Positions 1 to 30,928 of a stretch of DNA of 30,928 bases are shown piece after piece; the stretch's first letter is position 1, and the number at the start of each line of letters is the position of its first letter. The notes below the pieces were generated by a model that was not told the origin of the DNA, did no database searches, and saw only the letters and a program-made list of their open reading frames with translations. The position numbers were made by a program, and so were the translations under genes. The stretch lies in assembly GCA_043812195.1 (NCBI GenBank), contig JBDRML010000024.1, positions 1 to 30,928 on the forward strand. The letters are read 5' to 3'. Source of the stretch: Candidatus Woesearchaeota archaeon. GTDB lineage: Archaea > Nanobdellota > Nanobdellia > SCGC-AAA011-G17 > PNOQ01.

Positions 1-32
1 ACTTCCAATCCATTGTTTCCTTTTTGATACAT
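1..32 (-). CDS. 5' end of a gene running off the left edge (MYQKGNNGLE...)
   Basis: ATG at 32 on the minus strand, open to the edge, with a BRE/TATA-like CCGAAAGATTTAAATA about 25 bp upstream (56-71). Confidence 0.45.
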   Translation of the reverse strand, partial: MYQKGNNGLE

Positions 33-183
33 ATGTATCTAATTATATACATCACTATTTAAATCTTTCGGTTTTAGAATGGTTTTCTCACAAAGATTAT
101 GATAAAAGATTTAAGTATAATTCTTAATCTAAACACTCACCACAACCTTTTTATATAAATAAACTAAAAAATAAGTAAAAGAG

Positions 184-1179
184 GTGAATATGAGAGTTGC
201 TATAAATGGTTTTGGTAGAATTGGAAGGGTAGTTTTCAAATTAGCACTAGAAAAAAAAGTAAATATAGTTGCTATAAACGATGTTCACGGCCCAGAAGAT
301 GCAGCCTATTTATTAAAATATGATTCTACTTATGGCAGATTTAATGGAAAAATAAAATCAACAAAAGATTCAATAATAGTAAATGGAAAGAAAATTTTAG
401 TTCTTAGTGAAAGAGATCCTTTAAAATTACCTTGGAAAAAATTAAAAGTAGATGTAGTAGTTGAAAGCACAGGAGCATTTACAGAAAAAGAAGGATTCTT
501 ACAACATCTTGAAGCAGGAGCAAAAAAAGTAGTTATTACTGCACCAGCAAAAGGGCAAGACATAACCATAGTTCCAGGAATCAACCATAAAAAATTAAAA
601 AATAAACACAAAACAATATCAATAGCATCATGTACAACAAATTGCTTAGCTCCAGTATTAAAGGTTCTAAATAATAAATTTAAAATTAAAAATGCATTAA
701 TGACCACAGCACATGCATATACAAACTCGCAAGGATTATTAGATGGATACCATAAAAAACCAAGAAGAGGCAGATCAGCAGCAATGAACATCGTACCAAC
801 AACAACAGGCGCATCACAAGCAGTTATAGAAGCTATGCCAGAAATGAAAGGCAAAATAGATGGAATGGCTATGAGAGTTCCAGTAGCCGCAGGATCTATA
901 ATAGATTTAACTGCAGAATTAAAAAAGCGTTTTGATGTTGATAAAATAAATAAAGCATTCAAAGAAGCATCCCAAAAAGAACTAAAAGGAATATTAAATT
1001 ACACAGAAGAAGAACTTGTTTCTAGTGATATTATTGGAGATTCACATTCTGTAGTCATAGATGGATTAAATACAAGAAAAATTGGCAAATTAGTAAAAGT
1101 TCTAGCGTGGTATGATAATGAATTCGGATATTCCTGTAGGGTAGTAGAAGTAATTAAAATGCTTAGAAAATGGACTTAG
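184..1179 (+). CDS. gap: Type I (bacterial-type) glyceraldehyde-3-phosphate dehydrogenase
   Basis: INGFGRIGR Rossmann motif, catalytic ASCTTNCL, WYDNE near the C-terminus. Confidence 0.97.
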   Translation: MNMRVAINGFGRIGRVVFKLALEKKVNIVAINDVHGPEDAAYLLKYDSTYGRFNGKIKSTKDSIIVNGKKILVLSERDPLKLPWKKLKVDVVVESTGAFTEKEGFLQHLEAGAKKVVITAPAKGQDITIVPGINHKKLKNKHKTISIASCTTNCLAPVLKVLNNKFKIKNALMTTAHAYTNSQGLLDGYHKKPRRGRSAAMNIVPTTTGASQAVIEAMPEMKGKIDGMAMRVPVAAGSIIDLTAELKKRFDVDKINKAFKEASQKELKGILNYTEEELVSSDIIGDSHSVVIDGLNTRKIGKLVKVLAWYDNEFGYSCRVVEVIKMLRKWT

Positions 1180-2312
1180 TTAAAAAAAGTAAAAAAGTTT
1201 TAAAAAAACTTCAGCTAAAAAATGGAGGTATAACAGCAACTCCAATGAAACAGGCCTATCCATATGTCTATCCAAGAGACGCAGTTTTTGTTACAAAAGC
1301 ATACAATAGATTAGGCATGCATAAAAATTCAGAAAAATTCTACTATTTCATAAAAAATAATACAAGGATAGAATATTTTAGAGAGATATTTCACAGATAC
1401 AATGAAACGGGCAATCCATGCGTTACAAGAAAACACGAGCACGATAATAATGGGTTAATAATTCATGGTATACACGACACATACAGACACGGGAAAAGCA
1501 AGAATTTTATAATTGACATGTGGCCCCTGATAAAGATATGTATAAATGCAATTTTAAAAAATAAAAGAAACAACCTGATAAGAACAGAAAGAAGTATTCA
1601 CGAATTTTTCAGATTAGAAGATGGATTTGAAATCTGGGTAAATTGCGTGTCATGCAGAGCACTTTATGATGCATCAGAGATAGCCAAAGAGTTAAACTGC
1701 AAAGAACATAAAATTTGGTTCAAAGAAGCTGAAAAACTTAAAAAAAATATTAAAAAAAGATTCATGAAAAAAAACGGATTATTCAAAAAAAATCTTAAGT
1801 TTAAGGATTCATCAGATATCACCCAATTATCTCCATTCTATTTTAATTTAGTAGACTCAAAAAAATTTCTAAAGAAAAATATGGATTATCTAAAGAATAA
1901 TCTTTGGTATAGCGAAGTTGGTGGATTTAGAAGATTCAAAAGATTCGACAAGGTAAAAGACTGGCACTGGTATACCGGAGGTTCAGGAGCATGGATAGTC
2001 TTCACTTTATGGGGTGCAAGGTTCTACAAAATATTGAAAGACAAGAAAAATTTGAAGCAGTGTCTTAATTTAATAGAAAAGACAGTAGGCGCATTAAATG
2101 GAATGCTCCCAGAGCATGTTTCCACCAGGCACGAATACGATTTATGGAAAAAGAACGAGATAGAATTAAACCACAGAGTGTTAAACGGAATGAAAATAGC
2201 GAGAAAGACAAATCAAATGTTAAAGAAAAAAACGGGAGAGGATTTGATAGCATGGGCAACCCCATTAGGCTGGGCTCATGCAGAATATATCCTATTCAAA
2301 AATGAAGTATAA
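1170..2312 (+). CDS. GH15-like (glucoamylase/trehalase-type) six-hairpin glycoside hydrolase
   Basis: YPYVYPRD, HEF and LPEH motifs and C-terminal PLGWAHA resemble the GH15 catalytic domain; lies in a sugar operon. Confidence 0.75.
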   Translation: MDLVKKSKKVLKKLQLKNGGITATPMKQAYPYVYPRDAVFVTKAYNRLGMHKNSEKFYYFIKNNTRIEYFREIFHRYNETGNPCVTRKHEHDNNGLIIHGIHDTYRHGKSKNFIIDMWPLIKICINAILKNKRNNLIRTERSIHEFFRLEDGFEIWVNCVSCRALYDASEIAKELNCKEHKIWFKEAEKLKKNIKKRFMKKNGLFKKNLKFKDSSDITQLSPFYFNLVDSKKFLKKNMDYLKNNLWYSEVGGFRRFKRFDKVKDWHWYTGGSGAWIVFTLWGARFYKILKDKKNLKQCLNLIEKTVGALNGMLPEHVSTRHEYDLWKKNEIELNHRVLNGMKIARKTNQMLKKKTGEDLIAWATPLGWAHAEYILFKNEV

Positions 2313-3405
2313 AATAATAGATAATTTAAAATTAAAGAAAAAAAGAGTTCTTTTAAGAGTAGATCTGAACACAGAAATAATAAATAATAATCCAGTATTT
2401 TCAGAGAGATTTAAAGCGCATCTAAAAACAATAGAAGAACTTCTTAAGAAACAAGCTAAAGTAGTAGTATTAGCACATCAAGGAAGAAAAGGCAAAAAAG
2501 ATTTCATTAGTTTAAAAAAACATTCTAAATTACTAAAAATTAACTTCATAAATGATATCTACGGAAAAAAAGCTATAAATGCAATTAAAAAATTAAAATT
2601 TGGAGAAGCACTATTATTAGAAAATGTAAGATTTTCAAAAGAAGAATTCAACAAAAACTACAAAAAAAATAAAATGCTAAAAGCACTAGCACCACATTTT
2701 GATTATTTCATAAATGATGCCTTTTCTGTTTCTCACAGAGATGAAACTTCGATAACAGGCTTTCCTAAAGTATTATCATCAGCAATAGGCAGAGTAATGG
2801 AAAATGAACTTAAACATATAAATAAGATAAAACTAAAAAATACACTTTACATTTTAGGAGGGATAAAACCAGAAGATATTAAATTATTATTAGATAATCA
2901 TAAAATCTTATCAACAGGAATCTTTTCTCTACTAACTTTAAAATCTAAAGGAGTAAAATTCGGAGCGCAAGATAAAAAACTAAGCTCAATGCCAAGGATT
3001 AAAAAATTAAAAAACATAAAAACACCAATAGATTTTGCAATAGAAGTAAAAGGAAAAAGAAAAGAAATTTCAATTAAAGATTTACCAACTAAATATCCAA
3101 TTTTAGACATAGGCCCAAAAACCATAAAAGAATACTCAAAAATTATAAAAAATTCTAAATCAATATTTTTCAAGGGGGCAGCAGGAGTCTATGAGAAAAA
3201 TCAATTCTCTAAAGGAACAAAAGAACTTCTTAAATCAATAGAAGAATCCAAAGCATTTTCAGTTATAGCAGGCGGAAGTGCAAATAATGCAATAAAAAGA
3301 TTTAAAATAAAGAGAAATAAAATTAACTATGTAAGTTTAAGCGGTGGAGCATTAATTTACTACATAGCAGGTAAAAAACTACCAGGATTAGAAGCAATAA
3401 AATGA
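2302..3405 (+). CDS. pgk: Phosphoglycerate kinase
   Basis: RVDLN, AHQGR, LLENVRF, NDAFSVSHR, DIGPKT, SLSGGA; start moved to ATG 2302, overlapping the upstream stop. Confidence 0.95.
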   Translation: MKYKIIDNLKLKKKRVLLRVDLNTEIINNNPVFSERFKAHLKTIEELLKKQAKVVVLAHQGRKGKKDFISLKKHSKLLKINFINDIYGKKAINAIKKLKFGEALLLENVRFSKEEFNKNYKKNKMLKALAPHFDYFINDAFSVSHRDETSITGFPKVLSSAIGRVMENELKHINKIKLKNTLYILGGIKPEDIKLLLDNHKILSTGIFSLLTLKSKGVKFGAQDKKLSSMPRIKKLKNIKTPIDFAIEVKGKRKEISIKDLPTKYPILDIGPKTIKEYSKIIKNSKSIFFKGAAGVYEKNQFSKGTKELLKSIEESKAFSVIAGGSANNAIKRFKIKRNKINYVSLSGGALIYYIAGKKLPGLEAIK

Positions 3406-3965
3406 AAATCATATTTGTAAGACATGGATTAACAAAAGAGGGAAAAGAAAAAAAGAACCTAATAAAAGAAGGAAGAGAACAAGCTAGATTATTAGCTAAA
3501 AGATTAAAGAAAGAAAAAATAGACAAATTATATTCGAGCGATATGCCAAGAGCAAAACAAACTGCGGAAATAATTTCAAAAGAAATAAATTTACCAATAG
3601 AACTAAAGCCAGAATTAAGAGAATATGAAGAAGCAATATTTCTTGTAGAGGATTTATCTAAATGGCCCGAAGAAGAGCAAAAAAAATTAAAAAAATTAAA
3701 AATTTTTCTTAATGAACTAATAAAATCAAAAGAAGAAGATAAAACAATTTTGGTTGTTGCACACGGAATAACAAACAGGCTTATAATTTCAAATATTATG
3801 AAAATTCCAATGGGAAGGACATTTTATTTTAGACAGTTCAATACTTGTATAAATATAATACATTGGACAAAAGACTCTCCAATAAAAGATTGGAAGCTAT
3901 CTCTGATGAATGATGTATCACACCTAACACATAAATTAGGAGAATTATCTAAATCAAATGATTGA
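3402..3965 (+). CDS. Histidine phosphatase superfamily protein (phosphoglycerate mutase-like)
   Basis: FVRHG, SSDMPRAKQTA, LRE and VAHG motifs. Confidence 0.85.
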   Translation: MKIIFVRHGLTKEGKEKKNLIKEGREQARLLAKRLKKEKIDKLYSSDMPRAKQTAEIISKEINLPIELKPELREYEEAIFLVEDLSKWPEEEQKKLKKLKIFLNELIKSKEEDKTILVVAHGITNRLIISNIMKIPMGRTFYFRQFNTCINIIHWTKDSPIKDWKLSLMNDVSHLTHKLGELSKSND

Positions 3966-4905
3966 TGTAATCACAATAGGAAGTGCATTAGTGGATATAT
4001 TTATAGACACAGACAGACCAGAATCTGGAAATAAAATTTGTTATCCAATCGGTGGAAAATTCTTAGTTAAAGATTTAAAATTTTCAACAGGGGGTGGTGG
4101 TTTAAACTCAGCAGTTGCACTTTCAAAATTAGGAGTAAGAACAGGTTTCTTAGGTGGAATAGGAAATGACAAAAATGGAGAAATAATCTTAAAAGAACTA
4201 AGAAAAAATAAAGTAAAATTCATAGGAACAATATCAAAAAAAAGCACAGGCTTTTCAGTGATTTTAGATACAAGAGAAAAGCACAGAACTATACTAACAA
4301 ACAAAGGAGCAAGCGATCATCTAAACTTCAACAAATTAAAACTCAGAAAACTAAAAACAAAATGGTTCAGATTTTCATCAATGGAAAAAGAGTCACATAA
4401 TACAGAAATAAAATTAGCCAATTTCGCAAAGAAAAATAAAATTAAAATATGTTTTGCTCCAAGCATGTATCAACTTATAAAAGGTATTAAACCAGTTAAA
4501 AATATTCTTAAAAAAACAGATTTATTAATTCTAAATAAAGAAGAAGCAAGTATGTTAGTTAAAAAAGGAGATATTCTAAAAGGCCTTCATAAACTAGGCC
4601 CAAAAATAGTTTGCATTACAGATGGAGAAAAAGAAGTAATAGTTTCAGATAAAAAATACAAATACGGAGCAAAACCACAAAAAGTAAAAGCAACAGAAAA
4701 AACAGGAGCAGGGGATGCATTCTCATCAGCCTTCTTAGCAGGATTAATTAAGAAAAATGATATAGGAGTTGCAATAAAAGCTGGAATACTAAATGCCCAA
4801 TCAACTATCCAAAAATTCGGCTCGAAAAATGGATTATTAACTAGACTTGAAATATTAAAAAAACTAACATTAACATCAATCAAAATTAAGAAAGAGACAA
4901 TATGA
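3958..4905 (+). CDS. PfkB/ribokinase-family carbohydrate kinase
   Basis: GGGGLNSAVALSKLG, NKEEA and TGAGDAF signatures. Confidence 0.92.
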   Translation: MIDVITIGSALVDIFIDTDRPESGNKICYPIGGKFLVKDLKFSTGGGGLNSAVALSKLGVRTGFLGGIGNDKNGEIILKELRKNKVKFIGTISKKSTGFSVILDTREKHRTILTNKGASDHLNFNKLKLRKLKTKWFRFSSMEKESHNTEIKLANFAKKNKIKICFAPSMYQLIKGIKPVKNILKKTDLLILNKEEASMLVKKGDILKGLHKLGPKIVCITDGEKEVIVSDKKYKYGAKPQKVKATEKTGAGDAFSSAFLAGLIKKNDIGVAIKAGILNAQSTIQKFGSKNGLLTRLEILKKLTLTSIKIKKETI

Positions 4906-5687
4906 AAATTAAACTTAGTCCAATATTGAAAAAAGGAAAAGCAATCTACTTAGCTTATGATCAAGGTTTTGAGCACGGACCAATTGATTTTAATGATAAA
5001 AACATAGACCCAGATTATATATTTAATATAGCACTCAAAGGAAAATATAATGGAATAATAGTTCATAAAGGAATAGCAGAAAAATACTACACAAAAAAAT
5101 ACAAAAAAATTCCATTAATAGTAAAATTAAACGGTAAGACTAAACTTCTAAAAGGAGAACCACTTTCAACACAACTTTGCACTGTTAACGAAGCAAAAAA
5201 ATTAGGAGCAAAAGCAGTAGGCTATACTATTTATGTTGGTAGTGCATACTCACAAAAAATGTTCCAAGAATTTGAAAATATTCAAAGAGAAGCCCATAAA
5301 ATAGGTATACCAGTTATAGCATGGATGTATCCAAGGGGAAAAGCAGTAAAAAAACCACAATCAAGAGAAATACAAGCTTATGCAGCAAGATTAGGTTTAG
5401 AATTAGGAGCAGATATGATAAAAATGCATATATCTAACAATATGAAAGATTTCAAATGGCTAGTTAAATCAGCAGGAAAAGTAAAAGTCTTTGTAGCAGG
5501 AGGACCAAAAGCATCAACAAATAAATTATTAGAAAATACTTATAATTATATGAAAAACGGAGCATACGGAATAGCAATCGGAAGAAACATCTGGCAATAC
5601 AAAGAACCTCTTAAAATAACAAAAGCCTTAAAAGAAATTATTTTCAACAATAAGACACCAAAGCAAGCAATGAAATATTTAAAATAA
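4902..5687 (+). CDS. fba: Class I (DhnA/archaeal-type) fructose-bisphosphate aldolase
   Basis: LAYDQGFEHGP, WMYPRG, ELGADMIK (Schiff-base Lys), AGG, GRNIWQ. Confidence 0.9.
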   Translation: MKIKLSPILKKGKAIYLAYDQGFEHGPIDFNDKNIDPDYIFNIALKGKYNGIIVHKGIAEKYYTKKYKKIPLIVKLNGKTKLLKGEPLSTQLCTVNEAKKLGAKAVGYTIYVGSAYSQKMFQEFENIQREAHKIGIPVIAWMYPRGKAVKKPQSREIQAYAARLGLELGADMIKMHISNNMKDFKWLVKSAGKVKVFVAGGPKASTNKLLENTYNYMKNGAYGIAIGRNIWQYKEPLKITKALKEIIFNNKTPKQAMKYLK

Positions 5688-5729
5688 AAACCGTTAACTA
5701 TTTAAACACTTGTTCATATATTTAAACAT

Positions 5730-6254
5730 ATGATTAAAGAATTAAACACATTTAAACCATTCTTTGAAGAACCAACTAAAGAATTTGGAGTAAGAGAAAT
5801 AGCAAGAATAATAAAAATATCACCAGCAACAGCAAGTAAACAATTAAAAGATTTAACAAAAAGAGGAATACTAAAAGGAAGAAAAGAAAGAATATACAAT
5901 TTATACAAAGCAAATTTAGAAAGTGATAACTATAAAGACTTAAAGATATACTACAATATTAAAAATATAAAAGATTCAAATCTAATAGAAGAAATAAATA
6001 AATTCTACCTAAAGCCAACAATAATCCTATTCGGTTCATTATCTACAGGTTTAGATACAGAAACAAGTGATATAGATCTGTTAATAATATCAGAAAAAAC
6101 AAAAAAATTTACAAATATCGAAAAATATGAAAAAAAACTAAAAAGAAAATTACAATTCTTTGTAGTAAAAGACATTAAAGATTTAAAGAACAAACACCTA
6201 ATAAACAATATAATAAACGGAATAACAATTCAGGGAAAAATAAAATGGACTTAG
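5730..6254 (+). CDS. wHTH-fused minimal nucleotidyltransferase (MNT), antitoxin-like
   Basis: N-terminal HTH (VREIARIIKISPATASKQLKDL) and the LFGS...SDIDLL Pol-beta motif. Confidence 0.85.
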   Translation: MIKELNTFKPFFEEPTKEFGVREIARIIKISPATASKQLKDLTKRGILKGRKERIYNLYKANLESDNYKDLKIYYNIKNIKDSNLIEEINKFYLKPTIILFGSLSTGLDTETSDIDLLIISEKTKKFTNIEKYEKKLKRKLQFFVVKDIKDLKNKHLINNIINGITIQGKIKWT

Positions 6255-6661
6255 ATGAATGCTTTAAAAAAGGATTAATTAAAAAAACAGAAATAAATAA
6301 AGAATTAATAAGATCTTTAATAGAAATGTCAAAAATAAAAGAGGATGCAGTCAAAAGTGCTAAAATAACAAAAACAAATATCTCAGCTTATGTTTCATTA
6401 GCATACGATTCTCTAAGAGAAATATTAGAATCTCTTTGCATTTTAAATGGTTATAAAGTAATATCTCATATTTGCATTGGTGAGCTTCTAAACAAAATAA
6501 TGAGGGAATTTGATTACAAGGATTTTGACAGGGTAAGATGGATTAGAAACAGTATTAATTATTATGGAGAAAAAGTAGAATTTAAACAGGGAAAAGAAAT
6601 AATAACTAAAATTTTCAATATGAAAAACAAAATATTAAAAAACTACCTAAACAAAATATAA
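6245..6661 (+). CDS. HEPN-like protein, partner of MNT
   Basis: Overlaps MNT; helical; AY..SH and RNSINY motifs. Confidence 0.75.
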   Translation: MDLDECFKKGLIKKTEINKELIRSLIEMSKIKEDAVKSAKITKTNISAYVSLAYDSLREILESLCILNGYKVISHICIGELLNKIMREFDYKDFDRVRWIRNSINYYGEKVEFKQGKEIITKIFNMKNKILKNYLNKI

Positions 6662-6664
6662 AAA

Positions 6665-7285
6665 ATGATAATAATAAATTTCAAAAATTACAAAAGAGGA
6701 AAAGAAACTTTAAAACTAGCCAAATTAATAGAAAAAATAAATAAAAATATTATAGTAGCAGTACCATCAGGAGATTTAGAAGAAGTTTCTAAAAAAACAA
6801 AATTAAAAGTCTATGCTCAACATGTAGACTACAGAGAACCAGGAAAAGGAACAGGTTATGTAATCCCAGAAGAACTTAAATCACTAAAAGTAAAAGGTTC
6901 AATAATAAATCATTCAGAACACAGAATTCCAAAACAAGCAATCAAAAAAACAATACAGAGATTAAAGAAATTAAAACTCAAATCAATAGTCTGCGCCAAA
7001 AATTTAAAAGAAGTAAAAGAATTCAAAAAACTAAAACCTTATGCAATAGCTTACGAAGATCCTAAATTAATATCAACAAAGAAATCAATAACAGAATACA
7101 ATAAAGAAAGCGTAATTAAATTCTCAAAATTATTAAAAAATACAAAGATAATCCCAATTTGCGGAGCAGGAATAAATAAAAAAGAAGATATAGAAGAAGC
7201 CAAAAAATTAGGCTGCAAAGGTGTATTAATTGCTTCAGCAATAGCTAATGTAAAAAACCCAGAGAAATTATTAAAACAACTCTAA
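6665..7285 (+). CDS. tpiA: Triosephosphate isomerase, short archaeal type
   Basis: INFKNY, AQH, NHSEHR, AYED, CGAGI, GVLIASA. Confidence 0.93.
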   Translation: MIIINFKNYKRGKETLKLAKLIEKINKNIIVAVPSGDLEEVSKKTKLKVYAQHVDYREPGKGTGYVIPEELKSLKVKGSIINHSEHRIPKQAIKKTIQRLKKLKLKSIVCAKNLKEVKEFKKLKPYAIAYEDPKLISTKKSITEYNKESVIKFSKLLKNTKIIPICGAGINKKEDIEEAKKLGCKGVLIASAIANVKNPEKLLKQL

Positions 7286-7324
7286 AAAACAAAGATTTAA
7301 AAAGATAATATTCCAATTAAAAAT

Positions 7325-7591
7325 ATGAAAGAAAAATATTTTATGGATGTTGTAATAAACAAAGAAAAATTAAGTGATGGAAGCCCTATTTTTGTTGCTC
7401 ATTGCCAAAGCTTAGGTATAGCTAGCCAAGGCAAAGATATGGAAGAAGCAATGAAAAACATTAAAGAAGCAATTGAATTATATTTAGAAGAACAACCACA
7501 AAAATACAATGAGTTATCTACTAATGAATTACCTTTATTCTCTGTTATTGAGGTGATAAAGGATGCCAAAGCTGCCAATAGTGTCAGGTAA
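7325..7591 (+). CDS. hicB: HicB-family antitoxin
   Basis: ASQGKDMEEAMKNIKEAIELYLE motif; directly upstream of hicA. Confidence 0.85.
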   Translation: MKEKYFMDVVINKEKLSDGSPIFVAHCQSLGIASQGKDMEEAMKNIKEAIELYLEEQPQKYNELSTNELPLFSVIEVIKDAKAANSVR

Positions 7592-7790
7592 AGATGTTGT
7601 TAAAGCTCTTTATAAAATTGGCTTCAAACATGTAAGAACTAAAGGAAGTCATGCAATATTAAATAAACAAACCAAAAAAGGCAAGATGACAATACCAGTT
7701 CCATTACATAAAGAACTTGCTAAGGGAACATTAAAAAGTATAATGAAGCAAGCAGATTTAGATCTTGAAGATTTTATAAAGTTAATCTAA
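7563..7790 (+). CDS. hicA: HicA-family toxin
   Basis: GF...KGSH, VPLHKEL..GTLKSI. Confidence 0.9.
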   Translation: MPKLPIVSGKDVVKALYKIGFKHVRTKGSHAILNKQTKKGKMTIPVPLHKELAKGTLKSIMKQADLDLEDFIKLI

Positions 7791-7792
7791 CT

Positions 7793-8731
7793 CTAAATCC
7801 ATTTTTTCTTTCTAAAAAATACAACCATAATCATCATAGACATAAGCATTAAAACTATTGGAATAAAAAATCCATATTTTTGACCAAAAAAAGGAATATT
7901 AGCAAAGTTCATTCCCCATATACCAGATATCAACATAGGCAATAATAATAAAGAAGCAATAACTGAAAATGACCTCATAATATCATTTAACTTATTAGAA
8001 ACACTAGTCATATACATATCAAAAACACCAGTCAATTTTTCATCATACAATCCAACTAAATGTTCTGTCTGAGTAGCTTCAATAATCAACTCACTAATAC
8101 CATTTTCATAACCTTCTCTAATTAATTTAGAATCAACTTCATTTAACTTATTAATAGCACTCATATTAGCTCTAATAGCTCTCCTCATAAACATAAACTG
8201 TTTTTTAATAGAAAATAAATCACTCATATCTTGTGCAGTTCCCTTTAATATCTTATCTTCTACTTTATTCAATTTATCACTTATTTTCTCTAATTCACCA
8301 TTAAATTCTCTAATAAATTCAGAAATAACTCTATTAAACAAATAAGCAACACCCATACTAAAAAATTCATGACCTTCCTTACTCAAACAAATATTAAAAA
8401 ATTTGTCCAAAGAACTAATAAGTTTAGGATGCACAGTCATAATATAATTTTTTCCAACAAAAACACCTATAGGAACGCTCTTCTTATCCTTAGTTAAAGC
8501 TCTCAATATAACAAAGCAATAATTCTTTCTCAACACAACCCTAGGAACTTCCTTAATATCTAAACTATCTAATAAATTTCTATCAGATACTTTCAAAGTT
8601 TTTACAATTTTACCTAATTCTTTTTTATCAGGATTATTAACATCTATCCAATAAGTTCCACTATTGAAATTAGCAGAATCAAGAGAACATTTTCTAGCAC
8701 TCTTTTTATCATGTTTTATACAACTAATCAT
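7793..8731 (-). CDS. corA: CorA-family Mg2+/Co2+ transporter
   Basis: WIDV, C-terminal GMNF and two TM helices. Confidence 0.93.
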   Translation of the reverse strand: MISCIKHDKKSARKCSLDSANFNSGTYWIDVNNPDKKELGKIVKTLKVSDRNLLDSLDIKEVPRVVLRKNYCFVILRALTKDKKSVPIGVFVGKNYIMTVHPKLISSLDKFFNICLSKEGHEFFSMGVAYLFNRVISEFIREFNGELEKISDKLNKVEDKILKGTAQDMSDLFSIKKQFMFMRRAIRANMSAINKLNEVDSKLIREGYENGISELIIEATQTEHLVGLYDEKLTGVFDMYMTSVSNKLNDIMRSFSVIASLLLLPMLISGIWGMNFANIPFFGQKYGFFIPIVLMLMSMMIMVVFFRKKKWI

Positions 8732-8789
8732 TAATCTAATTTTAAGATTAGATATTTATAAACTTTCCTCTAAAAATAAAAAAAAGAAA

Positions 8790-8972
8790 TTATTTCAATA
8801 AAATACTATAAAGCAGCTTTCCAATTCCTCCAACAAAGAATAACAAAGCAAACACTTTCTCTAAATCCCAATATCCATACCACAATACTATACCAAATAG
8901 TATAGAAACTACTGCAGCCAAAAACACTGTAAACTTTGTTAATCCCCTACTAGGAGCTTTCTTTTTAGCCAT
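8790..8972 (-). CDS. Small two-TM membrane protein
   Basis: Two hydrophobic segments; GAGGTGA RBS upstream. Confidence 0.65.
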   Translation of the reverse strand: MAKKKAPSRGLTKFTVFLAAVVSILFGIVLWYGYWDLEKVFALLFFVGGIGKLLYSILLK

Positions 8973-9088
8973 TAAATTATCACCTCTTTAAATAAATGTT
9001 ACTAATATTTTAATTTATTTGTTTAAAAAGTTTTCTAAAATTAACTATCCAAAATTATTTAAACCAACTCTTATCTTTATTTTCAATA

Positions 9089-10384
9089 ATGGAAATATTA
9101 TACAAACTTAAAAAAGAGCTGTTAAAAAAAGGAGTGAATGACCTAGTTCTAACACAAAACGAAGTTCAAGAATCTAACTTGAAAATTGTTGATAATAAGA
9201 TCATAAAAACCGAAACAAGCTCCCTAACAGACATAGATATTTTCGCAGAAAAAGACAAAAAATTAATAACAACTGCAATAAAAGACTTCGATGACAACTC
9301 TATAAAAGAAGTAACAAATAAAATAATAGAATTTCTAAATCATTCGCAACCAAATATTCATTATGTAAGAATTCCAGATAAGAATTTAAAATATCCCAAA
9401 ATAGAAGATGGATTTGATACTAAAGTAAAAGAGATAGATGGAGTAGACTTAACAGAATCAGCAATCAACGCAGCTCTTAAAAATTCAGAAAGAACCGCAG
9501 GATTTTTTCAAAAAGCAGTAGGCAAAACAAAAATACTAACATCAACAGGAATAGAAAAAGAAGACGAATTCACATCATTATACTTATCATTAAGAGCATT
9601 CAAAACAAAACAAGCATCAGGACACCAAACTGCAAGTTCAAGAATTTTATCTAAGTTCAACGCAGAAAAAACAGGACAAAAAGCAGGTGAAATAGCATCA
9701 ATGGCATTATCCCCAATAGAAGGAAAGCCAGGGAAATATAATATAGTTTTTTCACCATTAGCATTCGCTCCAATATTAAATAGTATAGGAGACGCAGCTT
9801 CTATTTTCGCAGTAGAATCAGGTATGTCTTTCTTAGCAAATCAAAAAAAGAAATTAGGAAATTTCAGCTTAATAGACAATGGAATATTATCAAATGGTAT
9901 GAATTCAAGTGTATATGATGAAGAAGGACATCCAAAACAAAAGACAATAGTAATAGATAATGGAAAACTAAAAACATTCTTACATAACACATCAACAGCA
10001 GATAGATATAAAGTAGATTCAACAGGCAATGCAGGAATTATATCTCCAGATCCAACCAATATAATTATAGAGGGAGAAACTGGCGACCCATTCGATATTA
10101 AAACTGGAATTTATCTAACAAATGTTTGGTATACAAGATTCCAGAATTATGCAACAGGAGATTTCTCAACAATTCCAAGAGACGGAATGTTTTTAATCAA
10201 AAATGGAAAGATAGATCAACCAATCCAAAATCTAAGAATCTCAGACAATGTATTAAATTTACTAAAAAATATTCAAGTATTTGGAAAAGATAAAGAACAA
10301 ATAACAAGTTGGGAAGCAAGCACACCGGTAATAACAGCACCAGTTCTAATAAAAAAAGTTAATATAACAAAACCAACATCTTGA
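9089..10384 (+). CDS. TldD/PmbA-family protein (PmbA/TldE-like, no HExxH)
   Basis: YDEEG, IDNGKLKTFL, STGNA, TGDFS, IKNGKI motifs. Confidence 0.88.
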   Translation: MEILYKLKKELLKKGVNDLVLTQNEVQESNLKIVDNKIIKTETSSLTDIDIFAEKDKKLITTAIKDFDDNSIKEVTNKIIEFLNHSQPNIHYVRIPDKNLKYPKIEDGFDTKVKEIDGVDLTESAINAALKNSERTAGFFQKAVGKTKILTSTGIEKEDEFTSLYLSLRAFKTKQASGHQTASSRILSKFNAEKTGQKAGEIASMALSPIEGKPGKYNIVFSPLAFAPILNSIGDAASIFAVESGMSFLANQKKKLGNFSLIDNGILSNGMNSSVYDEEGHPKQKTIVIDNGKLKTFLHNTSTADRYKVDSTGNAGIISPDPTNIIIEGETGDPFDIKTGIYLTNVWYTRFQNYATGDFSTIPRDGMFLIKNGKIDQPIQNLRISDNVLNLLKNIQVFGKDKEQITSWEASTPVITAPVLIKKVNITKPTS

Positions 10385-10386
10385 TT

Positions 10387-11352
10387 TTAACCCCTCATCA
10401 CCAAAAATACAATATAAGTTACATAAAGCAACAAGAAAATAATACCTTCTTTCTTACCTAATTTATGTTTATCGCCAACAAACATAAACAAGAACAATAA
10501 GAGAGTCGCAAACAAAAGTACCAATATATCAATATTCACAAAACTAGGTATTGCAACAGGAGCAATAACAGAAGTTATGCCAAGTATCCAAAGAATATTA
10601 AAGATATTACTTCCAATAATATTTCCTACAGCTAAATCAATATCTTTCTTCATAGCTGCTCTAACAGAAACAACAAGTTCAGGTAAAGAAGTTCCAACAG
10701 CAATTATAGTAGCAGAAATTAAAAATTCACTCAAGCCAAATTGATTAGCAATATAAATCGCACCATCAACAACCCACTTTCCCCCTAAAAATAAACCAGC
10801 TATACCTCCAATAATCATCAAAGCAATAACAATATTATTTCTTTGTTTAATCTCTATTTTCTTATCTTTCCAAATCTTTTTATTTCTTTTTATTGAACTA
10901 AATATATACAAAAGGAAAACTGCAAAGAAAATAAGCATAATAAATCCATCAACCCTAGTTAATGAAAATACATTTAACCCATCAATAATAAAATCATTAG
11001 AAACAATAAATAAAACTACAACAGCTAGCACAGCAAATGGAAGTTCTTTCCAAATAGTAGATCTATGAACACTTATAGGATAAATAAGTGCAGTAATACC
11101 TAAGACTAAAAGAATATTAGAAATATTACTCCCAATTATATTACCAAAAGCAATACCAGTACTTCCTTCTAAAGCTGCAAATACATTAACAACCAATTCA
11201 GGCATAGATGTTCCAAACGCCACAACTGTCAAACCAATAATTAAAGTAGGAACGCCTAATTTCTTAGCCAAAACAGAAGAACCATCAACTAAAAAATCAG
11301 CACCTTTAACCAAAATTATAAGTCCCACTACAAATAATATGTATTCAAGCAT
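10387..11352 (-). CDS. Ca2+/Na+:H+ antiporter (CaCA, YrbG-like)
   Basis: Duplicated GTSxPE and GNIIGSNI alpha repeats. Confidence 0.93.
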   Translation of the reverse strand: MLEYILFVVGLIILVKGADFLVDGSSVLAKKLGVPTLIIGLTVVAFGTSMPELVVNVFAALEGSTGIAFGNIIGSNISNILLVLGITALIYPISVHRSTIWKELPFAVLAVVVLFIVSNDFIIDGLNVFSLTRVDGFIMLIFFAVFLLYIFSSIKRNKKIWKDKKIEIKQRNNIVIALMIIGGIAGLFLGGKWVVDGAIYIANQFGLSEFLISATIIAVGTSLPELVVSVRAAMKKDIDLAVGNIIGSNIFNILWILGITSVIAPVAIPSFVNIDILVLLFATLLLFLFMFVGDKHKLGKKEGIIFLLLYVTYIVFLVMRG

Positions 11353-11377
11353 GTACTTATTTTAAAAAATATTATTA

Positions 11378-11611
11378 TTAAACCTTTCGCATATTAGGTT
11401 TTAAAAGAGCAGGATATCCTTTTTGATTTTTTATATTATAAGCCTTCATAATTTTCTCAGCTCCATTTTTTTCTTTAGATAATCTTTTAATAAACTCGTC
11501 AGCTTTCTGGAATTGGGCATCTATAAATTCTGTATGTATATCTTTCCATTTCCCATTACTTTCCTTTACATATTTTGCCCATCTTTCTACAGATTCAATG
11601 CGTTCTTTCAT
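11378..11611 (-). CDS. Small hypothetical protein coupled to the upstream nucleotidyltransferase
   Basis: ATGA overlap with 11608..12168. Confidence 0.65.
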   Translation of the reverse strand: MKERIESVERWAKYVKESNGKWKDIHTEFIDAQFQKADEFIKRLSKEKNGAEKIMKAYNIKNQKGYPALLKPNMRKV

Positions 11612-12168
11612 TTTAGCCTTTTTTCCCTTATCATTTTTTTAATCTTTTTAATCTCTTCTTCATCTATTAAATCACTATATACATCTCTTAAATGCTTTGC
11701 GTCTTCTAAATCTTTTGGGCTTTTTAAATATTCTTCTTTAAATGCAATATTCATATCAATTGAACTAAACCACACATCTAAACCCGTAAGTTTTAATTTA
11801 ACTCTTGTTGTTAACTGATAATCATCTAATTCATCTTTAGATAGTTTTATTTCCATTTCAGGCAATGGTCGATTTTTATAAGTATATCTCACACTTGTAT
11901 CATTTTTAAGATAATCTTTATATATTTCAGTAGGATCATCAGACTGCATACATACAAAATCATTTTTAATAAGATCATTATGCATTTTAATAAAAATATC
12001 TTTAGATATTTTTGGAATAATCATATCTATGTCTTCAGTTGCTCTAGCTCTACCAGATGAAATTGCAACAAAACCAGAAACAATTATATATTTAGTGAAT
12101 TTTTCAACTATCTCACAAAAATCAATACAAAACTTATCCAATACATTTCTTTTAGATTCTCCTCTCAT
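11608..12168 (-). CDS. Nucleotidyltransferase-fold protein
   Basis: IVSGFVA...RATEDID and C-terminal KDLED motifs. Confidence 0.7.
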   Translation of the reverse strand: MRGESKRNVLDKFCIDFCEIVEKFTKYIIVSGFVAISSGRARATEDIDMIIPKISKDIFIKMHNDLIKNDFVCMQSDDPTEIYKDYLKNDTSVRYTYKNRPLPEMEIKLSKDELDDYQLTTRVKLKLTGLDVWFSSIDMNIAFKEEYLKSPKDLEDAKHLRDVYSDLIDEEEIKKIKKMIREKRLK

Positions 12169-12217
12169 TGCATATTAATAAGGTTAATTTAGAATATAAT
12201 ACTTTCGCTGGTGGTTG

Positions 12218-13615
12218 TCAAGCATTTTTATATTTGGCAATTAAACTAGCAGCGGTTTTACCATCACATTTTCCCTTATATTTTGTCATTATAATTCCCA
12301 TCAAAGCGCCAATACTCAACTCTTTTTTATCCTTAACTAATTCTTTAATCTCTTTCTCTAATTTATTTAAATCAGCAGCTTGATAACTAGCCAAATTAAT
12401 TATTTTCCCTTTAGCTAAGTCAACCATCACATCAAAAACAGCATCTTTAGTTATTTTATTAGTAGAAAGTGCTTCCAAAACAAATCTAAAATCTTTATCC
12501 TTAAATTTATAATCAACATTCAATCTAGATTTCATATCTTTAGGAATTTCAACCAAAATATTAGCAATCAACTTTTTATCAATTCTATATTCATAATCTT
12601 CTAAATTAAATCCTTCCTTAACTAAACTTCTTGCTAACTCAGCACTTAATCCTTCTTTTTCATATCTTAAAATTTTCTCATCTATTAATTCAGGGACTTC
12701 AATACTCTTCAATAATTCTTTTGTTATAGCAATAGGTTTGACATCCGATTCTGGATACATGCGAGATGCACCAGGCATAGGTCTCAAAAAACTCGTAGTT
12801 CCATCAAGCTCAGCCCTTCTTACTTCTTTCTTAACATTCCCTTTTAGTTGTCTCTTTATTTCATATTCAATAGTTGTTGGCATATGTCTCAAATCTTGAA
12901 AACCCTTTATTTCTACTCTATTTCCATTTTTTATAGAAACATTAACATCTTGACGAATAGACCCAATACCAGAAATTACCTTTCCAGTGCTTTTAAGTAT
13001 CATCCCAAGCTTTTCCGCCACTTCTTTTGCATGCTCAGCTGTTTTAATATCTGGTTCAGTTGCAATCTCAATTAAAGGAATCCCTAACCTATCTAATCTA
13101 AAAACTACACAATTTTTTTCATCCCTTACTCTCCTAGCAGCATCCTCCTCCAAACAAATACTACCAATTCTAACCTTCCCTTTAGAAGTTTCTATGAACC
13201 CATCGTGACCACACATTAGTGTTCGCTGAAACCCGCTAGTGTTGCTTCCATCGACTACAGTTTTTCTCATAACTTGAATTTCATCTACAATTTTGCATTT
13301 TAAGATCTTACAAACCTGCAAAACAACTTTTAAGGCATCCATATTAAGATCATTAGGCGGAGATTCATCAAATTCAACTAGACAATTAGTATCCCTATAA
13401 GCTTCATAATTAAATTCCCTTCTTTTCAAACTTTCATAAAAAGCAGCTTCATCTATACTTCCAAGCTCCCCAGCAACAGCCCTCAATGCCCTAATCAATA
13501 AAATATCATGAGGATCATCTCTTAAAATAGTCGGACACTCACAAAATAATTTTTTCCCAGATAATTGCTTATGAATTTCTAAACCACATTTGAACTTTAA
13601 TTTTTTATAATCCAT
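12218..13615 (-). CDS. gatE: Glu-tRNA(Gln) amidotransferase subunit E
   Basis: GLEIH, KLFC, DGSNTSGFQRT, LEEDA, LDRLGIPLIEI, RQDVNVSI, RMYPE. Confidence 0.96.
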   Translation of the reverse strand: MDYKKLKFKCGLEIHKQLSGKKLFCECPTILRDDPHDILLIRALRAVAGELGSIDEAAFYESLKRREFNYEAYRDTNCLVEFDESPPNDLNMDALKVVLQVCKILKCKIVDEIQVMRKTVVDGSNTSGFQRTLMCGHDGFIETSKGKVRIGSICLEEDAARRVRDEKNCVVFRLDRLGIPLIEIATEPDIKTAEHAKEVAEKLGMILKSTGKVISGIGSIRQDVNVSIKNGNRVEIKGFQDLRHMPTTIEYEIKRQLKGNVKKEVRRAELDGTTSFLRPMPGASRMYPESDVKPIAITKELLKSIEVPELIDEKILRYEKEGLSAELARSLVKEGFNLEDYEYRIDKKLIANILVEIPKDMKSRLNVDYKFKDKDFRFVLEALSTNKITKDAVFDVMVDLAKGKIINLASYQAADLNKLEKEIKELVKDKKELSIGALMGIIMTKYKGKCDGKTAASLIAKYKNA

Positions 13616-14808
13616 TTTTTAACTCCAAGATTATTCTTATCAAGTTTTATATATTTTAACCATGGTCTCCATGGAACTCTCCACTCTGAAATTTTATCAT
13701 TAAATTCTATAATTTCTCTATCAATTCTTTTAGTATTTAAATATGTCTTTTTAGGAATTTTTCCCAATTTTAACAAAGTTTTTAACTGACCTAAAGGAAT
13801 ACCTCTTTCACCATTTCGCCATCTGCAGTAAACAAAATCATTAATTCGCAACAACCTACAAATTTTAGCATCGTGTCCATGATTTTGGTTTATTCTATCA
13901 AAAATAGATTTTCTACAAGAATCGGATAAAGTTATGTGTGTATTTTTTGATAGATTATTTATATTTAATTTAGATAAATTTTTATTTCTCTTTATTATTT
14001 TAGAATCATTCAAAATATTTAAATATTTCATTATAGTTGTTTTTCCAACGCCAAGTTTTTTATAGAGGTAATTTATATCAACTTGCTTTAGTTTTTTAAT
14101 AATGCTTATCAAACCAATAATATTAACTTTTCTCCCTTTAAAATATGTTAAATTAAAAGATCTCTTTGCGTCTTTTAATTTATTTATTCGTCCAAAAAAT
14201 CCATTAGATAATTCTAAAATTTTGAACCATTTCTCACTTCCAATAATATAATAATCCAACCAAGTTTCTAATTCCTTTGGATTCATATTATCAGAGGTCC
14301 ATAACCCATACTGTAATTTTCTATTTCCTCCTTTTTTTAATGTTAGTGATTTAACTTTCATACCATTATTAACCAATATATTCCTTAAATCATCTCTAAA
14401 TTTTTTGCTCACAACACTAAAACCAATACTCTTATTAATATTAACAGAAGATTCAAATGTCATAGAACCAACAACAAACGCTCTTTCTAAATCTTTATTT
14501 CCTATTATACATTTCGGAATGCCAACTGTATAAGTTTTGGGACCAAATGGAAAATTAAAACAATCTTTAAAATACTTATAAAAATCTTTTCTTTGAAATT
14601 GAATACCATAACTATTCTCATTATTTGACTTAAATATTCTTGGAAAGAAATTAAACTCATTTTGAATTAATCCAGCTATTAACTTAATATTATTTTCATC
14701 TTCATCTTTAATACTAAAACACCCCTTTCTACTTAAATGGCCATCTGCTGCATGTGCTCCTGCCAGGATACATAAATTTTCATTTAATTCTAACATTTCA
14801 TCTATCAA
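13597..14808 (-). CDS. Free-standing LAGLIDADG-fold protein with C-terminal HTH domains
   Basis: LAGAHAADG motif, degenerate second motif FVVGSMTFES, HTH-like KLGVGKTTIMKYL and WRNGERGIP segments. Confidence 0.75.
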   Translation of the reverse strand: MIDEMLELNENLCILAGAHAADGHLSRKGCFSIKDEDENNIKLIAGLIQNEFNFFPRIFKSNNENSYGIQFQRKDFYKYFKDCFNFPFGPKTYTVGIPKCIIGNKDLERAFVVGSMTFESSVNINKSIGFSVVSKKFRDDLRNILVNNGMKVKSLTLKKGGNRKLQYGLWTSDNMNPKELETWLDYYIIGSEKWFKILELSNGFFGRINKLKDAKRSFNLTYFKGRKVNIIGLISIIKKLKQVDINYLYKKLGVGKTTIMKYLNILNDSKIIKRNKNLSKLNINNLSKNTHITLSDSCRKSIFDRINQNHGHDAKICRLLRINDFVYCRWRNGERGIPLGQLKTLLKLGKIPKKTYLNTKRIDREIIEFNDKISEWRVPWRPWLKYIKLDKNNLGVKKWIIKN

Positions 14809-14920
14809 TAGTAAACTACCTTTATAAACTTGTCGTCGGTGTTTGGCAAGCTGACAAGATAATTATCAGATTTTTAAATCTTGTAGAAACTTTTATATAA
14901 TTATTCATCGCAACAAAAAC

Positions 14921-15316
14921 ATGAAAATACATCAAGTAACAACCATAGCTGTTGAAGAAGATTTATCAACATATGATGTTACCTATTGGTATGTTGAAAC
15001 AAGAATGGGAAACATTGTAATGGTAGCTAGCATGAATAAATGTTCTCTAACTAAGATTATCCCTGGTAGTTGGGATATAAAATATGATTTTCAGAGACAG
15101 TTCGAAATTCCACCAGATGTTCCAAAAGAAAATCGAGAAACAGAATTGAGTTCTTGGACAAAGTCACATCAAGTAAAAGAAATTGAGGATGTTCCTCTTG
15201 AAGTGATAATTGATGGTCTTAAACACGGCCAAGGATTACCAAATGAGTTATATCCAATAGTAAAAGAAAGAGCAGATTTTATACTTCAGGCTACATATTC
15301 TGTTAGATCTTCTTGA
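14921..15316 (+). CDS. Hypothetical protein
   Basis: ORF with TTTATATA about 25 bp upstream; no recognised motif. Confidence 0.65.
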   Translation: MKIHQVTTIAVEEDLSTYDVTYWYVETRMGNIVMVASMNKCSLTKIIPGSWDIKYDFQRQFEIPPDVPKENRETELSSWTKSHQVKEIEDVPLEVIIDGLKHGQGLPNELYPIVKERADFILQATYSVRSS

Positions 15317-15434
15317 TTTTTTATTTAATTTTATTAGATTTTATTCAACTTTTAGACATTTTCAAAAACTCAAAAATTTTAAAGAGTTTAAACCTTGTGG
15401 AAACATTTAAATAATCAAAATCCAAAAATCAAGT

Positions 15435-15641
15435 ATGCATAAAAAAAATAAGAGCAAAACCATATTTATGGCAATAATTGTAGGTTTAGGTATTGTTTTG
15501 TTCTGGAGGGGTGTTTGGCAATTATTAAATGTTTATTTGTTCCCCCAAAATTATGAGTTAAGCAATTGGATTTCTTTAATTGTAGGATTAATAATTTTAA
15601 TTGCAACTGGCCGTTTAGTTAAAAATTGGCTTTACGAGTAA
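15435..15641 (+). CDS. Small two-TM membrane protein
   Basis: FWRGVW between hydrophobic helices; TATA box upstream. Confidence 0.7.
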   Translation: MHKKNKSKTIFMAIIVGLGIVLFWRGVWQLLNVYLFPQNYELSNWISLIVGLIILIATGRLVKNWLYE

Positions 15642-15726
15642 CTTTTATTTCTTGGTTTAATTATACTAATTATAATAAGTTATGCAACTAAAGAATTATT
15701 ATAAAACTTTATAAAACCAAGAGTTT

Positions 15727-16311
15727 ATGCTTAAAACTATGAAAAGATTCATTATTATACATGGATGGGATGGAAATTCTGAAGAACCTATGCTCAAATG
15801 GTTTAAAGAAAAAATAAAAAAGAAAGGTTTCAATGTATCAGTCCCTGAAATGCCAAACTCTGCAGAACCTAAAATAGAAGAATGGGTTCAAAAAATAAAA
15901 GAAGTTGTTCAAGAACCAAATTCTGAAACCAATTTTATAGGACATAGTGTTGGATGCCAAGGAATATTAAGATATTTAGAGTCAATAAATCCAAAATTCA
16001 AAGTTGGCAGATTAATACTAATTGCTCCATGGATGTATTTAAATGAAAAAACTATTGAAGAAGAGGGTGAAGAAGTAAAAGAAATAGCAAGACCTTGGAT
16101 GGAAACCCCAATAGACTGGAATAAAATTAAAGAACATCTCGAAGAAAAACCAATTTGTATTTTTTCAGACAATGATCCATACGTGCCCTTATCTAATGAA
16201 AATTTATTTAAAGAGAAAATTGGAGCAGAAGTAGTAATAGAACATAATAAAGGACATTTTACAGTTAGCGATGGAGTAGAAAAACTACCAATTATCTTAA
16301 AATATATATAA
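15727..16311 (+). CDS. RBBP9/YdeN-family alpha/beta hydrolase
   Basis: IHGW, GHSVG nucleophile elbow, SDNDPYVP, GHF. Confidence 0.9.
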   Translation: MLKTMKRFIIIHGWDGNSEEPMLKWFKEKIKKKGFNVSVPEMPNSAEPKIEEWVQKIKEVVQEPNSETNFIGHSVGCQGILRYLESINPKFKVGRLILIAPWMYLNEKTIEEEGEEVKEIARPWMETPIDWNKIKEHLEEKPICIFSDNDPYVPLSNENLFKEKIGAEVVIEHNKGHFTVSDGVEKLPIILKYI

Positions 16312-16316
16312 AAATC

Positions 16317-17099
16317 ATGAACTTCCTAGATATCCAATCAAATATAGAAAATGCTAAAGTAATTATCCAACCAATTCCATTTGAAAAAACCACATCTTAT
16401 ATTAAGGGAACAAAAAATGGTCCTAAAGAGATTCTAAAAGCTTCAAAAGAATTAGAGACGTATGATATAGAAACAGACTCAGAACCTTACTTAGAAGGAA
16501 TACACACCCTAAAACCAACTAAAATAAAAAACATAAAAAATCATAATAAGTTTACAATCTCATTAGGTGGAGAACATTCAATAACATATCATATATTTAA
16601 AAAATTACCACAAAAAAATCTCTCAATTTTACACATAGATGCACATGCAGATATGAAAGATGAATTTGAAAAAAATAAATTCAGCCACGCTTGTGTAATG
16701 AAAAGAATACATGAAATAAATAAAAATATTGTGTCTATTGGAGTTAGAAGTTTAGATTTAGATGAAAAAAAATTCATAGACGAAAACCATATTCCAGTAT
16801 TCTTCATGGAAAGCATAAATAACAACTGGACGGAAATAATATCTTTTCTTAATGAAAATGTTTACATAACAATAGATTTAGATTCATTAGATCCATCAAT
16901 AATGCCTTCTGTAGGAAATCCAGAACCAGGTGGCTTTCAATGGTATCAATTATTAAGTTTTTTAAAAGAAGTTTTCAATAAAAGAAATATCATATCCTGC
17001 GATATAGTAGAATTATCTCCCAAAAAAAATGATTATTCATCACCATACATAGCAGCAAAATTAGCATACAAATTAATAGCCTATAAATTTAAAATATAA
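16317..17099 (+). CDS. speB: Agmatinase (ureohydrolase family)
   Basis: GGEHS, DAHAD, SHA, DLDSLDP, PEPGG, DIVE. Confidence 0.9.
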   Translation: MNFLDIQSNIENAKVIIQPIPFEKTTSYIKGTKNGPKEILKASKELETYDIETDSEPYLEGIHTLKPTKIKNIKNHNKFTISLGGEHSITYHIFKKLPQKNLSILHIDAHADMKDEFEKNKFSHACVMKRIHEINKNIVSIGVRSLDLDEKKFIDENHIPVFFMESINNNWTEIISFLNENVYITIDLDSLDPSIMPSVGNPEPGGFQWYQLLSFLKEVFNKRNIISCDIVELSPKKNDYSSPYIAAKLAYKLIAYKFKI

Positions 17100-17123
17100 A
17101 AAAAGAAAGAATTAATTAAATAA

Positions 17124-17597
17124 TTATTTTAATTCATCAACTACTTCATCAAGACTTTCATTCAATCCTCTAAATGCATTTTCTCTTGCTATAGTGTAGG
17201 CTCTATGAATTCCTTTTCCCGGTTTATGAACAAAAGTAACTACTCTATCTTTACTTGCTTTATCAATAAAACCTTTTTGAATCAACCAATAACGTTCAGC
17301 AGTTTTTCCATCTTTATCTGTATCAACGAAAATATGCTCTAGACTTCCATCTCTGTAAAAAAGCAAATCATTACCATTTACACCCCTATAAAGATCTACA
17401 TTTTCATCTTCATTAGATATAATATCTCTACAATCTGCAGGATTAGGTCTTTTAGGAAATTCTGCAGGATTTTTATAATTTGAAGTGCTAACAGTTTCAA
17501 CTTTTTCTTTAGATTTATTACAAACCAAACTACCAACAATAATTCCAGCTCCAATTACTGCTGCTCCAATTCCACCATATGTTAACCATCTATTCAT
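17124..17597 (-). CDS. Membrane-anchored hypothetical protein
   Basis: N-terminal TM helix; GGGGAG RBS. Confidence 0.7.
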   Translation of the reverse strand: MNRWLTYGGIGAAVIGAGIIVGSLVCNKSKEKVETVSTSNYKNPAEFPKRPNPADCRDIISNEDENVDLYRGVNGNDLLFYRDGSLEHIFVDTDKDGKTAERYWLIQKGFIDKASKDRVVTFVHKPGKGIHRAYTIARENAFRGLNESLDEVVDELK

Positions 17598-17681
17598 TTT
17601 TTAACTCCCCCATAAACATAAGTAAAATTAGCAATATTAACCCATTTATAAATCTTTCTAAAAGTAACCACTAACAAGAAA

Positions 17682-18947
17682 CTACAAGAACTCGTCAGCT
17701 ATTCTAGAATTCATTTCACCCTTCAAATTCTCTTCCATCATAACCTTAATATTCTTCTTAAAATTGCTCAAAATCCATGCTAATTTAACTAAAGAAGTCT
17801 CAGAAGTCATATCTTTTCCATCAATAACATGCTCTCTAATTTTCCTTCCATAACTATAAACATTCATATTAATCCTTCCAAACACAGTCTGAGAACACAT
17901 AACTTTAGGGATTTTTAAATTTTTTAAAGCATTAAAGATTTTTTCATTCTCTAATGTATATTTATCAATTTTATCTACAGGCATATGCCCTAAGCCAGAA
18001 CCCTCAATAATCAAACCATCAAATTTAGAATAATTCTTAACTTCTTGAGCAAACATATTAGGGTGAACCTTCAAAATTCCAATTTTTAATTTATCATTAA
18101 TTAACTTTAATTCTAATTTATCTTTAGATCTTTTCTTAAATTTAGTGTTAAGATAACTAATTTTACCATTTATATCAACCTCAGCAATTGGCCTGTCATT
18201 AACAGATTTAAAAGCGTCTCTCCTAGAAGTATGTAATTTCTTAGTTTTCAATCCAGGAAGTATATAACAAGCATTATCATTCATATTTTTATGCATGCAA
18301 ATTCCAACTTCTGCAAAATTACTATTAGCAATAAATTGACAAGCACAAATCAAATTAACAGCAGCATCACTACTTCCCCTATCAGAACTTCTCTGAGATC
18401 CAACTAACAAAACAGGAATCCCCAAACCATCTAAAATAAAACTCAAAGCAGCAGAGGTATAATGCATAGTATCAGTTCCATGTGTAATAATGACCCCATC
18501 AAAACCCCGATCAACACCTTTCTTAACTTCCTTAGCAAGTAAATTATAATGAGCAAACCTCATATCTCCAGACCACATATTTCCAATTAATTTACTTTTT
18601 ATATTCACAATTTTTTTAATTTCTGGAAACATTCCAATTAAATCATCAGGACTAAATTTAGCTATAACACCTCCACTTTCATAATCAACCTTAGAAGCAA
18701 CAGTACCACCAGTATGTAAAATTAAAACTTTAGGCAATTTAGAATTTTGTCTAACTCTAACAGTTTTATCTCTTTTTTTAATCCCCTTCTTAATTAACTT
18801 CTTACTTTTAATCTTCTTCTTCTCAATTCCAATATTATATCCACTATCTAATTTCAAAACTAATTTACCATTAATAGAATCCGGCATCAAAACACCTCTA
18901 AATTTATTAGAGTCAGCTTTCACTTCAATATAATCACCAACTTTCAT
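17682..18947 (-). CDS. gatD: Glu-tRNA(Gln) amidotransferase subunit D
   Basis: KLDSGYNIG N-domain, TGGTVAS, HGTDT, SQRSSDRGSSD. Confidence 0.96.
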   Translation of the reverse strand: MKVGDYIEVKADSNKFRGVLMPDSINGKLVLKLDSGYNIGIEKKKIKSKKLIKKGIKKRDKTVRVRQNSKLPKVLILHTGGTVASKVDYESGGVIAKFSPDDLIGMFPEIKKIVNIKSKLIGNMWSGDMRFAHYNLLAKEVKKGVDRGFDGVIITHGTDTMHYTSAALSFILDGLGIPVLLVGSQRSSDRGSSDAAVNLICACQFIANSNFAEVGICMHKNMNDNACYILPGLKTKKLHTSRRDAFKSVNDRPIAEVDINGKISYLNTKFKKRSKDKLELKLINDKLKIGILKVHPNMFAQEVKNYSKFDGLIIEGSGLGHMPVDKIDKYTLENEKIFNALKNLKIPKVMCSQTVFGRINMNVYSYGRKIREHVIDGKDMTSETSLVKLAWILSNFKKNIKVMMEENLKGEMNSRIADEFL

Positions 18948-19044
18948 ACTCTTTAAACTAGTGAACTACTATAAAAAATTATCTAATTAAAAAATAGAGA
19001 AAAAAAGAAATTTAGAAAATCAAATTAGAATAAATTTTATTTTT

Positions 19045-19314
19045 TTATTCTTCTTCTTGTTCTTCTTCTGCTTCACTTTCAGCGTCTTCACTTTCATCTA
19101 TATCAGTTCTTTCGCTGCCTTTTTGAAGCAATTTAACATCCTGAGCCTGTTTACCTTTATCTGTGGTTGCAGATTCAAAAGATACCCTATCGTTCTCTCT
19201 TATGAATGTTCCTTTTTCTACTGATGTGTAATGCACAAAGTAATCTTCTCCGTCGTCACCATTGACAAAACCGAAGCCTTTTCGTACATTAAACCATTTT
19301 ACAGTTCCTTCCAT
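19045..19314 (-). CDS. Cold-shock domain protein with acidic tail
   Basis: GTVKWFN..KGFGF, FVHY; start moved to ATG 19314, downstream of GGAGG. Confidence 0.92.
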   Translation of the reverse strand: MEGTVKWFNVRKGFGFVNGDDGEDYFVHYTSVEKGTFIRENDRVSFESATTDKGKQAQDVKLLQKGSERTDIDESEDAESEAEEEQEEE

Positions 19315-19562
19315 TTTATATTTGTTCCTCCTACTATTCAAAATAATACAAACAAAAAGATCAGAATTACTTCCTTGCCTTTTAGCCCATATTACTCAAA
19401 TTTACCATAAATATTGGATTTATAAAGCTTTTGGATTTGGAAAAAAAAACATAGAACAAAAAACCAAAAAACTTATATATCAGGGTACTATTAATGATTA
19501 AAAGAAATTCTTTAAAATTTAAGAACAAATATTAAATATAATTTCTAATAAGGAGGTGAAAA

Positions 19563-20144
19563 ATGACATATAAATCAAAAGAATTTAACAGTTTACTAGG
19601 TATAAAAGGATTTAGTGAAGGACTATTACAGAATCACTTTAGACTCTATCAAGGATATGTAGCGAATACAAATAAGCTATCAGAGATACTATCTACTTTA
19701 TCAAAAGAAGGAAAACAAGGAACTCCAGAATATGCAGAATTAAAACGTAGATTTGGATGGGAGTTCAATGGAATGAGACTACACGAATTATACTTTGAAA
19801 ACATGAGTAAAACCAGCAAAAAACCAAAAAACTCAGTACTATTAAAAGAAATAGAAGAAGAGTTTGGAAGTTTTGAAGAATGGGAAAAAGATTTCAAAGC
19901 AGTTGGAGCCCTAAGAGGAATAGGTTGGGTAGTTTTATTTTACGATCCTATTGGAGAAAAACTTTTCAATGCATGGATTAACGAACACGATTTAGGACAT
20001 CTTACTGGAGCAACTCCATTATTAGTTTTGGATGTATTTGAACACGCATTCATGTTAGACTACGGATTAAACAGAAAAGATTACATAGACAAGTTTTTTG
20101 ACATAATAAATTGGCAAATAGTTGAAAAAAGATTCAAAAAATAA
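19563..20144 (+). CDS. sod: Fe/Mn superoxide dismutase family protein
   Basis: Metal ligands in NHF, LHELYF and DVFEHA. Confidence 0.88.
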   Translation: MTYKSKEFNSLLGIKGFSEGLLQNHFRLYQGYVANTNKLSEILSTLSKEGKQGTPEYAELKRRFGWEFNGMRLHELYFENMSKTSKKPKNSVLLKEIEEEFGSFEEWEKDFKAVGALRGIGWVVLFYDPIGEKLFNAWINEHDLGHLTGATPLLVLDVFEHAFMLDYGLNRKDYIDKFFDIINWQIVEKRFKK

Positions 20145-20147
20145 TTT

Positions 20148-20609
20148 TTATTTTCTTTTATATTTTCCAATTAACTCTGTTTTTTCTATAATATGATTTT
20201 TCATAGCGATTTCAATTTCTTTCTTAATAGAACCTTCAGGAAGATTTAATTTAATATCTAAAGCATACAACTTAAAGAAATATCTATGTTCTCTATCAGG
20301 AGGGCAAGGACCAGTATAACCAATTTTTCCACTACTATTTTTTCCATCAATACCACTAGGTTCAGTATCCTCTCCTATCAAATATGTGGTTGGAGAAATA
20401 TTAAAAACAACCCAATGATCATAAACATCAATTCCAAATTTCTCTTTAACAAAATCAGGAATATCAGGATCATCCATAATCAAAACTAAAGATTCAGCAT
20501 TTTTTGGTACATTTTCTATTTTTAATTCAGGATTTATATTCTCTCCATCACAAGTATATTTGCTAGGAATATCTTCATTATCCTTAAATGCAGTGCTTGT
20601 TAATTTCAT
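20148..20609 (-). CDS. YbhB/YbcL (PEBP) family protein
   Basis: DDPD, HWVV, GPCPP, HRYFF. Confidence 0.92.
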   Translation of the reverse strand: MKLTSTAFKDNEDIPSKYTCDGENINPELKIENVPKNAESLVLIMDDPDIPDFVKEKFGIDVYDHWVVFNISPTTYLIGEDTEPSGIDGKNSSGKIGYTGPCPPDREHRYFFKLYALDIKLNLPEGSIKKEIEIAMKNHIIEKTELIGKYKRK

Positions 20610-20611
20610 AT

Positions 20612-20854
20612 TTATTTAAGTTTCAAGGCTTTTTTAATTTCAGGCATATTAAATCCCACAATTATTTTGCCATTAATATCTGAAACAGGAACTCCCATCT
20701 GTCCAGATTTATCTATCATCTCTTTAGCAGCTTTTTTATCTTTTCCCACATCCACATCTTCAAATTCAATTTTATTCTCTCTTAAAAAGTCCTTAACCTT
20801 ATGGCACCAAGAACAATTTTGTGTAGAATATACTTTTACTGTCAAATTAACCAC
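20612..20854 (-). CDS. Glutaredoxin-like protein (NrdH/YruB type)
   Basis: CSWC, GQMGVP, IVGF. Confidence 0.9.
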   Translation of the reverse strand: MVNLTVKVYSTQNCSWCHKVKDFLRENKIEFEDVDVGKDKKAAKEMIDKSGQMGVPVSDINGKIIVGFNMPEIKKALKLK

Positions 20855-20900
20855 CTCTCTAAAAGAGATATTACATCATTTTTAAAATTATCGCTTATTT

Positions 20901-21836
20901 TTAATCATTAGTTATCAAAAAAGGAATTGGTTTCTTTAAAGGATTAACAGTGCCCCTTTTATCTACATATTTTGGCTCTTCATGTGGTAAATAATGCAGC
21001 ATAGCAGGAAAAAATTCATTAGCAACATCTTTATACATTCTGACACAACCATGTGTAGATTCAACTTCATGCCAGGGTTTTGACATAATACAGCTATGTA
21101 ATCTAAATCCACTATCTCTATCACTTTCTTTAGGAAAATAACCCGGTTTATTTGAATTTATAAAAAGTTCAGACATATAATTCCCATATGGGTTTTCAGA
21201 TTTAGGATTTATTGTTCTCGGAGCAACTGGCTTAGTTTTTCCAAACCATTTAGGTGGCAACCACCAAGGAAATTCTACAATTCTTTTAACCCAAAATAAT
21301 CCATTTGGTGTTCCAAAATATTTTAATTTGTTTCCATCAGATGCGTCTTCATCCCAACCACCAATACCAACATCAGTTTTAAGAAGTAAGATTTCTCCCC
21401 CATTATAATTTTGGTAAATACATAATTCTTTTTGATTTTTTTTAACATGAATTCTTACATCCATCTCATCAACAAAAAAGTTTCTAGGCACTTCTATTTT
21501 AAATAAATACCTTGTAGTATCTGGTCTATAAATTTTTCCACCCCCAAAAAAATCATCAAGTCTTTGTTCAATTCCATCTAAATAATCTCCAAATACATAT
21601 ACAGAAGGAAATTCATTTGATATTTCTTGTCTAATTTTACTTCTTAAACTATCATTTACATCAGCTTGAGACAATTTTACTTCAAGAGATCGTTCTTGCA
21701 TTTCAATAGATCTTCTTAAGTCACGATTAACTAAATAAAATTCAGAATCAGAAGCATTACCAACAACAGGATTACCTAAAAGTCCCATTCCAATTAAGAT
21801 CCCCAAGCCTAACTTTCTTACCATTTTTATATTCAA
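20901..21836 (-). CDS. Secreted YkuD/L,D-transpeptidase-domain protein
   Basis: Signal-peptide-like N-terminus, TPNG, P.W.PP, NPYG, LH...STHGCVRM catalytic motif. Confidence 0.8.
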   Translation of the reverse strand: MNIKMVRKLGLGILIGMGLLGNPVVGNASDSEFYLVNRDLRRSIEMQERSLEVKLSQADVNDSLRSKIRQEISNEFPSVYVFGDYLDGIEQRLDDFFGGGKIYRPDTTRYLFKIEVPRNFFVDEMDVRIHVKKNQKELCIYQNYNGGEILLLKTDVGIGGWDEDASDGNKLKYFGTPNGLFWVKRIVEFPWWLPPKWFGKTKPVAPRTINPKSENPYGNYMSELFINSNKPGYFPKESDRDSGFRLHSCIMSKPWHEVESTHGCVRMYKDVANEFFPAMLHYLPHEEPKYVDKRGTVNPLKKPIPFLITND

Positions 21837-21936
21837 TAATTAACAAGAAAAGCATCCTATTTAAAAAACTACCTAAAAAAAACTTTATTCTCAAAACAAC
21901 ATAAACTTTATATACATTCTTTCTTAATTCAACAAA

Positions 21937-22848
21937 ATGCAAGATTTAATTATTATAGGAGGGGGTATTGCAGCTAACTCAGCAGCTATTTATACAGCAA
22001 GAGCTAAAATTAATACATTAGTAATTTCTGGACCAGAATTAGATCAATTAAGCACTACAACACTAGTAGAAAATTTTCCAGGATTCCCAGAAGGAGTAAT
22101 GGGACCAGATTTAGTTGAAAATTCCAAAAAACAAGCTCAAAAATTCGGAGCAAAATACAAATCAGGATTAGTAGATTCTTTCAATATTAAGAAAGGATAT
22201 TATGAAATTGGAATAGGAAAAGAAAAACTACAAGCAAAATCTATAATTATTGCAACAGGAGCAGCGCCAAGAAAATTAGAAATTAAAGGAGAAAAAGAAT
22301 ATTGGTCAAAAGGTGTAAGTTCTTGTGCTGTATGTGATGCTCCAATATTTAGAGATAAAGAATCAATTATAGTTGGTGGTGGAGATGCAGCAATAGAAGA
22401 AGCAATAGCACTATCAAAATTCGCTAAAAAAGTAACTCTAATTCATAGAAGAGATAAATTAAGAGCAAGCAAAATTATGCAAGATAAATTAAAAAAATTA
22501 AAAGGACTAAATATTATAATGGACACAGAAGTAATAGAAATTATCGGAGACGGTAAATTTGTTTCAGGCATAAAATTAAAAAACACAAAAACAAATAAAA
22601 ACTCAGAATTAAAATGCCAAGGAGTTTTCTTAGCCATAGGGCATATTCCAAACACAACAATATTCAAAAATAAATTAAAATTAGACAAAATAGGCTATAT
22701 AATAACAGATAAACAATCAAAAACAAGTTTACCAGGAATTTTCGCAGCAGGAGATTGTCAAGATCCAATTTTTAAACAAGCAGCAACATCTGCAGGTACA
22801 GGTGTTCAAGCAGCATTATCAGCAGAAAAGTACATAGAAGACAAATAA
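21937..22848 (+). CDS. trxB: Thioredoxin reductase
   Basis: ENFPGF, ATGA, CAVCD, GGGDAA, HRRD, FAAGD. Confidence 0.95.
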   Translation: MQDLIIIGGGIAANSAAIYTARAKINTLVISGPELDQLSTTTLVENFPGFPEGVMGPDLVENSKKQAQKFGAKYKSGLVDSFNIKKGYYEIGIGKEKLQAKSIIIATGAAPRKLEIKGEKEYWSKGVSSCAVCDAPIFRDKESIIVGGGDAAIEEAIALSKFAKKVTLIHRRDKLRASKIMQDKLKKLKGLNIIMDTEVIEIIGDGKFVSGIKLKNTKTNKNSELKCQGVFLAIGHIPNTTIFKNKLKLDKIGYIITDKQSKTSLPGIFAAGDCQDPIFKQAATSAGTGVQAALSAEKYIEDK

Positions 22849-22884
22849 AAAAGCTTTTAAAACCCCACTTTCTCTAAAATTAAA

Positions 22885-23103
22885 ATGAAAGAAATCACAA
22901 AACAGACATTAATATCAAGTATATTTGAAGATAATAAAGAAAAAGCATTAGAATTAGCAGAAGCTATTTCAAGTTATGGAATTCATTGTATAGGCTGTCC
23001 ATTAGCAAGAGTAGAAACACTAGAACAAGGATTTGAAGCTCATCAAATTCCAGAAATAGAATTAGATAAATTAATCAAAAGATTAAACGAGATTATAAAA
23101 TAA
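22885..23103 (+). CDS. DUF1858-like small protein
   Basis: GIHCIGC...ETLEQG..AH pattern. Confidence 0.75.
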   Translation: MKEITKQTLISSIFEDNKEKALELAEAISSYGIHCIGCPLARVETLEQGFEAHQIPEIELDKLIKRLNEIIK

Positions 23104-23105
23104 AA

Positions 23106-23366
23106 ATGTACGATTTAGAATTAGATAAAGTTGCTAAAGAAATTAAGGATAAAAAAGCTAAGCAAGTAATAATCCAATTACCAAATGGTCTAAAATTAAA
23201 AACACAAGAAATTATAGATTATCTAGAAAAAAACACAAAAGCACAAATTTTTATCTGGCTCTCAAGCACTTTCGGAGCATGCGATTTTCCTTTAGGCTTA
23301 GATCCACTTAATATAGATTTAATGATTCAATGGGGGCATAATAGATTCTACAAAGAAGTTTGGTAA
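23106..23366 (+). CDS. dph2: Dph2 N-terminal part (split gene)
   Basis: IQLPNGLK, FGACD (first Fe-S Cys), QWGH. Confidence 0.8.
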   Translation: MYDLELDKVAKEIKDKKAKQVIIQLPNGLKLKTQEIIDYLEKNTKAQIFIWLSSTFGACDFPLGLDPLNIDLMIQWGHNRFYKEVW

Positions 23367-23367
23367 A

Positions 23368-24093
23368 ATGCAGTTAATATACAAAGACGCAGTTTGGAAA
23401 AAAGAAATTAAATTAGGAAAAGAACTAATTGATTATCTTAAAAAGAATAAAACAAAGTCTATAGCTCTATTCGCATCAGTTCAATTCTTAAAATTAAACA
23501 AAGTAAAAAATCAGTTAAAAGAACTAAACATAAAGATAAACACTGCAAAAGCAAAAAGAACTGAAAAAGAAATTCAAATTTTAGGTTGTGACACTTATCA
23601 TGATTCATTCAAAGAAAATATAATTAAAAATTCAGATTTAATTTTATATATCGGAGATGGTTTATTCCATCCAAAAGCACTTTTACTATCTCAAAGAAAA
23701 AAAGATATTCTAATTTGGGATCCAGTTTCAGAAAAAAAACAAATTCTAACTAAAAAAGAAATCACAAAAATACTATTAAAATTAAAAGCCAATATTAAAA
23801 AATATTTAATGGCAAAAAATATTGGAATCTTAGTAACAATAAAGCCAGGACAGCAATATCTGCACTTAGCTAAAGAATTAAAAGAAGATTTAGAAAAAAA
23901 AGGAAAAAAAGCTTACATATTCATAGACAACACATTCTATTGGAATGAACTAGAAGGATATCCTTTCATAGAGTGTTGGGTTAACACTGCATGTCCAAGA
24001 ATAGGTTTAGACGATATAGTAGAAATCAAACAACCATTAATTAATATTAAAGAAGCTTTAAATACAGAAAAGGTTTTAGAGGAATTAGCTTAA
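23368..24093 (+). CDS. dph2: Dph2 C-terminal part (split gene)
   Basis: QILGC, GDGLFH, KPGQ, NTACPRI (second and third Cys). Confidence 0.85.
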   Translation: MQLIYKDAVWKKEIKLGKELIDYLKKNKTKSIALFASVQFLKLNKVKNQLKELNIKINTAKAKRTEKEIQILGCDTYHDSFKENIIKNSDLILYIGDGLFHPKALLLSQRKKDILIWDPVSEKKQILTKKEITKILLKLKANIKKYLMAKNIGILVTIKPGQQYLHLAKELKEDLEKKGKKAYIFIDNTFYWNELEGYPFIECWVNTACPRIGLDDIVEIKQPLINIKEALNTEKVLEELA

Positions 24094-24136
24094 AATGATT
24101 ACTCCTCGCCCTTCAGGGCGAGGAGTAATCATTTTA
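24091..24136. repeat. Perfect 21-bp inverted repeat (terminator or mobile-element end)
   Basis: TAAAATGATTACTCCTCGCCC-TTCA-GGGCGAGGAGTAATCATTTTA, beginning at the dph2 stop codon. Confidence 0.9.
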
Positions 24137-24143
24137 TGAATGG

Positions 24144-24389
24144 ATGCCAAAATTTTCTAAGTTGGCGAAACCTCATTTATCAATATTTAAACCTGCTGAA
24201 GACGATCAAGAAAACTTAAAAGATCCCAAATTCATTGACAATCCTATTGAATATCTTTGTTCAATGAGAATGGCATTTGAAAAAGAACATGGGGAACCAA
24301 TCTATCAAAACAATTTAGCTAGTTTATGGGGATTTCCGAGAGATAGAATTAATCCTTTGTTTTTAACTGATAAAACAAGTTTAGGTTAA
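24144..24389 (+). CDS. Hypothetical protein
   Basis: ORF only. Confidence 0.45.
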   Translation: MPKFSKLAKPHLSIFKPAEDDQENLKDPKFIDNPIEYLCSMRMAFEKEHGEPIYQNNLASLWGFPRDRINPLFLTDKTSLG

Positions 24390-25256
24390 TTTGATCTTCC
24401 AAATCCTATAACCTTTAGAGGATTTCAGAATATCATCTTGGTTAAATTGTAACGATTTTTTTTTGATAAGCTCTTTAATAACTCTTTCATTAGATATTAT
24501 TTCTGATTTAAAACCCTTTTCTGTTAAGAATTCTTTAGTTTCTTTTTCAGATTCAAAATAATCAAATTCTCTTTTTGTTATCTTAGAGATTTTTTCACGA
24601 ATGTTTTCTTTACCTAAAATTTCGTCTTTTTTCTTTTTTATTCTAGAAAAATCAGAGGTTAACCACAATCCCTCTTTTGAATAAGTTCCAAACAAGTATT
24701 TTATATTATCTCTAAACATCTTTTTTTCGTTTTTATCAAAATACATCAATAACCCTTCATGAATAATAACTAATTTTTTATTTTTGCCTTCTTCTAAATA
24801 AAGTTTTCCAATTTTATCCATTTCTTTTTTATCAAGAGGGTTTATATCCATAAAAAACAAATTTCTTGCATCTAATTTTTTTTGAGTAATTATTTCATTC
24901 AATATTTTTTCTTTTAAATCAATTAATCCTTTTAATTCTGTCTCAAGATATATAATATTTTTTTTATTTAAAAATTCTAAACTTCTTGGGGACAGACCAG
25001 ATGCTATCTCCACAATAAAAGCATCATTCATATTTGACAGGGAATCATTTAGTGAATAATATCTTCCTTCAATAAATGGGATAAAATCTGATTTTGAATT
25101 TAATGTATTTCCATAGTCTGGTAAATCTTCTATCCAATCTTTAAATTTTGTATCTATTAAATTAACAATTTCTTTTGAAAATGGAAGTTTTTGTTTGGCC
25201 CTCATTCTAGCACAGAAAACTGCAGTTGGACTTATCTTTGAATATTCTTTTCCCAT
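24381..25256 (-). CDS. Class I SAM-dependent methyltransferase (LCM-like)
   Basis: ISPTA, VEIASGLSPR, IHEGLLMYF. Confidence 0.75.
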   Translation of the reverse strand: MGKEYSKISPTAVFCARMRAKQKLPFSKEIVNLIDTKFKDWIEDLPDYGNTLNSKSDFIPFIEGRYYSLNDSLSNMNDAFIVEIASGLSPRSLEFLNKKNIIYLETELKGLIDLKEKILNEIITQKKLDARNLFFMDINPLDKKEMDKIGKLYLEEGKNKKLVIIHEGLLMYFDKNEKKMFRDNIKYLFGTYSKEGLWLTSDFSRIKKKKDEILGKENIREKISKITKREFDYFESEKETKEFLTEKGFKSEIISNERVIKELIKKKSLQFNQDDILKSSKGYRIWKIKLT

Positions 25257-25494
25257 ACACTTCTCAATATTTATTCATTTATAAAAATTGTGTCTTCTTT
25301 TCCCACCGCCCCAAATCTTCTTTTTTAGAAAAAAAGAAGCAAAAAAGAACGCGCACCTCAAATTTAATAGGATGGCTAAAAACCCACCTGAAATAAGAGA
25401 GATTTTAGAAATATCATAACGGAGAATTAGAAACTTGCTCCGTTTCACTCCGCACCACGCCTTGCAGGCTTTCATAAAATCAAAGATTTTATTC

Positions 25495-25522
25495 AGGTCG
25501 CTGAACAGGGCTTATGTGCAAT
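25495..25522 (+). repeat. dif-like site S1
   Basis: AGGTCGCTGAA-CAGGGC-TTATGTGCAAT. Confidence 0.75.
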
Positions 25523-25523
25523 A

Positions 25524-25796
25524 TTACTCGGGCTTTGGAATTATAGAAAATCTATCTTCCATTTCTTTTAAAATCGCATTCCGATCATCCCACATTGTAA
25601 CAGAATCACAAGCTCTATTTCTAACACTGTCATACATTACAACTTTCTTATTCGTCGACCAATTGGGAAGATGTCTATATTCCTTAGATAATAATGTAGA
25701 AAATTCGTCATTAATTTCAATTACAGCGTCACGGTTACTATCTCGAGCGGCTGTAACCATTCTTTCCAATGTTTGGTATATTTGTGATTCCGACAT
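25524..25796 (-). CDS. Cassette 1 hypothetical protein (90 aa, MSESQ...KPE)
   Basis: Start moved to ATG 25796; TTTATATA box at 25820-25827; the longer track ORF runs through the linker. Confidence 0.7.
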   Translation of the reverse strand: MSESQIYQTLERMVTAARDSNRDAVIEINDEFSTLLSKEYRHLPNWSTNKKVVMYDSVRNRACDSVTMWDDRNAILKEMEDRFSIIPKPE

Positions 25797-25888
25797 GTTT
25801 ATACAGTAATTTGAACCCATATATAAATATATTCCAAAGTCCTGTGTCATACTGTCGGTCGCTTCGCTCCCTCGTTCGCCTTGCAGGC

Positions 25889-25916
25889 TCACCACATAAC
25901 AGCGATTAGTTTCAAT
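25889..25916 (+). repeat. dif-like site S2
   Basis: TCACCACATAA-CAGCGA-TTAGTTTCAAT. Confidence 0.8.
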
Positions 25917-25961
25917 TCAAAAATCGTGCTCCCAAAGTTATTCGAGGCAAGAATTGTTATT

Positions 25962-26105
25962 TTATTTAAATTCTAGAGTTTTATAAAGAATTTTTGGTTC
26001 TATTTGAGAAGCTCTTACCATAGCATCTGCTCTTTCATAACCTGCTCTTAATTCAGCTTCTCTTTCTCTTACCATAGCATCTGTATCTATCATTATGTCT
26101 ATCAT
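25962..26105 (-). CDS. Cassette 2 micro-protein (47 aa), absent from the ORF track
   Basis: MIDIMIDTDAMVREREAELRAGYERADAMVRASQIEPKILYKTLEFK; BRE/TATA CCGAAAGTTTTAAATA upstream; fills the space between two inverted-repeat pairs. Confidence 0.65.
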   Translation of the reverse strand: MIDIMIDTDAMVREREAELRAGYERADAMVRASQIEPKILYKTLEFK

Positions 26106-26279
26106 GTTTTTAATAAAATAACACTACTATTTAAAACTTTCGGTTATTAGTCTTTTAATAGTAGTTACAATTCTTGCCTCTCAATATTCTAAATTCCCGT
26201 CCACCCATGCACAATTTTTGAACTCGAGATTTTTCGGCTTCGCCGAACATTGCATTAAAATCTCGTCCTCATTACATTC

Positions 26280-26307
26280 GAAGAAACTAACACTAATTAT
26301 GTGCAAT
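26280..26307 (+). repeat. dif-like site S3
   Basis: GAAGAAACTAA-CACTAA-TTATGTGCAAT. Confidence 0.8.
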
Positions 26308-26322
26308 AAAAATGAGTTGCCC

Positions 26323-26646
26323 TTATTCTTTACGTTCAAACTCTACAAGAATATCAACATTCTCATAATCACAAGTAATATTTAAACCTTCAAGGTTTGA
26401 AATCTCGCATTCACATCTGCTCTTGTCAACATAGCCTATACAATTTTCCCAAGTAGGTGTATCATAGGTAATTTGTTCCACACTAACTTTGAAACCGTAA
26501 CAAGGACACTTTATGGAACCTAATAGACCCATTACATTATTGGCATCATACGAAGTTCTTTTGGGGTAAAAAAATATCGCCAGTAAAATTAGAATAATAA
26601 TTATGAGGATTATTGCTTTTCGGTTCTTAAAAAAAGAAACATTCAT
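26323..26646 (-). CDS. Cassette 3 membrane-anchored Cys-rich protein
   Basis: Start moved to ATG 26646 with a TATA box upstream; N-terminal TM helix and six Cys. Confidence 0.7.
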   Translation of the reverse strand: MNVSFFKNRKAIILIIIILILLAIFFYPKRTSYDANNVMGLLGSIKCPCYGFKVSVEQITYDTPTWENCIGYVDKSRCECEISNLEGLNITCDYENVDILVEFERKE

Positions 26647-26790
26647 AAAAAAATTAGAGATAATAGAAATATATAAATCTATTGCTTCGGGCAACTCATT
26701 TTTACTTCTCTAAATCTTGATGTTAAACGAAATAATGCTCAGCACAAAGTGAATAGAAAACTTTATATTATCTATTAATAAATTAATGAT

Positions 26791-27051
26791 ATGCAATGGA
26801 AAGAATTTTTTAAACCAAACATTTTCAAGATTATTTTAACAATTATCTTGTTAATTGCGTCACTTTATGGAATATATTATTTGATTTTTTCTCTGTCATA
26901 TTATGTTGGCGAATGTGTTCCAGGTAGTTCATGTCCTAATTTCTCTGAATTAGCACTAAAAGGCGTTCTCTACTCTTCTATTCCTGCACTTTTAATCAAT
27001 TATTTAATTTCCTGTATAATATATTCAATATATAAAAGAATCAAAAAATAA
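26791..27051 (+). CDS. Cassette 3 second gene, small two-TM protein
   Basis: Two TM helices around a CVPGSSC loop; TTTATA box upstream. Confidence 0.7.
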   Translation: MQWKEFFKPNIFKIILTIILLIASLYGIYYLIFSLSYYVGECVPGSSCPNFSELALKGVLYSSIPALLINYLISCIIYSIYKRIKK

Positions 27052-27096
27052 AAATTATTTCCCTAATTCATTTCTTTTCAGTCGCTTCGCTCCTTC

Positions 27097-27124
27097 AGGG
27101 CACATAACAGCGATTATACTCAAT
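27097..27124 (+). repeat. dif-like site S4
   Basis: AGGGCACATAA-CAGCGA-TTATACTCAAT. Confidence 0.8.
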
Positions 27125-27202
27125 TTTCTTCCATATTCACTCCAGAAAACTCAAAAATCTTAATATCAGACAAGCTGATTTAATAATATTTTGGCCTTAA
27201 CA

Positions 27203-27230
27203 GGCGAGTCTAACACTAATTATGTACAAT
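27203..27230 (+). repeat. dif-like site S5
   Basis: GGCGAGTCTAA-CACTAA-TTATGTACAAT. Confidence 0.8.
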
Positions 27231-27231
27231 A

Positions 27232-27501
27232 TTACTCGACCGCCGCCTTTAATTTCTGTAAAAGTTGTTTTATTTCATCTATCTCAATATGCAGAATTTT
27301 CGGTTCTTTTCTTCCCTCAATTTCATCCATCACAGAGAATCCGTCAATCACATCTTGTGTTTCGCCATTTAGTTTTTTATATGCCTCAAATTCTTCGTTT
27401 AGAAATCTACTGCAAATTTCCGCAATTTCTTCTCTAATCTTTCCACTATCGTTCTGGATTAGGTCTTCCAGTTTCTCAATTAATTTACTTATCAATTCCA
27501 T
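27232..27501 (-). CDS. Cassette 5 small acidic helical protein
   Basis: ORF with TTTATATA upstream; stop lies in the conserved TATTACTC. Confidence 0.7.
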   Translation of the reverse strand: MELISKLIEKLEDLIQNDSGKIREEIAEICSRFLNEEFEAYKKLNGETQDVIDGFSVMDEIEGRKEPKILHIEIDEIKQLLQKLKAAVE

Positions 27502-27573
27502 AACGAAATGAAAAACATGATACTATATAAAACTTGTGCGGCGGTCTGCGTCATACTATCCCCTCGCTATCGC

Positions 27574-27601
27574 TCGACACATAACACTGATTAAGTTCAA
27601 T
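27574..27601 (+). repeat. dif-like site S6
   Basis: TCGACACATAA-CACTGA-TTAAGTTCAAT. Confidence 0.8.
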
Positions 27602-27636
27602 TTTCTTCCATATTCACTACAGAAAACTCAAAACCC

Positions 27637-28074
27637 TTAATCTCTAAAAATATACTCGCCTTTTTCTTCGTAAACAATCGCTCCCTTAAACGGCTCTTTT
27701 GTTTTATAAAGAGGCGACTGATATGCCTGATTCAGAATTCCAGCAACCTCATCAGCAGTATCTTTATTAGTTCCGTTAGGATATGTTGCTTGTAACATGT
27801 AATTTATACCATCTTGTTTTGCTTCTTGAGCAAGAGCAGTTAATCTCTTGTCGCCTTCTATGTTATCCATACCTTCAATTAAAGAAAGTTCTAACTGAGA
27901 GGGTGTTCTAACAAGTTCGCGAATTGTATGTAATTCTGTTTCAATTTCTTGTTTTGAAGCATCGCAATAAAAAAATCCATATGCTTTTCCAATTTGTTTA
28001 GCCATGTGACTCTCTCTAGTTACTTTATTGCCTTTTTTATCAATAAATGCATATGATTTAATTTCTTTTTCCAT
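27637..28074 (-). CDS. Cassette 6 hypothetical protein
   Basis: ORF with CGAAAGGTTTATATA BRE/TATA upstream. Confidence 0.75.
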   Translation of the reverse strand: MEKEIKSYAFIDKKGNKVTRESHMAKQIGKAYGFFYCDASKQEIETELHTIRELVRTPSQLELSLIEGMDNIEGDKRLTALAQEAKQDGINYMLQATYPNGTNKDTADEVAGILNQAYQSPLYKTKEPFKGAIVYEEKGEYIFRD

Positions 28075-28213
28075 ATTATTACTATGTATTAATAAGTATA
28101 TAAACCTTTCGTTTTATAACTACTCAATAGAGACTATAAACTATTAACTAAGCCAGCCCGAACTCTCCTTCCGCTTCGCTTCAGTCGGGACGTTACACTT
28201 TTTCCTTCGGAAA

Positions 28214-28241
28214 ACCACGCAGAACAGACATTATGTAACAT
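28214..28241 (+). repeat. dif-like site S7
   Basis: ACCACGCAGAA-CAGACA-TTATGTAACAT. Confidence 0.75.
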
Positions 28242-28313
28242 ATTACTCGGCAACCTTAACTTTCTCACCGATAGTTTTATTAGAACATTATGTATAATAG
28301 TCAACAACTAAAA

Positions 28314-28730
28314 ATGACAGAAAAATACTATATTGATACGTCAATTTGGATAGACCTTGTTGAAGATAGAAAAGGCTACAACGACGAACCATTAGGAAGT
28401 TATGCTCTTAAACTATTTGCTATGATTAAAGCCAAGAAACACAAAATGGTTGTTTCTGATCTTTTAATCAGAGAATTAGAATCGAATTATTCCATGGAAG
28501 AGATTAATGGAATGATGCTTCCGTTTCAAAAAATAATGGAAAAAATATTTGTCACTAAAGAACAACATGATGAAGCCAAAAAAATCGCCGAAGAAAGAAA
28601 TCTACCTCCAAGTGATGTGCTTCATGCAATTGTAGCAAGAAATAACAATTATACCATGATCACTAGGAACAAACACTTCAAGGAGTTAGAAGACATTACT
28701 AAACATTCAAAACCAGAAGAAATCATCTAA
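28314..28730 (+). CDS. Cassette 7 PIN-domain (VapC-like) protein
   Basis: YIDTSIWID, ELE, DVLHA, ITRNKHF; start moved to ATG 28314. Confidence 0.88.
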   Translation: MTEKYYIDTSIWIDLVEDRKGYNDEPLGSYALKLFAMIKAKKHKMVVSDLLIRELESNYSMEEINGMMLPFQKIMEKIFVTKEQHDEAKKIAEERNLPPSDVLHAIVARNNNYTMITRNKHFKELEDITKHSKPEEII

Positions 28731-28984
28731 GTATTTTTAGAAATTTCTTCAAATGCTTTAGCTCTTATCTTCTCATAATCTTTTTCTGTTGTCTTTTTCT
28801 TAACGCTACCTTTTAGATGAACTAATTCCATCATTGCTTTCTTTAACTTAATCTCTTCAACTTTCTCTCTAAGAGCATTCCTAATAAATTCTGTTCTATT
28901 TTGGTAGCCTTCATTCTTTACGACTTTGTCTACTTCTCCCAAAAATACATTATCCATTTTGACAGTTATCATCTCCGTTACCAT
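28727..28984 (-). CDS. Cassette 7 ribbon-helix-helix (CopG/NikR-like) protein
   Basis: ITVKM...VDKVV...GYQNRTEFIRNALR. Confidence 0.88.
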   Translation of the reverse strand: MVTEMITVKMDNVFLGEVDKVVKNEGYQNRTEFIRNALREKVEEIKLKKAMMELVHLKGSVKKKTTEKDYEKIRAKAFEEISKNT

Positions 28985-29127
28985 ATAGCCATTGCATATA
29001 CAATAACTATATAAACTTTTCTATCATTTTCTTATAAAATACATAATGTCACTATAAATCGATCAGCTCAGACGGTTGCCTGCGTCATAACGCTGACATC
29101 TTCGATGTCAGGTGGAACATAAAGCTC

Positions 29128-29155
29128 CATTTGCATAATACCAATTATACTCAAT
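29128..29155 (+). repeat. dif-like site S8
   Basis: CATTTGCATAA-TACCAA-TTATACTCAAT. Confidence 0.8.
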
Positions 29156-29208
29156 AAATTTGTAGCCCGAGATATTATTTGCTTATTCACTTGTAGAACA
29201 AAATAAGC

Positions 29209-29604
29209 CTAGTCATCAAGAGGAGTAAAATATTGCTCGAAGAGTTCCATGCTTTTTCGGAGATAGCGAGCCTCTTGGTCCGATTTATCCTCTTTTGCTT
29301 CGTAAAGCTCAGAAGCTCGTGTGTATGATCTCGCTTGGCTGGTTAACAAGTCGTTAGCCCAGGCTTCTAGGTCGTCAGCGGTCGTGTAAGGTAGTAAATG
29401 TACATTGCGATCTTTTCCCATGAATTCCATTTCTCCATAAAGACCAGCACAAGCTCCAGAGTGAACAAGATACCTCAACGTGATTCCTTCATTCAATCTA
29501 AATCTTCGACTGTTGACCATTACTTCTGTGCCGGCTTCTATTTGGTATGTGCCGCTTCCGTCAGGGAAGACACCCAATTTCACTTCTATTGGTGATAGTT
29601 CCAT
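29209..29604 (-). CDS. Cassette 8 hypothetical protein
   Basis: ATG 29604; enclosed by two nested inverted-repeat pairs. Confidence 0.7.
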   Translation of the reverse strand: MELSPIEVKLGVFPDGSGTYQIEAGTEVMVNSRRFRLNEGITLRYLVHSGACAGLYGEMEFMGKDRNVHLLPYTTADDLEAWANDLLTSQARSYTRASELYEAKEDKSDQEARYLRKSMELFEQYFTPLDD

Positions 29605-29754
29605 ATTCAAGGAGAACCTCTGCTTATTTTTATAATTATGGTTTTTACTCAGGCTACAAATTTACTTCTCCGCTCCTCGTTCACTTCGTGAACTGCGGTG
29701 CTCAACCCCATTGCATTCTCACCTCGTTTATTAACTTCGTTATAAACTCGGCTC

Positions 29755-29782
29755 GGGGAATATAACACCAATTAGTTACAAT
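29755..29782 (+). repeat. dif-like site S9
   Basis: GGGGAATATAA-CACCAA-TTAGTTACAAT. Confidence 0.8.
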
Positions 29783-29785
29783 CGC

Positions 29786-30415
29786 TCAGGGTCGCCTTGC
29801 ATATATTTCCCAAAAAGCTGATTTTTTACTTGGGAAATTTTCACTTACACCTTCAAAATCCTTTAATTTAATGATTTCATACCTTTTAAAGAATTCTCTC
29901 ATCTCTTCCTCTGCAAAATAATGATGAGGCATGTCTCCGTCAATGGAGTCAATATTAATTTTTGTATTTGGTTCAATTTCCTTACCAGTTAAATATTCAG
30001 GGTGTTTTGTTGATGGAACTCTCAGAAATAATACACCTCCTTTTCTTAATACTCTATAAATTTCAGAAATAGTTTTTTTTATTTTTGCTATTTTTCCATG
30101 TTCAATAACAAAATCGCATAAAACACCATCAAAAAAACTATCTTTATATGATAAAGAAGTCATATCACATTGTTTAAATTCAATTTCTTTTAAAATCTCA
30201 CGTGATATTTTTAATGCACTCTCCGATGAATCACAGCCATAAACTTGAAAACCTTGTTTTAATAAATAAAGAGTATGCCTTCCAGTTCCACAGCCCAAAT
30301 CGAGAATTCTTTCTAATCGTTCTTTTTTAAAAAAATCAGCAGCTTCAATAACTTTTATAGATGGTTCTTTCTGAACTATTCCTTTCTCTTTGTATAATGA
30401 ATCCCAATCCTTCAT
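29786..30415 (-). CDS. Cassette 9 class I SAM-dependent methyltransferase
   Basis: ILDLGCGTGRH, GCDSS, CDM, RVLRKGG. Confidence 0.9.
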   Translation of the reverse strand: MKDWDSLYKEKGIVQKEPSIKVIEAADFFKKERLERILDLGCGTGRHTLYLLKQGFQVYGCDSSESALKISREILKEIEFKQCDMTSLSYKDSFFDGVLCDFVIEHGKIAKIKKTISEIYRVLRKGGVLFLRVPSTKHPEYLTGKEIEPNTKINIDSIDGDMPHHYFAEEEMREFFKRYEIIKLKDFEGVSENFPSKKSAFWEIYARRP

Positions 30416-30507
30416 AATATAATAAAAAGTAATTTTAATATATAAATACTTCTATGGGCGACCTTGAGCGACTTTTCTACCGAAATTTTACCCCACTTCG
30501 TAGGGTA

Positions 30508-30535
30508 AAAGAAACTAACACCAATTATACAACAT
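30508..30535 (+). repeat. dif-like site S10
   Basis: AAAGAAACTAA-CACCAA-TTATACAACAT. Confidence 0.8.
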
Positions 30536-30537
30536 TA

Positions 30538-30789
30538 TTACTCGACAGAATTCCTATGTGGCTCCCAGTTCGGATTCCAGGTACCAGATGTAATCATTAA
30601 AGAGAATTCAAGTGCTGATTGCACTTAGCATAAAGACGGTTCTATTCTTTCATAACTTGCTCGGGCTGCTTCATAACTTTTCTGGATAAGTGTTTGCCCT
30701 GAATCAGAAACTATTCCAGCTAATGCTATAGCATAGAGTGATGTGGCCCCCACACCAACCAACAAATTAAGTCTTAAGTTCTTATCCAT
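30538..30789 (-). pseudogene. Cassette 10 gene (83 codons) with one in-frame TAA
   Basis: ATG 30789, hydrophobic N-terminus, TAA at 30625-30627, frame then stays open to the conserved GAG-TAA at 30538. Confidence 0.6.
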
Positions 30790-30928
30790 AAAGGAGATAA
30801 TTCATCAAGTTTTAAATGTTTATCGGAATTCTGCCTACGTCATACACAAAACCTTTATTGTCCTAATTCCGTTTCACTTCATTATAATCATAAATCTTTT
30901 GGTTTGCTCCATTTAACGCTCACTCTCC

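What the first reader, a model, noticed from the sequence alone, without database searches (positions are those of the whole stretch)
25440..30879. Strand-biased GNA-triloop mini-hairpins in the linkers point to an ssDNA intermediate
Seen: linker hairpins have TTC, TGC or TAC loops on plus, that is GAA, GCA or GTA on minus. Examples: TTCGGC-TTC-GCCGAA (26233), TTTTCC-TTC-GGAAAA (28200), CTGACATC-TTC-GATGTCAG (29093), GTTCAC-TTC-GTGAAC (29679), 29726-47, 30486-510, and GCCT-TGC-AGGC (25459, 25878). A co-varying minus-strand motif also recurs: GA-GC-GAA-GC-GA (25859, 27082), GA-AT-GTA-AT-GA (26269), GA-GT-GAA-AC-GG (25440), GA-AT-GCA-AT-GG (29708), AA-GT-GAA-AC-GG (30869). Known: d(GCGNAGC) triloops closed by a sheared G-A pair are exceptionally stable in DNA. 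The stems fit a triloop register, not an RNA cUUCGg register. Inference: the minus strand acts as folded ssDNA, as a recombination substrate, nuclease shield or replication/uptake signal.
Basis: partly seen in the sequence, partly recalled or inferred. Interest (0 to 1): 0.85.

Follow-up and report, generated by a model that had tools for sequence, protein, structure and literature searches.

The report
Hairpin-studded recombination sites between archaeal gene cassettes
The tiny hairpins are real and lie beside the recombination sites that separate swappable gene cassettes in a tiny groundwater archaeon; their sequence fits known, very stable DNA mini-hairpins, which hints, without proving it, that the cassettes recombine through single-stranded DNA as bacterial integrons do.

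Summary
Observation confirmed.

They are enriched and one-sided:
- GCGNAGC/CCGNAGG heptamers in the window array: 5 on minus, 0 on plus. Genome background is 0.049 per kb per strand.
- In 95 homologous linkers from 21 genomes, 45 of 87 triloop hairpins (stem at least 4 bp) carry TTC/TGC/TAC, against 3 with GAA/GCA/GTA. Shuffles give 2.8.
- The 2-bp stems co-vary: 44 of 51 are paired, against 10.6 expected.

The linkers are the structured arm of 11-6-11 dif-like core sites. These sites bound promoter-plus-ORF cassettes in an integron-like array of a DPANN archaeon. The genome's only XerA-type recombinase gene sits beside another piece of this array type on a different contig. Metagenome contigs show cassettes re-joined at the cores.

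The ssDNA reading is plausible and indirectly supported, but unproven:
- The loops follow published DNA mini-hairpin rules.
- Private cassette-spanning inverted repeats cannot lie in one mRNA.
- Spacers differ within an array.

RNA folding of the same strand is not excluded.

This scan has noted the same array type before on other DNA. I found no paper describing it.

The parts
25428..25530 (+). Site 0: linker (mini-hairpins at 25440 and 25459, hairpin 25474-25492) plus a degenerate core (spacer CAGGGC 25506-25511, right arm TTATGTGCAAT 25512-25522) and ATTACTCG, which holds the stop codon of the minus-strand ORF
   Evidence: 25323-25522 is 87.6% identical to a stretch of G019
25844..25916 (+). 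Site 1: linker starting GTGTCATACTG, with TC-GC-TTC-GC-TC (25859) and GCCT-TGC-AGGC (25878), then core 25889-25916 (..CACATAA / CAGCGA / TTAGTTTCAAT)
   Evidence: In the metagenomes 25841-25908 has depth up to 951 against about 7 for the flanks, with loose ends exactly at 25841 and 25908. It is 93.5% identical in G191 and 94% in own contig C30
26222..26307 (+). Site 2: linker with P1 (26225-26233 / 26257-26265) enclosing the TTC hairpin 26233-26247, mini-motif 26269-26279, then core 26280-26307 (spacer CACTAA)
   Evidence: P1/P2/P3 co-vary in 10 homologues
27078..27124 (+). Site 3: short linker with TC-GC-TTC-GC-TC (27082) plus core 27097-27124 (spacer CAGCGA)
   Evidence: An X2 contig joins 25857 to 27081 through the shared 13 nt GTCGCTTCGCTCC
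27203..27238 (+). Site 4: core (spacer CACTAA, right arm TTATGTACAAT) plus ATTACTCG. The 106-nt interval 27125-27202 is a cassette without an ORF
27547..27601 (+). Site 5: linker starting TGCGTCATACT plus core 27574-27601 (spacer CACTGA)
   Evidence: X1 and X3 contigs join the linker at the window end to this core at 27578 (table 5c)
28162..28249 (+). Site 6: linker with GC-TTC-GC (28173-28179) and hairpin TTTTCC-TTC-GGAAAA (28200-28214), then a degenerate core 28214-28241 and ATTACTCG
29080..29155 (+). Site 7: linker starting CTGCGTCATAAC with the 8-bp TTC hairpin 29093-29111, then core 29128-29155 (spacer TACCAA)
29664..29782 (+). Site 8: linker ACTTCTCC... with TTC hairpins 29679-29693 and 29726-29747 and mini-motif 29708, then core 29755-29782 (spacer CACCAA)
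30471..30535 (+). Site 9: linker ACTTTTCT... with hairpin 30486-30510 (C.A on plus, T.G on minus), then core 30508-30535 (spacer CACCAA)
   Evidence: homologous hairpins in G191 and G169 keep the same mismatch
30835..30928 (+). Site 10: linker starting CTACGTCATAC with mini-motif 30869. Its core lies beyond the window end, on contig C37, which overlaps the window end by 141 nt at 100% identity
25523..25843 (.). Cassette with a private clamp: GGGCTTTGGAAT near 25527 pairs with ATTCCAAAGTCC near 25830 (11 of 12). It holds ORF 25524-25799 (-) and its TATA box
25917..26221 (.). Cassette with nested clamps: 25917-25929 / 26208-26220 (12 of 13, C.A on plus) and 25944-25957 / 26167-26180. It holds a small minus-strand ORF
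26308..26703 (.). Cassette with a perfect 15-bp clamp, AAAAATGAGTTGCCC / GGGCAACTCATTTTT, around ORF 26323-26694 (-)
27231..27546 (.). Cassette with a 9-bp clamp, GACCGCCGC / GCGGCGGTC, around ORF 27232-27501 (-)
28242..29079 (.). Cassette with clamps (GGCAACC / GGTTGCC, and 28270-28295 / 29039-29064). It holds a convergent PIN gene (28290-28730, +) and RHH gene (28727-28984, -)
   Evidence: 73% identical over 723 nt to a cassette in the G031 array
29156..29663 (.). Cassette with a 16-17 bp clamp, 29155-29171 / 29648-29664 (one C.A on plus), around ORF 29209-29610 (-)
29783..30470 (.). Cassette with a 14-bp clamp, CGCTCAGGGTCGCC / GGCGACCTTGAGCG (one G.T on plus), around a SAM-methyltransferase gene 29786-30415 (-)
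30536..30834 (.). Cassette with an 11-bp clamp, (G)ACAGAATTCC / GGAATTCTG(C)C, around a small minus-strand ORF

Best explanation
The mini-hairpins are selected structural modules of a 20-90 nt linker. That linker forms one arm of every recombination site in an integron-like gene-cassette array of a DPANN archaeon (Woese-/Pacearchaeota type).

Each site reads, on the plus strand:
- the clamp arm x';
- the linker, starting ACTYT or CTGCGTCATACT, with 1-4 hairpins whose loops are TTC, TGC or TAC;
- a left arm of 11 nt ending in TAA;
- a 6-nt spacer, CA-NNN-A;
- a right arm, TTAnnTnCAAT;
- the clamp arm x of the next cassette.

Shown here:
- The architecture itself.
- Conservation of the core in 93 of 240 genomes of the order.
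- A XerA-type recombinase gene lying divergently next to such arrays.
- Re-joining of cassettes at the cores in natural populations.
- Co-variation of the hairpin stems.
- A fixed loop asymmetry relative to the core.

Inferred:
- The hairpins form when the minus strand (the GNA strand, which is also the sense strand of most cassette genes) is single-stranded DNA. By geometry this strand would be the lagging-strand template if forks run through the array towards xerA/dif.
- In that state, C(GNA)G mini-hairpins and the private x/x' clamp fold the payload away. They give the site a compact, strand-specific and orientation-specific shape next to the core.
- This shape would be recognised by XerA or a partner protein, or would keep single-strand-binding protein off the site. 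It would play the role that the folded attC structure plays in integrons, or the folded attP(+) hairpin of CTX phage plays for XerCD.
- Strand exchange happens at the left-arm/spacer border of the core. Because spacers differ between sites, it is probably a one-strand exchange completed by replication.
For: Hairpins, enrichment and asymmetry.

Co-variation:
- Mini-motif: 44 of 51 paired against 10.6 expected, with 6 stem types.
- P1/P2/P3 in 10 hand-picked homologues from 9 genomes: 87.1% of cells paired against 73.7 +- 1.8. 12 of 17 pairs change on both sides. 0 of 500 shuffles reach this, and the slid controls reach at most 58%.

Fit to the DNA mini-hairpin rules in PMC13037366 (passages and section 2.3 read):
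- Only GNA among the 64 triloops forms the mini-hairpin.
- GC-GC or CC-GG stems are required.
- GCGTTAGC has Tm 69.5 C and d(GCGAAGC) 76.5 C, against 39 C for r(GCGAAAGC).

Observed on the minus (ORF-sense) strand:
- GAA > GCA > GTA among loops.
- Closing pair C-G in 40 of 56 TNC triloops, T-A in 15, G-C in 1.
- GTTA is the commonest tetraloop, 8 of 99.
- A homologous linker on C30 has GC-GTTA-GC where the window has GC-GAA-GC.

Core and recombinase:
- The 11-6-11 layout is that of archaeal dif (PMC8371274 and PMC2958812, passages).
- The core pattern occurs in 93 of 240 genomes of the order. The reversed-pattern control shows about 20 scattered hits.
- Recombinase C36:7125-7919: best NCBIfam model is recomb_XerA_Arch at 201 bits, below its 220 cut-off. 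Best solved relative is P. abyssi XerA at 150.8 bits.
- It is the only XerA homologue in the genome. The other tyrosine recombinases are 26-28% identical.
- The same divergent gene-then-sites layout occurs in G031, G043 and G132.

Mobility:
- X1 and X3 contigs join the window-end linker to the core at 27578.
- Linker 25841-25908 occurs in many contexts, with its break right after the core's TTA.
- An X2 contig lacks 25858-27080.
- The PIN/RHH cassette is shared with the G031 array.

ssDNA hints:
- Clamps: 9 cassettes match their true partner with 11, 12, 15, 9, 5, 7, 15, 13 and 11 bases. 72 mismatched partner pairs give 6.4 +- 1.1, maximum 10.
- x' lies upstream of each cassette's TATA box and x lies at the stop codon.
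- Spacers are heterogeneous within the window array.
Against: - No direct evidence of ssDNA.
- The minus strand is also the mRNA-sense strand of most cassettes, so the same hairpins would exist in read-through RNA. A Tm of 39 C for the RNA version may be enough in cold groundwater.
- 22 of the 44 paired mini-motifs have AT-containing stems. 15 of 56 triloops are closed by T-A. The review reports that stems such as GAGAAATC show no melting transition as free oligos.
- Standard DNA folding of eight linkers gives weak z-scores, +1.0 to -2.2, about equal on both strands. The energy model may lack GNA bonuses.
- Wobble tests do not settle the strand. Clamps show 3 mismatches that would be G.T on minus and 2 on plus. 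Alignment A1 shows 4 against 3, or 3 against 0 after I set aside one hybrid row post hoc.
- Each linker abuts a complete duplex-type 11-6-11 core, so ordinary double-strand Xer recombination could suffice.
- The recombinase lacks the insertion (I2 helix) credited with ssDNA recombination in integron integrases (PMC7790495, abstract start only).
- In this assembly the window's array is flanked by ordinary genes. xerA sits on another contig.
Confidence: 0.5

Rival explanations
1. RNA, not DNA. The hairpins fold in the 3' untranslated tails of the minus-strand cassette mRNAs. There they would protect transcripts from 3' exonucleases, stop read-through into the next cassette or serve as processing sites. 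The link to the recombination core would be by descent only.
For: - Most cassette ORFs are on the minus strand and end at or inside the conserved CGAGTAAT next to the core. Transcripts must therefore enter the core and linker unless they terminate at once.
- Sheared-G.A GNRA-type loops are common in RNA, and r(GCGAAAGC) still folds, with Tm 39 C (PMC13037366).
- P1/P2/P3 co-variation fits RNA and DNA equally.
Against: - Triloops dominate (GAA 35 of the 45). Stems of only 2 bp co-vary, which matches DNA mini-hairpin rules better than the RNA preference for GNRA or UNCG tetraloops.
- The x/x' clamps span the promoter, so they are not in one cassette transcript.
- ORF-less units keep full linkers: window 27125-27202 and the 111-nt tandem units in G031.
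- Plus-strand ORFs (26791-27051; the 242-aa ORF in G031 C3) are followed by the same linker in the same orientation relative to the core, so their RNA would carry UUC loops.
- No Rfam family matches.
- The minus-strand linker is purine-rich and lacks the oligo-T tracts of archaeal terminators (the terminator rule is recalled).
Confidence: 0.27
2. Duplex accessory sequences. The linker would be a set of double-stranded binding sites for XerA or an unknown partner, like the accessory arms of cer/psi or the conserved dif flanks in Thermococcales. No strand would ever fold, and the palindromic look would reflect dimeric binding.
For: - The linker sits on one fixed side of a complete 11-6-11 core. 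It also accompanies the single xerA-proximal site in G031 C3.
- It contains arm-like words, CTGCGTCATAC and GTTGCACTAA, that resemble the left arm ATTGCACATAA.
- Cortez et al. note conserved flanks or inverted repeats around archaeal dif as possible partner sites (PMC2958812, passages).
Against: - Stem sequences vary freely while pairing and loops are kept: 6 stem types, and 12 of 17 pairs with double changes. That is the signature of a folded single strand, not of sequence-specific duplex binding.
- 2-bp arms are too short for half-sites.
- The private clamps, 300-800 nt apart, have no duplex rationale.
Confidence: 0.12
3. Canonical integron. The linkers would be ordinary attC sites of an archaeal integron as described by Ghaly et al. 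2022.
For: - Same overall logic: a tandem array of small ORFs, repeated sites and a tyrosine recombinase nearby.
- GTTRRRY-like words occur in the core on the minus strand.
- Three compact attC-like palindromes exist elsewhere in this genome. C30:1168-1275 folds at -22 to -24 kcal/mol, z about -6, with a 2-nt bulge. The others are C30:212-315 and the end of C36.
Against: - The window linkers have no R''-L''/L'-R' imperfect palindrome.
- There is a single direct core per linker. Only 2 of 103 sites are followed by an inverted core.
- The recombinase is XerA-type, 264 aa. Its match to IntI4 and to the integron-integrase model is split, with about 38 residues missing where the IntI insertion lies.
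- Cassette ORFs point towards the recombinase gene.
Confidence: 0.04
4. Chance or composition. The hairpins would be by-products of GC-rich, CT-rich linkers.
For: On the plus strand the linkers are 44.7% GC, against 29.5% for the genome, and 58% pyrimidine.
Against: - Composition-preserving shuffles give 2.8 +- 1.5 hairpins where 45 are seen.
- Partner shuffles give 10.6 where 44 are seen.
- The slid-partner controls collapse.
Confidence: 0.02

Closest known systems
Integron attC sites and cassette arrays, including archaeal integrons (Ghaly et al. 2022, PMC9668308; passages read)
   Same: - Tandem small-ORF cassettes separated by structured recombination sites.
- Sites similar within a genome while payloads differ.
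- Structure conserved more than sequence.
- A tyrosine recombinase gene next to the array.
- Toxin-antitoxin and methyltransferase cargo.
- Cassette order differs between populations.
   Different: - No long R''-L''/L'-R' hairpin in the window sites. Instead each has a complete 11-6-11 core plus a one-sided linker of mini-hairpins.
- Each cassette brings its own promoter and a private payload-spanning inverted repeat.
- The recombinase is XerA-type without the IntI insertion.
- ORFs point towards the recombinase gene.
Archaeal XerA/dif chromosome-dimer resolution (PMC2958812 and PMC8371274, passages)
   Same: - 11-bp imperfect inverted arms around a 6-bp spacer.
- XerA-type enzyme.
- Conserved flanking sequence that could bind a partner.
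   Different: - dif is single-copy and, in Thermococcales, not next to xerA.
- Here there are 10 or more same-orientation copies per array, with differing spacers, bounding accessory genes.
CTX phage attP(+) and other elements that exploit Xer (IMEX) (PMC3442271, abstract start seen in listing)
   Same: - A housekeeping Xer enzyme exchanges one pair of strands between a folded single-stranded DNA and a duplex dif, and replication finishes the job.
- Tandem arrays build up at dif.
   Different: - CTX folds two inverted dif-like sites into one duplex site.
- In the window each linker has one direct core, and the folded parts lie beside it, not in it.
- The cargo is single genes, not phages.
pdif modules of Acinetobacter plasmids (PMC7399989, abstract start; PMC9771954, listing only)
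   Same: Small gene modules, often toxin-antitoxin or resistance genes, bounded by Xer-type 11-6-11 sites.
   Different: - pdif sites flanking a module are in inverted orientation (recalled). Here all sites are direct.
- The pdif modules are bacterial XerC/XerD and plasmid-borne.
- No hairpin-rich linker has been reported for them.
DNA mini-hairpins d(GCGNAGC)/d(GCGNNAGC) at ssDNA initiation sites: phage G4 origin, RSF1010 ssiA, phage N4 promoters (PMC13037366; passages and section 2.3 read)
   Same: - GNA or GNNA loop with a sheared G.A pair.
- C-G closing pair and stems as short as 2 bp.
- They function only when the DNA is single-stranded.
   Different: - Here they sit beside a recombination core in a cellular chromosome, in multiple copies per site.
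- About half have weaker AT-containing stems.
- No link to priming has been shown.

Membership tests
Integron (attC / IntI) | attC is a 55-141 nt imperfect palindrome, R''-L''...L'-R', that folds as one hairpin with extrahelical bases | tested here: not met
   - DNA folds of 8 window linkers on both strands give z from +1.0 to -2.2, with no long stem.
- One direct core per linker. An inverted core follows only 2 of 103 sites, both on contig C30.
- IntegronFinder's attC model could not be run.
Integron (attC / IntI) | The integrase carries the IntI-specific extra domain (I2 helix region) | tested here: not met
   - The protein has 264 aa.
- TIGR02249 scores 168 bits against a 265 cut-off, in 2 stretches.
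- Query residues about 169-192 face model or chain positions about 180-241.
Integron (attC / IntI) | Tandem promoterless cassettes read from Pc, pointing away from a divergent intI | tested here: not met
   Each minus-strand ORF has its own TTTATATA-type box. The ORFs point towards the recombinase gene.
Archaeal Xer/dif | Two 11-bp imperfect inverted arms separated by a 6-bp spacer | tested here: met
   Idealised site: ATTGCACATAA-CAGCGA-TTATGTGCAAT. In G031 the site is GGGAACTTAA-CACCGA-TTAAGTTCAAT.
Archaeal Xer/dif | Single copy per chromosome, in the replication terminus | tested here: not met
   - 11 pattern matches in G000, 10 in G031 and 8 in G191.
- Terminus position was inconclusive in single-contig G132. 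The site is at 562.5 kb, orc1/cdc6 at 234.5 kb and the cumulative GC-skew maximum at 620 kb.
Archaeal Xer/dif | Bound and recombined by XerA | not testable with these tools
   Only gene adjacency and population-level joints at the core are available.
pdif modules / IMEX | Gene modules bounded by Xer-type sites and moved by the host's own Xer enzyme | tested here: inconclusive
   - Xer-type sites and the sole XerA homologue are present.
- Movement is inferred from variant joints.
- All sites are in direct orientation, unlike the inverted pdif pairs (the pdif orientation is recalled).
DNA mini-hairpin d(GCGNAGC) | GNA triloop (or GNNA) closed by 5'-C...G-3' | tested here: met
   On the minus (ORF-sense) strand, 45 of 87 triloop hairpins with stem at least 4 bp have GAA/GCA/GTA, against 3 on the other strand. 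C-G closes 40 of 56. GTTA is the top tetraloop.
DNA mini-hairpin d(GCGNAGC) | Two G-C pairs (GC-GC or CC-GG) in the stem | tested here: inconclusive
   22 of 44 paired mini-motifs meet this (GC 19, CC 3). The others have AT, AC, GT or CT stems.
DNA mini-hairpin d(GCGNAGC) | Extraordinary thermal and nuclease stability as DNA, much weaker as RNA | not testable with these tools
   Needs oligo melting. The ViennaRNA DNA energies did not separate the two strands.
Known structured RNA families (Rfam 15) | A match to a curated covariance model | tested here: not met
   0 matches at gathering score in the whole window. 3 matches at E about 0.55, all inside ORFs.

The most novel reading that the evidence does not exclude
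DPANN archaea would run a third kind of single-strand-based cassette platform, beside integrons and CTX-type elements. The cell's ordinary XerA, which has no integron-type insertion, would recombine cassettes that fold as single-stranded DNA. Strand choice and polarity would be set by arrays of C(GNA)G DNA mini-hairpins plus a payload-spanning clamp. This would be the first cellular recombination system to use the 'extraordinarily stable' DNA mini-hairpin as a site determinant.
Probability: 0.3. Interest if true: 0.85.

Novelty: new variant of a known kind. Interest (0 to 1): 0.72.

Why it matters
- If the linkers fold as ssDNA, recombination of structured single strands is not an invention of integron integrases. 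A plain Xer-type enzyme can do it, in archaea with tiny genomes that depend on gene exchange.
- It would give the DNA mini-hairpin, so far known from phage and plasmid priming sites and used as a laboratory tool, a role in chromosome biology.
- It would explain how these organisms keep promoter-equipped accessory genes (toxin-antitoxin pairs, methyltransferases, small membrane proteins) swappable.
- Practically, the core pattern plus a hairpin-rich flank is a search key for such arrays. They break metagenome assemblies and are missed by integron finders.

Tried and rejected
- Rfam: no family at gathering score. Only three E~0.55 matches, all inside ORFs. No tRNA or tmRNA.
- Canonical attC: rejected.
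- RNA evidence: no RNA holder listed among the public runs. The two metatranscriptomes from the study of X2 hold next to none of the sampled words. This says nothing either way.
- Strand call by wobble pairs:
  - The naive hairpin scan gave 8 G.T against 4 A.C on plus, mostly from random AT-rich hairpins.
  - Alignment A1 gave 3 against 4. The 3 G.T all come from one hybrid row, G156.
  - The clamps gave 2 against 3.
  - None of these is decisive.
- Strand call by folding energy: minus-strand energies are slightly lower, but so are those of its shuffles.
- Replication geometry in single-contig G132: noisy cumulative GC skew, minimum at 5 kb and maximum at 620 kb. orc1/cdc6 is at 234.5 kb and the site at 562.5 kb. 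This is neither clearly at nor clearly away from a terminus.
- The only other cluster of GNA mini-motifs in the genome, C16 near 127.6 kb, is a coding repeat.
- The idea that GTTGCACT in the linker pairs with the right arm (a pseudo-duplex or guide-RNA-like reading) was considered and left untested. The word also behaves as a co-varying mini-hairpin.
- Searches for a printed description of Xer/dif-type cassette arrays in DPANN or CPR organisms found none. Supplements of the papers were not available and may hold relevant site logos.
- A look-up of earlier scan notes by sequence found nothing.

Full report
**What the region is**

The window is the whole 30,928-nt contig C24 of a 0.94-Mb genome with 29.5% GC in 45 contigs. 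The best relatives of its recombinase are named Pacearchaeota or Woesearchaeota by their sources. From about 25.3 kb to the contig end lie small ORFs, mostly on the minus strand. Each has its own TTTATATA-like box, and non-coding linkers separate them.

Pfam names only three of the ten ORFs tested: a PIN domain, an RHH protein and a SAM methyltransferase. The last 141 nt are identical to one end of contig C37. Linker-and-site units of the same kind occur on C37 (down to about 10.1 kb), on C30 (1-1.3 kb) and at the end of C36.

**Checking the observation**

In the 5,672-nt array:
- Perfect triloop hairpins with a stem of at least 6 bp carry TTC four times and GAA never. The remaining 927,948 nt of the genome hold 16 TTC and 10 GAA.
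- With stems of at least 4 bp there are 7 TTC/TGC hairpins, all in linkers. The single GAA hairpin is inside an ORF.
- The classic heptamers GCGNAGC/CCGNAGG occur 5 times on minus and 0 on plus. On the other array pieces the counts are 4:0 and 1:0 on the same relative strand. Background is 0.049 per kb per strand.

**The missed anchor: a dif-like core**

Each linker ends in a conserved word, (A/T)TAACA-S-Y-R-ATTA-NN-T-N-CAAT. Read as a recombination site it has an 11-nt left arm ending in TAA, a 6-nt spacer (CA-NNN-A) and an 11-nt right arm beginning TTA. The arms are imperfect inverted repeats. The ideal form is ATTGCACATAA-CAGCGA-TTATGTGCAAT. In genome G031 the site is nearly a perfect palindrome.

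This is the layout of bacterial and archaeal dif (PMC8371274 and PMC2958812, passages). All copies in the window point the same way.

With at most 1 mismatch the pattern is found in 93 of 240 genomes of the order, 47 of the 107 good-quality ones. There are usually 1-3 copies, often at contig ends, and clusters in a few genomes: G031 10, G191 8, G019 6. The reversed-pattern control gives about 20 scattered hits.

**The recombinase**

C36:7125-7919 encodes a 264-aa tyrosine recombinase.
- Its best NCBIfam model is archaeal XerA, at 201 bits against a 220 cut-off.
- Its best solved relatives are P. abyssi XerA (150.8 bits) and T. acidophilum XerA (125.9 bits).
- Its match to V. cholerae IntI4 and to the integron-integrase model is split in two. 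About 38 residues are missing where the IntI insertion sits.
- It is the only XerA homologue in the genome.

It lies divergently about 500 nt from the first linker-core unit on C36. The same layout, with the gene on one strand and the sites pointing away on the other, recurs in G031 C8, G043 and G132. Homologues in G019, G001 and G039 sit at contig ends.

In this assembly the window's own array is flanked by ordinary genes and is not contiguous with xerA.

**The hairpins across the family**

I collected 103 sites from 21 genomes and oriented them by the core. 95 had distinct, complete 100-nt upstream regions. The 8 dropped were duplicates, held N or were too short.

- Among 87 triloop hairpins with stems of at least 4 bp, 45 have TTC (35), TGC (8) or TAC (2). 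Only 3 have the complementary loops. Composition-preserving shuffles give 2.8 +- 1.5, maximum 6.
- The closing pair of these loops is C-G in 40 of 56, T-A in 15 and G-C in 1. The commonest tetraloop is TAAC, which is GTTA on the other strand.
I defined 51 occurrences by flanks and loop alone (YC-NN-T[TGA]C-NN-TY). 44 have both pairs Watson-Crick, with six stem types: GC 19, AT 9, CT 5, AC 5, GT 3, CC 3. Partner shuffling gives 10.6 +- 2.6. The pattern never occurs on the opposite strand.
- I picked a sub-family of ten linkers from nine genomes by eye. It shares three helices: P1 encloses a TTC hairpin P2, and P3 abuts the left arm. 87.1% of cells are paired against 73.7 +- 1.8 in shuffles, and 12 of 17 pairs change on both sides. 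0 of 500 shuffles reach this, and the slid controls reach at most 58%.

The copies are related, so these are not independent trials. The signal is nevertheless far outside the controls. The linkers are 44.7% GC in a 29.5% GC genome.

**Evidence that the sites recombine**

Four groundwater DNA runs from four studies hold 56-89% of the array's sampled words. One of them may be the source sample. Laying their contigs on the window gave these results:
- X1 and X3 contain contigs that run from the linker at the window end, through 21 further nt, into the core at 27578 and on into the cassette that begins there. That is a different cassette order. The joint falls within the shared left arm and the first four spacer bases.
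- Linker 25841-25908 has summed depth up to 951 where the flanks have about 7. Loose ends lie exactly at 25841, which is the border between x' and the linker, and at 25908, just after the core's TTA. Beyond that point, contigs from three of the runs (X2, X3, X4) continue with a different right arm, one also found on C30.
- An X2 contig lacks 25858-27080. It is joined through the 13 nt GTCGCTTCGCTCC, the mini-hairpin word, which both linkers share.
- X1 and X4 carry a 58-nt back-step at 27590-27647.

The PIN/RHH cassette is 73% identical over 723 nt to a cassette in the G031 array. Linker 25841-25917 is 93.5% identical in G191, a genome of another family. Cassettes and linkers therefore assort independently at the cores.

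**Private clamps**

For nine cassettes, I tested whether the 40 nt after each core are complementary to the 40 nt before the next linker. True partners match with 11, 12, 15, 9, 5, 7, 15, 13 and 11 bases. The 72 mismatched partner pairs give 6.4 +- 1.1, maximum 10. Six of the nine true pairs exceed every control.

One arm (x) lies at or over the stop codon. Several ORFs end in the conserved CGAGTAAT next to the core. The other arm (x') lies just upstream of the cassette's TATA box. The pair therefore brackets exactly promoter plus ORF. It cannot lie within one transcript started at that promoter.

**DNA or RNA, and which strand**

The review of DNA mini-hairpins (PMC13037366; passages and section 2.3 read) states the following:
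- Of all 64 triloops in GCNNNGC, only GNA forms the mini-hairpin.
- GC-GC or CC-GG stems are needed.
- GCGTTAGC still melts at 69.5 C and d(GCGAAGC) at 76.5 C, while r(GCGAAAGC) melts at 39 C.
- Natural examples act in single-stranded DNA: the phage G4 origin, RSF1010 ssiA and phage N4 promoters.

The minus (ORF-sense) strand of the linkers fits these rules in loop identity, closing pair, the sufficiency of 2 bp, and the GAA-to-GTTA swap between homologous linkers (window 25859 against C30 near 1143). Together with the clamps and the spacer heterogeneity, this makes a folded single-stranded DNA state of the minus strand the best reading. The window's spacers are CAGCGA twice, CACTAA twice, CACCAA twice, CACTGA and TACCAA. 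Such differences would hinder complete double-strand exchange. By analogy with CTX phage and integrons, they would not hinder a one-strand exchange finished by replication (PMC3442271 and PMC4792948, abstract starts only).

The case is indirect.
- Half of the paired mini-motifs (22 of 44) have weaker stems.
- Standard folding energies do not separate the strands.
- Wobble counts are undecided.
- The recombinase lacks the IntI insertion.
- The minus strand is also mRNA-sense for most cassettes.

I put ssDNA at about 0.5, RNA at about 0.27 and duplex-only accessory sites at about 0.12.

**Comparison with known systems**

The system works like an integron but fails its membership tests. There is no attC palindrome in the window, no IntI insertion, and the cassettes have their own promoters and point towards the recombinase gene. 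Its core meets the dif layout but not the single-copy rule. It resembles IMEX and pdif modules in exploiting a Xer-type enzyme, but all sites are direct repeats and carry a hairpin-rich arm.

Elsewhere in this genome three compact palindromes, each a direct core plus an inverted core, look much more attC-like: C30:1168-1275 (z about -6, with a 2-nt bulge), C30:212-315 and the end of C36. The same terminal unit lies next to xerA in G031. Only 2 of the 103 sites are of this type.

Earlier agents of this scan described the same kind of dif-like cassette array beside xerA in other DPANN and CPR genomes, and another array type in this genome. Like them, I found no paper describing it.

This report adds four things:
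- the family-wide, strand-fixed GNA mini-hairpin signature;
- its fit to DNA-specific stability rules;
- the clamp test in this window;
- the population joints at the cores.

**Verdict**

The novelty class is a new variant of a known kind: a site-specific cassette platform. Interest is 0.72.

Noticed in passing
window 25313-25347: The A/T-rich hairpin CTTCTTTTTT-AGA-AAAAAAGAAG, followed by CAAAAAAG, has very high summed depth in all four metagenomes. Depth at 25328 is 769, 965, 163 and 3546 in X1-X4. Loose ends lie on both sides, at 25313-16 and 25346-47. It is therefore a ~34-nt element found in many contexts. It also matches G184 and G047 loci.
   Followed up: partly
window 28290-28984: The PIN (+) and RHH (-) genes are convergent and overlap by 4 nt at their 3' ends. 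This is unlike the usual co-directional VapBC operon. The same convergent pair recurs in the G031 array (L025 11130-11897).
   Followed up: partly
L011 (G000 C30) 1168-1275 and 212-315; L012 (C36) 8415-8544; L032 (G031 C3) about 355-495: Compact attC-like palindromes: a direct core, 35-100 nt with small hairpins, then an inverted core with a spacer 2-3 nt longer. C30:1168-1275 folds at -22 to -24 kcal/mol (z -6.6 and -5.9) with a 2-nt bulge. In G031 this unit lies next to xerA.
   Followed up: partly
L012 (G000 C36) about 7965-7992; L032 (G031 C3) about 1395-1420: A further core-like site, ..ATAA-TAGGYG-TTA.., lies within about 100 nt upstream of the xerA start codon in both genomes. It may be the true chromosomal dif, with a spacer unlike those of the cassette sites.
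   Followed up: no
window 25858-27080 and 27590-27647: Population variants: an X2 contig lacks 1,223 nt, joined through the 13-nt mini-hairpin word. X1 and X4 contigs show a 58-nt back-step, a tandem duplication, just after the core at 27582.
   Followed up: partly
window 25523-25530, 27231-27238, 28242-28249, 30537-30544: The conserved ATTACTCG next to the right arm TTATGTGCAAT reads CGAGTAAT on the minus strand and supplies the stop codon of the cassette ORF. The ORFs therefore run right up to the recombination core, and the clamp arm x is partly coding.
   Followed up: partly
L042 (G156) 5022-5113: This linker is a mosaic. Its P1 5' half matches the G184 type and its 3' half the window type, so the helix is broken. 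The switch lies in the shared TCGGC-TTC-GCCGA hairpin.
   Followed up: no
window 26704-26790: After the 15-bp clamp at 26689-26703 a linker-like start (ACTTCTCT) is present, but no core follows. This looks like a decayed site that fused two cassettes, ORF 26323-26694 (-) and ORF 26791-27051 (+).
   Followed up: no
L025 (G031 C8) about 11916-13044: A 111-nt ORF-less unit (right arm, linker with GC-TAC-GC and AC-TTC-GT mini-hairpins, left arm) is repeated in tandem three times and occurs once more in the same array.
   Followed up: no

What the first reader, a model, noticed from the sequence alone, without database searches (positions are those of the whole stretch)
25495..30928. Integron-like gene-cassette array built on tandem dif/Xer-like sites in an archaeon
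Seen: ten 28-bp sites, all in one orientation, start at 25495, 25889, 26280, 27097, 27203, 27574, 28214, 29128, 29755 and 30508. They share the form (N)9-AA / 6-bp spacer (YA...) / TTA-N4-CAAT or ACAT. They separate units of 106-914 bp carrying 0-2 unrelated small genes, mostly on the minus strand. Known: this 11-6-11 geometry matches tyrosine-recombinase core sites such as E. coli dif (GGTGCGCATAA-TGTATA-TTATGTTAAAT), and archaea use XerA. Acinetobacter pdif modules usually alternate in orientation, and integron attC sites are much longer hairpins. Inference: a cassette capture and shuffling platform, distinct from classical integrons, served by a recombinase encoded outside this window. I cannot confirm novelty without a search.
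Basis: partly seen in the sequence, partly recalled or inferred. Interest (0 to 1): 0.95.

Follow-up and report, generated by a model that had tools for sequence, protein, structure and literature searches.

The report
Archaeal Xer-type integron-like cassette array
A tiny groundwater archaeon keeps unrelated accessory genes as separate cassettes between 28-base recombination sites that go with a Xer-like recombinase, so it looks like an integron built without the integron's hallmark enzyme domain.

Summary
The ten 28-bp sites are real, all on one strand, and confined to cassette arrays. The array runs on into contig C37, giving 15 sites and 14 cassettes. The same genome has a XerA-family recombinase on contig C36 with an attI-like site upstream, a first cassette, and then a long hairpin version of the site. 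Contig C30 carries four more long hairpin sites.

An exact 20-nt core motif occurs in 76 of 201 genomes of the same archaeal order. In relatives G031 and G036 the array starts directly upstream of a divergently transcribed recombinase.

The recombinases lack the IntI-specific insert. No canonical IntI was found in 121 genomes of the order.

Each cassette's right arm and left arm are complementary to each other, but the two arms within one array site are not. This places the crossover in the 6-bp centre. It also means an excised circle would carry an attC-like imperfect palindrome of about 100-130 nt.

Metagenome contigs show the first cassette in other contexts, with breakpoints inside the cores, and a three-cassette deletion.

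Verdict: an integron-like cassette platform built on Xer/dif-type sites. It is a new variant of a known kind. No recombination has been shown experimentally, and its relation to IntI is unresolved.

The parts
25495..25522 (+). Core site 1 (array boundary). Its left half deviates from the other sites; its right arm belongs to cassette 1.
   Evidence: (LOO 18.0 bits). A contig in run X4 breaks at 25512, the first base of the right arm (table 7).
25889..25916 (+). Core site 2
   Evidence: 21.5 bits. Contigs in runs X2, X3 and X4 diverge after 25908, inside the core (table 7).
26280..26307 (+). Core site 3
   Evidence: 23.1 bits
27097..27124 (+). Core site 4, followed by a 106-bp gene-less unit
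   Evidence: D1; 30.0 bits
27203..27230 (+). Core site 5
   Evidence: 25.5 bits
27574..27601 (+). Core site 6
   Evidence: 23.5 bits
28214..28241 (+). Core site 7 (weak match, ends in ACAT). It is supported by the conserved ATTACTCG flank and the cassette inverted repeat.
   Evidence: (14.9 bits); below 6 bits with the retrained PWM
29128..29155 (+). Core site 8 (weak match)
   Evidence: 11.7 bits; 12.2 bits
29755..29782 (+). Core site 9
   Evidence: 24.7 bits
30508..30535 (+). Core site 10 (ends in ACAT). The array continues past the window end into C37.
   Evidence: (17.8 bits)
25524..25796 (-). Cassette 1 ORF (90 aa, no Pfam family). Flanking inverted repeat at 25533-25541 / 25831-25839.
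   Evidence: (TATA-like box about 31 nt upstream)
25962..26105 (-). Cassette 2 ORF (47 aa). Flanking inverted repeat at 25917-25924 / 26214-26221.
   Evidence: (I4)
26323..26646 (-). Cassette 3a ORF (107 aa), bracketed by a 15-nt inverted repeat at 26308-26322 / 26689-26703.
   Evidence: (I2)
26791..27051 (+). Cassette 3b ORF (86 aa, hydrophobic)
27232..27501 (-). Cassette 5 ORF (89 aa). Flanking inverted repeat at 27238-27246 / 27538-27546.
27637..28074 (-). Cassette 6 ORF (145 aa); no convincing flanking repeat.
28290..28730 (+). Cassette 7: PIN-domain toxin
   Evidence: PF01850, E 1.4e-10. A 69%-identical copy lies in the G031 array.
28727..28984 (-). Cassette 7: ribbon-helix-helix antitoxin. 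The cassette's inverted repeat is at 28249-28255 / 29074-29080.
   Evidence: (PF17723, PF01402)
29209..29610 (-). Cassette 8 ORF (133 aa). Flanking 12-nt inverted repeat at 29156-29167 / 29652-29663.
29786..30415 (-). Cassette 9: SAM-dependent methyltransferase. The inverted repeat is 7 nt exact (29790-29796 / 30457-30463), about 15 bp in the fold.
30625..30789 (-). Cassette 10 ORF (54 aa). This cassette ends on C37.

Best explanation
This is a cassette array of an integron-like platform that runs on Xer-type parts. Each cassette is a small accessory gene or gene pair, usually with its own archaeal TATA-type promoter. In the chromosome it is bounded by 28-bp core sites of the form arm, 6-bp centre, arm. 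A XerA-family tyrosine recombinase without the IntI insert is inferred to cut and rejoin within the centre. That would excise a cassette as a circle, or insert a circle at the attI-like site next to the recombinase gene or at another core.

Each cassette carries the right arm at its left end and the left arm at its right end. These arms, and a further cassette-specific inverted repeat just outside them, are mutually complementary. A circular cassette would therefore hold an imperfect palindrome of about 100-130 nt, an attC analogue.

In a second class of site in the same genome (C30, C36) the centre is expanded into a stem-loop. Its stem rebuilds the double-stranded core with a 2-4-nt bulge. 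That is the design of integron attC sites and of the folded CTX-phage attP.

Shown here: the sites, their restriction to arrays, the arm and flank covariation, the linkage to the recombinase, the missing IntI insert, and contig-level polymorphism. Inferred: the catalysis, which recombinase acts on this particular array, and whether the substrate is double-stranded or folded.
For: Sites are real and array-specific. The array continues on C37, giving 15 sites.

Own genome: the C36 recombinase best matches P. abyssi XerA (4A8E, E 5e-43) in one stretch. An attI-like site, a 101-aa cassette and a long site lie directly upstream of it.

Relatives: the exact core motif occurs in 76 of 201 genomes of the order, against 13 hits in all for the reversed control. 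In G031:C8 and G036:C12 the order is recombinase, attI-like site, then cassettes. PWM sites within 1.5 kb of recombinase genes are in divergent orientation at 8 of 70 loci, in the same orientation upstream at 0, and downstream at 1. An attI-like half-site lies upstream in 12 of 24 clade A loci, 7 of 8 clade B loci and 1 of 19 clade C loci.

Crossover position: cognate arms match at 6.5 of 8 positions (n=14), against 4.3 within a site and 4.9 for other pairs; 0 of 20000 permutations reach this. This was repeated on 25 cassettes from 12 loci of other genomes: 6.52 against 5.45 and 5.21, 0 of 20000. In G031 the same 111-bp gene-less cassette follows both the attI-like site and ordinary cores, always with its own right arm.

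Flank repeats: cognate 9.0 nt against 5.6, and 9.44 against 5.96 in relatives. Circle junctions fold better than array junctions in 13 of 14 cassettes.

Long sites fold as one hairpin, with z of -5 to -7 in 3 of 4.

No IntI: 22 residues where IntI4 has 65. The motif spacing is 56-65 in all 68 sequences where both motifs were found (of 84), against 100 in IntI1. TIGR02249 is over its cut-off in 0 of 121 genomes.

Mobility: a PIN/RHH cassette shares 67-69% identity between the G000 and G031 arrays, with different but still complementary flanks. Contigs of other samples break at 25512 and 25908, inside the cores. One X2 contig lacks 1223 bp holding three cassettes.
Against: No recombination product, circle or enzyme activity was observed.

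The only clean deletion joint (X2, 25857 to 27081) lies in a 13-nt repeat of the linkers, 16-32 nt upstream of the cores. It fits slippage or homologous exchange better than core recombination.

The window's own array has no adjacent recombinase. The genome's recombinase (clade B) sits next to a long-type site, whereas short-site arrays in relatives sit next to clade A enzymes. No clade A member was found in this 90%-complete assembly.

That C36, C30 and C37 belong to one genome rests on binning. Only the C24-C37 link has an assembly overlap.

Arm and flank complementarity is not needed for ordinary double-strand recombination. In the fold of a short site the crossover region is the apical loop, which is not a normal substrate. 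The mechanism is therefore incomplete.

The strict long-site search in relatives gave 6 hits against 5 in the reversed control. The link between long sites and clade B rests on shared features of 5 hits, not on counts.

The C36 protein scores below the curated cut-off of the archaeal XerA model (201 against 220 bits).
Confidence: 0.72

Rival explanations
1. These are mini-IMEX elements. The cassettes have no dedicated integrase and exploit the cell's housekeeping XerA at, or next to, the chromosomal dif site, as CTX-type phages and other Xer-exploiting elements do in bacteria. The attI-like site would then be dif itself.
For: C36 is the only full-length XerA-family gene in the assembly and lies next to smc. 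G007 has the same recombinase-smc arrangement, with an array upstream. The site geometry equals the archaeal dif described as 11-6-11 (PMC2958812, passages read). The long sites resemble the folded CTX attP logic described in PMC7790495 (passages read).
Against: In the order most genomes with a clade A or B gene also have another XerA-like gene. Clade C follows the family labels, as a vertically inherited gene would, and has an upstream half-site in only 1 of 19 loci. G031 has two separate recombinase-plus-site loci. In Thermococcales dif is not next to xerA. No separate single-copy dif could be identified here, so the test is incomplete.
Confidence: 0.14
2. This is an ordinary integron cassette cluster (CALIN). 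The sites are attC sites recombined by a canonical IntI that is unassembled or acts in trans, as already reported for archaea.
For: Archaeal attC clusters, mostly without IntI and including Nanoarchaeota, are published (PMC9668308, Results read). The long sites on C30 have an R''-L''-loop-L'-R' layout, are 86-155 nt long and carry a bulge. The cargo (toxin-antitoxin pair, methyltransferase, unknowns) is typical.
Against: No IntI was found over the curated cut-off in 0 of 121 genomes of the order, and all matches skip profile positions of about 182-236. The array-adjacent genes in G031, G036 and G000 lack the insert. The window's sites are 28 bp with no L boxes or loop. Only 1 of the 10 window sites fits RYYYAAC, by my reading (the consensus itself is recalled). 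Genes mostly lie on the strand opposite to canonical orientation, and 9 of 11 have their own TATA-like box.
Confidence: 0.07
3. The repeats are not recombination sites. They would be intergenic regulatory or structural elements, such as insulators, terminators or protein-binding palindromes, that spread among accessory genes. Alternatively they are ends of small hairpin-dependent transposable elements.
For: The sites lie between genes. Linkers are rich in TTCG-loop mini-hairpins with strong strand bias. The one clean deletion joint is in a linker repeat.
Against: This does not explain several findings: the arm exchange pattern; the identical cassette behind different left partners; the breakpoints inside cores in other samples; or the fixed divergent position next to tyrosine recombinase genes across families. 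No transposase lies in or beside the arrays. Rfam gave only sub-threshold chance matches.
Confidence: 0.05

Closest known systems
Integrons (IntI, attI, attC cassette arrays), including the archaeal integrons and CALINs of Ghaly et al. 2022 (PMC9668308)
   Same: A divergent tyrosine recombinase gene, an adjacent attI-like site and a one-way array of small unrelated cassettes. The cassette ends are complementary, so the circle carries an imperfect palindrome. A hairpin site class has a bulge. The cargo is a toxin-antitoxin pair, methyltransferases and unknowns.
   Different: The recombinase lacks the IntI-specific domain. The window's sites are 28-bp double-strand-type cores with the crossover in a 6-bp centre, not folded R/L boxes. 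The outer stem is cassette-specific, and a 40-80-nt linker bulges from one side. Cassettes carry their own promoters and mostly face the other way.
Xer/dif chromosome dimer resolution, archaeal XerA (Cortez et al. 2010, PMC2958812)
   Same: 11-6-11 site geometry. The recombinase's best structural relative is P. abyssi XerA.
   Different: There are many direct copies bounding accessory genes instead of one site at a terminus. The site is next to the recombinase gene. There are several paralogous recombinase clades.
IMEX elements, especially CTX phage, whose folded single strand mimics dif (as described in PMC7790495)
   Same: The long sites fold so that the stem rebuilds a dif-like duplex with an imperfect centre, and the elements stack in tandem at a Xer-type site.
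   Different: The units are single genes without replication or phage functions. A recombinase gene is linked to the array. A short double-strand class also exists.
Acinetobacter pdif modules
   Same: Accessory genes bounded by Xer-type 28-bp sites.
   Different: All sites here point one way: 15 of 15 in the C24-C37 array. The arrays are chromosomal, long and linked to a recombinase gene.

Membership tests
Classical integron | Integrase with the IntI-specific additional domain (I2 helix region) in the catalytic domain | tested here: not met
   C36 has 22 residues where IntI4 (2A3V) has 65. The GKGxKxR-to-HxLRH spacing is 56-65 in the order's recombinases, against 100 in IntI1 and 100-107 in eight bacterial IntI-like proteins. 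TIGR02249 scores 168 bits against a cut-off of 265 and is over the cut-off in 0 of 121 genomes.
Classical integron | attC sites: folded R''-L''-loop-L'-R' hairpins of about 57-141 nt with extrahelical bases (length range recalled) | tested here: inconclusive
   The window's ten sites are 28 bp without L boxes, so the feature is not met for them. Four sites on C30 and one on C36 have that layout, with a 3-4-nt stretch between L' and R', and they fold with z of -5 to -7 in 3 of 4. The IntegronFinder covariance model could not be run.
Classical integron | attI next to intI, divergent from the array | tested here: met
   An attI-like hybrid site lies 60-180 nt upstream of the recombinase start in G000:C36, G031:C8 and G036:C12. 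The window's own array has no such gene beside it.
Classical integron | Mostly promoterless, co-oriented cassettes expressed from a common promoter | tested here: not met
   Nine of 11 ORFs have a TATA-like box about 30 nt upstream of the start. Nine of 11 lie on the strand opposite to the R''-to-R' direction.
Xer/dif system | Two 11-bp imperfect inverted arms separated by a 6-bp spacer | tested here: met
   The definition is taken from PMC2958812. Within array sites the arms are hybrids; within a cassette they are near-palindromic.
Xer/dif system | Recombinase of the Xer/XerA family | tested here: inconclusive
   The best hit is NF040815 XerA_Arch at 201 bits, under its 220-bit cut-off. The best solved relative is XerA 4A8E. 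In the tree the protein falls in clade B, apart from the vertically inherited-looking clade C.
Xer/dif system | One site per replicon, used for dimer resolution | tested here: not met
   There are 15 direct copies in one array plus further arrays.
pdif modules | Sites of alternating orientation around each module (recalled) | tested here: not met
   All sites of the array lie on one strand.

The most novel reading that the evidence does not exclude
In this DPANN order, Xer-like recombinases without the I2/IntI insert run true gene-cassette platforms. They use two interchangeable site designs: a plain double-stranded dif-like core, and a folded hairpin that mimics the same core. This would be a living example of the Xer-to-integron transition that integron researchers say lacks intermediates, or else a fully independent re-invention of the integron. 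It would also mean that many archaeal 'attC clusters without integrase' are complete systems whose integrase goes unrecognised.
Probability: 0.35. Interest if true: 0.92.

Novelty: new variant of a known kind. Interest (0 to 1): 0.8.

Why it matters
Integron integrases are thought to have evolved from Xer-like double-strand recombinases by gaining one helix. The authors of that work note a lack of natural intermediates (PMC7790495, passages read; PMC4792948, abstract read).

Here an insert-less Xer-type enzyme is linked to cassette arrays. Double-strand cores and attC-like hairpins of the same sequence family sit side by side. This makes the question testable with a few proteins and oligonucleotides.

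It also gives the tiny, host-dependent DPANN archaea a concrete mechanism for swapping accessory genes. It further suggests that integron-finding software, which requires the IntI domain and long attC sites, misses a whole class of cassette platforms.

Tried and rejected
1. Chromosomal dif candidates. Single copies of a core-like 20-mer in five family relatives lie inside a conserved ORF of 439-512 aa, so they are coding sequence and not dif. G000 C3:17924 has no shared context. C29:42983 was not followed up.

2. IntI kinship. A quick tree with one IntI1 put it beside clade B (SH-aLRT 85). With nine IntI-type sequences, clade B was sister to a group holding the IntI clade (94). However, a tree with all DPANN recombinases held together is 15.4 log-likelihood units better (p-AU 0.70). 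The kinship claim is therefore dropped as unresolved.

3. Empty-site test. The left flank gene (24381-25256) was found in 0 of 24 family relatives, so no empty locus could be compared.

4. Rfam gave only sub-threshold chance hits. No tRNA lies in the window. The high-depth stretch at about 25315-25354 is a low-complexity palindrome that is also on C17.

5. A loose long-site search was useless: 195 hits against 253 in the control. The strict version is reported with its control.

6. A right-half PWM for attI-like sites missed variants, giving 10 divergent against 4 same-orientation hits. It was replaced by the regex count.

7. Four insert-less bacterial and Undinarchaeales relatives showed no cassette-like repeats nearby.

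8. The search for related loci used patterns so general that mostly bacterial Xer genes came back. These were used only as tree rows and for organism names.

9. Parts of the array without contig cover in X3 and X4, and the 'goes back 58' and other short-sided joints, are not used as evidence.

11. Supplements were closed. Data S1-S3 of PMC9668308 may list these very genomes or sites, and I could not see them.

12. Literature searches found no description of a Xer-based archaeal cassette array in the held library.

Full report
**1. The observation**

The window is the whole 30,928-bp contig C24 of a 938-kb, 45-contig genome with 29% G+C, estimated 90% complete. It carries archaeal markers upstream of the array: GatD, GatE and Dph2.

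The ten 28-mers are at the stated coordinates, all on the + strand. Leave-one-out PWM scores run from 11.7 to 30.0 bits. A scan of both strands of the genome gave 16 hits at 18 bits or more, against 0-2 in five shuffles. The hits are confined to the C24 end, C37, C30 and one place on C29. A PWM retrained on relatives finds nothing at 10 bits or more in window 1-24000. The motif is therefore not a feature of housekeeping intergenic DNA.

C24's end overlaps the reverse complement of C37 by 141 bp, and five more sites follow there. The array thus has 15 sites and 14 cassettes and ends at about C37:10146.

**2. Anatomy of a cassette**

Reading the + strand, each unit consists of:
- the right arm of a core, ending in CAAT or ACAT;
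- a cassette-specific stretch X;
- one or two small genes;
- the complement X';
- a 40-80-nt linker with small TTCG-loop hairpins;
- the left arm and centre of the next core.

Exact X/X' complementarity averages 9.0 nt for cognate ends (n=14), against 5.6 for non-cognate pairs (n=211, maximum 9). Two units lack a convincing pair: 27097-27203 and 27574-28214.

Nine of 11 ORFs are on the minus strand. Nine of 11 have a TATA-like box about 30 nt upstream of the start codon.

Recognisable cargo is a PIN/RHH pair and a SAM methyltransferase in the window, an APH-family phosphotransferase on C37 and an HD-domain protein on C30. The rest match no Pfam family.

**3. Where the crossover lies**

The variable inner positions of a cassette's right arm complement the left arm at the other end of the same cassette at 6.5 of 8 positions (n=14). 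The two arms of one array site complement at only 4.3 of 8, and unrelated pairs at 4.9. None of 20,000 permutations reached the cognate mean.

The same holds for 25 non-identical cassettes from 12 loci of other genomes: 6.52 against 5.45 and 5.21, 0 of 20,000.

Sites in the array are therefore hybrids. The exchange point lies between the arms, in or at the edges of the 6-bp centre.

In G031 the same 111-bp gene-less cassette follows both the attI-like site and ordinary cores. Each time it has its own right arm, and it is followed by different right arms.

**4. The recombinase**

The genome has four tyrosine recombinase genes. Only the C36 gene is a full-length XerA-type protein (264 aa, next to smc). 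Its best solved relative is P. abyssi XerA (E 5e-43, one stretch). IntI4 aligns in two stretches, leaving 22 residues where IntI4 has 65.

Directly upstream of the gene, in divergent orientation, lie an attI-like hybrid site, a 101-aa cassette with complementary ends, and a long hairpin site that is cut by the contig end.

In G031:C8 and G036:C12 a 275-aa homologue sits in the same position before arrays of 11 and 5 sites.

A tree of 80 homologues separates three groups:
- clade A, which includes those two array-adjacent genes;
- clade B, which includes C36;
- clade C, whose branching follows the family labels.

An objective half-site pattern occurs upstream, in divergent orientation, in 12 of 24 clade A loci, 7 of 8 clade B loci, 1 of 19 clade C loci and 6 of 33 other loci.

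No genome of 121 searched in the order has a match over the IntI model's cut-off. All matches skip profile positions of about 182-236. The spacing between two catalytic motifs is 56-65 in all 68 sequences where both motifs were found (of 84), against 100 in IntI1.

**5. Two site designs**

On C30 (four sites) and C36 (one site) the core is split. The left arm and centre run into a 9-11-bp stem (L''/L') that encloses 48-116 nt. A stretch of 3-4 nt (a 2-nt bulge in the predicted folds) and the right arm then follow.

The 5' strand of that stem has the same sequence as a short core. The hairpin therefore rebuilds the double-stranded site with a few extra bases, as in attC sites and the folded CTX attP described in PMC7790495.

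Three of the four C30 sites fold with z of -5 to -7. The fourth, whose arms in the array are non-cognate, has z of -0.9.

In relatives the strict search found six such sites, against five in the reversed control. Five of the six lie beside clade B genes and share the bulge and tail. This is suggestive, not statistical.

For the short sites, computed circle junctions fold into an outer X'/X stem, linker hairpins and an arm hairpin. They are more stable than the array junctions in 13 of 14 cassettes (-17.5 against -11.2 kcal/mol).

**6. Spread and mobility**

The exact 20-nt core motif occurs in 76 of 201 genomes of the order, across most of its families. By my count of the table, the reversed control hit 13 times in all.

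A PIN/RHH cassette shares 67-69% protein identity between the G000 and G031 arrays. It has different neighbours and different, still complementary, flanks.

Four groundwater or unspecified metagenome runs from four studies hold 55-91% of the array's sampled words. Their contigs show three things:
- a break at 25512, the first base of cassette 1's right arm (X4);
- a shared alternative continuation after 25908, inside core 2 (X2, X3, X4), that looks like a long-type site;
- one X2 contig that joins 25857 to 27081, removing 1223 bp with three cassettes.

That last joint lies in a 13-nt repeat of two linkers, not in the cores. It therefore speaks for cassette-level polymorphism but not for core recombination.

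Depth over cassettes 1-2 is 110-183 in X2 and X4, against about 10 on the flanks. This may mean other organisms carry them. Contig depths are not reliable for that conclusion.

**7. What it is and how sure**

The best reading (0.72) is an integron-like cassette platform on Xer-type parts.

The main rival (0.14) is that the cassettes merely exploit a housekeeping XerA at dif. I could not identify a separate dif, and G000 shows no other XerA, so this rival stays open.

A canonical integron cluster with an unseen IntI (0.07) is unlikely, given and the 28-bp sites.

Non-recombinational repeats (0.05) do not explain the arm exchange pattern.

**8. Results against, or unresolved**

- No experiment, circle or enzyme activity was observed.
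- The window's array has no adjacent recombinase. The enzyme clade that accompanies short sites elsewhere was not found in this assembly.
- Membership of C30, C36 and C37 in one genome rests on binning, apart from the C24-C37 overlap.
- The need for arm and flank complementarity is unexplained. It implies a folded single strand or cruciform, yet in that fold the crossover region of a short site is a loop (note).
- The apparent sister relation of clade B to IntI in quick trees did not survive a constrained-tree test.

**9. Novelty**

Archaeal integrons and attC clusters are published. They are defined by IntI with its extra domain and by IntegronFinder attC calls (PMC9668308, Results and the detection method read). 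The supplements that list genomes were not visible to me.

Searches of the held library found no Xer-based archaeal cassette array. I rate this a new variant of a known kind. It has high interest because it bears on the proposed Xer-to-IntI transition (PMC4792948 abstract; PMC7790495 passages).

Noticed in passing
G000 contig C36:7920-8544 (locus L189), outside the window: The genome's own platform: an attI-like site about 60 nt upstream of the XerA-like gene, a 101-aa cassette, then a long hairpin site cut by the contig end. C30, with four long sites, may be its continuation, but no overlap was found.
   Followed up: partly
Arrays of G000 (C24 25400-30928, C37, C30, C36): The heptamer GCTTCGC occurs 6 times on the site strand in 12.2 kb of arrays and 0 times on the other strand, against 9 times in the rest of the genome on both strands. 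CTTCG occurs 28 against 8 times. These are strand-specific TTCG-loop mini-hairpins in the linkers. The reverse strand of all four long sites folds slightly better.
   Followed up: partly
L017 (G031:C8) about 12000-13200: A 111-bp gene-less cassette is present in at least four copies, three of them in tandem right after the attI-like site. A masked run of N lies inside this array.
   Followed up: partly
window 25315-25354 and G000 C17:494-533: A low-complexity A/T palindrome just left of the array is repeated on C17. It draws very high contig depth in all four metagenome runs and looks like a common terminator-like hairpin.
   Followed up: partly
G000 C1:9418-10044, C15:3668-4930, C45:52254-53453: Three further tyrosine recombinase genes: a 208-aa catalytic-domain-only form near an ATPase-like gene, and two proteins of 399-420 aa with C-terminal zinc-ribbon-like motifs. 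They may belong to integrated elements.
   Followed up: no
window 24381-25256 (-): The gene on the array's left flank, a weak SAM-methyltransferase match, was found in none of 24 family relatives. It may itself be accessory DNA, so the true array boundary could lie further left.
   Followed up: partly
L118, L120, L122 (G043, G108, G113): A sub-branch of clade A recombinases has a conserved small gene directly upstream instead of an attI-like site. This may be a different kind of mobile element using the same enzyme family.
   Followed up: no
G000 C29:42983-43010 (-): A lone good match to the core (20.3 bits) lies outside any array. It is a possible chromosomal dif or secondary attachment site.
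   Followed up: no

What the first reader, a model, noticed from the sequence alone, without database searches (positions are those of the whole stretch)
25512..30518. Site arms co-vary across each cassette, not within each site: signature of former circular units
Seen, counted by hand over the inner 8 bp: the right arm of site n matches the reverse complement of the left arm of site n+1. S1/S2 7/8 (TTATGTGC vs TTATGTGG), S2/S3 8/8 (TTAGTTTC), S3/S4 8/8 (TTATGTGC), S4/S5 7/8, S5/S6 6/8, S6/S7 3/8, S7/S8 7/8, S8/S9 7/8, S9/S10 7/8. The two arms within any single site match at only 3-5/8. Inference: each chromosomal site is a hybrid of two neighbours, and the excised circle would carry its own near-palindromic site, like R'/R'' complementarity in circular integron cassettes. 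Alternatively, the two ends pair to close a folded single strand. Either way this defines the unit boundaries and puts the crossover in or beside the spacer.
Basis: partly seen in the sequence, partly recalled or inferred. Interest (0 to 1): 0.92.

Follow-up and report, generated by a model that had tools for sequence, protein, structure and literature searches.

The report
Archaeal Xer-type gene cassette array
The repeated sites separate small mobile gene cassettes in an archaeon, arranged much like a bacterial integron but built from a chromosome-resolving (Xer-type) recombinase and its 28-base site, and I found no published description of such a system.

Summary
Adjacent-site arm scores are 7,8,8,7,6,3,7,7,7 of 8 and within-site scores are 3-5 of 8. 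Permutation gives p=2.8e-4.

It replicates in 18 arrays from other genomes: 74 pairs, none of 20,000 permutations as high.

The sites are 28 bp, built like dif: an 11-bp arm, a 6-bp spacer and an 11-bp arm, all in one orientation. They separate cassettes of about 100-1100 bp, most carrying their own archaeal TATA box.

Each cassette also has a private inverted repeat just inside its arms. At its left-arm end it has a structured module with covarying stems.

The window holds no recombinase. A 263-aa XerA-like enzyme lacking the integron-integrase insert sits on another contig beside an attI-like site that starts a second array. Its relatives form clades separate from housekeeping xerA genes, which carry a palindromic dif upstream.

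Best reading: an integron-like cassette platform derived from Xer/dif. Each cassette's recombination element is a palindrome cut at its centre.

Strand-biased hairpin loops, heterogeneous spacers and the integrase-side spacer kept at array starts point to single-strand exchange. Circles were not seen.

Eight searches of the paper library found no description.

The parts
25495..25522 (+). Site S1, the array boundary. The left half (arm AGGTCGCTGAA plus spacer CAGGGC) is of the attI/dif-like kind. The right arm TTATGTGCAAT belongs to cassette 1.
   Evidence: The same left-half type recurs in other genomes (L121, L115, L134).
25512..25899 (+). Cassette 1 (388 nt). It holds a 91-aa ORF at 25524-25799 (-) with a TATA octamer 21 nt upstream of the start. 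Its private inverted repeat lies at about 25530-25546 and 25828-25843.
   Evidence: Arm score 7/8. Inverted repeat. TATA. No family match.
25841..25908 (+). End module of cassette 1 plus left arm, spacer and TTA. This is the conserved, reusable half of the recombination element.
   Evidence: 94% copy at C30:1124-1192 next to different cargo and a different right arm. Loose ends at 25841 and 25908 in runs X2, X3 and X4.
25889..25916 (+). Site S2
25906..26290 (+). Cassette 2 (385 nt). It holds a 47-aa ORF at 25962-26105 (-). Its private inverted repeat is at 25944-25970 and 26154-26180.
   Evidence: Arm score 8/8. Repeat I4. Inverted-repeat score 14.
26280..26307 (+). Site S3
26297..27107 (+). 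Cassette 3 (811 nt), probably two fused cassettes. ORFs lie at 26323-26646 (-) and 26791-27051 (+). The inverted repeat 26296-26322 / 26689-26715 ends at a degenerate site near 26705-26730.
   Evidence: Arm score 8/8 for the outer arms. Repeat I2. The degenerate site was read.
27097..27124 (+). Site S4
27114..27213 (+). Cassette 4 (100 nt) with no ORF. Most of it is an 86-nt element that is also at the start of cassette 6.
   Evidence: Arm score 7/8. Repeat D1, 79%; 87% over 67 nt.
27203..27230 (+). Site S5
27220..27584 (+). Cassette 5 (365 nt). It holds an 89-aa ORF at 27232-27501 (-). Its inverted repeat is GACCGCCGC / GCGGCGGTC.
   Evidence: Arm score 6/8. Inverted repeat. TATA.
27574..27601 (+). 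Site S6
27591..28224 (+). Cassette 6 (634 nt). It holds a 145-aa ORF at 27637-28074 (-). It is the one mismatched pair (3/8) and looks like a chimera: the first ~55 nt copy cassette 4, and the rest is another cassette's body and end.
   Evidence: The chimera reading is inference.
28214..28241 (+). Site S7
28231..29138 (+). Cassette 7 (908 nt). It holds a PIN-domain ORF at 28290-28730 (+) and a ribbon-helix-helix ORF at 28727-28984 (-).
   Evidence: Arm score 7/8. Pfam PF01850 at 1.4e-10 and PF17723 at 4.6e-8.
29128..29155 (+). Site S8
29145..29765 (+). Cassette 8 (621 nt). It holds a 131-aa orphan ORF at 29209-29604 (-). Its inverted repeat is at 29155-29171 and 29648-29664.
   Evidence: Arm score 7/8. 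Repeat I20, 94%. No homologue in the other 239 genomes of the order.
29755..29782 (+). Site S9
29772..30518 (+). Cassette 9 (747 nt). It holds a SAM-dependent methyltransferase ORF at 29786-30415 (-). Its inverted repeat is CGCTCAGGGTCGCC / GGCGACCTTGAGCG.
   Evidence: Arm score 7/8. PF08241 at 1.9e-22. Inverted repeat.
30508..30535 (+). Site S10
30525..30928 (+). Cassette 10, cut by the contig end. The array goes on in the reverse complement of contig C37 with five more sites, then ordinary genes.
   Evidence: 141-nt identical overlap.

Best explanation
**What it is.** This is an integron-like gene-cassette array of a small, AT-rich, DPANN-type archaeon. It is run by a dedicated tyrosine recombinase descended from XerA, not by an integron integrase.

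**The recombination element.** Every cassette carries one recombination element that is an imperfect palindrome. Reading from the cargo, it consists of:
- a private stem half;
- a structured module of one or two hairpins;
- an 8-bp variable arm ending in TAA;
- a 6-nt spacer;
- an arm that starts with TTA, is complementary over 8 bp and ends in a conserved AAT;
- the other private stem half.

**Where it is cut.** The recombinase cuts this element at its centre, beside the spacer on the conserved-arm side. An integrated cassette therefore has half an element at each end. Each chromosomal site is a hybrid of two neighbouring cassettes. That is why the arms match across a cassette and not within a site.

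**Shown here.**
- The anatomy and its statistical support.
- Recurrence across many genomes.
- The link to a separate recombinase clade with an attI-like site.
- Re-use of one element with different cargo.
- Cassette presence/absence between samples.

**Inferred.**
- Cassettes move as excised circles.
- The reactive form is a folded single strand, the minus strand of the window.
- Only that strand is exchanged, next to the conserved arm.
- Replication completes the event, as in integron attC x attI and CTX-phage integration.
For: **1. Arm matching.** It is real and general.

**2. Second layer of pairing.** The private inverted repeat inside the arms beats the 99th percentile of non-cognate pairings in 21 of 75 cassettes. 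It beats the 95th percentile in 34 of 75.

**3. Modelled circle junctions.** They fold at -21.5 kcal/mol against -15.1 for the junctions standing in the array. The circle form is more stable in 55 of 73, Wilcoxon p=3.5e-8. The predicted shape is a branched structure with an 8-bp arm hairpin and a 6-nt loop.

**4. End-module stems covary.**
- 80.9% of cells are paired, against 34-52% when the partners are slid.
- 12 of 16 pairs change on both sides.
- None of 500 shuffles reaches the score.
- These figures rest on 13 of the 17 sequences I had.

**5. Strand bias.** CTTCG occurs 51 times in 34 of 51 modules on the plus strand; CGAAG occurs twice. The loops therefore read GAA on the minus strand. 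The minus strand folds more stably in 46 of 51.

**6. The recombinase.**
- It is the 263-aa protein at L001:1462-2253(-).
- Its best family is XerA, 201 bits.
- The integron-integrase model matches only in two pieces.
- The best solved relative is P. abyssi XerA in one stretch, while IntI4 aligns in two.
- All six catalytic residues are invariant in 13 relatives.
- It sits about 45 bp from an attI-like site whose right arm matches the next site's left arm 8/8.

**7. Tree of 42 XerA-like proteins.**
- One clade of 12 holds 11 attI-linked genes, G000's among them.
- A second clade of 8 holds 4 attI-linked genes.
- A separate clade of 13 holds 12 genes that have a palindromic dif just upstream (labels read by eye).

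**8. Spacers.**
- At least 15 kinds occur among 114 sites.
- Sites with the same left arm share a spacer in 27 of 218 pairs.
- Sites with the same right arm do so in 10 of 184 pairs.
- The baseline is 378 of 6441 pairs.
- Integrase-side spacers (TAGGCG, TAGGTG, TACTTG and the like) are kept at array starts.

**9. Turnover.** A contig of run X2 joins 25857 to 27081, so cassettes 2 and 3 are missing there. Runs X2-X4 carry the 25841-25908 module in another context. C30 holds the same arms and module around different cargo.

**10. Spread.**
- The strict 20-nt site pattern hits 114 of 240 genomes of the order, clustered on one strand of a contig.
- It hits 91 of 301 genomes in a class-level sample.

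**11. Cassette content.** It is accessory: orphan ORFs, PIN plus RHH, a methyltransferase. Seven of 9 minus-strand ORFs have a TATA octamer 21-24 nt upstream.
Against: - No circular junction or excision product cut at the core was seen.
- The one deletion variant (X2) joins inside a 13-nt stretch shared by two end modules, about 40 nt left of the core. It may be homologous recombination, not site-specific recombination.
- The array in the window has no recombinase beside it. The enzyme is on another contig and starts another array.
- No separate housekeeping xerA or palindromic dif was found in this genome, which is 90% complete. The enzyme could therefore be the cell's only Xer.
- The spacer-with-left-arm signal weakens when pairs from the same locus are dropped: 15 of 199 against 8 of 168.
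- In a free single-stranded circle the two arms pair with each other. That leaves one duplex arm, not the two a tyrosine recombinase dimer normally binds. How the substrate is presented is unsolved.
- Some adjacent pairs score low (3-5 of 8), which needs fusions or missed sites to explain.
- Site calls outside G000 rest on a regular expression that fixes parts of the motif.
Confidence: 0.7

Rival explanations
1. The cassettes are independent small mobile elements that exploit the cell's ordinary chromosome-dimer resolvase (IMEX-like). They pile up at a dif-type site by conventional double-strand recombination. The palindromic arms only reflect binding by a homodimer.
For: The sites have dif architecture, and the attI-like left arms resemble the palindromic dif found upstream of housekeeping xerA in relatives. 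No second XerA-like gene and no dif were found in G000. Tandem accumulation at dif is known for bacterial IMEX; I saw only the abstracts listed.
Against: - The array-linked recombinases form clades apart from the dif-linked xerA clade, and G001, G012 and G031 hold both kinds.
- Homodimer binding would drive all arms to one optimum, not to at least 8 arm types that stay complementary.
- It does not explain the private inverted repeats, the covarying module or the strand-biased loops.
- Spacers differ between most sites. From established knowledge of tyrosine recombinases, that hinders complete two-strand exchange.
Confidence: 0.14
2. It is a canonical integron (IntI, attI, attC) whose attC sites the reader misread.
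For: - A tyrosine recombinase sits beside a primary site.
- Arrays of small accessory genes follow it.
- The start of each cassette is complementary to a box at its end.
- Integrons have been reported in DPANN archaea (PMC9668308; sections and passages read).
Against: - The recombinase lacks the IntI-specific insert: TIGR02249 gives 168 bits against a cut-off of 265, in two pieces, and IntI4 aligns in two stretches.
- The box complementary to a cassette's start lies 6 nt from the next cassette, not 50-130 nt upstream.
- ORFs face either way, 27 against 23, and carry their own promoters.
- Nothing in Rfam matched.
Confidence: 0.03
3. Each unit is a non-autonomous transposon with terminal inverted repeats (MITE-like, with cargo). 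The units have inserted next to one another.
For: The ends of each unit are inverted repeats: arms plus the private repeat.
Against: - There are no target-site duplications; the flanking spacers differ.
- No transposase was seen.
- The constant 28-bp dif-like junction, the single orientation and the link to a Xer-like gene with an attI-like site do not fit this reading.
- The inverted repeats differ in nearly every unit, which one transposase would hardly tolerate.
Confidence: 0.04
4. The units are invertible segments (shufflon- or inverton-like) flipped between their inverted ends.
For: The ends are inverted repeats and ORFs occur in both orientations, 27 minus and 23 plus.
Against: The structured module is always at the left-arm end and the conserved AAT always on the right arm. 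The spacers are asymmetric and all point one way. Both fit deletion and insertion, not inversion.
Confidence: 0.03

Closest known systems
Integrons (IntI integrase, attI, attC cassettes), including the archaeal integrons of Ghaly et al. 2022 (PMC9668308)
   Same: - A tyrosine recombinase gene sits next to a primary site that starts an array.
- The array holds small, mostly orphan accessory genes and toxin-antitoxin-like pairs.
- Each chromosomal site is a hybrid.
- The first bases of a cassette are complementary to a box at its own end.
- There are structured, sequence-variable recombination elements and signs of a single-stranded substrate.
- Clusters occur without an adjacent integrase.
   Different: - The enzyme is XerA-like and lacks the IntI insert.
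- The element is cut at the centre of its palindrome instead of near its 3' end, so half of it lies at each end of the cassette and the gene sits inside the long-range stem.
- The core is a plain 11-6-11 site.
- Cassettes have their own promoters and either orientation.
Xer/dif chromosome-dimer resolution (archaeal XerA) and elements that exploit it (IMEX, such as CTX phage)
   Same: - The site is 28 bp with arms ending in TAA and starting in TTA around a 6-bp spacer.
- The closest sequence and structure relatives of the enzyme are XerA.
- Relatives carry a xerA gene with dif immediately upstream.
- CTX phage also integrates as folded single-stranded DNA by one strand exchange (recalled; abstracts only seen).
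   Different: - There are about 20 or more sites per genome in arrays, not one.
- The arms within a site are not inverted repeats.
- The recombinase belongs to a dedicated paralogous clade.
- The cargo is single genes, not phages or islands.
pdif modules of Acinetobacter plasmids
   Same: Small gene modules, toxin-antitoxin pairs among them, are bounded by 28-bp Xer-type sites. The arms facing a module are inverted copies of each other. This is recalled; only an abstract was seen.
   Different: There the sites alternate in orientation and only two arm types (XerC and XerD) alternate. Here all sites point one way and at least 8 arm types occur.

Membership tests
Integron | The integrase carries the IntI-specific additional domain | tested here: not met
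   TIGR02249 gives 168.2 bits against a cut-off of 265, matched in two stretches with the middle of the profile unmatched. NF011946 gives 106 bits against 435. IntI4 (2a3v) aligns in two stretches, XerA (4a8e) in one. The protein is 263 aa.
Integron | An attC of roughly 57-141 nt lies after each ORF, built R''-L''...L'-R' with the crossover in R' at its 3' end (definition recalled) | tested here: not met
   The box complementary to a cassette's first bases lies at the cassette's very end, 6 nt from the next cassette. Junctions as they stand in the array fold weakly. No attC covariance model was on hand and Rfam gave nothing.
Integron | A primary site lies beside the integrase gene, followed by an array of co-oriented sites | tested here: met
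   L001, L014, L028 and L122 show this arrangement.
Integron | Cassettes are mostly promoterless, co-oriented and read from a common promoter (recalled) | tested here: not met
   A TATA octamer lies 21-24 nt upstream of 7 of 9 minus-strand cassette ORFs. ORF orientation is 27 minus and 23 plus over 50 cassettes.
XerA/dif | The recombinase is a member of the XerA family | tested here: inconclusive
   NF040815 is the best model, but 201.4 bits is below its cut-off of 220. The best solved relative is XerA. In the tree the protein falls outside the dif-linked clade.
XerA/dif | One near-palindromic 28-bp site per chromosome | tested here: not met
   About 22 sites lie on 6 contigs of G000. Within-site arm matches are 3-5 of 8. 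The palindromic dif type seen in relatives was not found in G000.
pdif modules | Sites alternate in orientation, with two arm types | tested here: not met
   All 15 sites of the joined array have the conserved AAT end on the right arm, and their spacers start with CA, or TA in one case.
IMEX (elements exploiting host Xer) | The elements use the housekeeping Xer and have no dedicated recombinase | tested here: inconclusive
   Relatives have separate dif-linked and array-linked clades. In G000 only the array-linked gene was found.
TIR transposon / MITE | Target-site duplication and a cognate transposase | tested here: not met
   The flanking spacers differ. No transposase appeared among the window ORFs scanned.

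The most novel reading that the evidence does not exclude
This would be a second kind of integron: a cassette-capture platform of DPANN archaea. In it a XerA-derived recombinase exchanges one strand of a folded, centre-cut palindromic element. It would either be an independent invention or resemble the long-sought intermediate between Xer/dif and integrons. The gene sits inside the element's long-range stem, so it may also show how new cassettes are made.
Probability: 0.35. Interest if true: 0.95.

Novelty: new variant of a known kind. Interest (0 to 1): 0.85.

Why it matters
- **Origin of integrons.** Integron integrases are thought to descend from Xer recombinases, yet no intermediate system is known, and how cassettes arise is an open question. 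Here a Xer-type enzyme, a dif-type core and an integron-type array occur together, in organisms with tiny genomes that depend on hosts.
- **Gene turnover in DPANN archaea.** The system appears in roughly a third to a half of the genomes sampled in one archaeal order and class. It could be a main route of gene turnover in these archaea.
- **A testable recombination chemistry.** The system offers structure-specific, centre-cut sites with many spacer variants that can be tested directly.
- **Genome assembly.** It explains why these metagenome assemblies break at such loci.

Tried and rejected
**Tools and searches that gave nothing useful**
- Rfam gave only chance-level matches.
- Two loose chain detectors on AT-rich DNA gave mostly noise and I dropped them.
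- The scan of genome contigs with the integrase alignment used a generic peptide pattern. It returned mainly bacterial Xer or integrase genes. Five archaeal loci (L035, L036, L045, L060, L082) showed no arrays with my detector, so only their organism names were used.
- The cassette 8 protein has no homologue in the other 239 genomes of the order. The test 'same cargo, other neighbours' therefore could not be done with it.
- The two G007 cassettes with identical arms proved to have unrelated cargo.
- RNAalifold on its own found only one of the module's helices. The fuller structure was written by hand and then counted.

**Metagenome contigs**
- No contig showed a circle junction of any cassette. 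Contigs drop rare forms, so this says little.
- Run X4 has almost no cover at 29204-29699 and X2 and X4 none at 26724-26971. Without a bridging contig this is not evidence of absence.

**Local scans**
- Bacterial-type promoter and terminator scans were at chance level.
- No tRNA gene is in the window.
- A palindromic dif was not found in G000.

**Analyses left aside**
- I did not pursue an association between strict-pattern counts and recombinase clade across genomes. The arrays break assemblies and the counts are too noisy.

**Papers not visible**
- The supplements of PMC9668308, which list archaeal MAGs and attC calls, could not be seen. They might show whether any of these arrays were ever called as attC clusters.

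Full report
**The observation**

The window is a whole contig, C24, of a 0.94-Mb genome with 29% G+C in 45 contigs. It encodes a diphthamide-synthesis protein, and its cassette genes have archaeal TATA boxes. The nearest named public records for its recombinase are Woesearchaeota and Pacearchaeota MAGs. I therefore take it for a DPANN-type archaeon; that is inference.

From 25495 to the contig end there are ten 28-bp sites of one design:
- a left arm ending in TAA;
- a 6-nt spacer, mostly of the form CA...A;
- a right arm of the form TTA, five variable bases, AAT.

All ten point the same way.

The right arm of site n against the reverse complement of the left arm of site n+1 gives 7,8,8,7,6,3,7,7,7 of 8. 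The two arms of one site give 3-5 of 8. Of 200,000 re-dealings of the left arms, none beat the observed sum of 60 and the share reaching it gives p=2.8e-4.

The match is confined to arm positions 4-8. Positions 9-10 are systematically non-complementary. The palindrome is thus exactly 8 bp and the site stays polar.

**The rest of the array and a second array**

The contig end overlaps the end of C37 by 141 identical bases. Read through, the array has five more sites and then ordinary genes. The extra pairs score 5,6,8,6.

The window has no recombinase. Four tyrosine recombinase genes are in the genome. One of them, 263 aa on C36 next to an SMC gene, lies about 45 bp from a site with a distinct left half (arm ending CTAATAA, spacer TAGGCG). 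That site's right arm is matched 8/8 by the left arm of the next site, one cassette further on.

The genome therefore has an integrase-linked array start on C36 and an integrase-less array on C24-C37. Fragments of arrays also lie on C30 and C3.

**Replication elsewhere**

Homologues of the recombinase at 40-60% identity are in 33 of 41 related genomes, often at contig ends.

A strict 20-nt site pattern hits 114 of 240 genomes of the order.
- The total is 258 matches. By my hand count of the table, the reversed-pattern control gives about 53.
- The hits cluster on one strand of single contigs. For example, there are seven within 3.5 kb next to a recombinase gene in G031.
- A class-level sample gives 91 of 301 genomes, with arrays in other orders.

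In 18 arrays of at least 3 sites fetched from other genomes there are 74 adjacent pairs.
- I dropped three loci with only 2 sites.
- No other filter was applied, so false and missed sites add noise.
- Adjacent pairs average 6.08 of 8, against 4.90 for non-adjacent pairs of the same array.
- None of 20,000 within-array permutations reaches the observed sum.

**More than the arms pair**

Just inside the arms each cassette has a private inverted repeat of about 9-27 bp. Examples are 25944-25970 with 26154-26180 and 29155-29171 with 29648-29664.

Over 75 cassettes the cognate score exceeds the 99th percentile of non-cognate start/end pairings in 21 cases. It exceeds the 95th percentile in 34.

On the left-arm side only, 40-100 nt lie between this repeat and the arm. 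This stretch is a module with one or two hairpins and a conserved unpaired box.

For one module type I had 17 sequences and used 13. I left out 4 that lacked the arrangement by eye. A hand-written structure is paired in 80.9% of cells, against 34-52% with slid partners. Twelve of 16 pairs change on both sides, and none of 500 shuffles reaches the score.

Modelled circle junctions (cassette end, spacer, own start) fold on average 6.4 kcal/mol better than the junctions that stand in the array. The circle form is more stable in 55 of 73. They fold into a branched shape: the private stem, the module hairpins and an 8-bp arm hairpin with the spacer as its loop.

**Which strand, and where the junction lies**

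Hairpin loops in the modules are strongly polar.
- CTTCG occurs 51 times in 34 of 51 modules on the plus strand and CGAAG twice.
- In cassette interiors the counts are 38 and 12 in seven times more sequence.
- These 51 cassettes were selected for an arm score of at least 6.

The flanking bases pair, as in GCTTCGC, ACTTCGT and CCTTCGG. These are therefore three-base loops closed by C-G. On the minus strand they read GAA, the loop of the unusually stable DNA mini-hairpins described in the 1990s (recalled, not checked here). The minus strand also folds better in 46 of 51 cases.

Three further observations agree with this.
- The fully conserved arm is the one that lies 5' of the spacer on the minus strand. 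By the usual rule for tyrosine recombinases, the monomer bound there cuts the minus strand.
- Spacers go with the left arm rather than the right: 27 of 218 against 10 of 184 identical, with a baseline of 378 of 6441. The signal is weaker across loci, 15 of 199 against 8 of 168.
- Integrase-side sites keep a spacer type of their own while carrying a cassette's right arm.

Together these place the junction between the spacer and the right arm. They fit exchange of one strand only.

Spacers differ between most sites; at least 15 kinds occur among 114 sites. A full two-strand exchange through a non-identical overlap is known to be inefficient for this enzyme family.

**The enzyme**

- The best family model is archaeal XerA, at 201 bits, under its cut-off of 220.
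- The integron-integrase model matches in two pieces, leaving the part that holds the IntI insert unmatched.
- P. abyssi XerA aligns in one stretch and V. cholerae IntI4 in two.
- R, K, H, R, H and Y are invariant in 13 relatives.

Upstream regions, read by eye, fall into two kinds. One kind has an attI-like site whose right arm is a cassette arm. The other has a near-perfect palindromic dif, with arms of the form TTCGCATAA / TTATGCGAA around six bases, 30-60 bp before the start codon.

In a tree of 42 proteins:
- the dif-linked genes form one supported clade (12 of its 13 rows);
- the attI-linked genes fall in two other supported clades (11 of 12 rows, with G000's among them, and 4 of 8 rows);
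- G001, G012 and G031 hold both kinds.

The array enzyme is therefore a dedicated paralogue in relatives. In G000 itself no dif-linked copy was found. The genome is 90% complete, so this stays open.

**Mobility**

- The 68-nt block 25841-25908 (module, left arm, spacer, TTA) recurs at 94% on C30. There the cassette has the same arms and the same start motif but other cargo, and another right arm follows.
- Contigs of three groundwater runs from different studies carry the same block with other sequence on both sides, breaking at 25841 and 25908.
- One contig of run X2 joins 25857 to 27081, so cassettes 2 and 3 are absent there. The join lies in 13 nt shared by two modules, not in the core. It shows turnover but not the site-specific cut.
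- In G007 two cassettes share arms but not cargo.
- The element is thus a reusable unit that comes in families, as attC sites do. Its arm complementarity belongs to the element, not to the gene.

**The exceptions**

- Cassette 6 (3/8) begins with a copy of the element that makes up cassette 4 and then switches to other sequence. It looks like a fusion that lost a site.
- Cassette 3 holds an internal inverted repeat that ends at a degenerate site. It looks like two cassettes.

**What it is and is not**

It works like an integron. There is a recombinase beside a primary site, hybrid sites, structured elements of variable sequence and accessory cargo: orphan ORFs, PIN plus RHH and a methyltransferase.

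It is not a member of that family. The IntI insert and the attC layout are absent. The genes face either way, 27 against 23, and carry their own promoters.

It is built from Xer/dif parts but is not a dimer-resolution site. It differs from pdif modules, whose sites alternate in orientation.

**What has been published**

The archaeal integrons of Ghaly et al. are described as canonical, with attC sites found by IntegronFinder and IntI carrying the extra domain (PMC9668308; passages and sections 7, 14 and 15 read). A 2021 review of archaeal tyrosine recombinases has no occurrence of 'cassette' (PMC8371274; term search only).

Eight searches of the paper library found no description of Xer-type cassette arrays in archaea. 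Subscription journals and supplements were not visible.

**Verdict**

- Still inferred: circles, single-strand exchange on the minus strand, and completion by replication.
- The main gap is how a folded circle would offer two duplex arms to the enzyme.

Noticed in passing
L137, L142, L145, L146, L148-L152 (upstream of xerA-like genes in related genomes): Housekeeping-type xerA genes of this order carry a near-perfect palindromic 28-bp dif 30-60 bp upstream of their start codon. This is a xerA-dif module like those of bacteria with a single Xer. Four of these ORF calls (L140, L141, L143, L151) run over the site.
   Followed up: partly
G000 contigs C30:213-320 and C36 (L001:2750-2881): These are ORF-less mini-cassettes of about 80-110 nt. 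Their arms still match (7/8), but the next junction has a 9-nt spacer (TCGCAAACG or TCGCATACG) instead of 6 nt. My site pattern misses them.
   Followed up: no
window 27101-27167 and 27578-27644: An element of about 67-86 nt is shared by cassette 4, which is little else, and the start of cassette 6. Contigs of X1 and X4 show a 58-nt 'goes back' joint here, perhaps a tandem copy.
   Followed up: partly
window 25236-25483, especially 25313-25346: A low-complexity palindromic stretch just left of the array has very high summed contig depth in all four metagenome runs (24-479 against about 5-20 elsewhere). It has many loose ends and a 90% copy on C17. It seems to be a short repeat common in these communities.
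   Followed up: no
window 24091-24136: A perfect 22-nt inverted repeat with a 2-nt gap lies between the diphthamide-synthesis gene and the next ORF.
   Followed up: no
window 28290-28984: The PIN-domain and ribbon-helix-helix ORFs of cassette 7 are convergent and overlap tail to tail by 4 nt. That is not the usual co-directional toxin-antitoxin layout.
   Followed up: no
window 26012-26029 and 26066-26083: An exact 18-nt direct repeat, 54 nt apart, lies inside the 47-aa ORF of cassette 2.
   Followed up: no
window 20901-21836: An ORF with an L,D-transpeptidase (YkuD) catalytic domain occurs in what seems to be an archaeon (PF03734, 1.6e-13).
   Followed up: no
window 24381-25256: The 291-aa ORF that borders the array has no Pfam match. 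By eye it looks like a methyltransferase-type fold. It is not a recombinase.
   Followed up: partly
G000 contig ends: Twelve pairs of contig ends share identical 141-mers, among them C24 with C37, C24 with C34 and C22 with C36. The assembly graph could be walked further than the contigs show.
   Followed up: partly

Follow-up and report, generated by a model that had tools for sequence, protein, structure and literature searches.

Integron cassettes and their attC sites, including those of archaeal integrons and CALINs (Ghaly et al. 2022, PMC9668308), are the closest described systems to the array analysed here, which lies at the end of a window (the whole stretch of DNA analysed) of 30,928 nucleotides and likewise consists of small gene units in tandem. 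As in the archaeal integrons of that study, the array belongs to a DPANN-type archaeon, and it has in common with integrons the imperfect palindromic sites with RYYYAAC...GTTRRRY-type cores, their folding into hairpins, a boundary at the R' core and a closer likeness of sites within a genome. Unlike integrons, however, the locus carries additional long-range helices in which the start of a cassette pairs with the sequence that precedes that cassette's site, hairpin modules are interposed between helix and site, the cargo brings a promoter of its own and mostly runs antisense to the site, many sites in the window form only one simple site between cargos, and the IntI-specific insert is missing from the neighbouring recombinases. 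The word "inverted" does not occur in the main text of Ghaly et al. 2022 (PMC9668308), and we found no description in the literature of such a complementary-end layer of integron cassettes, a layer that may matter for the movement and construction of cassettes. On balance, we favour the view that these inverted repeats are closing helices of integron-like gene cassettes that function on single-stranded DNA (ssDNA).

Results

The host archaeon, found in groundwater, has a genome of 0.94 Mb with a GC content of about 28-29%. Its integron-like cassette array begins at 25320 and runs on into contig C37. The conserved platform at the array start (attI-like region, 25320..25514, plus strand) ends at the first R'-type core (TTATGT, 25512..25517, plus strand; motif family D1/D3). 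In an alignment of the platform with the genomes of two other family members, G012 and G019, homology extends through ...GAACAGGGC and stops at the TTA of this core, and the first cassette past the platform differs in each of the three genomes. The cassette boundary thus lies at the R' core, as shown by this loss of homology behind a platform common to three genomes and by the co-occurrence of start and end motifs within one cassette, the start motif ATATTACTCG being paired with the end motif CTRYGTCATA(A)C in 5/5 such cassettes. Judging from the alignment, the core at 25512..25517 is also the probable crossover place.

The site between units 1 and 2 (25843..25915, plus strand), composed of a CTGTGTCATAC box, a GC-rich hairpin segment and an ACATAAC-N5-TTAGTT motif, has blastn matches in 10 of 60 relatives and a depth of ~100x genome depth in runs X2 and X4. 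In the site between units 2 and 3 (26223..26306, plus strand) a hairpin module (CTCGAGATTTTTCGGCTTCGCCG...) is followed by CTAAC-ACTAA-TTATGT, and copies that are 80-95% identical adjoin other arms in many genomes of the order. A short attC-like site at 27101..27225 (plus strand), read from the sequence and folded, has the arrangement ACATAAC AGCGA TTATACTC ... GAGTCTAAC ACTAA TTATGT, and after unit 10 the right arm is followed by CTACGTCATAC, with the remainder of the site on contig C37. The minus (bottom) strand is the better folder in 17/19 sites, and C-TTC-G / C-GAA-G minihairpins number 13 per 11.5 kb of array versus 29 per 880 kb elsewhere. No IntI-type integrase was found in the genome, only XerA-like recombinases. 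A single strain difference was seen, in run X2, where units 2-4 are missing and the joint falls inside a 13-nt GC-rich repeat, not at an R' core; no circular cassette junction was seen.

A preliminary description of the locus had listed 11 inverted-repeat pairs around most cargo genes, all of which we recovered with the same coordinates and match counts; their five mismatches are all of the transition type (G.T or A.C). In unit 1 the left arm (25530..25541), within the last codons of a minus-strand open reading frame (ORF), matches the right arm (25831..25842) at 11/12 positions. Unit 2 has an outer pair (25916..25929 with 26209..26222, 13/14, predicted pair probability 0.89/0.98) and an inner pair (25944..25957 with 26167..26180, 14/14), and unit 3 a single pair (26307..26322 with 26689..26704, 16/16, probability 0.98). 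The left arm of unit 5 (27238..27246), which encodes the final residues of an ORF, pairs with 27538..27546 (9/9, probability 0.91/0.99). In unit 7 an outer pair that is weak alone (28249..28255 with 29074..29080, 7/7) surrounds an inner one (28285..28295 with 29039..29049, 11/11, probability 0.93). The outer pair of unit 8 (29155..29171 with 29648..29664, 16/17, probability 0.86/0.97) begins 4 nt past the R' hexamer and encloses a second (29200..29208 with 29622..29630, 9/9). The left arm of unit 9 (29782..29796) spans the stop and last codons of a methyltransferase ORF and pairs with 30457..30471 (14/15, probability 0.98/0.92); the pair of unit 10 (30544..30554 with 30825..30835, 10/11) is weak by itself, like the outer pair of unit 7. 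Most cargo genes are thus bracketed as described, but units 4 (26791-27051) and 6 (27637-28074) lack a closing helix.

As the preliminary description had it, the arms occupy a fixed place beside the recombination sites, differ in sequence, enclose the gene together with its promoter and in some cases (units 1, 5 and 9) overlap coding 3' ends. The left arm begins 4 nt past the R' hexamer in 7/17 units and 12-15 nt past it in class-I units, which have conserved boxes in common that adjoin variable arms; the right arm is always followed by a hairpin module and then the next site. In units 1, 3, 5, 7 and 9 a TATA-like box (TATATAAA on the plus strand) lies 3-23 nt inside the right arm, at 25820-25827 (unit 1, 3 nt inside), 26670-26677 (unit 3), 27524-27531 (unit 5) and 30439-30446 (unit 9). 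The arms in this genome are 7-17 nt long, mostly unique and GC-rich at the cargo end despite the AT-rich genome, and the helices are often nested, at irregular spacings.

The pairing exceeds what chance provides. For 16 units defined by site motifs alone (in the window, C37 and C30), we compared the 50 nt after the R' hexamer with the 120 nt before the next site and found that the cognate duplex energy is better than that with all 15 non-cognate partners in 12/16 units. The summed energy is -270.3 kcal/mol versus -139.7 ± 7.7 (minimum -169.9) in 20,000 derangements (z = -17; z = -18.8 with wider windows). Among 3000 random window pairs of the same spans from elsewhere in the genome, 5 reached dG <= -16 and none a stem score >= 13, whereas dG <= -16 was reached by 10/16 cassette units. 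With identical gene-anchored windows, equally strong pairing (dG <= -16) surrounds two ORFs in a sample of 700 drawn from 733 ordinary ones and 6 of 17 cassette genes. In folding predictions with DNA parameters only, 12 of 13 single-stranded cassettes with flanking sites gave the closing helix a pair probability of 0.7 or more; the helix of unit 1 has a low predicted probability (0.24/0.03). With the same parameters, the circle-type junction folds 3.1-27.7 kcal/mol better than the array junction on either strand in 8/8 cassettes.

In 12 of 16 single-gene cassettes the cargo runs antisense to the site orientation, and in the other four it is sense. Unit 7 (cargo 28314..28984) carries a PIN gene on the plus strand (to 28730) and a ribbon-helix-helix gene on the minus strand (28727-28984; Pfam PF01850, 1.4e-10, and PF17723, 4.6e-8), unit 9 a SAM-dependent methyltransferase (29786..30415, minus strand; PF08241, 1.9e-22), and helix-free unit 6 a 145-aa product of no family (27637..28074, minus strand) whose homologues in other places are ordinary genes and share its promoter region. 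Ten of 11 examined loci homologous to the unit 7 gene pair lie at ordinary genome places without site motifs, and one (in G031) is a cassette that carries different helices; the inner left arm of unit 7 falls outside the segment homologous to the non-cassette copies (28313-29032). Where homologues of the cargo of units 6, 7 and 14 occupy ordinary genome places, closing helices are absent.

This design is found again on contig C30 and in related genomes, metagenome contigs and archaeal metagenome-assembled genomes of GTDB, with helices of 14/14 and 13/13 in the first cassette of G012, of 17/17 and 15/15 in G017, and likewise in G058, G033, G199 and G144. On metagenome contigs the partner arm is present in 11 cases and absent in 2 with at least 4.5 kb of downstream sequence. 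In GTDB genomes sharing one exact cassette start it is present in 8 cases and was not found in 6 with at least 4.6 kb downstream, a count that leaves aside 31 further cases. Among nine hairpin-module sites judged in other genomes, only two have a partner within 1.6 kb; on later inspection, several of the seven partnerless ones were read as array-start sites or decayed remnants. One cassette of G007 (cassette X) and one of G069 have three helices and all modules in common (85-92% identity), with no similarity between the innermost arms and with unrelated cargo, and the right-end set (inner arm, module, outer arm, module) is also found in G044 and G183. A 45-nt module is 93-98% identical across more than 20 genomes. 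In a helix family with the arm AAAATTTCC[A/G]TTTC, the variable pair is A:T in two cassettes and G:C in two, matched within each cassette, which is the kind of compensatory change that the preliminary description had proposed to look for.

Discussion

Each cassette begins at the TTA of an R'-type core and reaches as far as that of the following core. It starts with a linker of 4-13 nt and one to three left arms; the complementary right arms stand 35-107 nt before the cassette's own recombination site, with small GC-rich hairpin modules filling the gap. If these inverted repeats are closing helices acting on ssDNA, arm pairing in a single-stranded array would loop out the cargo (a gene and its own archaeal promoter) and bring the upstream site next to the downstream one, an arrangement that should favour the excision of precisely one cassette. 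In an excised circle, the pairing would prolong the attC stem outward past the R box into a long branched hairpin that should keep a weak AT-rich site folded. Excision of cassettes from linear ssDNA is possible by a single strand exchange, according to PMC12614218. We infer that the helices fold in vivo, are used by a tyrosine recombinase and raise excision or insertion, but helices with loops of 0.3-5 kb must compete with single-strand-binding proteins. The GC-rich cargo-end arms, the irregular nesting, the arms within coding sequence and the matched A:T/G:C family are indications that pairing is maintained.

Complementarity could instead reflect descent, if arms, hairpin modules and attC are one hairpin-shaped "shell" copied as a unit, the arms being complementary as the former two sides of one palindromic element; cargo placed between halves of the same shell family would then make a cassette, with no present function needed. 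We judge this possible but doubtful as the explanation, and it is compatible with, not exclusive of, closing helices on ssDNA. Indeed, because a whole helix set encloses unrelated cargo in G007 and G069, and because class-I cassettes have conserved boxes in common, some complementarity may be inherited with the backbone rather than selected pair by pair, and the right-end set of G044 and G183, the widespread 45-nt module and the nature of the cargo, ordinary genes from within this order that are equipped with promoters of their own, also favour descent. Yet no solo shell was found: left and right flanks match at only one of 12 sites, and the matching site separates two adjacent cassettes of a single family. 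Moreover, the matched A:T to G:C difference requires two changes or a correcting mechanism, and arms that are mostly unique, 7-17 nt long, irregularly nested and sometimes within coding sequence are easier to reconcile with continued maintenance of pairing than with a single founding event. The preliminary interpretation is therefore partly supported: the arms are mostly unique, but "cassette-specific" does not hold for the three-helix set and modules common to two genomes, and selection for structure rather than sequence accords with differing sequences and one compensated change, with the reservation that some of the complementarity may come with the backbone.

A role at the RNA level appears improbable. 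The arms would then form a transcript stem that serves processing, circularisation or stabilisation, much like rRNA processing stems, ORF-bearing intervening sequences or archaeal bulge-helix-bulge sites. Long closing stems around genes or RNAs do occur in rRNA operons and intervening sequences, and our folding energies come from DNA parameters only; but the TATA-like box lies inside the helix in five units, so that transcription from it would leave the upstream arm out of the gene's transcript. Helices also enclose cargo in either orientation, no bulge-helix-bulge geometry was seen by eye, and the side hairpins carry C-GAA-G loops, a DNA minihairpin motif, on the bottom strand. Slightly less credible still is an inversion switch in which the cargo flips within the cassette, as in invertons. 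It would explain both cargo orientations, and the arms are indeed inverted repeats around promoter and gene, but arms that differ from cassette to cassette would be unreadable by any single site-specific invertase and, with a length of 7-17 nt, offer little for homologous inversion; no strand-changing joint was reported among contigs from four runs, a weak argument as contigs drop rare variants. Short A/T-rich inverted repeats are common, and the 7/7 pair of unit 7 and the 9/9 pair of unit 8 would not stand alone, yet an artefact of chance or composition in an AT-rich genome is hardly conceivable, being contradicted by the derangement, random-window and ordinary-gene controls and by recurrence at the same place beside sites in other genomes.

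Closing helices on ssDNA would resemble, in logic only, the accessory sequences of the Xer sites cer and psi, at which accessory proteins wrap double-stranded DNA and impose intramolecular selectivity. In both cases DNA beside the crossover core stays outside strand exchange, two directly repeated sites of one molecule would be joined so that one defined segment is resolved, and the recombinases are Xer-like, but the device proposed here is single-strand base pairing that varies by cassette. Intrastrand pairing of distant or inverted ssDNA segments is also what CTX phage attP(+) and the ends of IS608/IS200 depend on for function, and in adenovirus and parvovirus both ends of a linear ssDNA molecule are joined in a panhandle; whereas each of these families has one conserved structure, here a single site family is served by many different helices, which enclose ordinary genes of the cell. 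Finally, ORF-bearing 23S rRNA intervening sequences and other hairpin-closed cassettes likewise hold a small gene within a long closing helix, but the intervening sequences act in RNA, inside rRNA genes, whereas here the helix encloses the promoter, and attC-type sites separate the units.

Results

A cassette array with own-end pairing

The window makes up all of contig C24 in a genome of 938 kb (45 contigs, 28-31% G+C), and its part from 25320 onward is an array in which repeated sites separate small gene units. A diphthamide-synthesis gene at 23368-24093 marks the window as archaeal, and most public MAGs that carry the cassette motif bear the label Woesearchaeota or Nanoarchaeota. The final 141 bases overlap, as reverse complement, with the end of contig C37 of the same genome, so the array extends about 3 kb further on C37; three more cassettes lie on contig C30 and one site at the end of C36. 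With at least two attC sites in a row and no integrase nearby, the array has the form of a CALIN.

The preliminary description had proposed that a different inverted-repeat pair brackets most cargo genes, and we recovered all 11 arm pairs with the same match counts: unit 1 (25530-25541/25831-25842, 11/12), unit 2 (25916-25929/26209-26222, 13/14, and 25944-25957/26167-26180, 14/14), unit 3 (26307-26322/26689-26704, 16/16), unit 5 (27238-27246/27538-27546, 9/9), unit 7 (28249-28255/29074-29080, 7/7, and 28285-28295/29039-29049, 11/11), unit 8 (29155-29171/29648-29664, 16/17, and 29200-29208/29622-29630, 9/9), unit 9 (29782-29796/30457-30471, 14/15) and unit 10 (30544-30554/30825-30835, 10/11). 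The two arms would form a closing helix, which units 4 and 6 lack. All five mismatches are G.T or A.C, and their asymmetry (G.T on the plus strand in two, on the minus strand in three) indicated no strand. Counted from the R' hexamer, the left arm starts after 4 nt in 7 of 17 units and after 12-15 nt in cassettes that open with the conserved ATATTACTCG, while the right arm ends 35-107 nt ahead of the next site. It had also been suggested that arms reach into coding 3' ends, which holds for units 1, 5 and 9, where the left arm covers the last gene codons. In units 1 and 5 alike, the ORF runs through the left arm and finishes with Glu-stop from a conserved CGAGTAA box (25524-25532, 27232-27240), and the stop of the unit 13 ORF is a TGA made by a conserved TCAA linker (C37 10975-10990); the cassette backbone thus seems to be a supplier of stop codons.

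For a pairing test, units were set by site motifs alone and the duplex energy was calculated between the first 50 nt and the last 120 nt. The own-end duplex was better than that with the ends of all 15 other units in 12 of 16 units, and the summed own-end energy was -270.3 kcal/mol versus -139.7 ± 7.7 kcal/mol over 20,000 derangements. A dG of -16 kcal/mol was reached by 10 of 16 units versus 5 of 3000 random window pairs drawn elsewhere in the genome. Ordinary genes flanked by equally strong repeats would have refuted the preliminary description, but with gene-anchored windows -16 kcal/mol was reached by only 2 of 700 ordinary ORFs (60-320 codons) versus 6 of 17 cassette genes. When single strands with their flanking sites were folded, the predicted mean pair probability of the closing helix was at least 0.7 on both strands in 12 of 13 cassettes, unit 1 being the one below. 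Finally, we joined each cassette end in silico to its own beginning, mimicking an excised circle, and found that the site region in such circle-type junctions folds 3.1-27.7 kcal/mol better, on either strand, than in junctions with the neighbour's start (8/8).

Recombination sites and cassette boundary

The sites have the features of attC: imperfect palindromes with R'' (RYYYAAC) and R' (GTTRRRY) cores, L boxes and a hairpin fold. Those on C30 and C36 are textbook attC hairpins (ACATAAC, ACCTAAC or GCATAAC on the left, GTTATGT or GTTATGC on the right, L boxes paired; predicted fold energy -27 to -50 kcal/mol), and one short site in the window (27101-27225) has the same textbook form. Most window junctions consist of a GC-rich hairpin module followed by a single simple site, TAAC-N5-TTANNN-NCAA. 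In 17 of 19 sites the minus strand has a better fold than the plus strand; on an attC reading of the sites, the minus strand is the bottom one. The hairpin modules occupy the gap between the right arm and the next site, and their loops read C-TTC-G on the plus and C-GAA-G on the minus strand; such minihairpins number 13 per 11.5 kb of array versus 29 per 880 kb of other contigs. At the site between units 11 and 12 (C37 12118-12163), a 45-nt module comprises a stem, a GCC-TTC-GGC minihairpin, an unpaired CGTTRCACT that resembles an R'-type core, and a stem; it recurs at 93-98% identity in over 20 genomes from several families.

The inferred crossover place is the R' core (for example TTATGT at 25512-25517). 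The array-start platform (25320-25514), which covers 190 nt ahead of the first core, is also conserved in G012 and G019, which belong to the same family. Because homology among the three platforms ends at ...GGC and the first cassettes all differ from the core's TTA onward, we place the cassette boundary at the R'-type core, and start and end motifs were found together per cassette. Other site architectures fitted poorly. A second attC-like site (ATATTAC ... GTCATAC) was considered for class-I cassettes, which have conserved boxes beside variable arms, and only five cassettes carry such boxes; cargo in the loop of a giant attC fits only units 2 and 9, in which the cargo is spanned by pairing of both boxes of consecutive simple sites.

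Two repeats lie at or near the array start and within the array. A near-palindromic A/T-rich element (CTTCTTTTTTAGAAAAAAAGAAG...) at 25314-25346 opens the conserved platform, has a depth of 150-600x with loose ends on both sides in four metagenome runs, and is also found ahead of the first sites in other genomes (loci L077 and L057). An 86-nt direct repeat (79%; 27082-27167/27559-27644) links a site to the sequence 3' of the unit 6 gene, and its copy at 27082-27167 looks like a remnant of a lost unit 6 cassette copy.

Shared shells and recurrence in other genomes

Of 239 other genomes in the order, 99 match parts of the array, and blastn matches to the 73-nt site at 25843-25915 occur in 10 of 60 relatives. 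The proposal that each cassette has helices of its own stands for most cassettes but not throughout, as cassette X of genome G007 and a cassette of G069 share three nested helices and all modules around different cargo. In this shell family (a shell being the shared set of arms and hairpin modules), the arm AAAATTTCC[A/G]TTTC pairs with GAAA[T/C]GGAAATTTT; the variable position is A:T in two cassettes and G:C in two, each matched inside its own cassette, and the two types occur in adjacent cassettes of G007. A search for solo shells, that is matching arms flanking one site, gave a match at 1 of 12 sites, which separates two adjacent cassettes from one family.

The closing-helix design recurs beside R'-type cores in G017 (17/17 and 15/15), G032, G054, G058, G033, G199, G144 and G031, and the first cassette of G012 has helices of 14/14 and 13/13; all of these were located through their repeats and thus give no denominator. 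In a metagenome survey (among 80 contigs listed, about 35 with an R' core ahead of the cassette start), contigs with one cassette start had the partner arm in 11 cases and lacked it in two with at least 4.5 kb downstream. Among 45 stretches of GTDB contigs with an exact 27-mer, the partner was present in eight, absent in six with at least 4.6 kb downstream, and 31 were not judgeable. A survey anchored on the hairpin module, which has no clean denominator, found the partner at 2 of 9 judged sites, several of the others reading on inspection as array-start sites or remnants. A search of 240 genomes for arm patterns with two mismatches returned mostly noise, with similar control counts, and only matches with 0-1 mismatch were kept. 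Some cassettes that share the start are 3-5 kb in length (metagenome loci L126, L138 and L159; GTDB loci L251, L263 and L276), with GGGGAGTTC in several copies close to the left end and GAACTCCCC close to the right end; they resemble multi-site transposon ends carried as a cassette.

Recombinases, cargo genes and strain variation

The genome has no integrase of the IntI type, and beside the array there is no recombinase with the IntI-specific additional domain. Tyrosine recombinase matches in the source genome lie on C36, C1, C15 and C45 only, with none on the window contig or C37. The best of them (C36 7125-7919, beside a site) scores 168 bits against TIGR02249 (cut-off 265), with a two-piece alignment that leaves out model positions ~195-239; the family it fits best is archaeal XerA (NF040815, 201 bits, cut-off 220), and its closest solved chain is XerA 4a8e (151 bits), with IntI4 2a3v at 117 bits in two stretches. 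Five other array-bearing genomes yielded no integron integrase match above cut-off. XerA-like recombinases lie 0.8-1.3 kb from the same platform, facing away from it, in G012 (C3; L280 1957-4044) and G019 (C12; L287 298-1873), and another adjoins the array of G031 (C8 13284-14111). The array-start recombinases of these three genomes and of the source genome lack the IntI-specific insert and point away from the array, in an integron-like layout. In a tree, array-adjacent recombinases fall into two lineages and form no single clade.

The cargo consists of ordinary genes of this order. Homologues of the unit 7 pair (PIN and ribbon-helix-helix) were examined at 11 loci, ten of which are ordinary places without sites or helices; the remaining one, in G031, lies in a cassette whose helices are quite different. 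Genes of units 6 and 14 likewise have homologues at ordinary places without helices. Homology of unit 7 to the non-cassette copies stops inside both helices, and the helices therefore come with cassette status. A separate inverted repeat of 9-15 nt (region 28266-28275/29117-29126), flanked by PIN coding sequence and by the region where the ribbon-helix-helix gene starts, is also present in non-cassette homologues (L028, L031) and may be an operator, apart from the cassette helices.

Strain variation was assessed in four runs from different studies, which cover 55-91% of the stretch. In one contig of run X2, 25857 is followed by 27081 and units 2-4 (1223 nt) are missing; the joint lies within a 13-nt GC-rich repeat (GTCGCTTCGCTCC) ahead of the cores, which holds a GCGAAGC-type minihairpin, and outside any R' core. 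The loss, which integron-type exchange does not explain, may be a deletion between short repeats, and events other than R'-core exchange therefore also shape the array. Two further joints (30928 to 27578 and 27647 to 27590) were not retained as cassette reordering, as site similarity and the 86-nt repeat can explain them; two sites are alike in 27 of their first 28 bases. None of the listed strain SNPs falls in the arms, which make up only ~4% of the stretch.

Discussion

We consider it most likely that the helices work in single-stranded DNA and belong to the recombination structure. They would place the two flanking sites next to each other in the array and extend the attC stem in an excised circle. 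Such a role fits excision data from bacteria: in one study, excision requires both sites to be folded simultaneously and falls with distance for poorly folding sites (PMC5371416), and in another, excision is possible from linear single strands with one strand exchange (PMC12614218). As the main rival reading, the arms may owe their complementarity to descent from a hairpin-shaped backbone, and descent and a recombination role can both apply. Inversion was considered as well: the arms, as judged against invertons, are not conserved between cassettes, and contigs of the four runs, which drop rare variants, reported no strand-changing joint. A role at the RNA level is unlikely, as the putative promoters sit inside the helices: in units 1, 3, 5, 7 and 9 a TATA-like box lies 3-23 nt inside the right arm, and for a processing stem, which needs both arms in one transcript, the upstream arm would lie beyond the gene's presumed promoter.

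Taking the single-strand recombination role further, we can imagine, with considerable doubt, that helices and modules form a self-contained hairpin shell and that this shell is the true functional unit of an integron-like system based on Xer-type recombinases without the IntI insert. The shell would pre-assemble both sites of a cassette on one strand for one-at-a-time exchange, and new cassettes would arise when ordinary chromosomal genes, together with their promoters, are loaded into the tip of a shell that already exists. If so, this lineage would display cassette genesis in progress, a problem unsolved for integrons.

To our knowledge, it is an open question for integrons how cassettes are made, and equally what makes neighbouring same-strand sites meet so that exactly one cassette exits. 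This lineage bears on both, with a visible structure that pairs a cassette's own ends, ordinary homologues of the cargo and one shell around different cargo, and both questions thereby become testable by comparison and by excision assays. In literature on attC flanking repeats or complementarity, DPANN and Woesearchaeota, we found no description of closing helices around cassettes, and the word "inverted" is absent from the main text, taken without supplements, of the archaeal integron paper (Ghaly et al. 2022, PMC9668308).

Archaeal cassette arrays emerge as widespread in small-genome archaea, with genes that seem self-promoted and beside Xer-like rather than IntI-type recombinases. Among the single-gene cassettes of the window, C37 and C30, 12 of 16 are antisense to the site orientation, each with its own TATA-like box, and with such boxes inside helices the cassettes appear neither promoterless nor, for the most part, co-oriented. 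The array of this genome thereby differs from bacterial integrons, whose cassettes are mostly promoterless, lie in the same orientation as their sites and are served by a common promoter.
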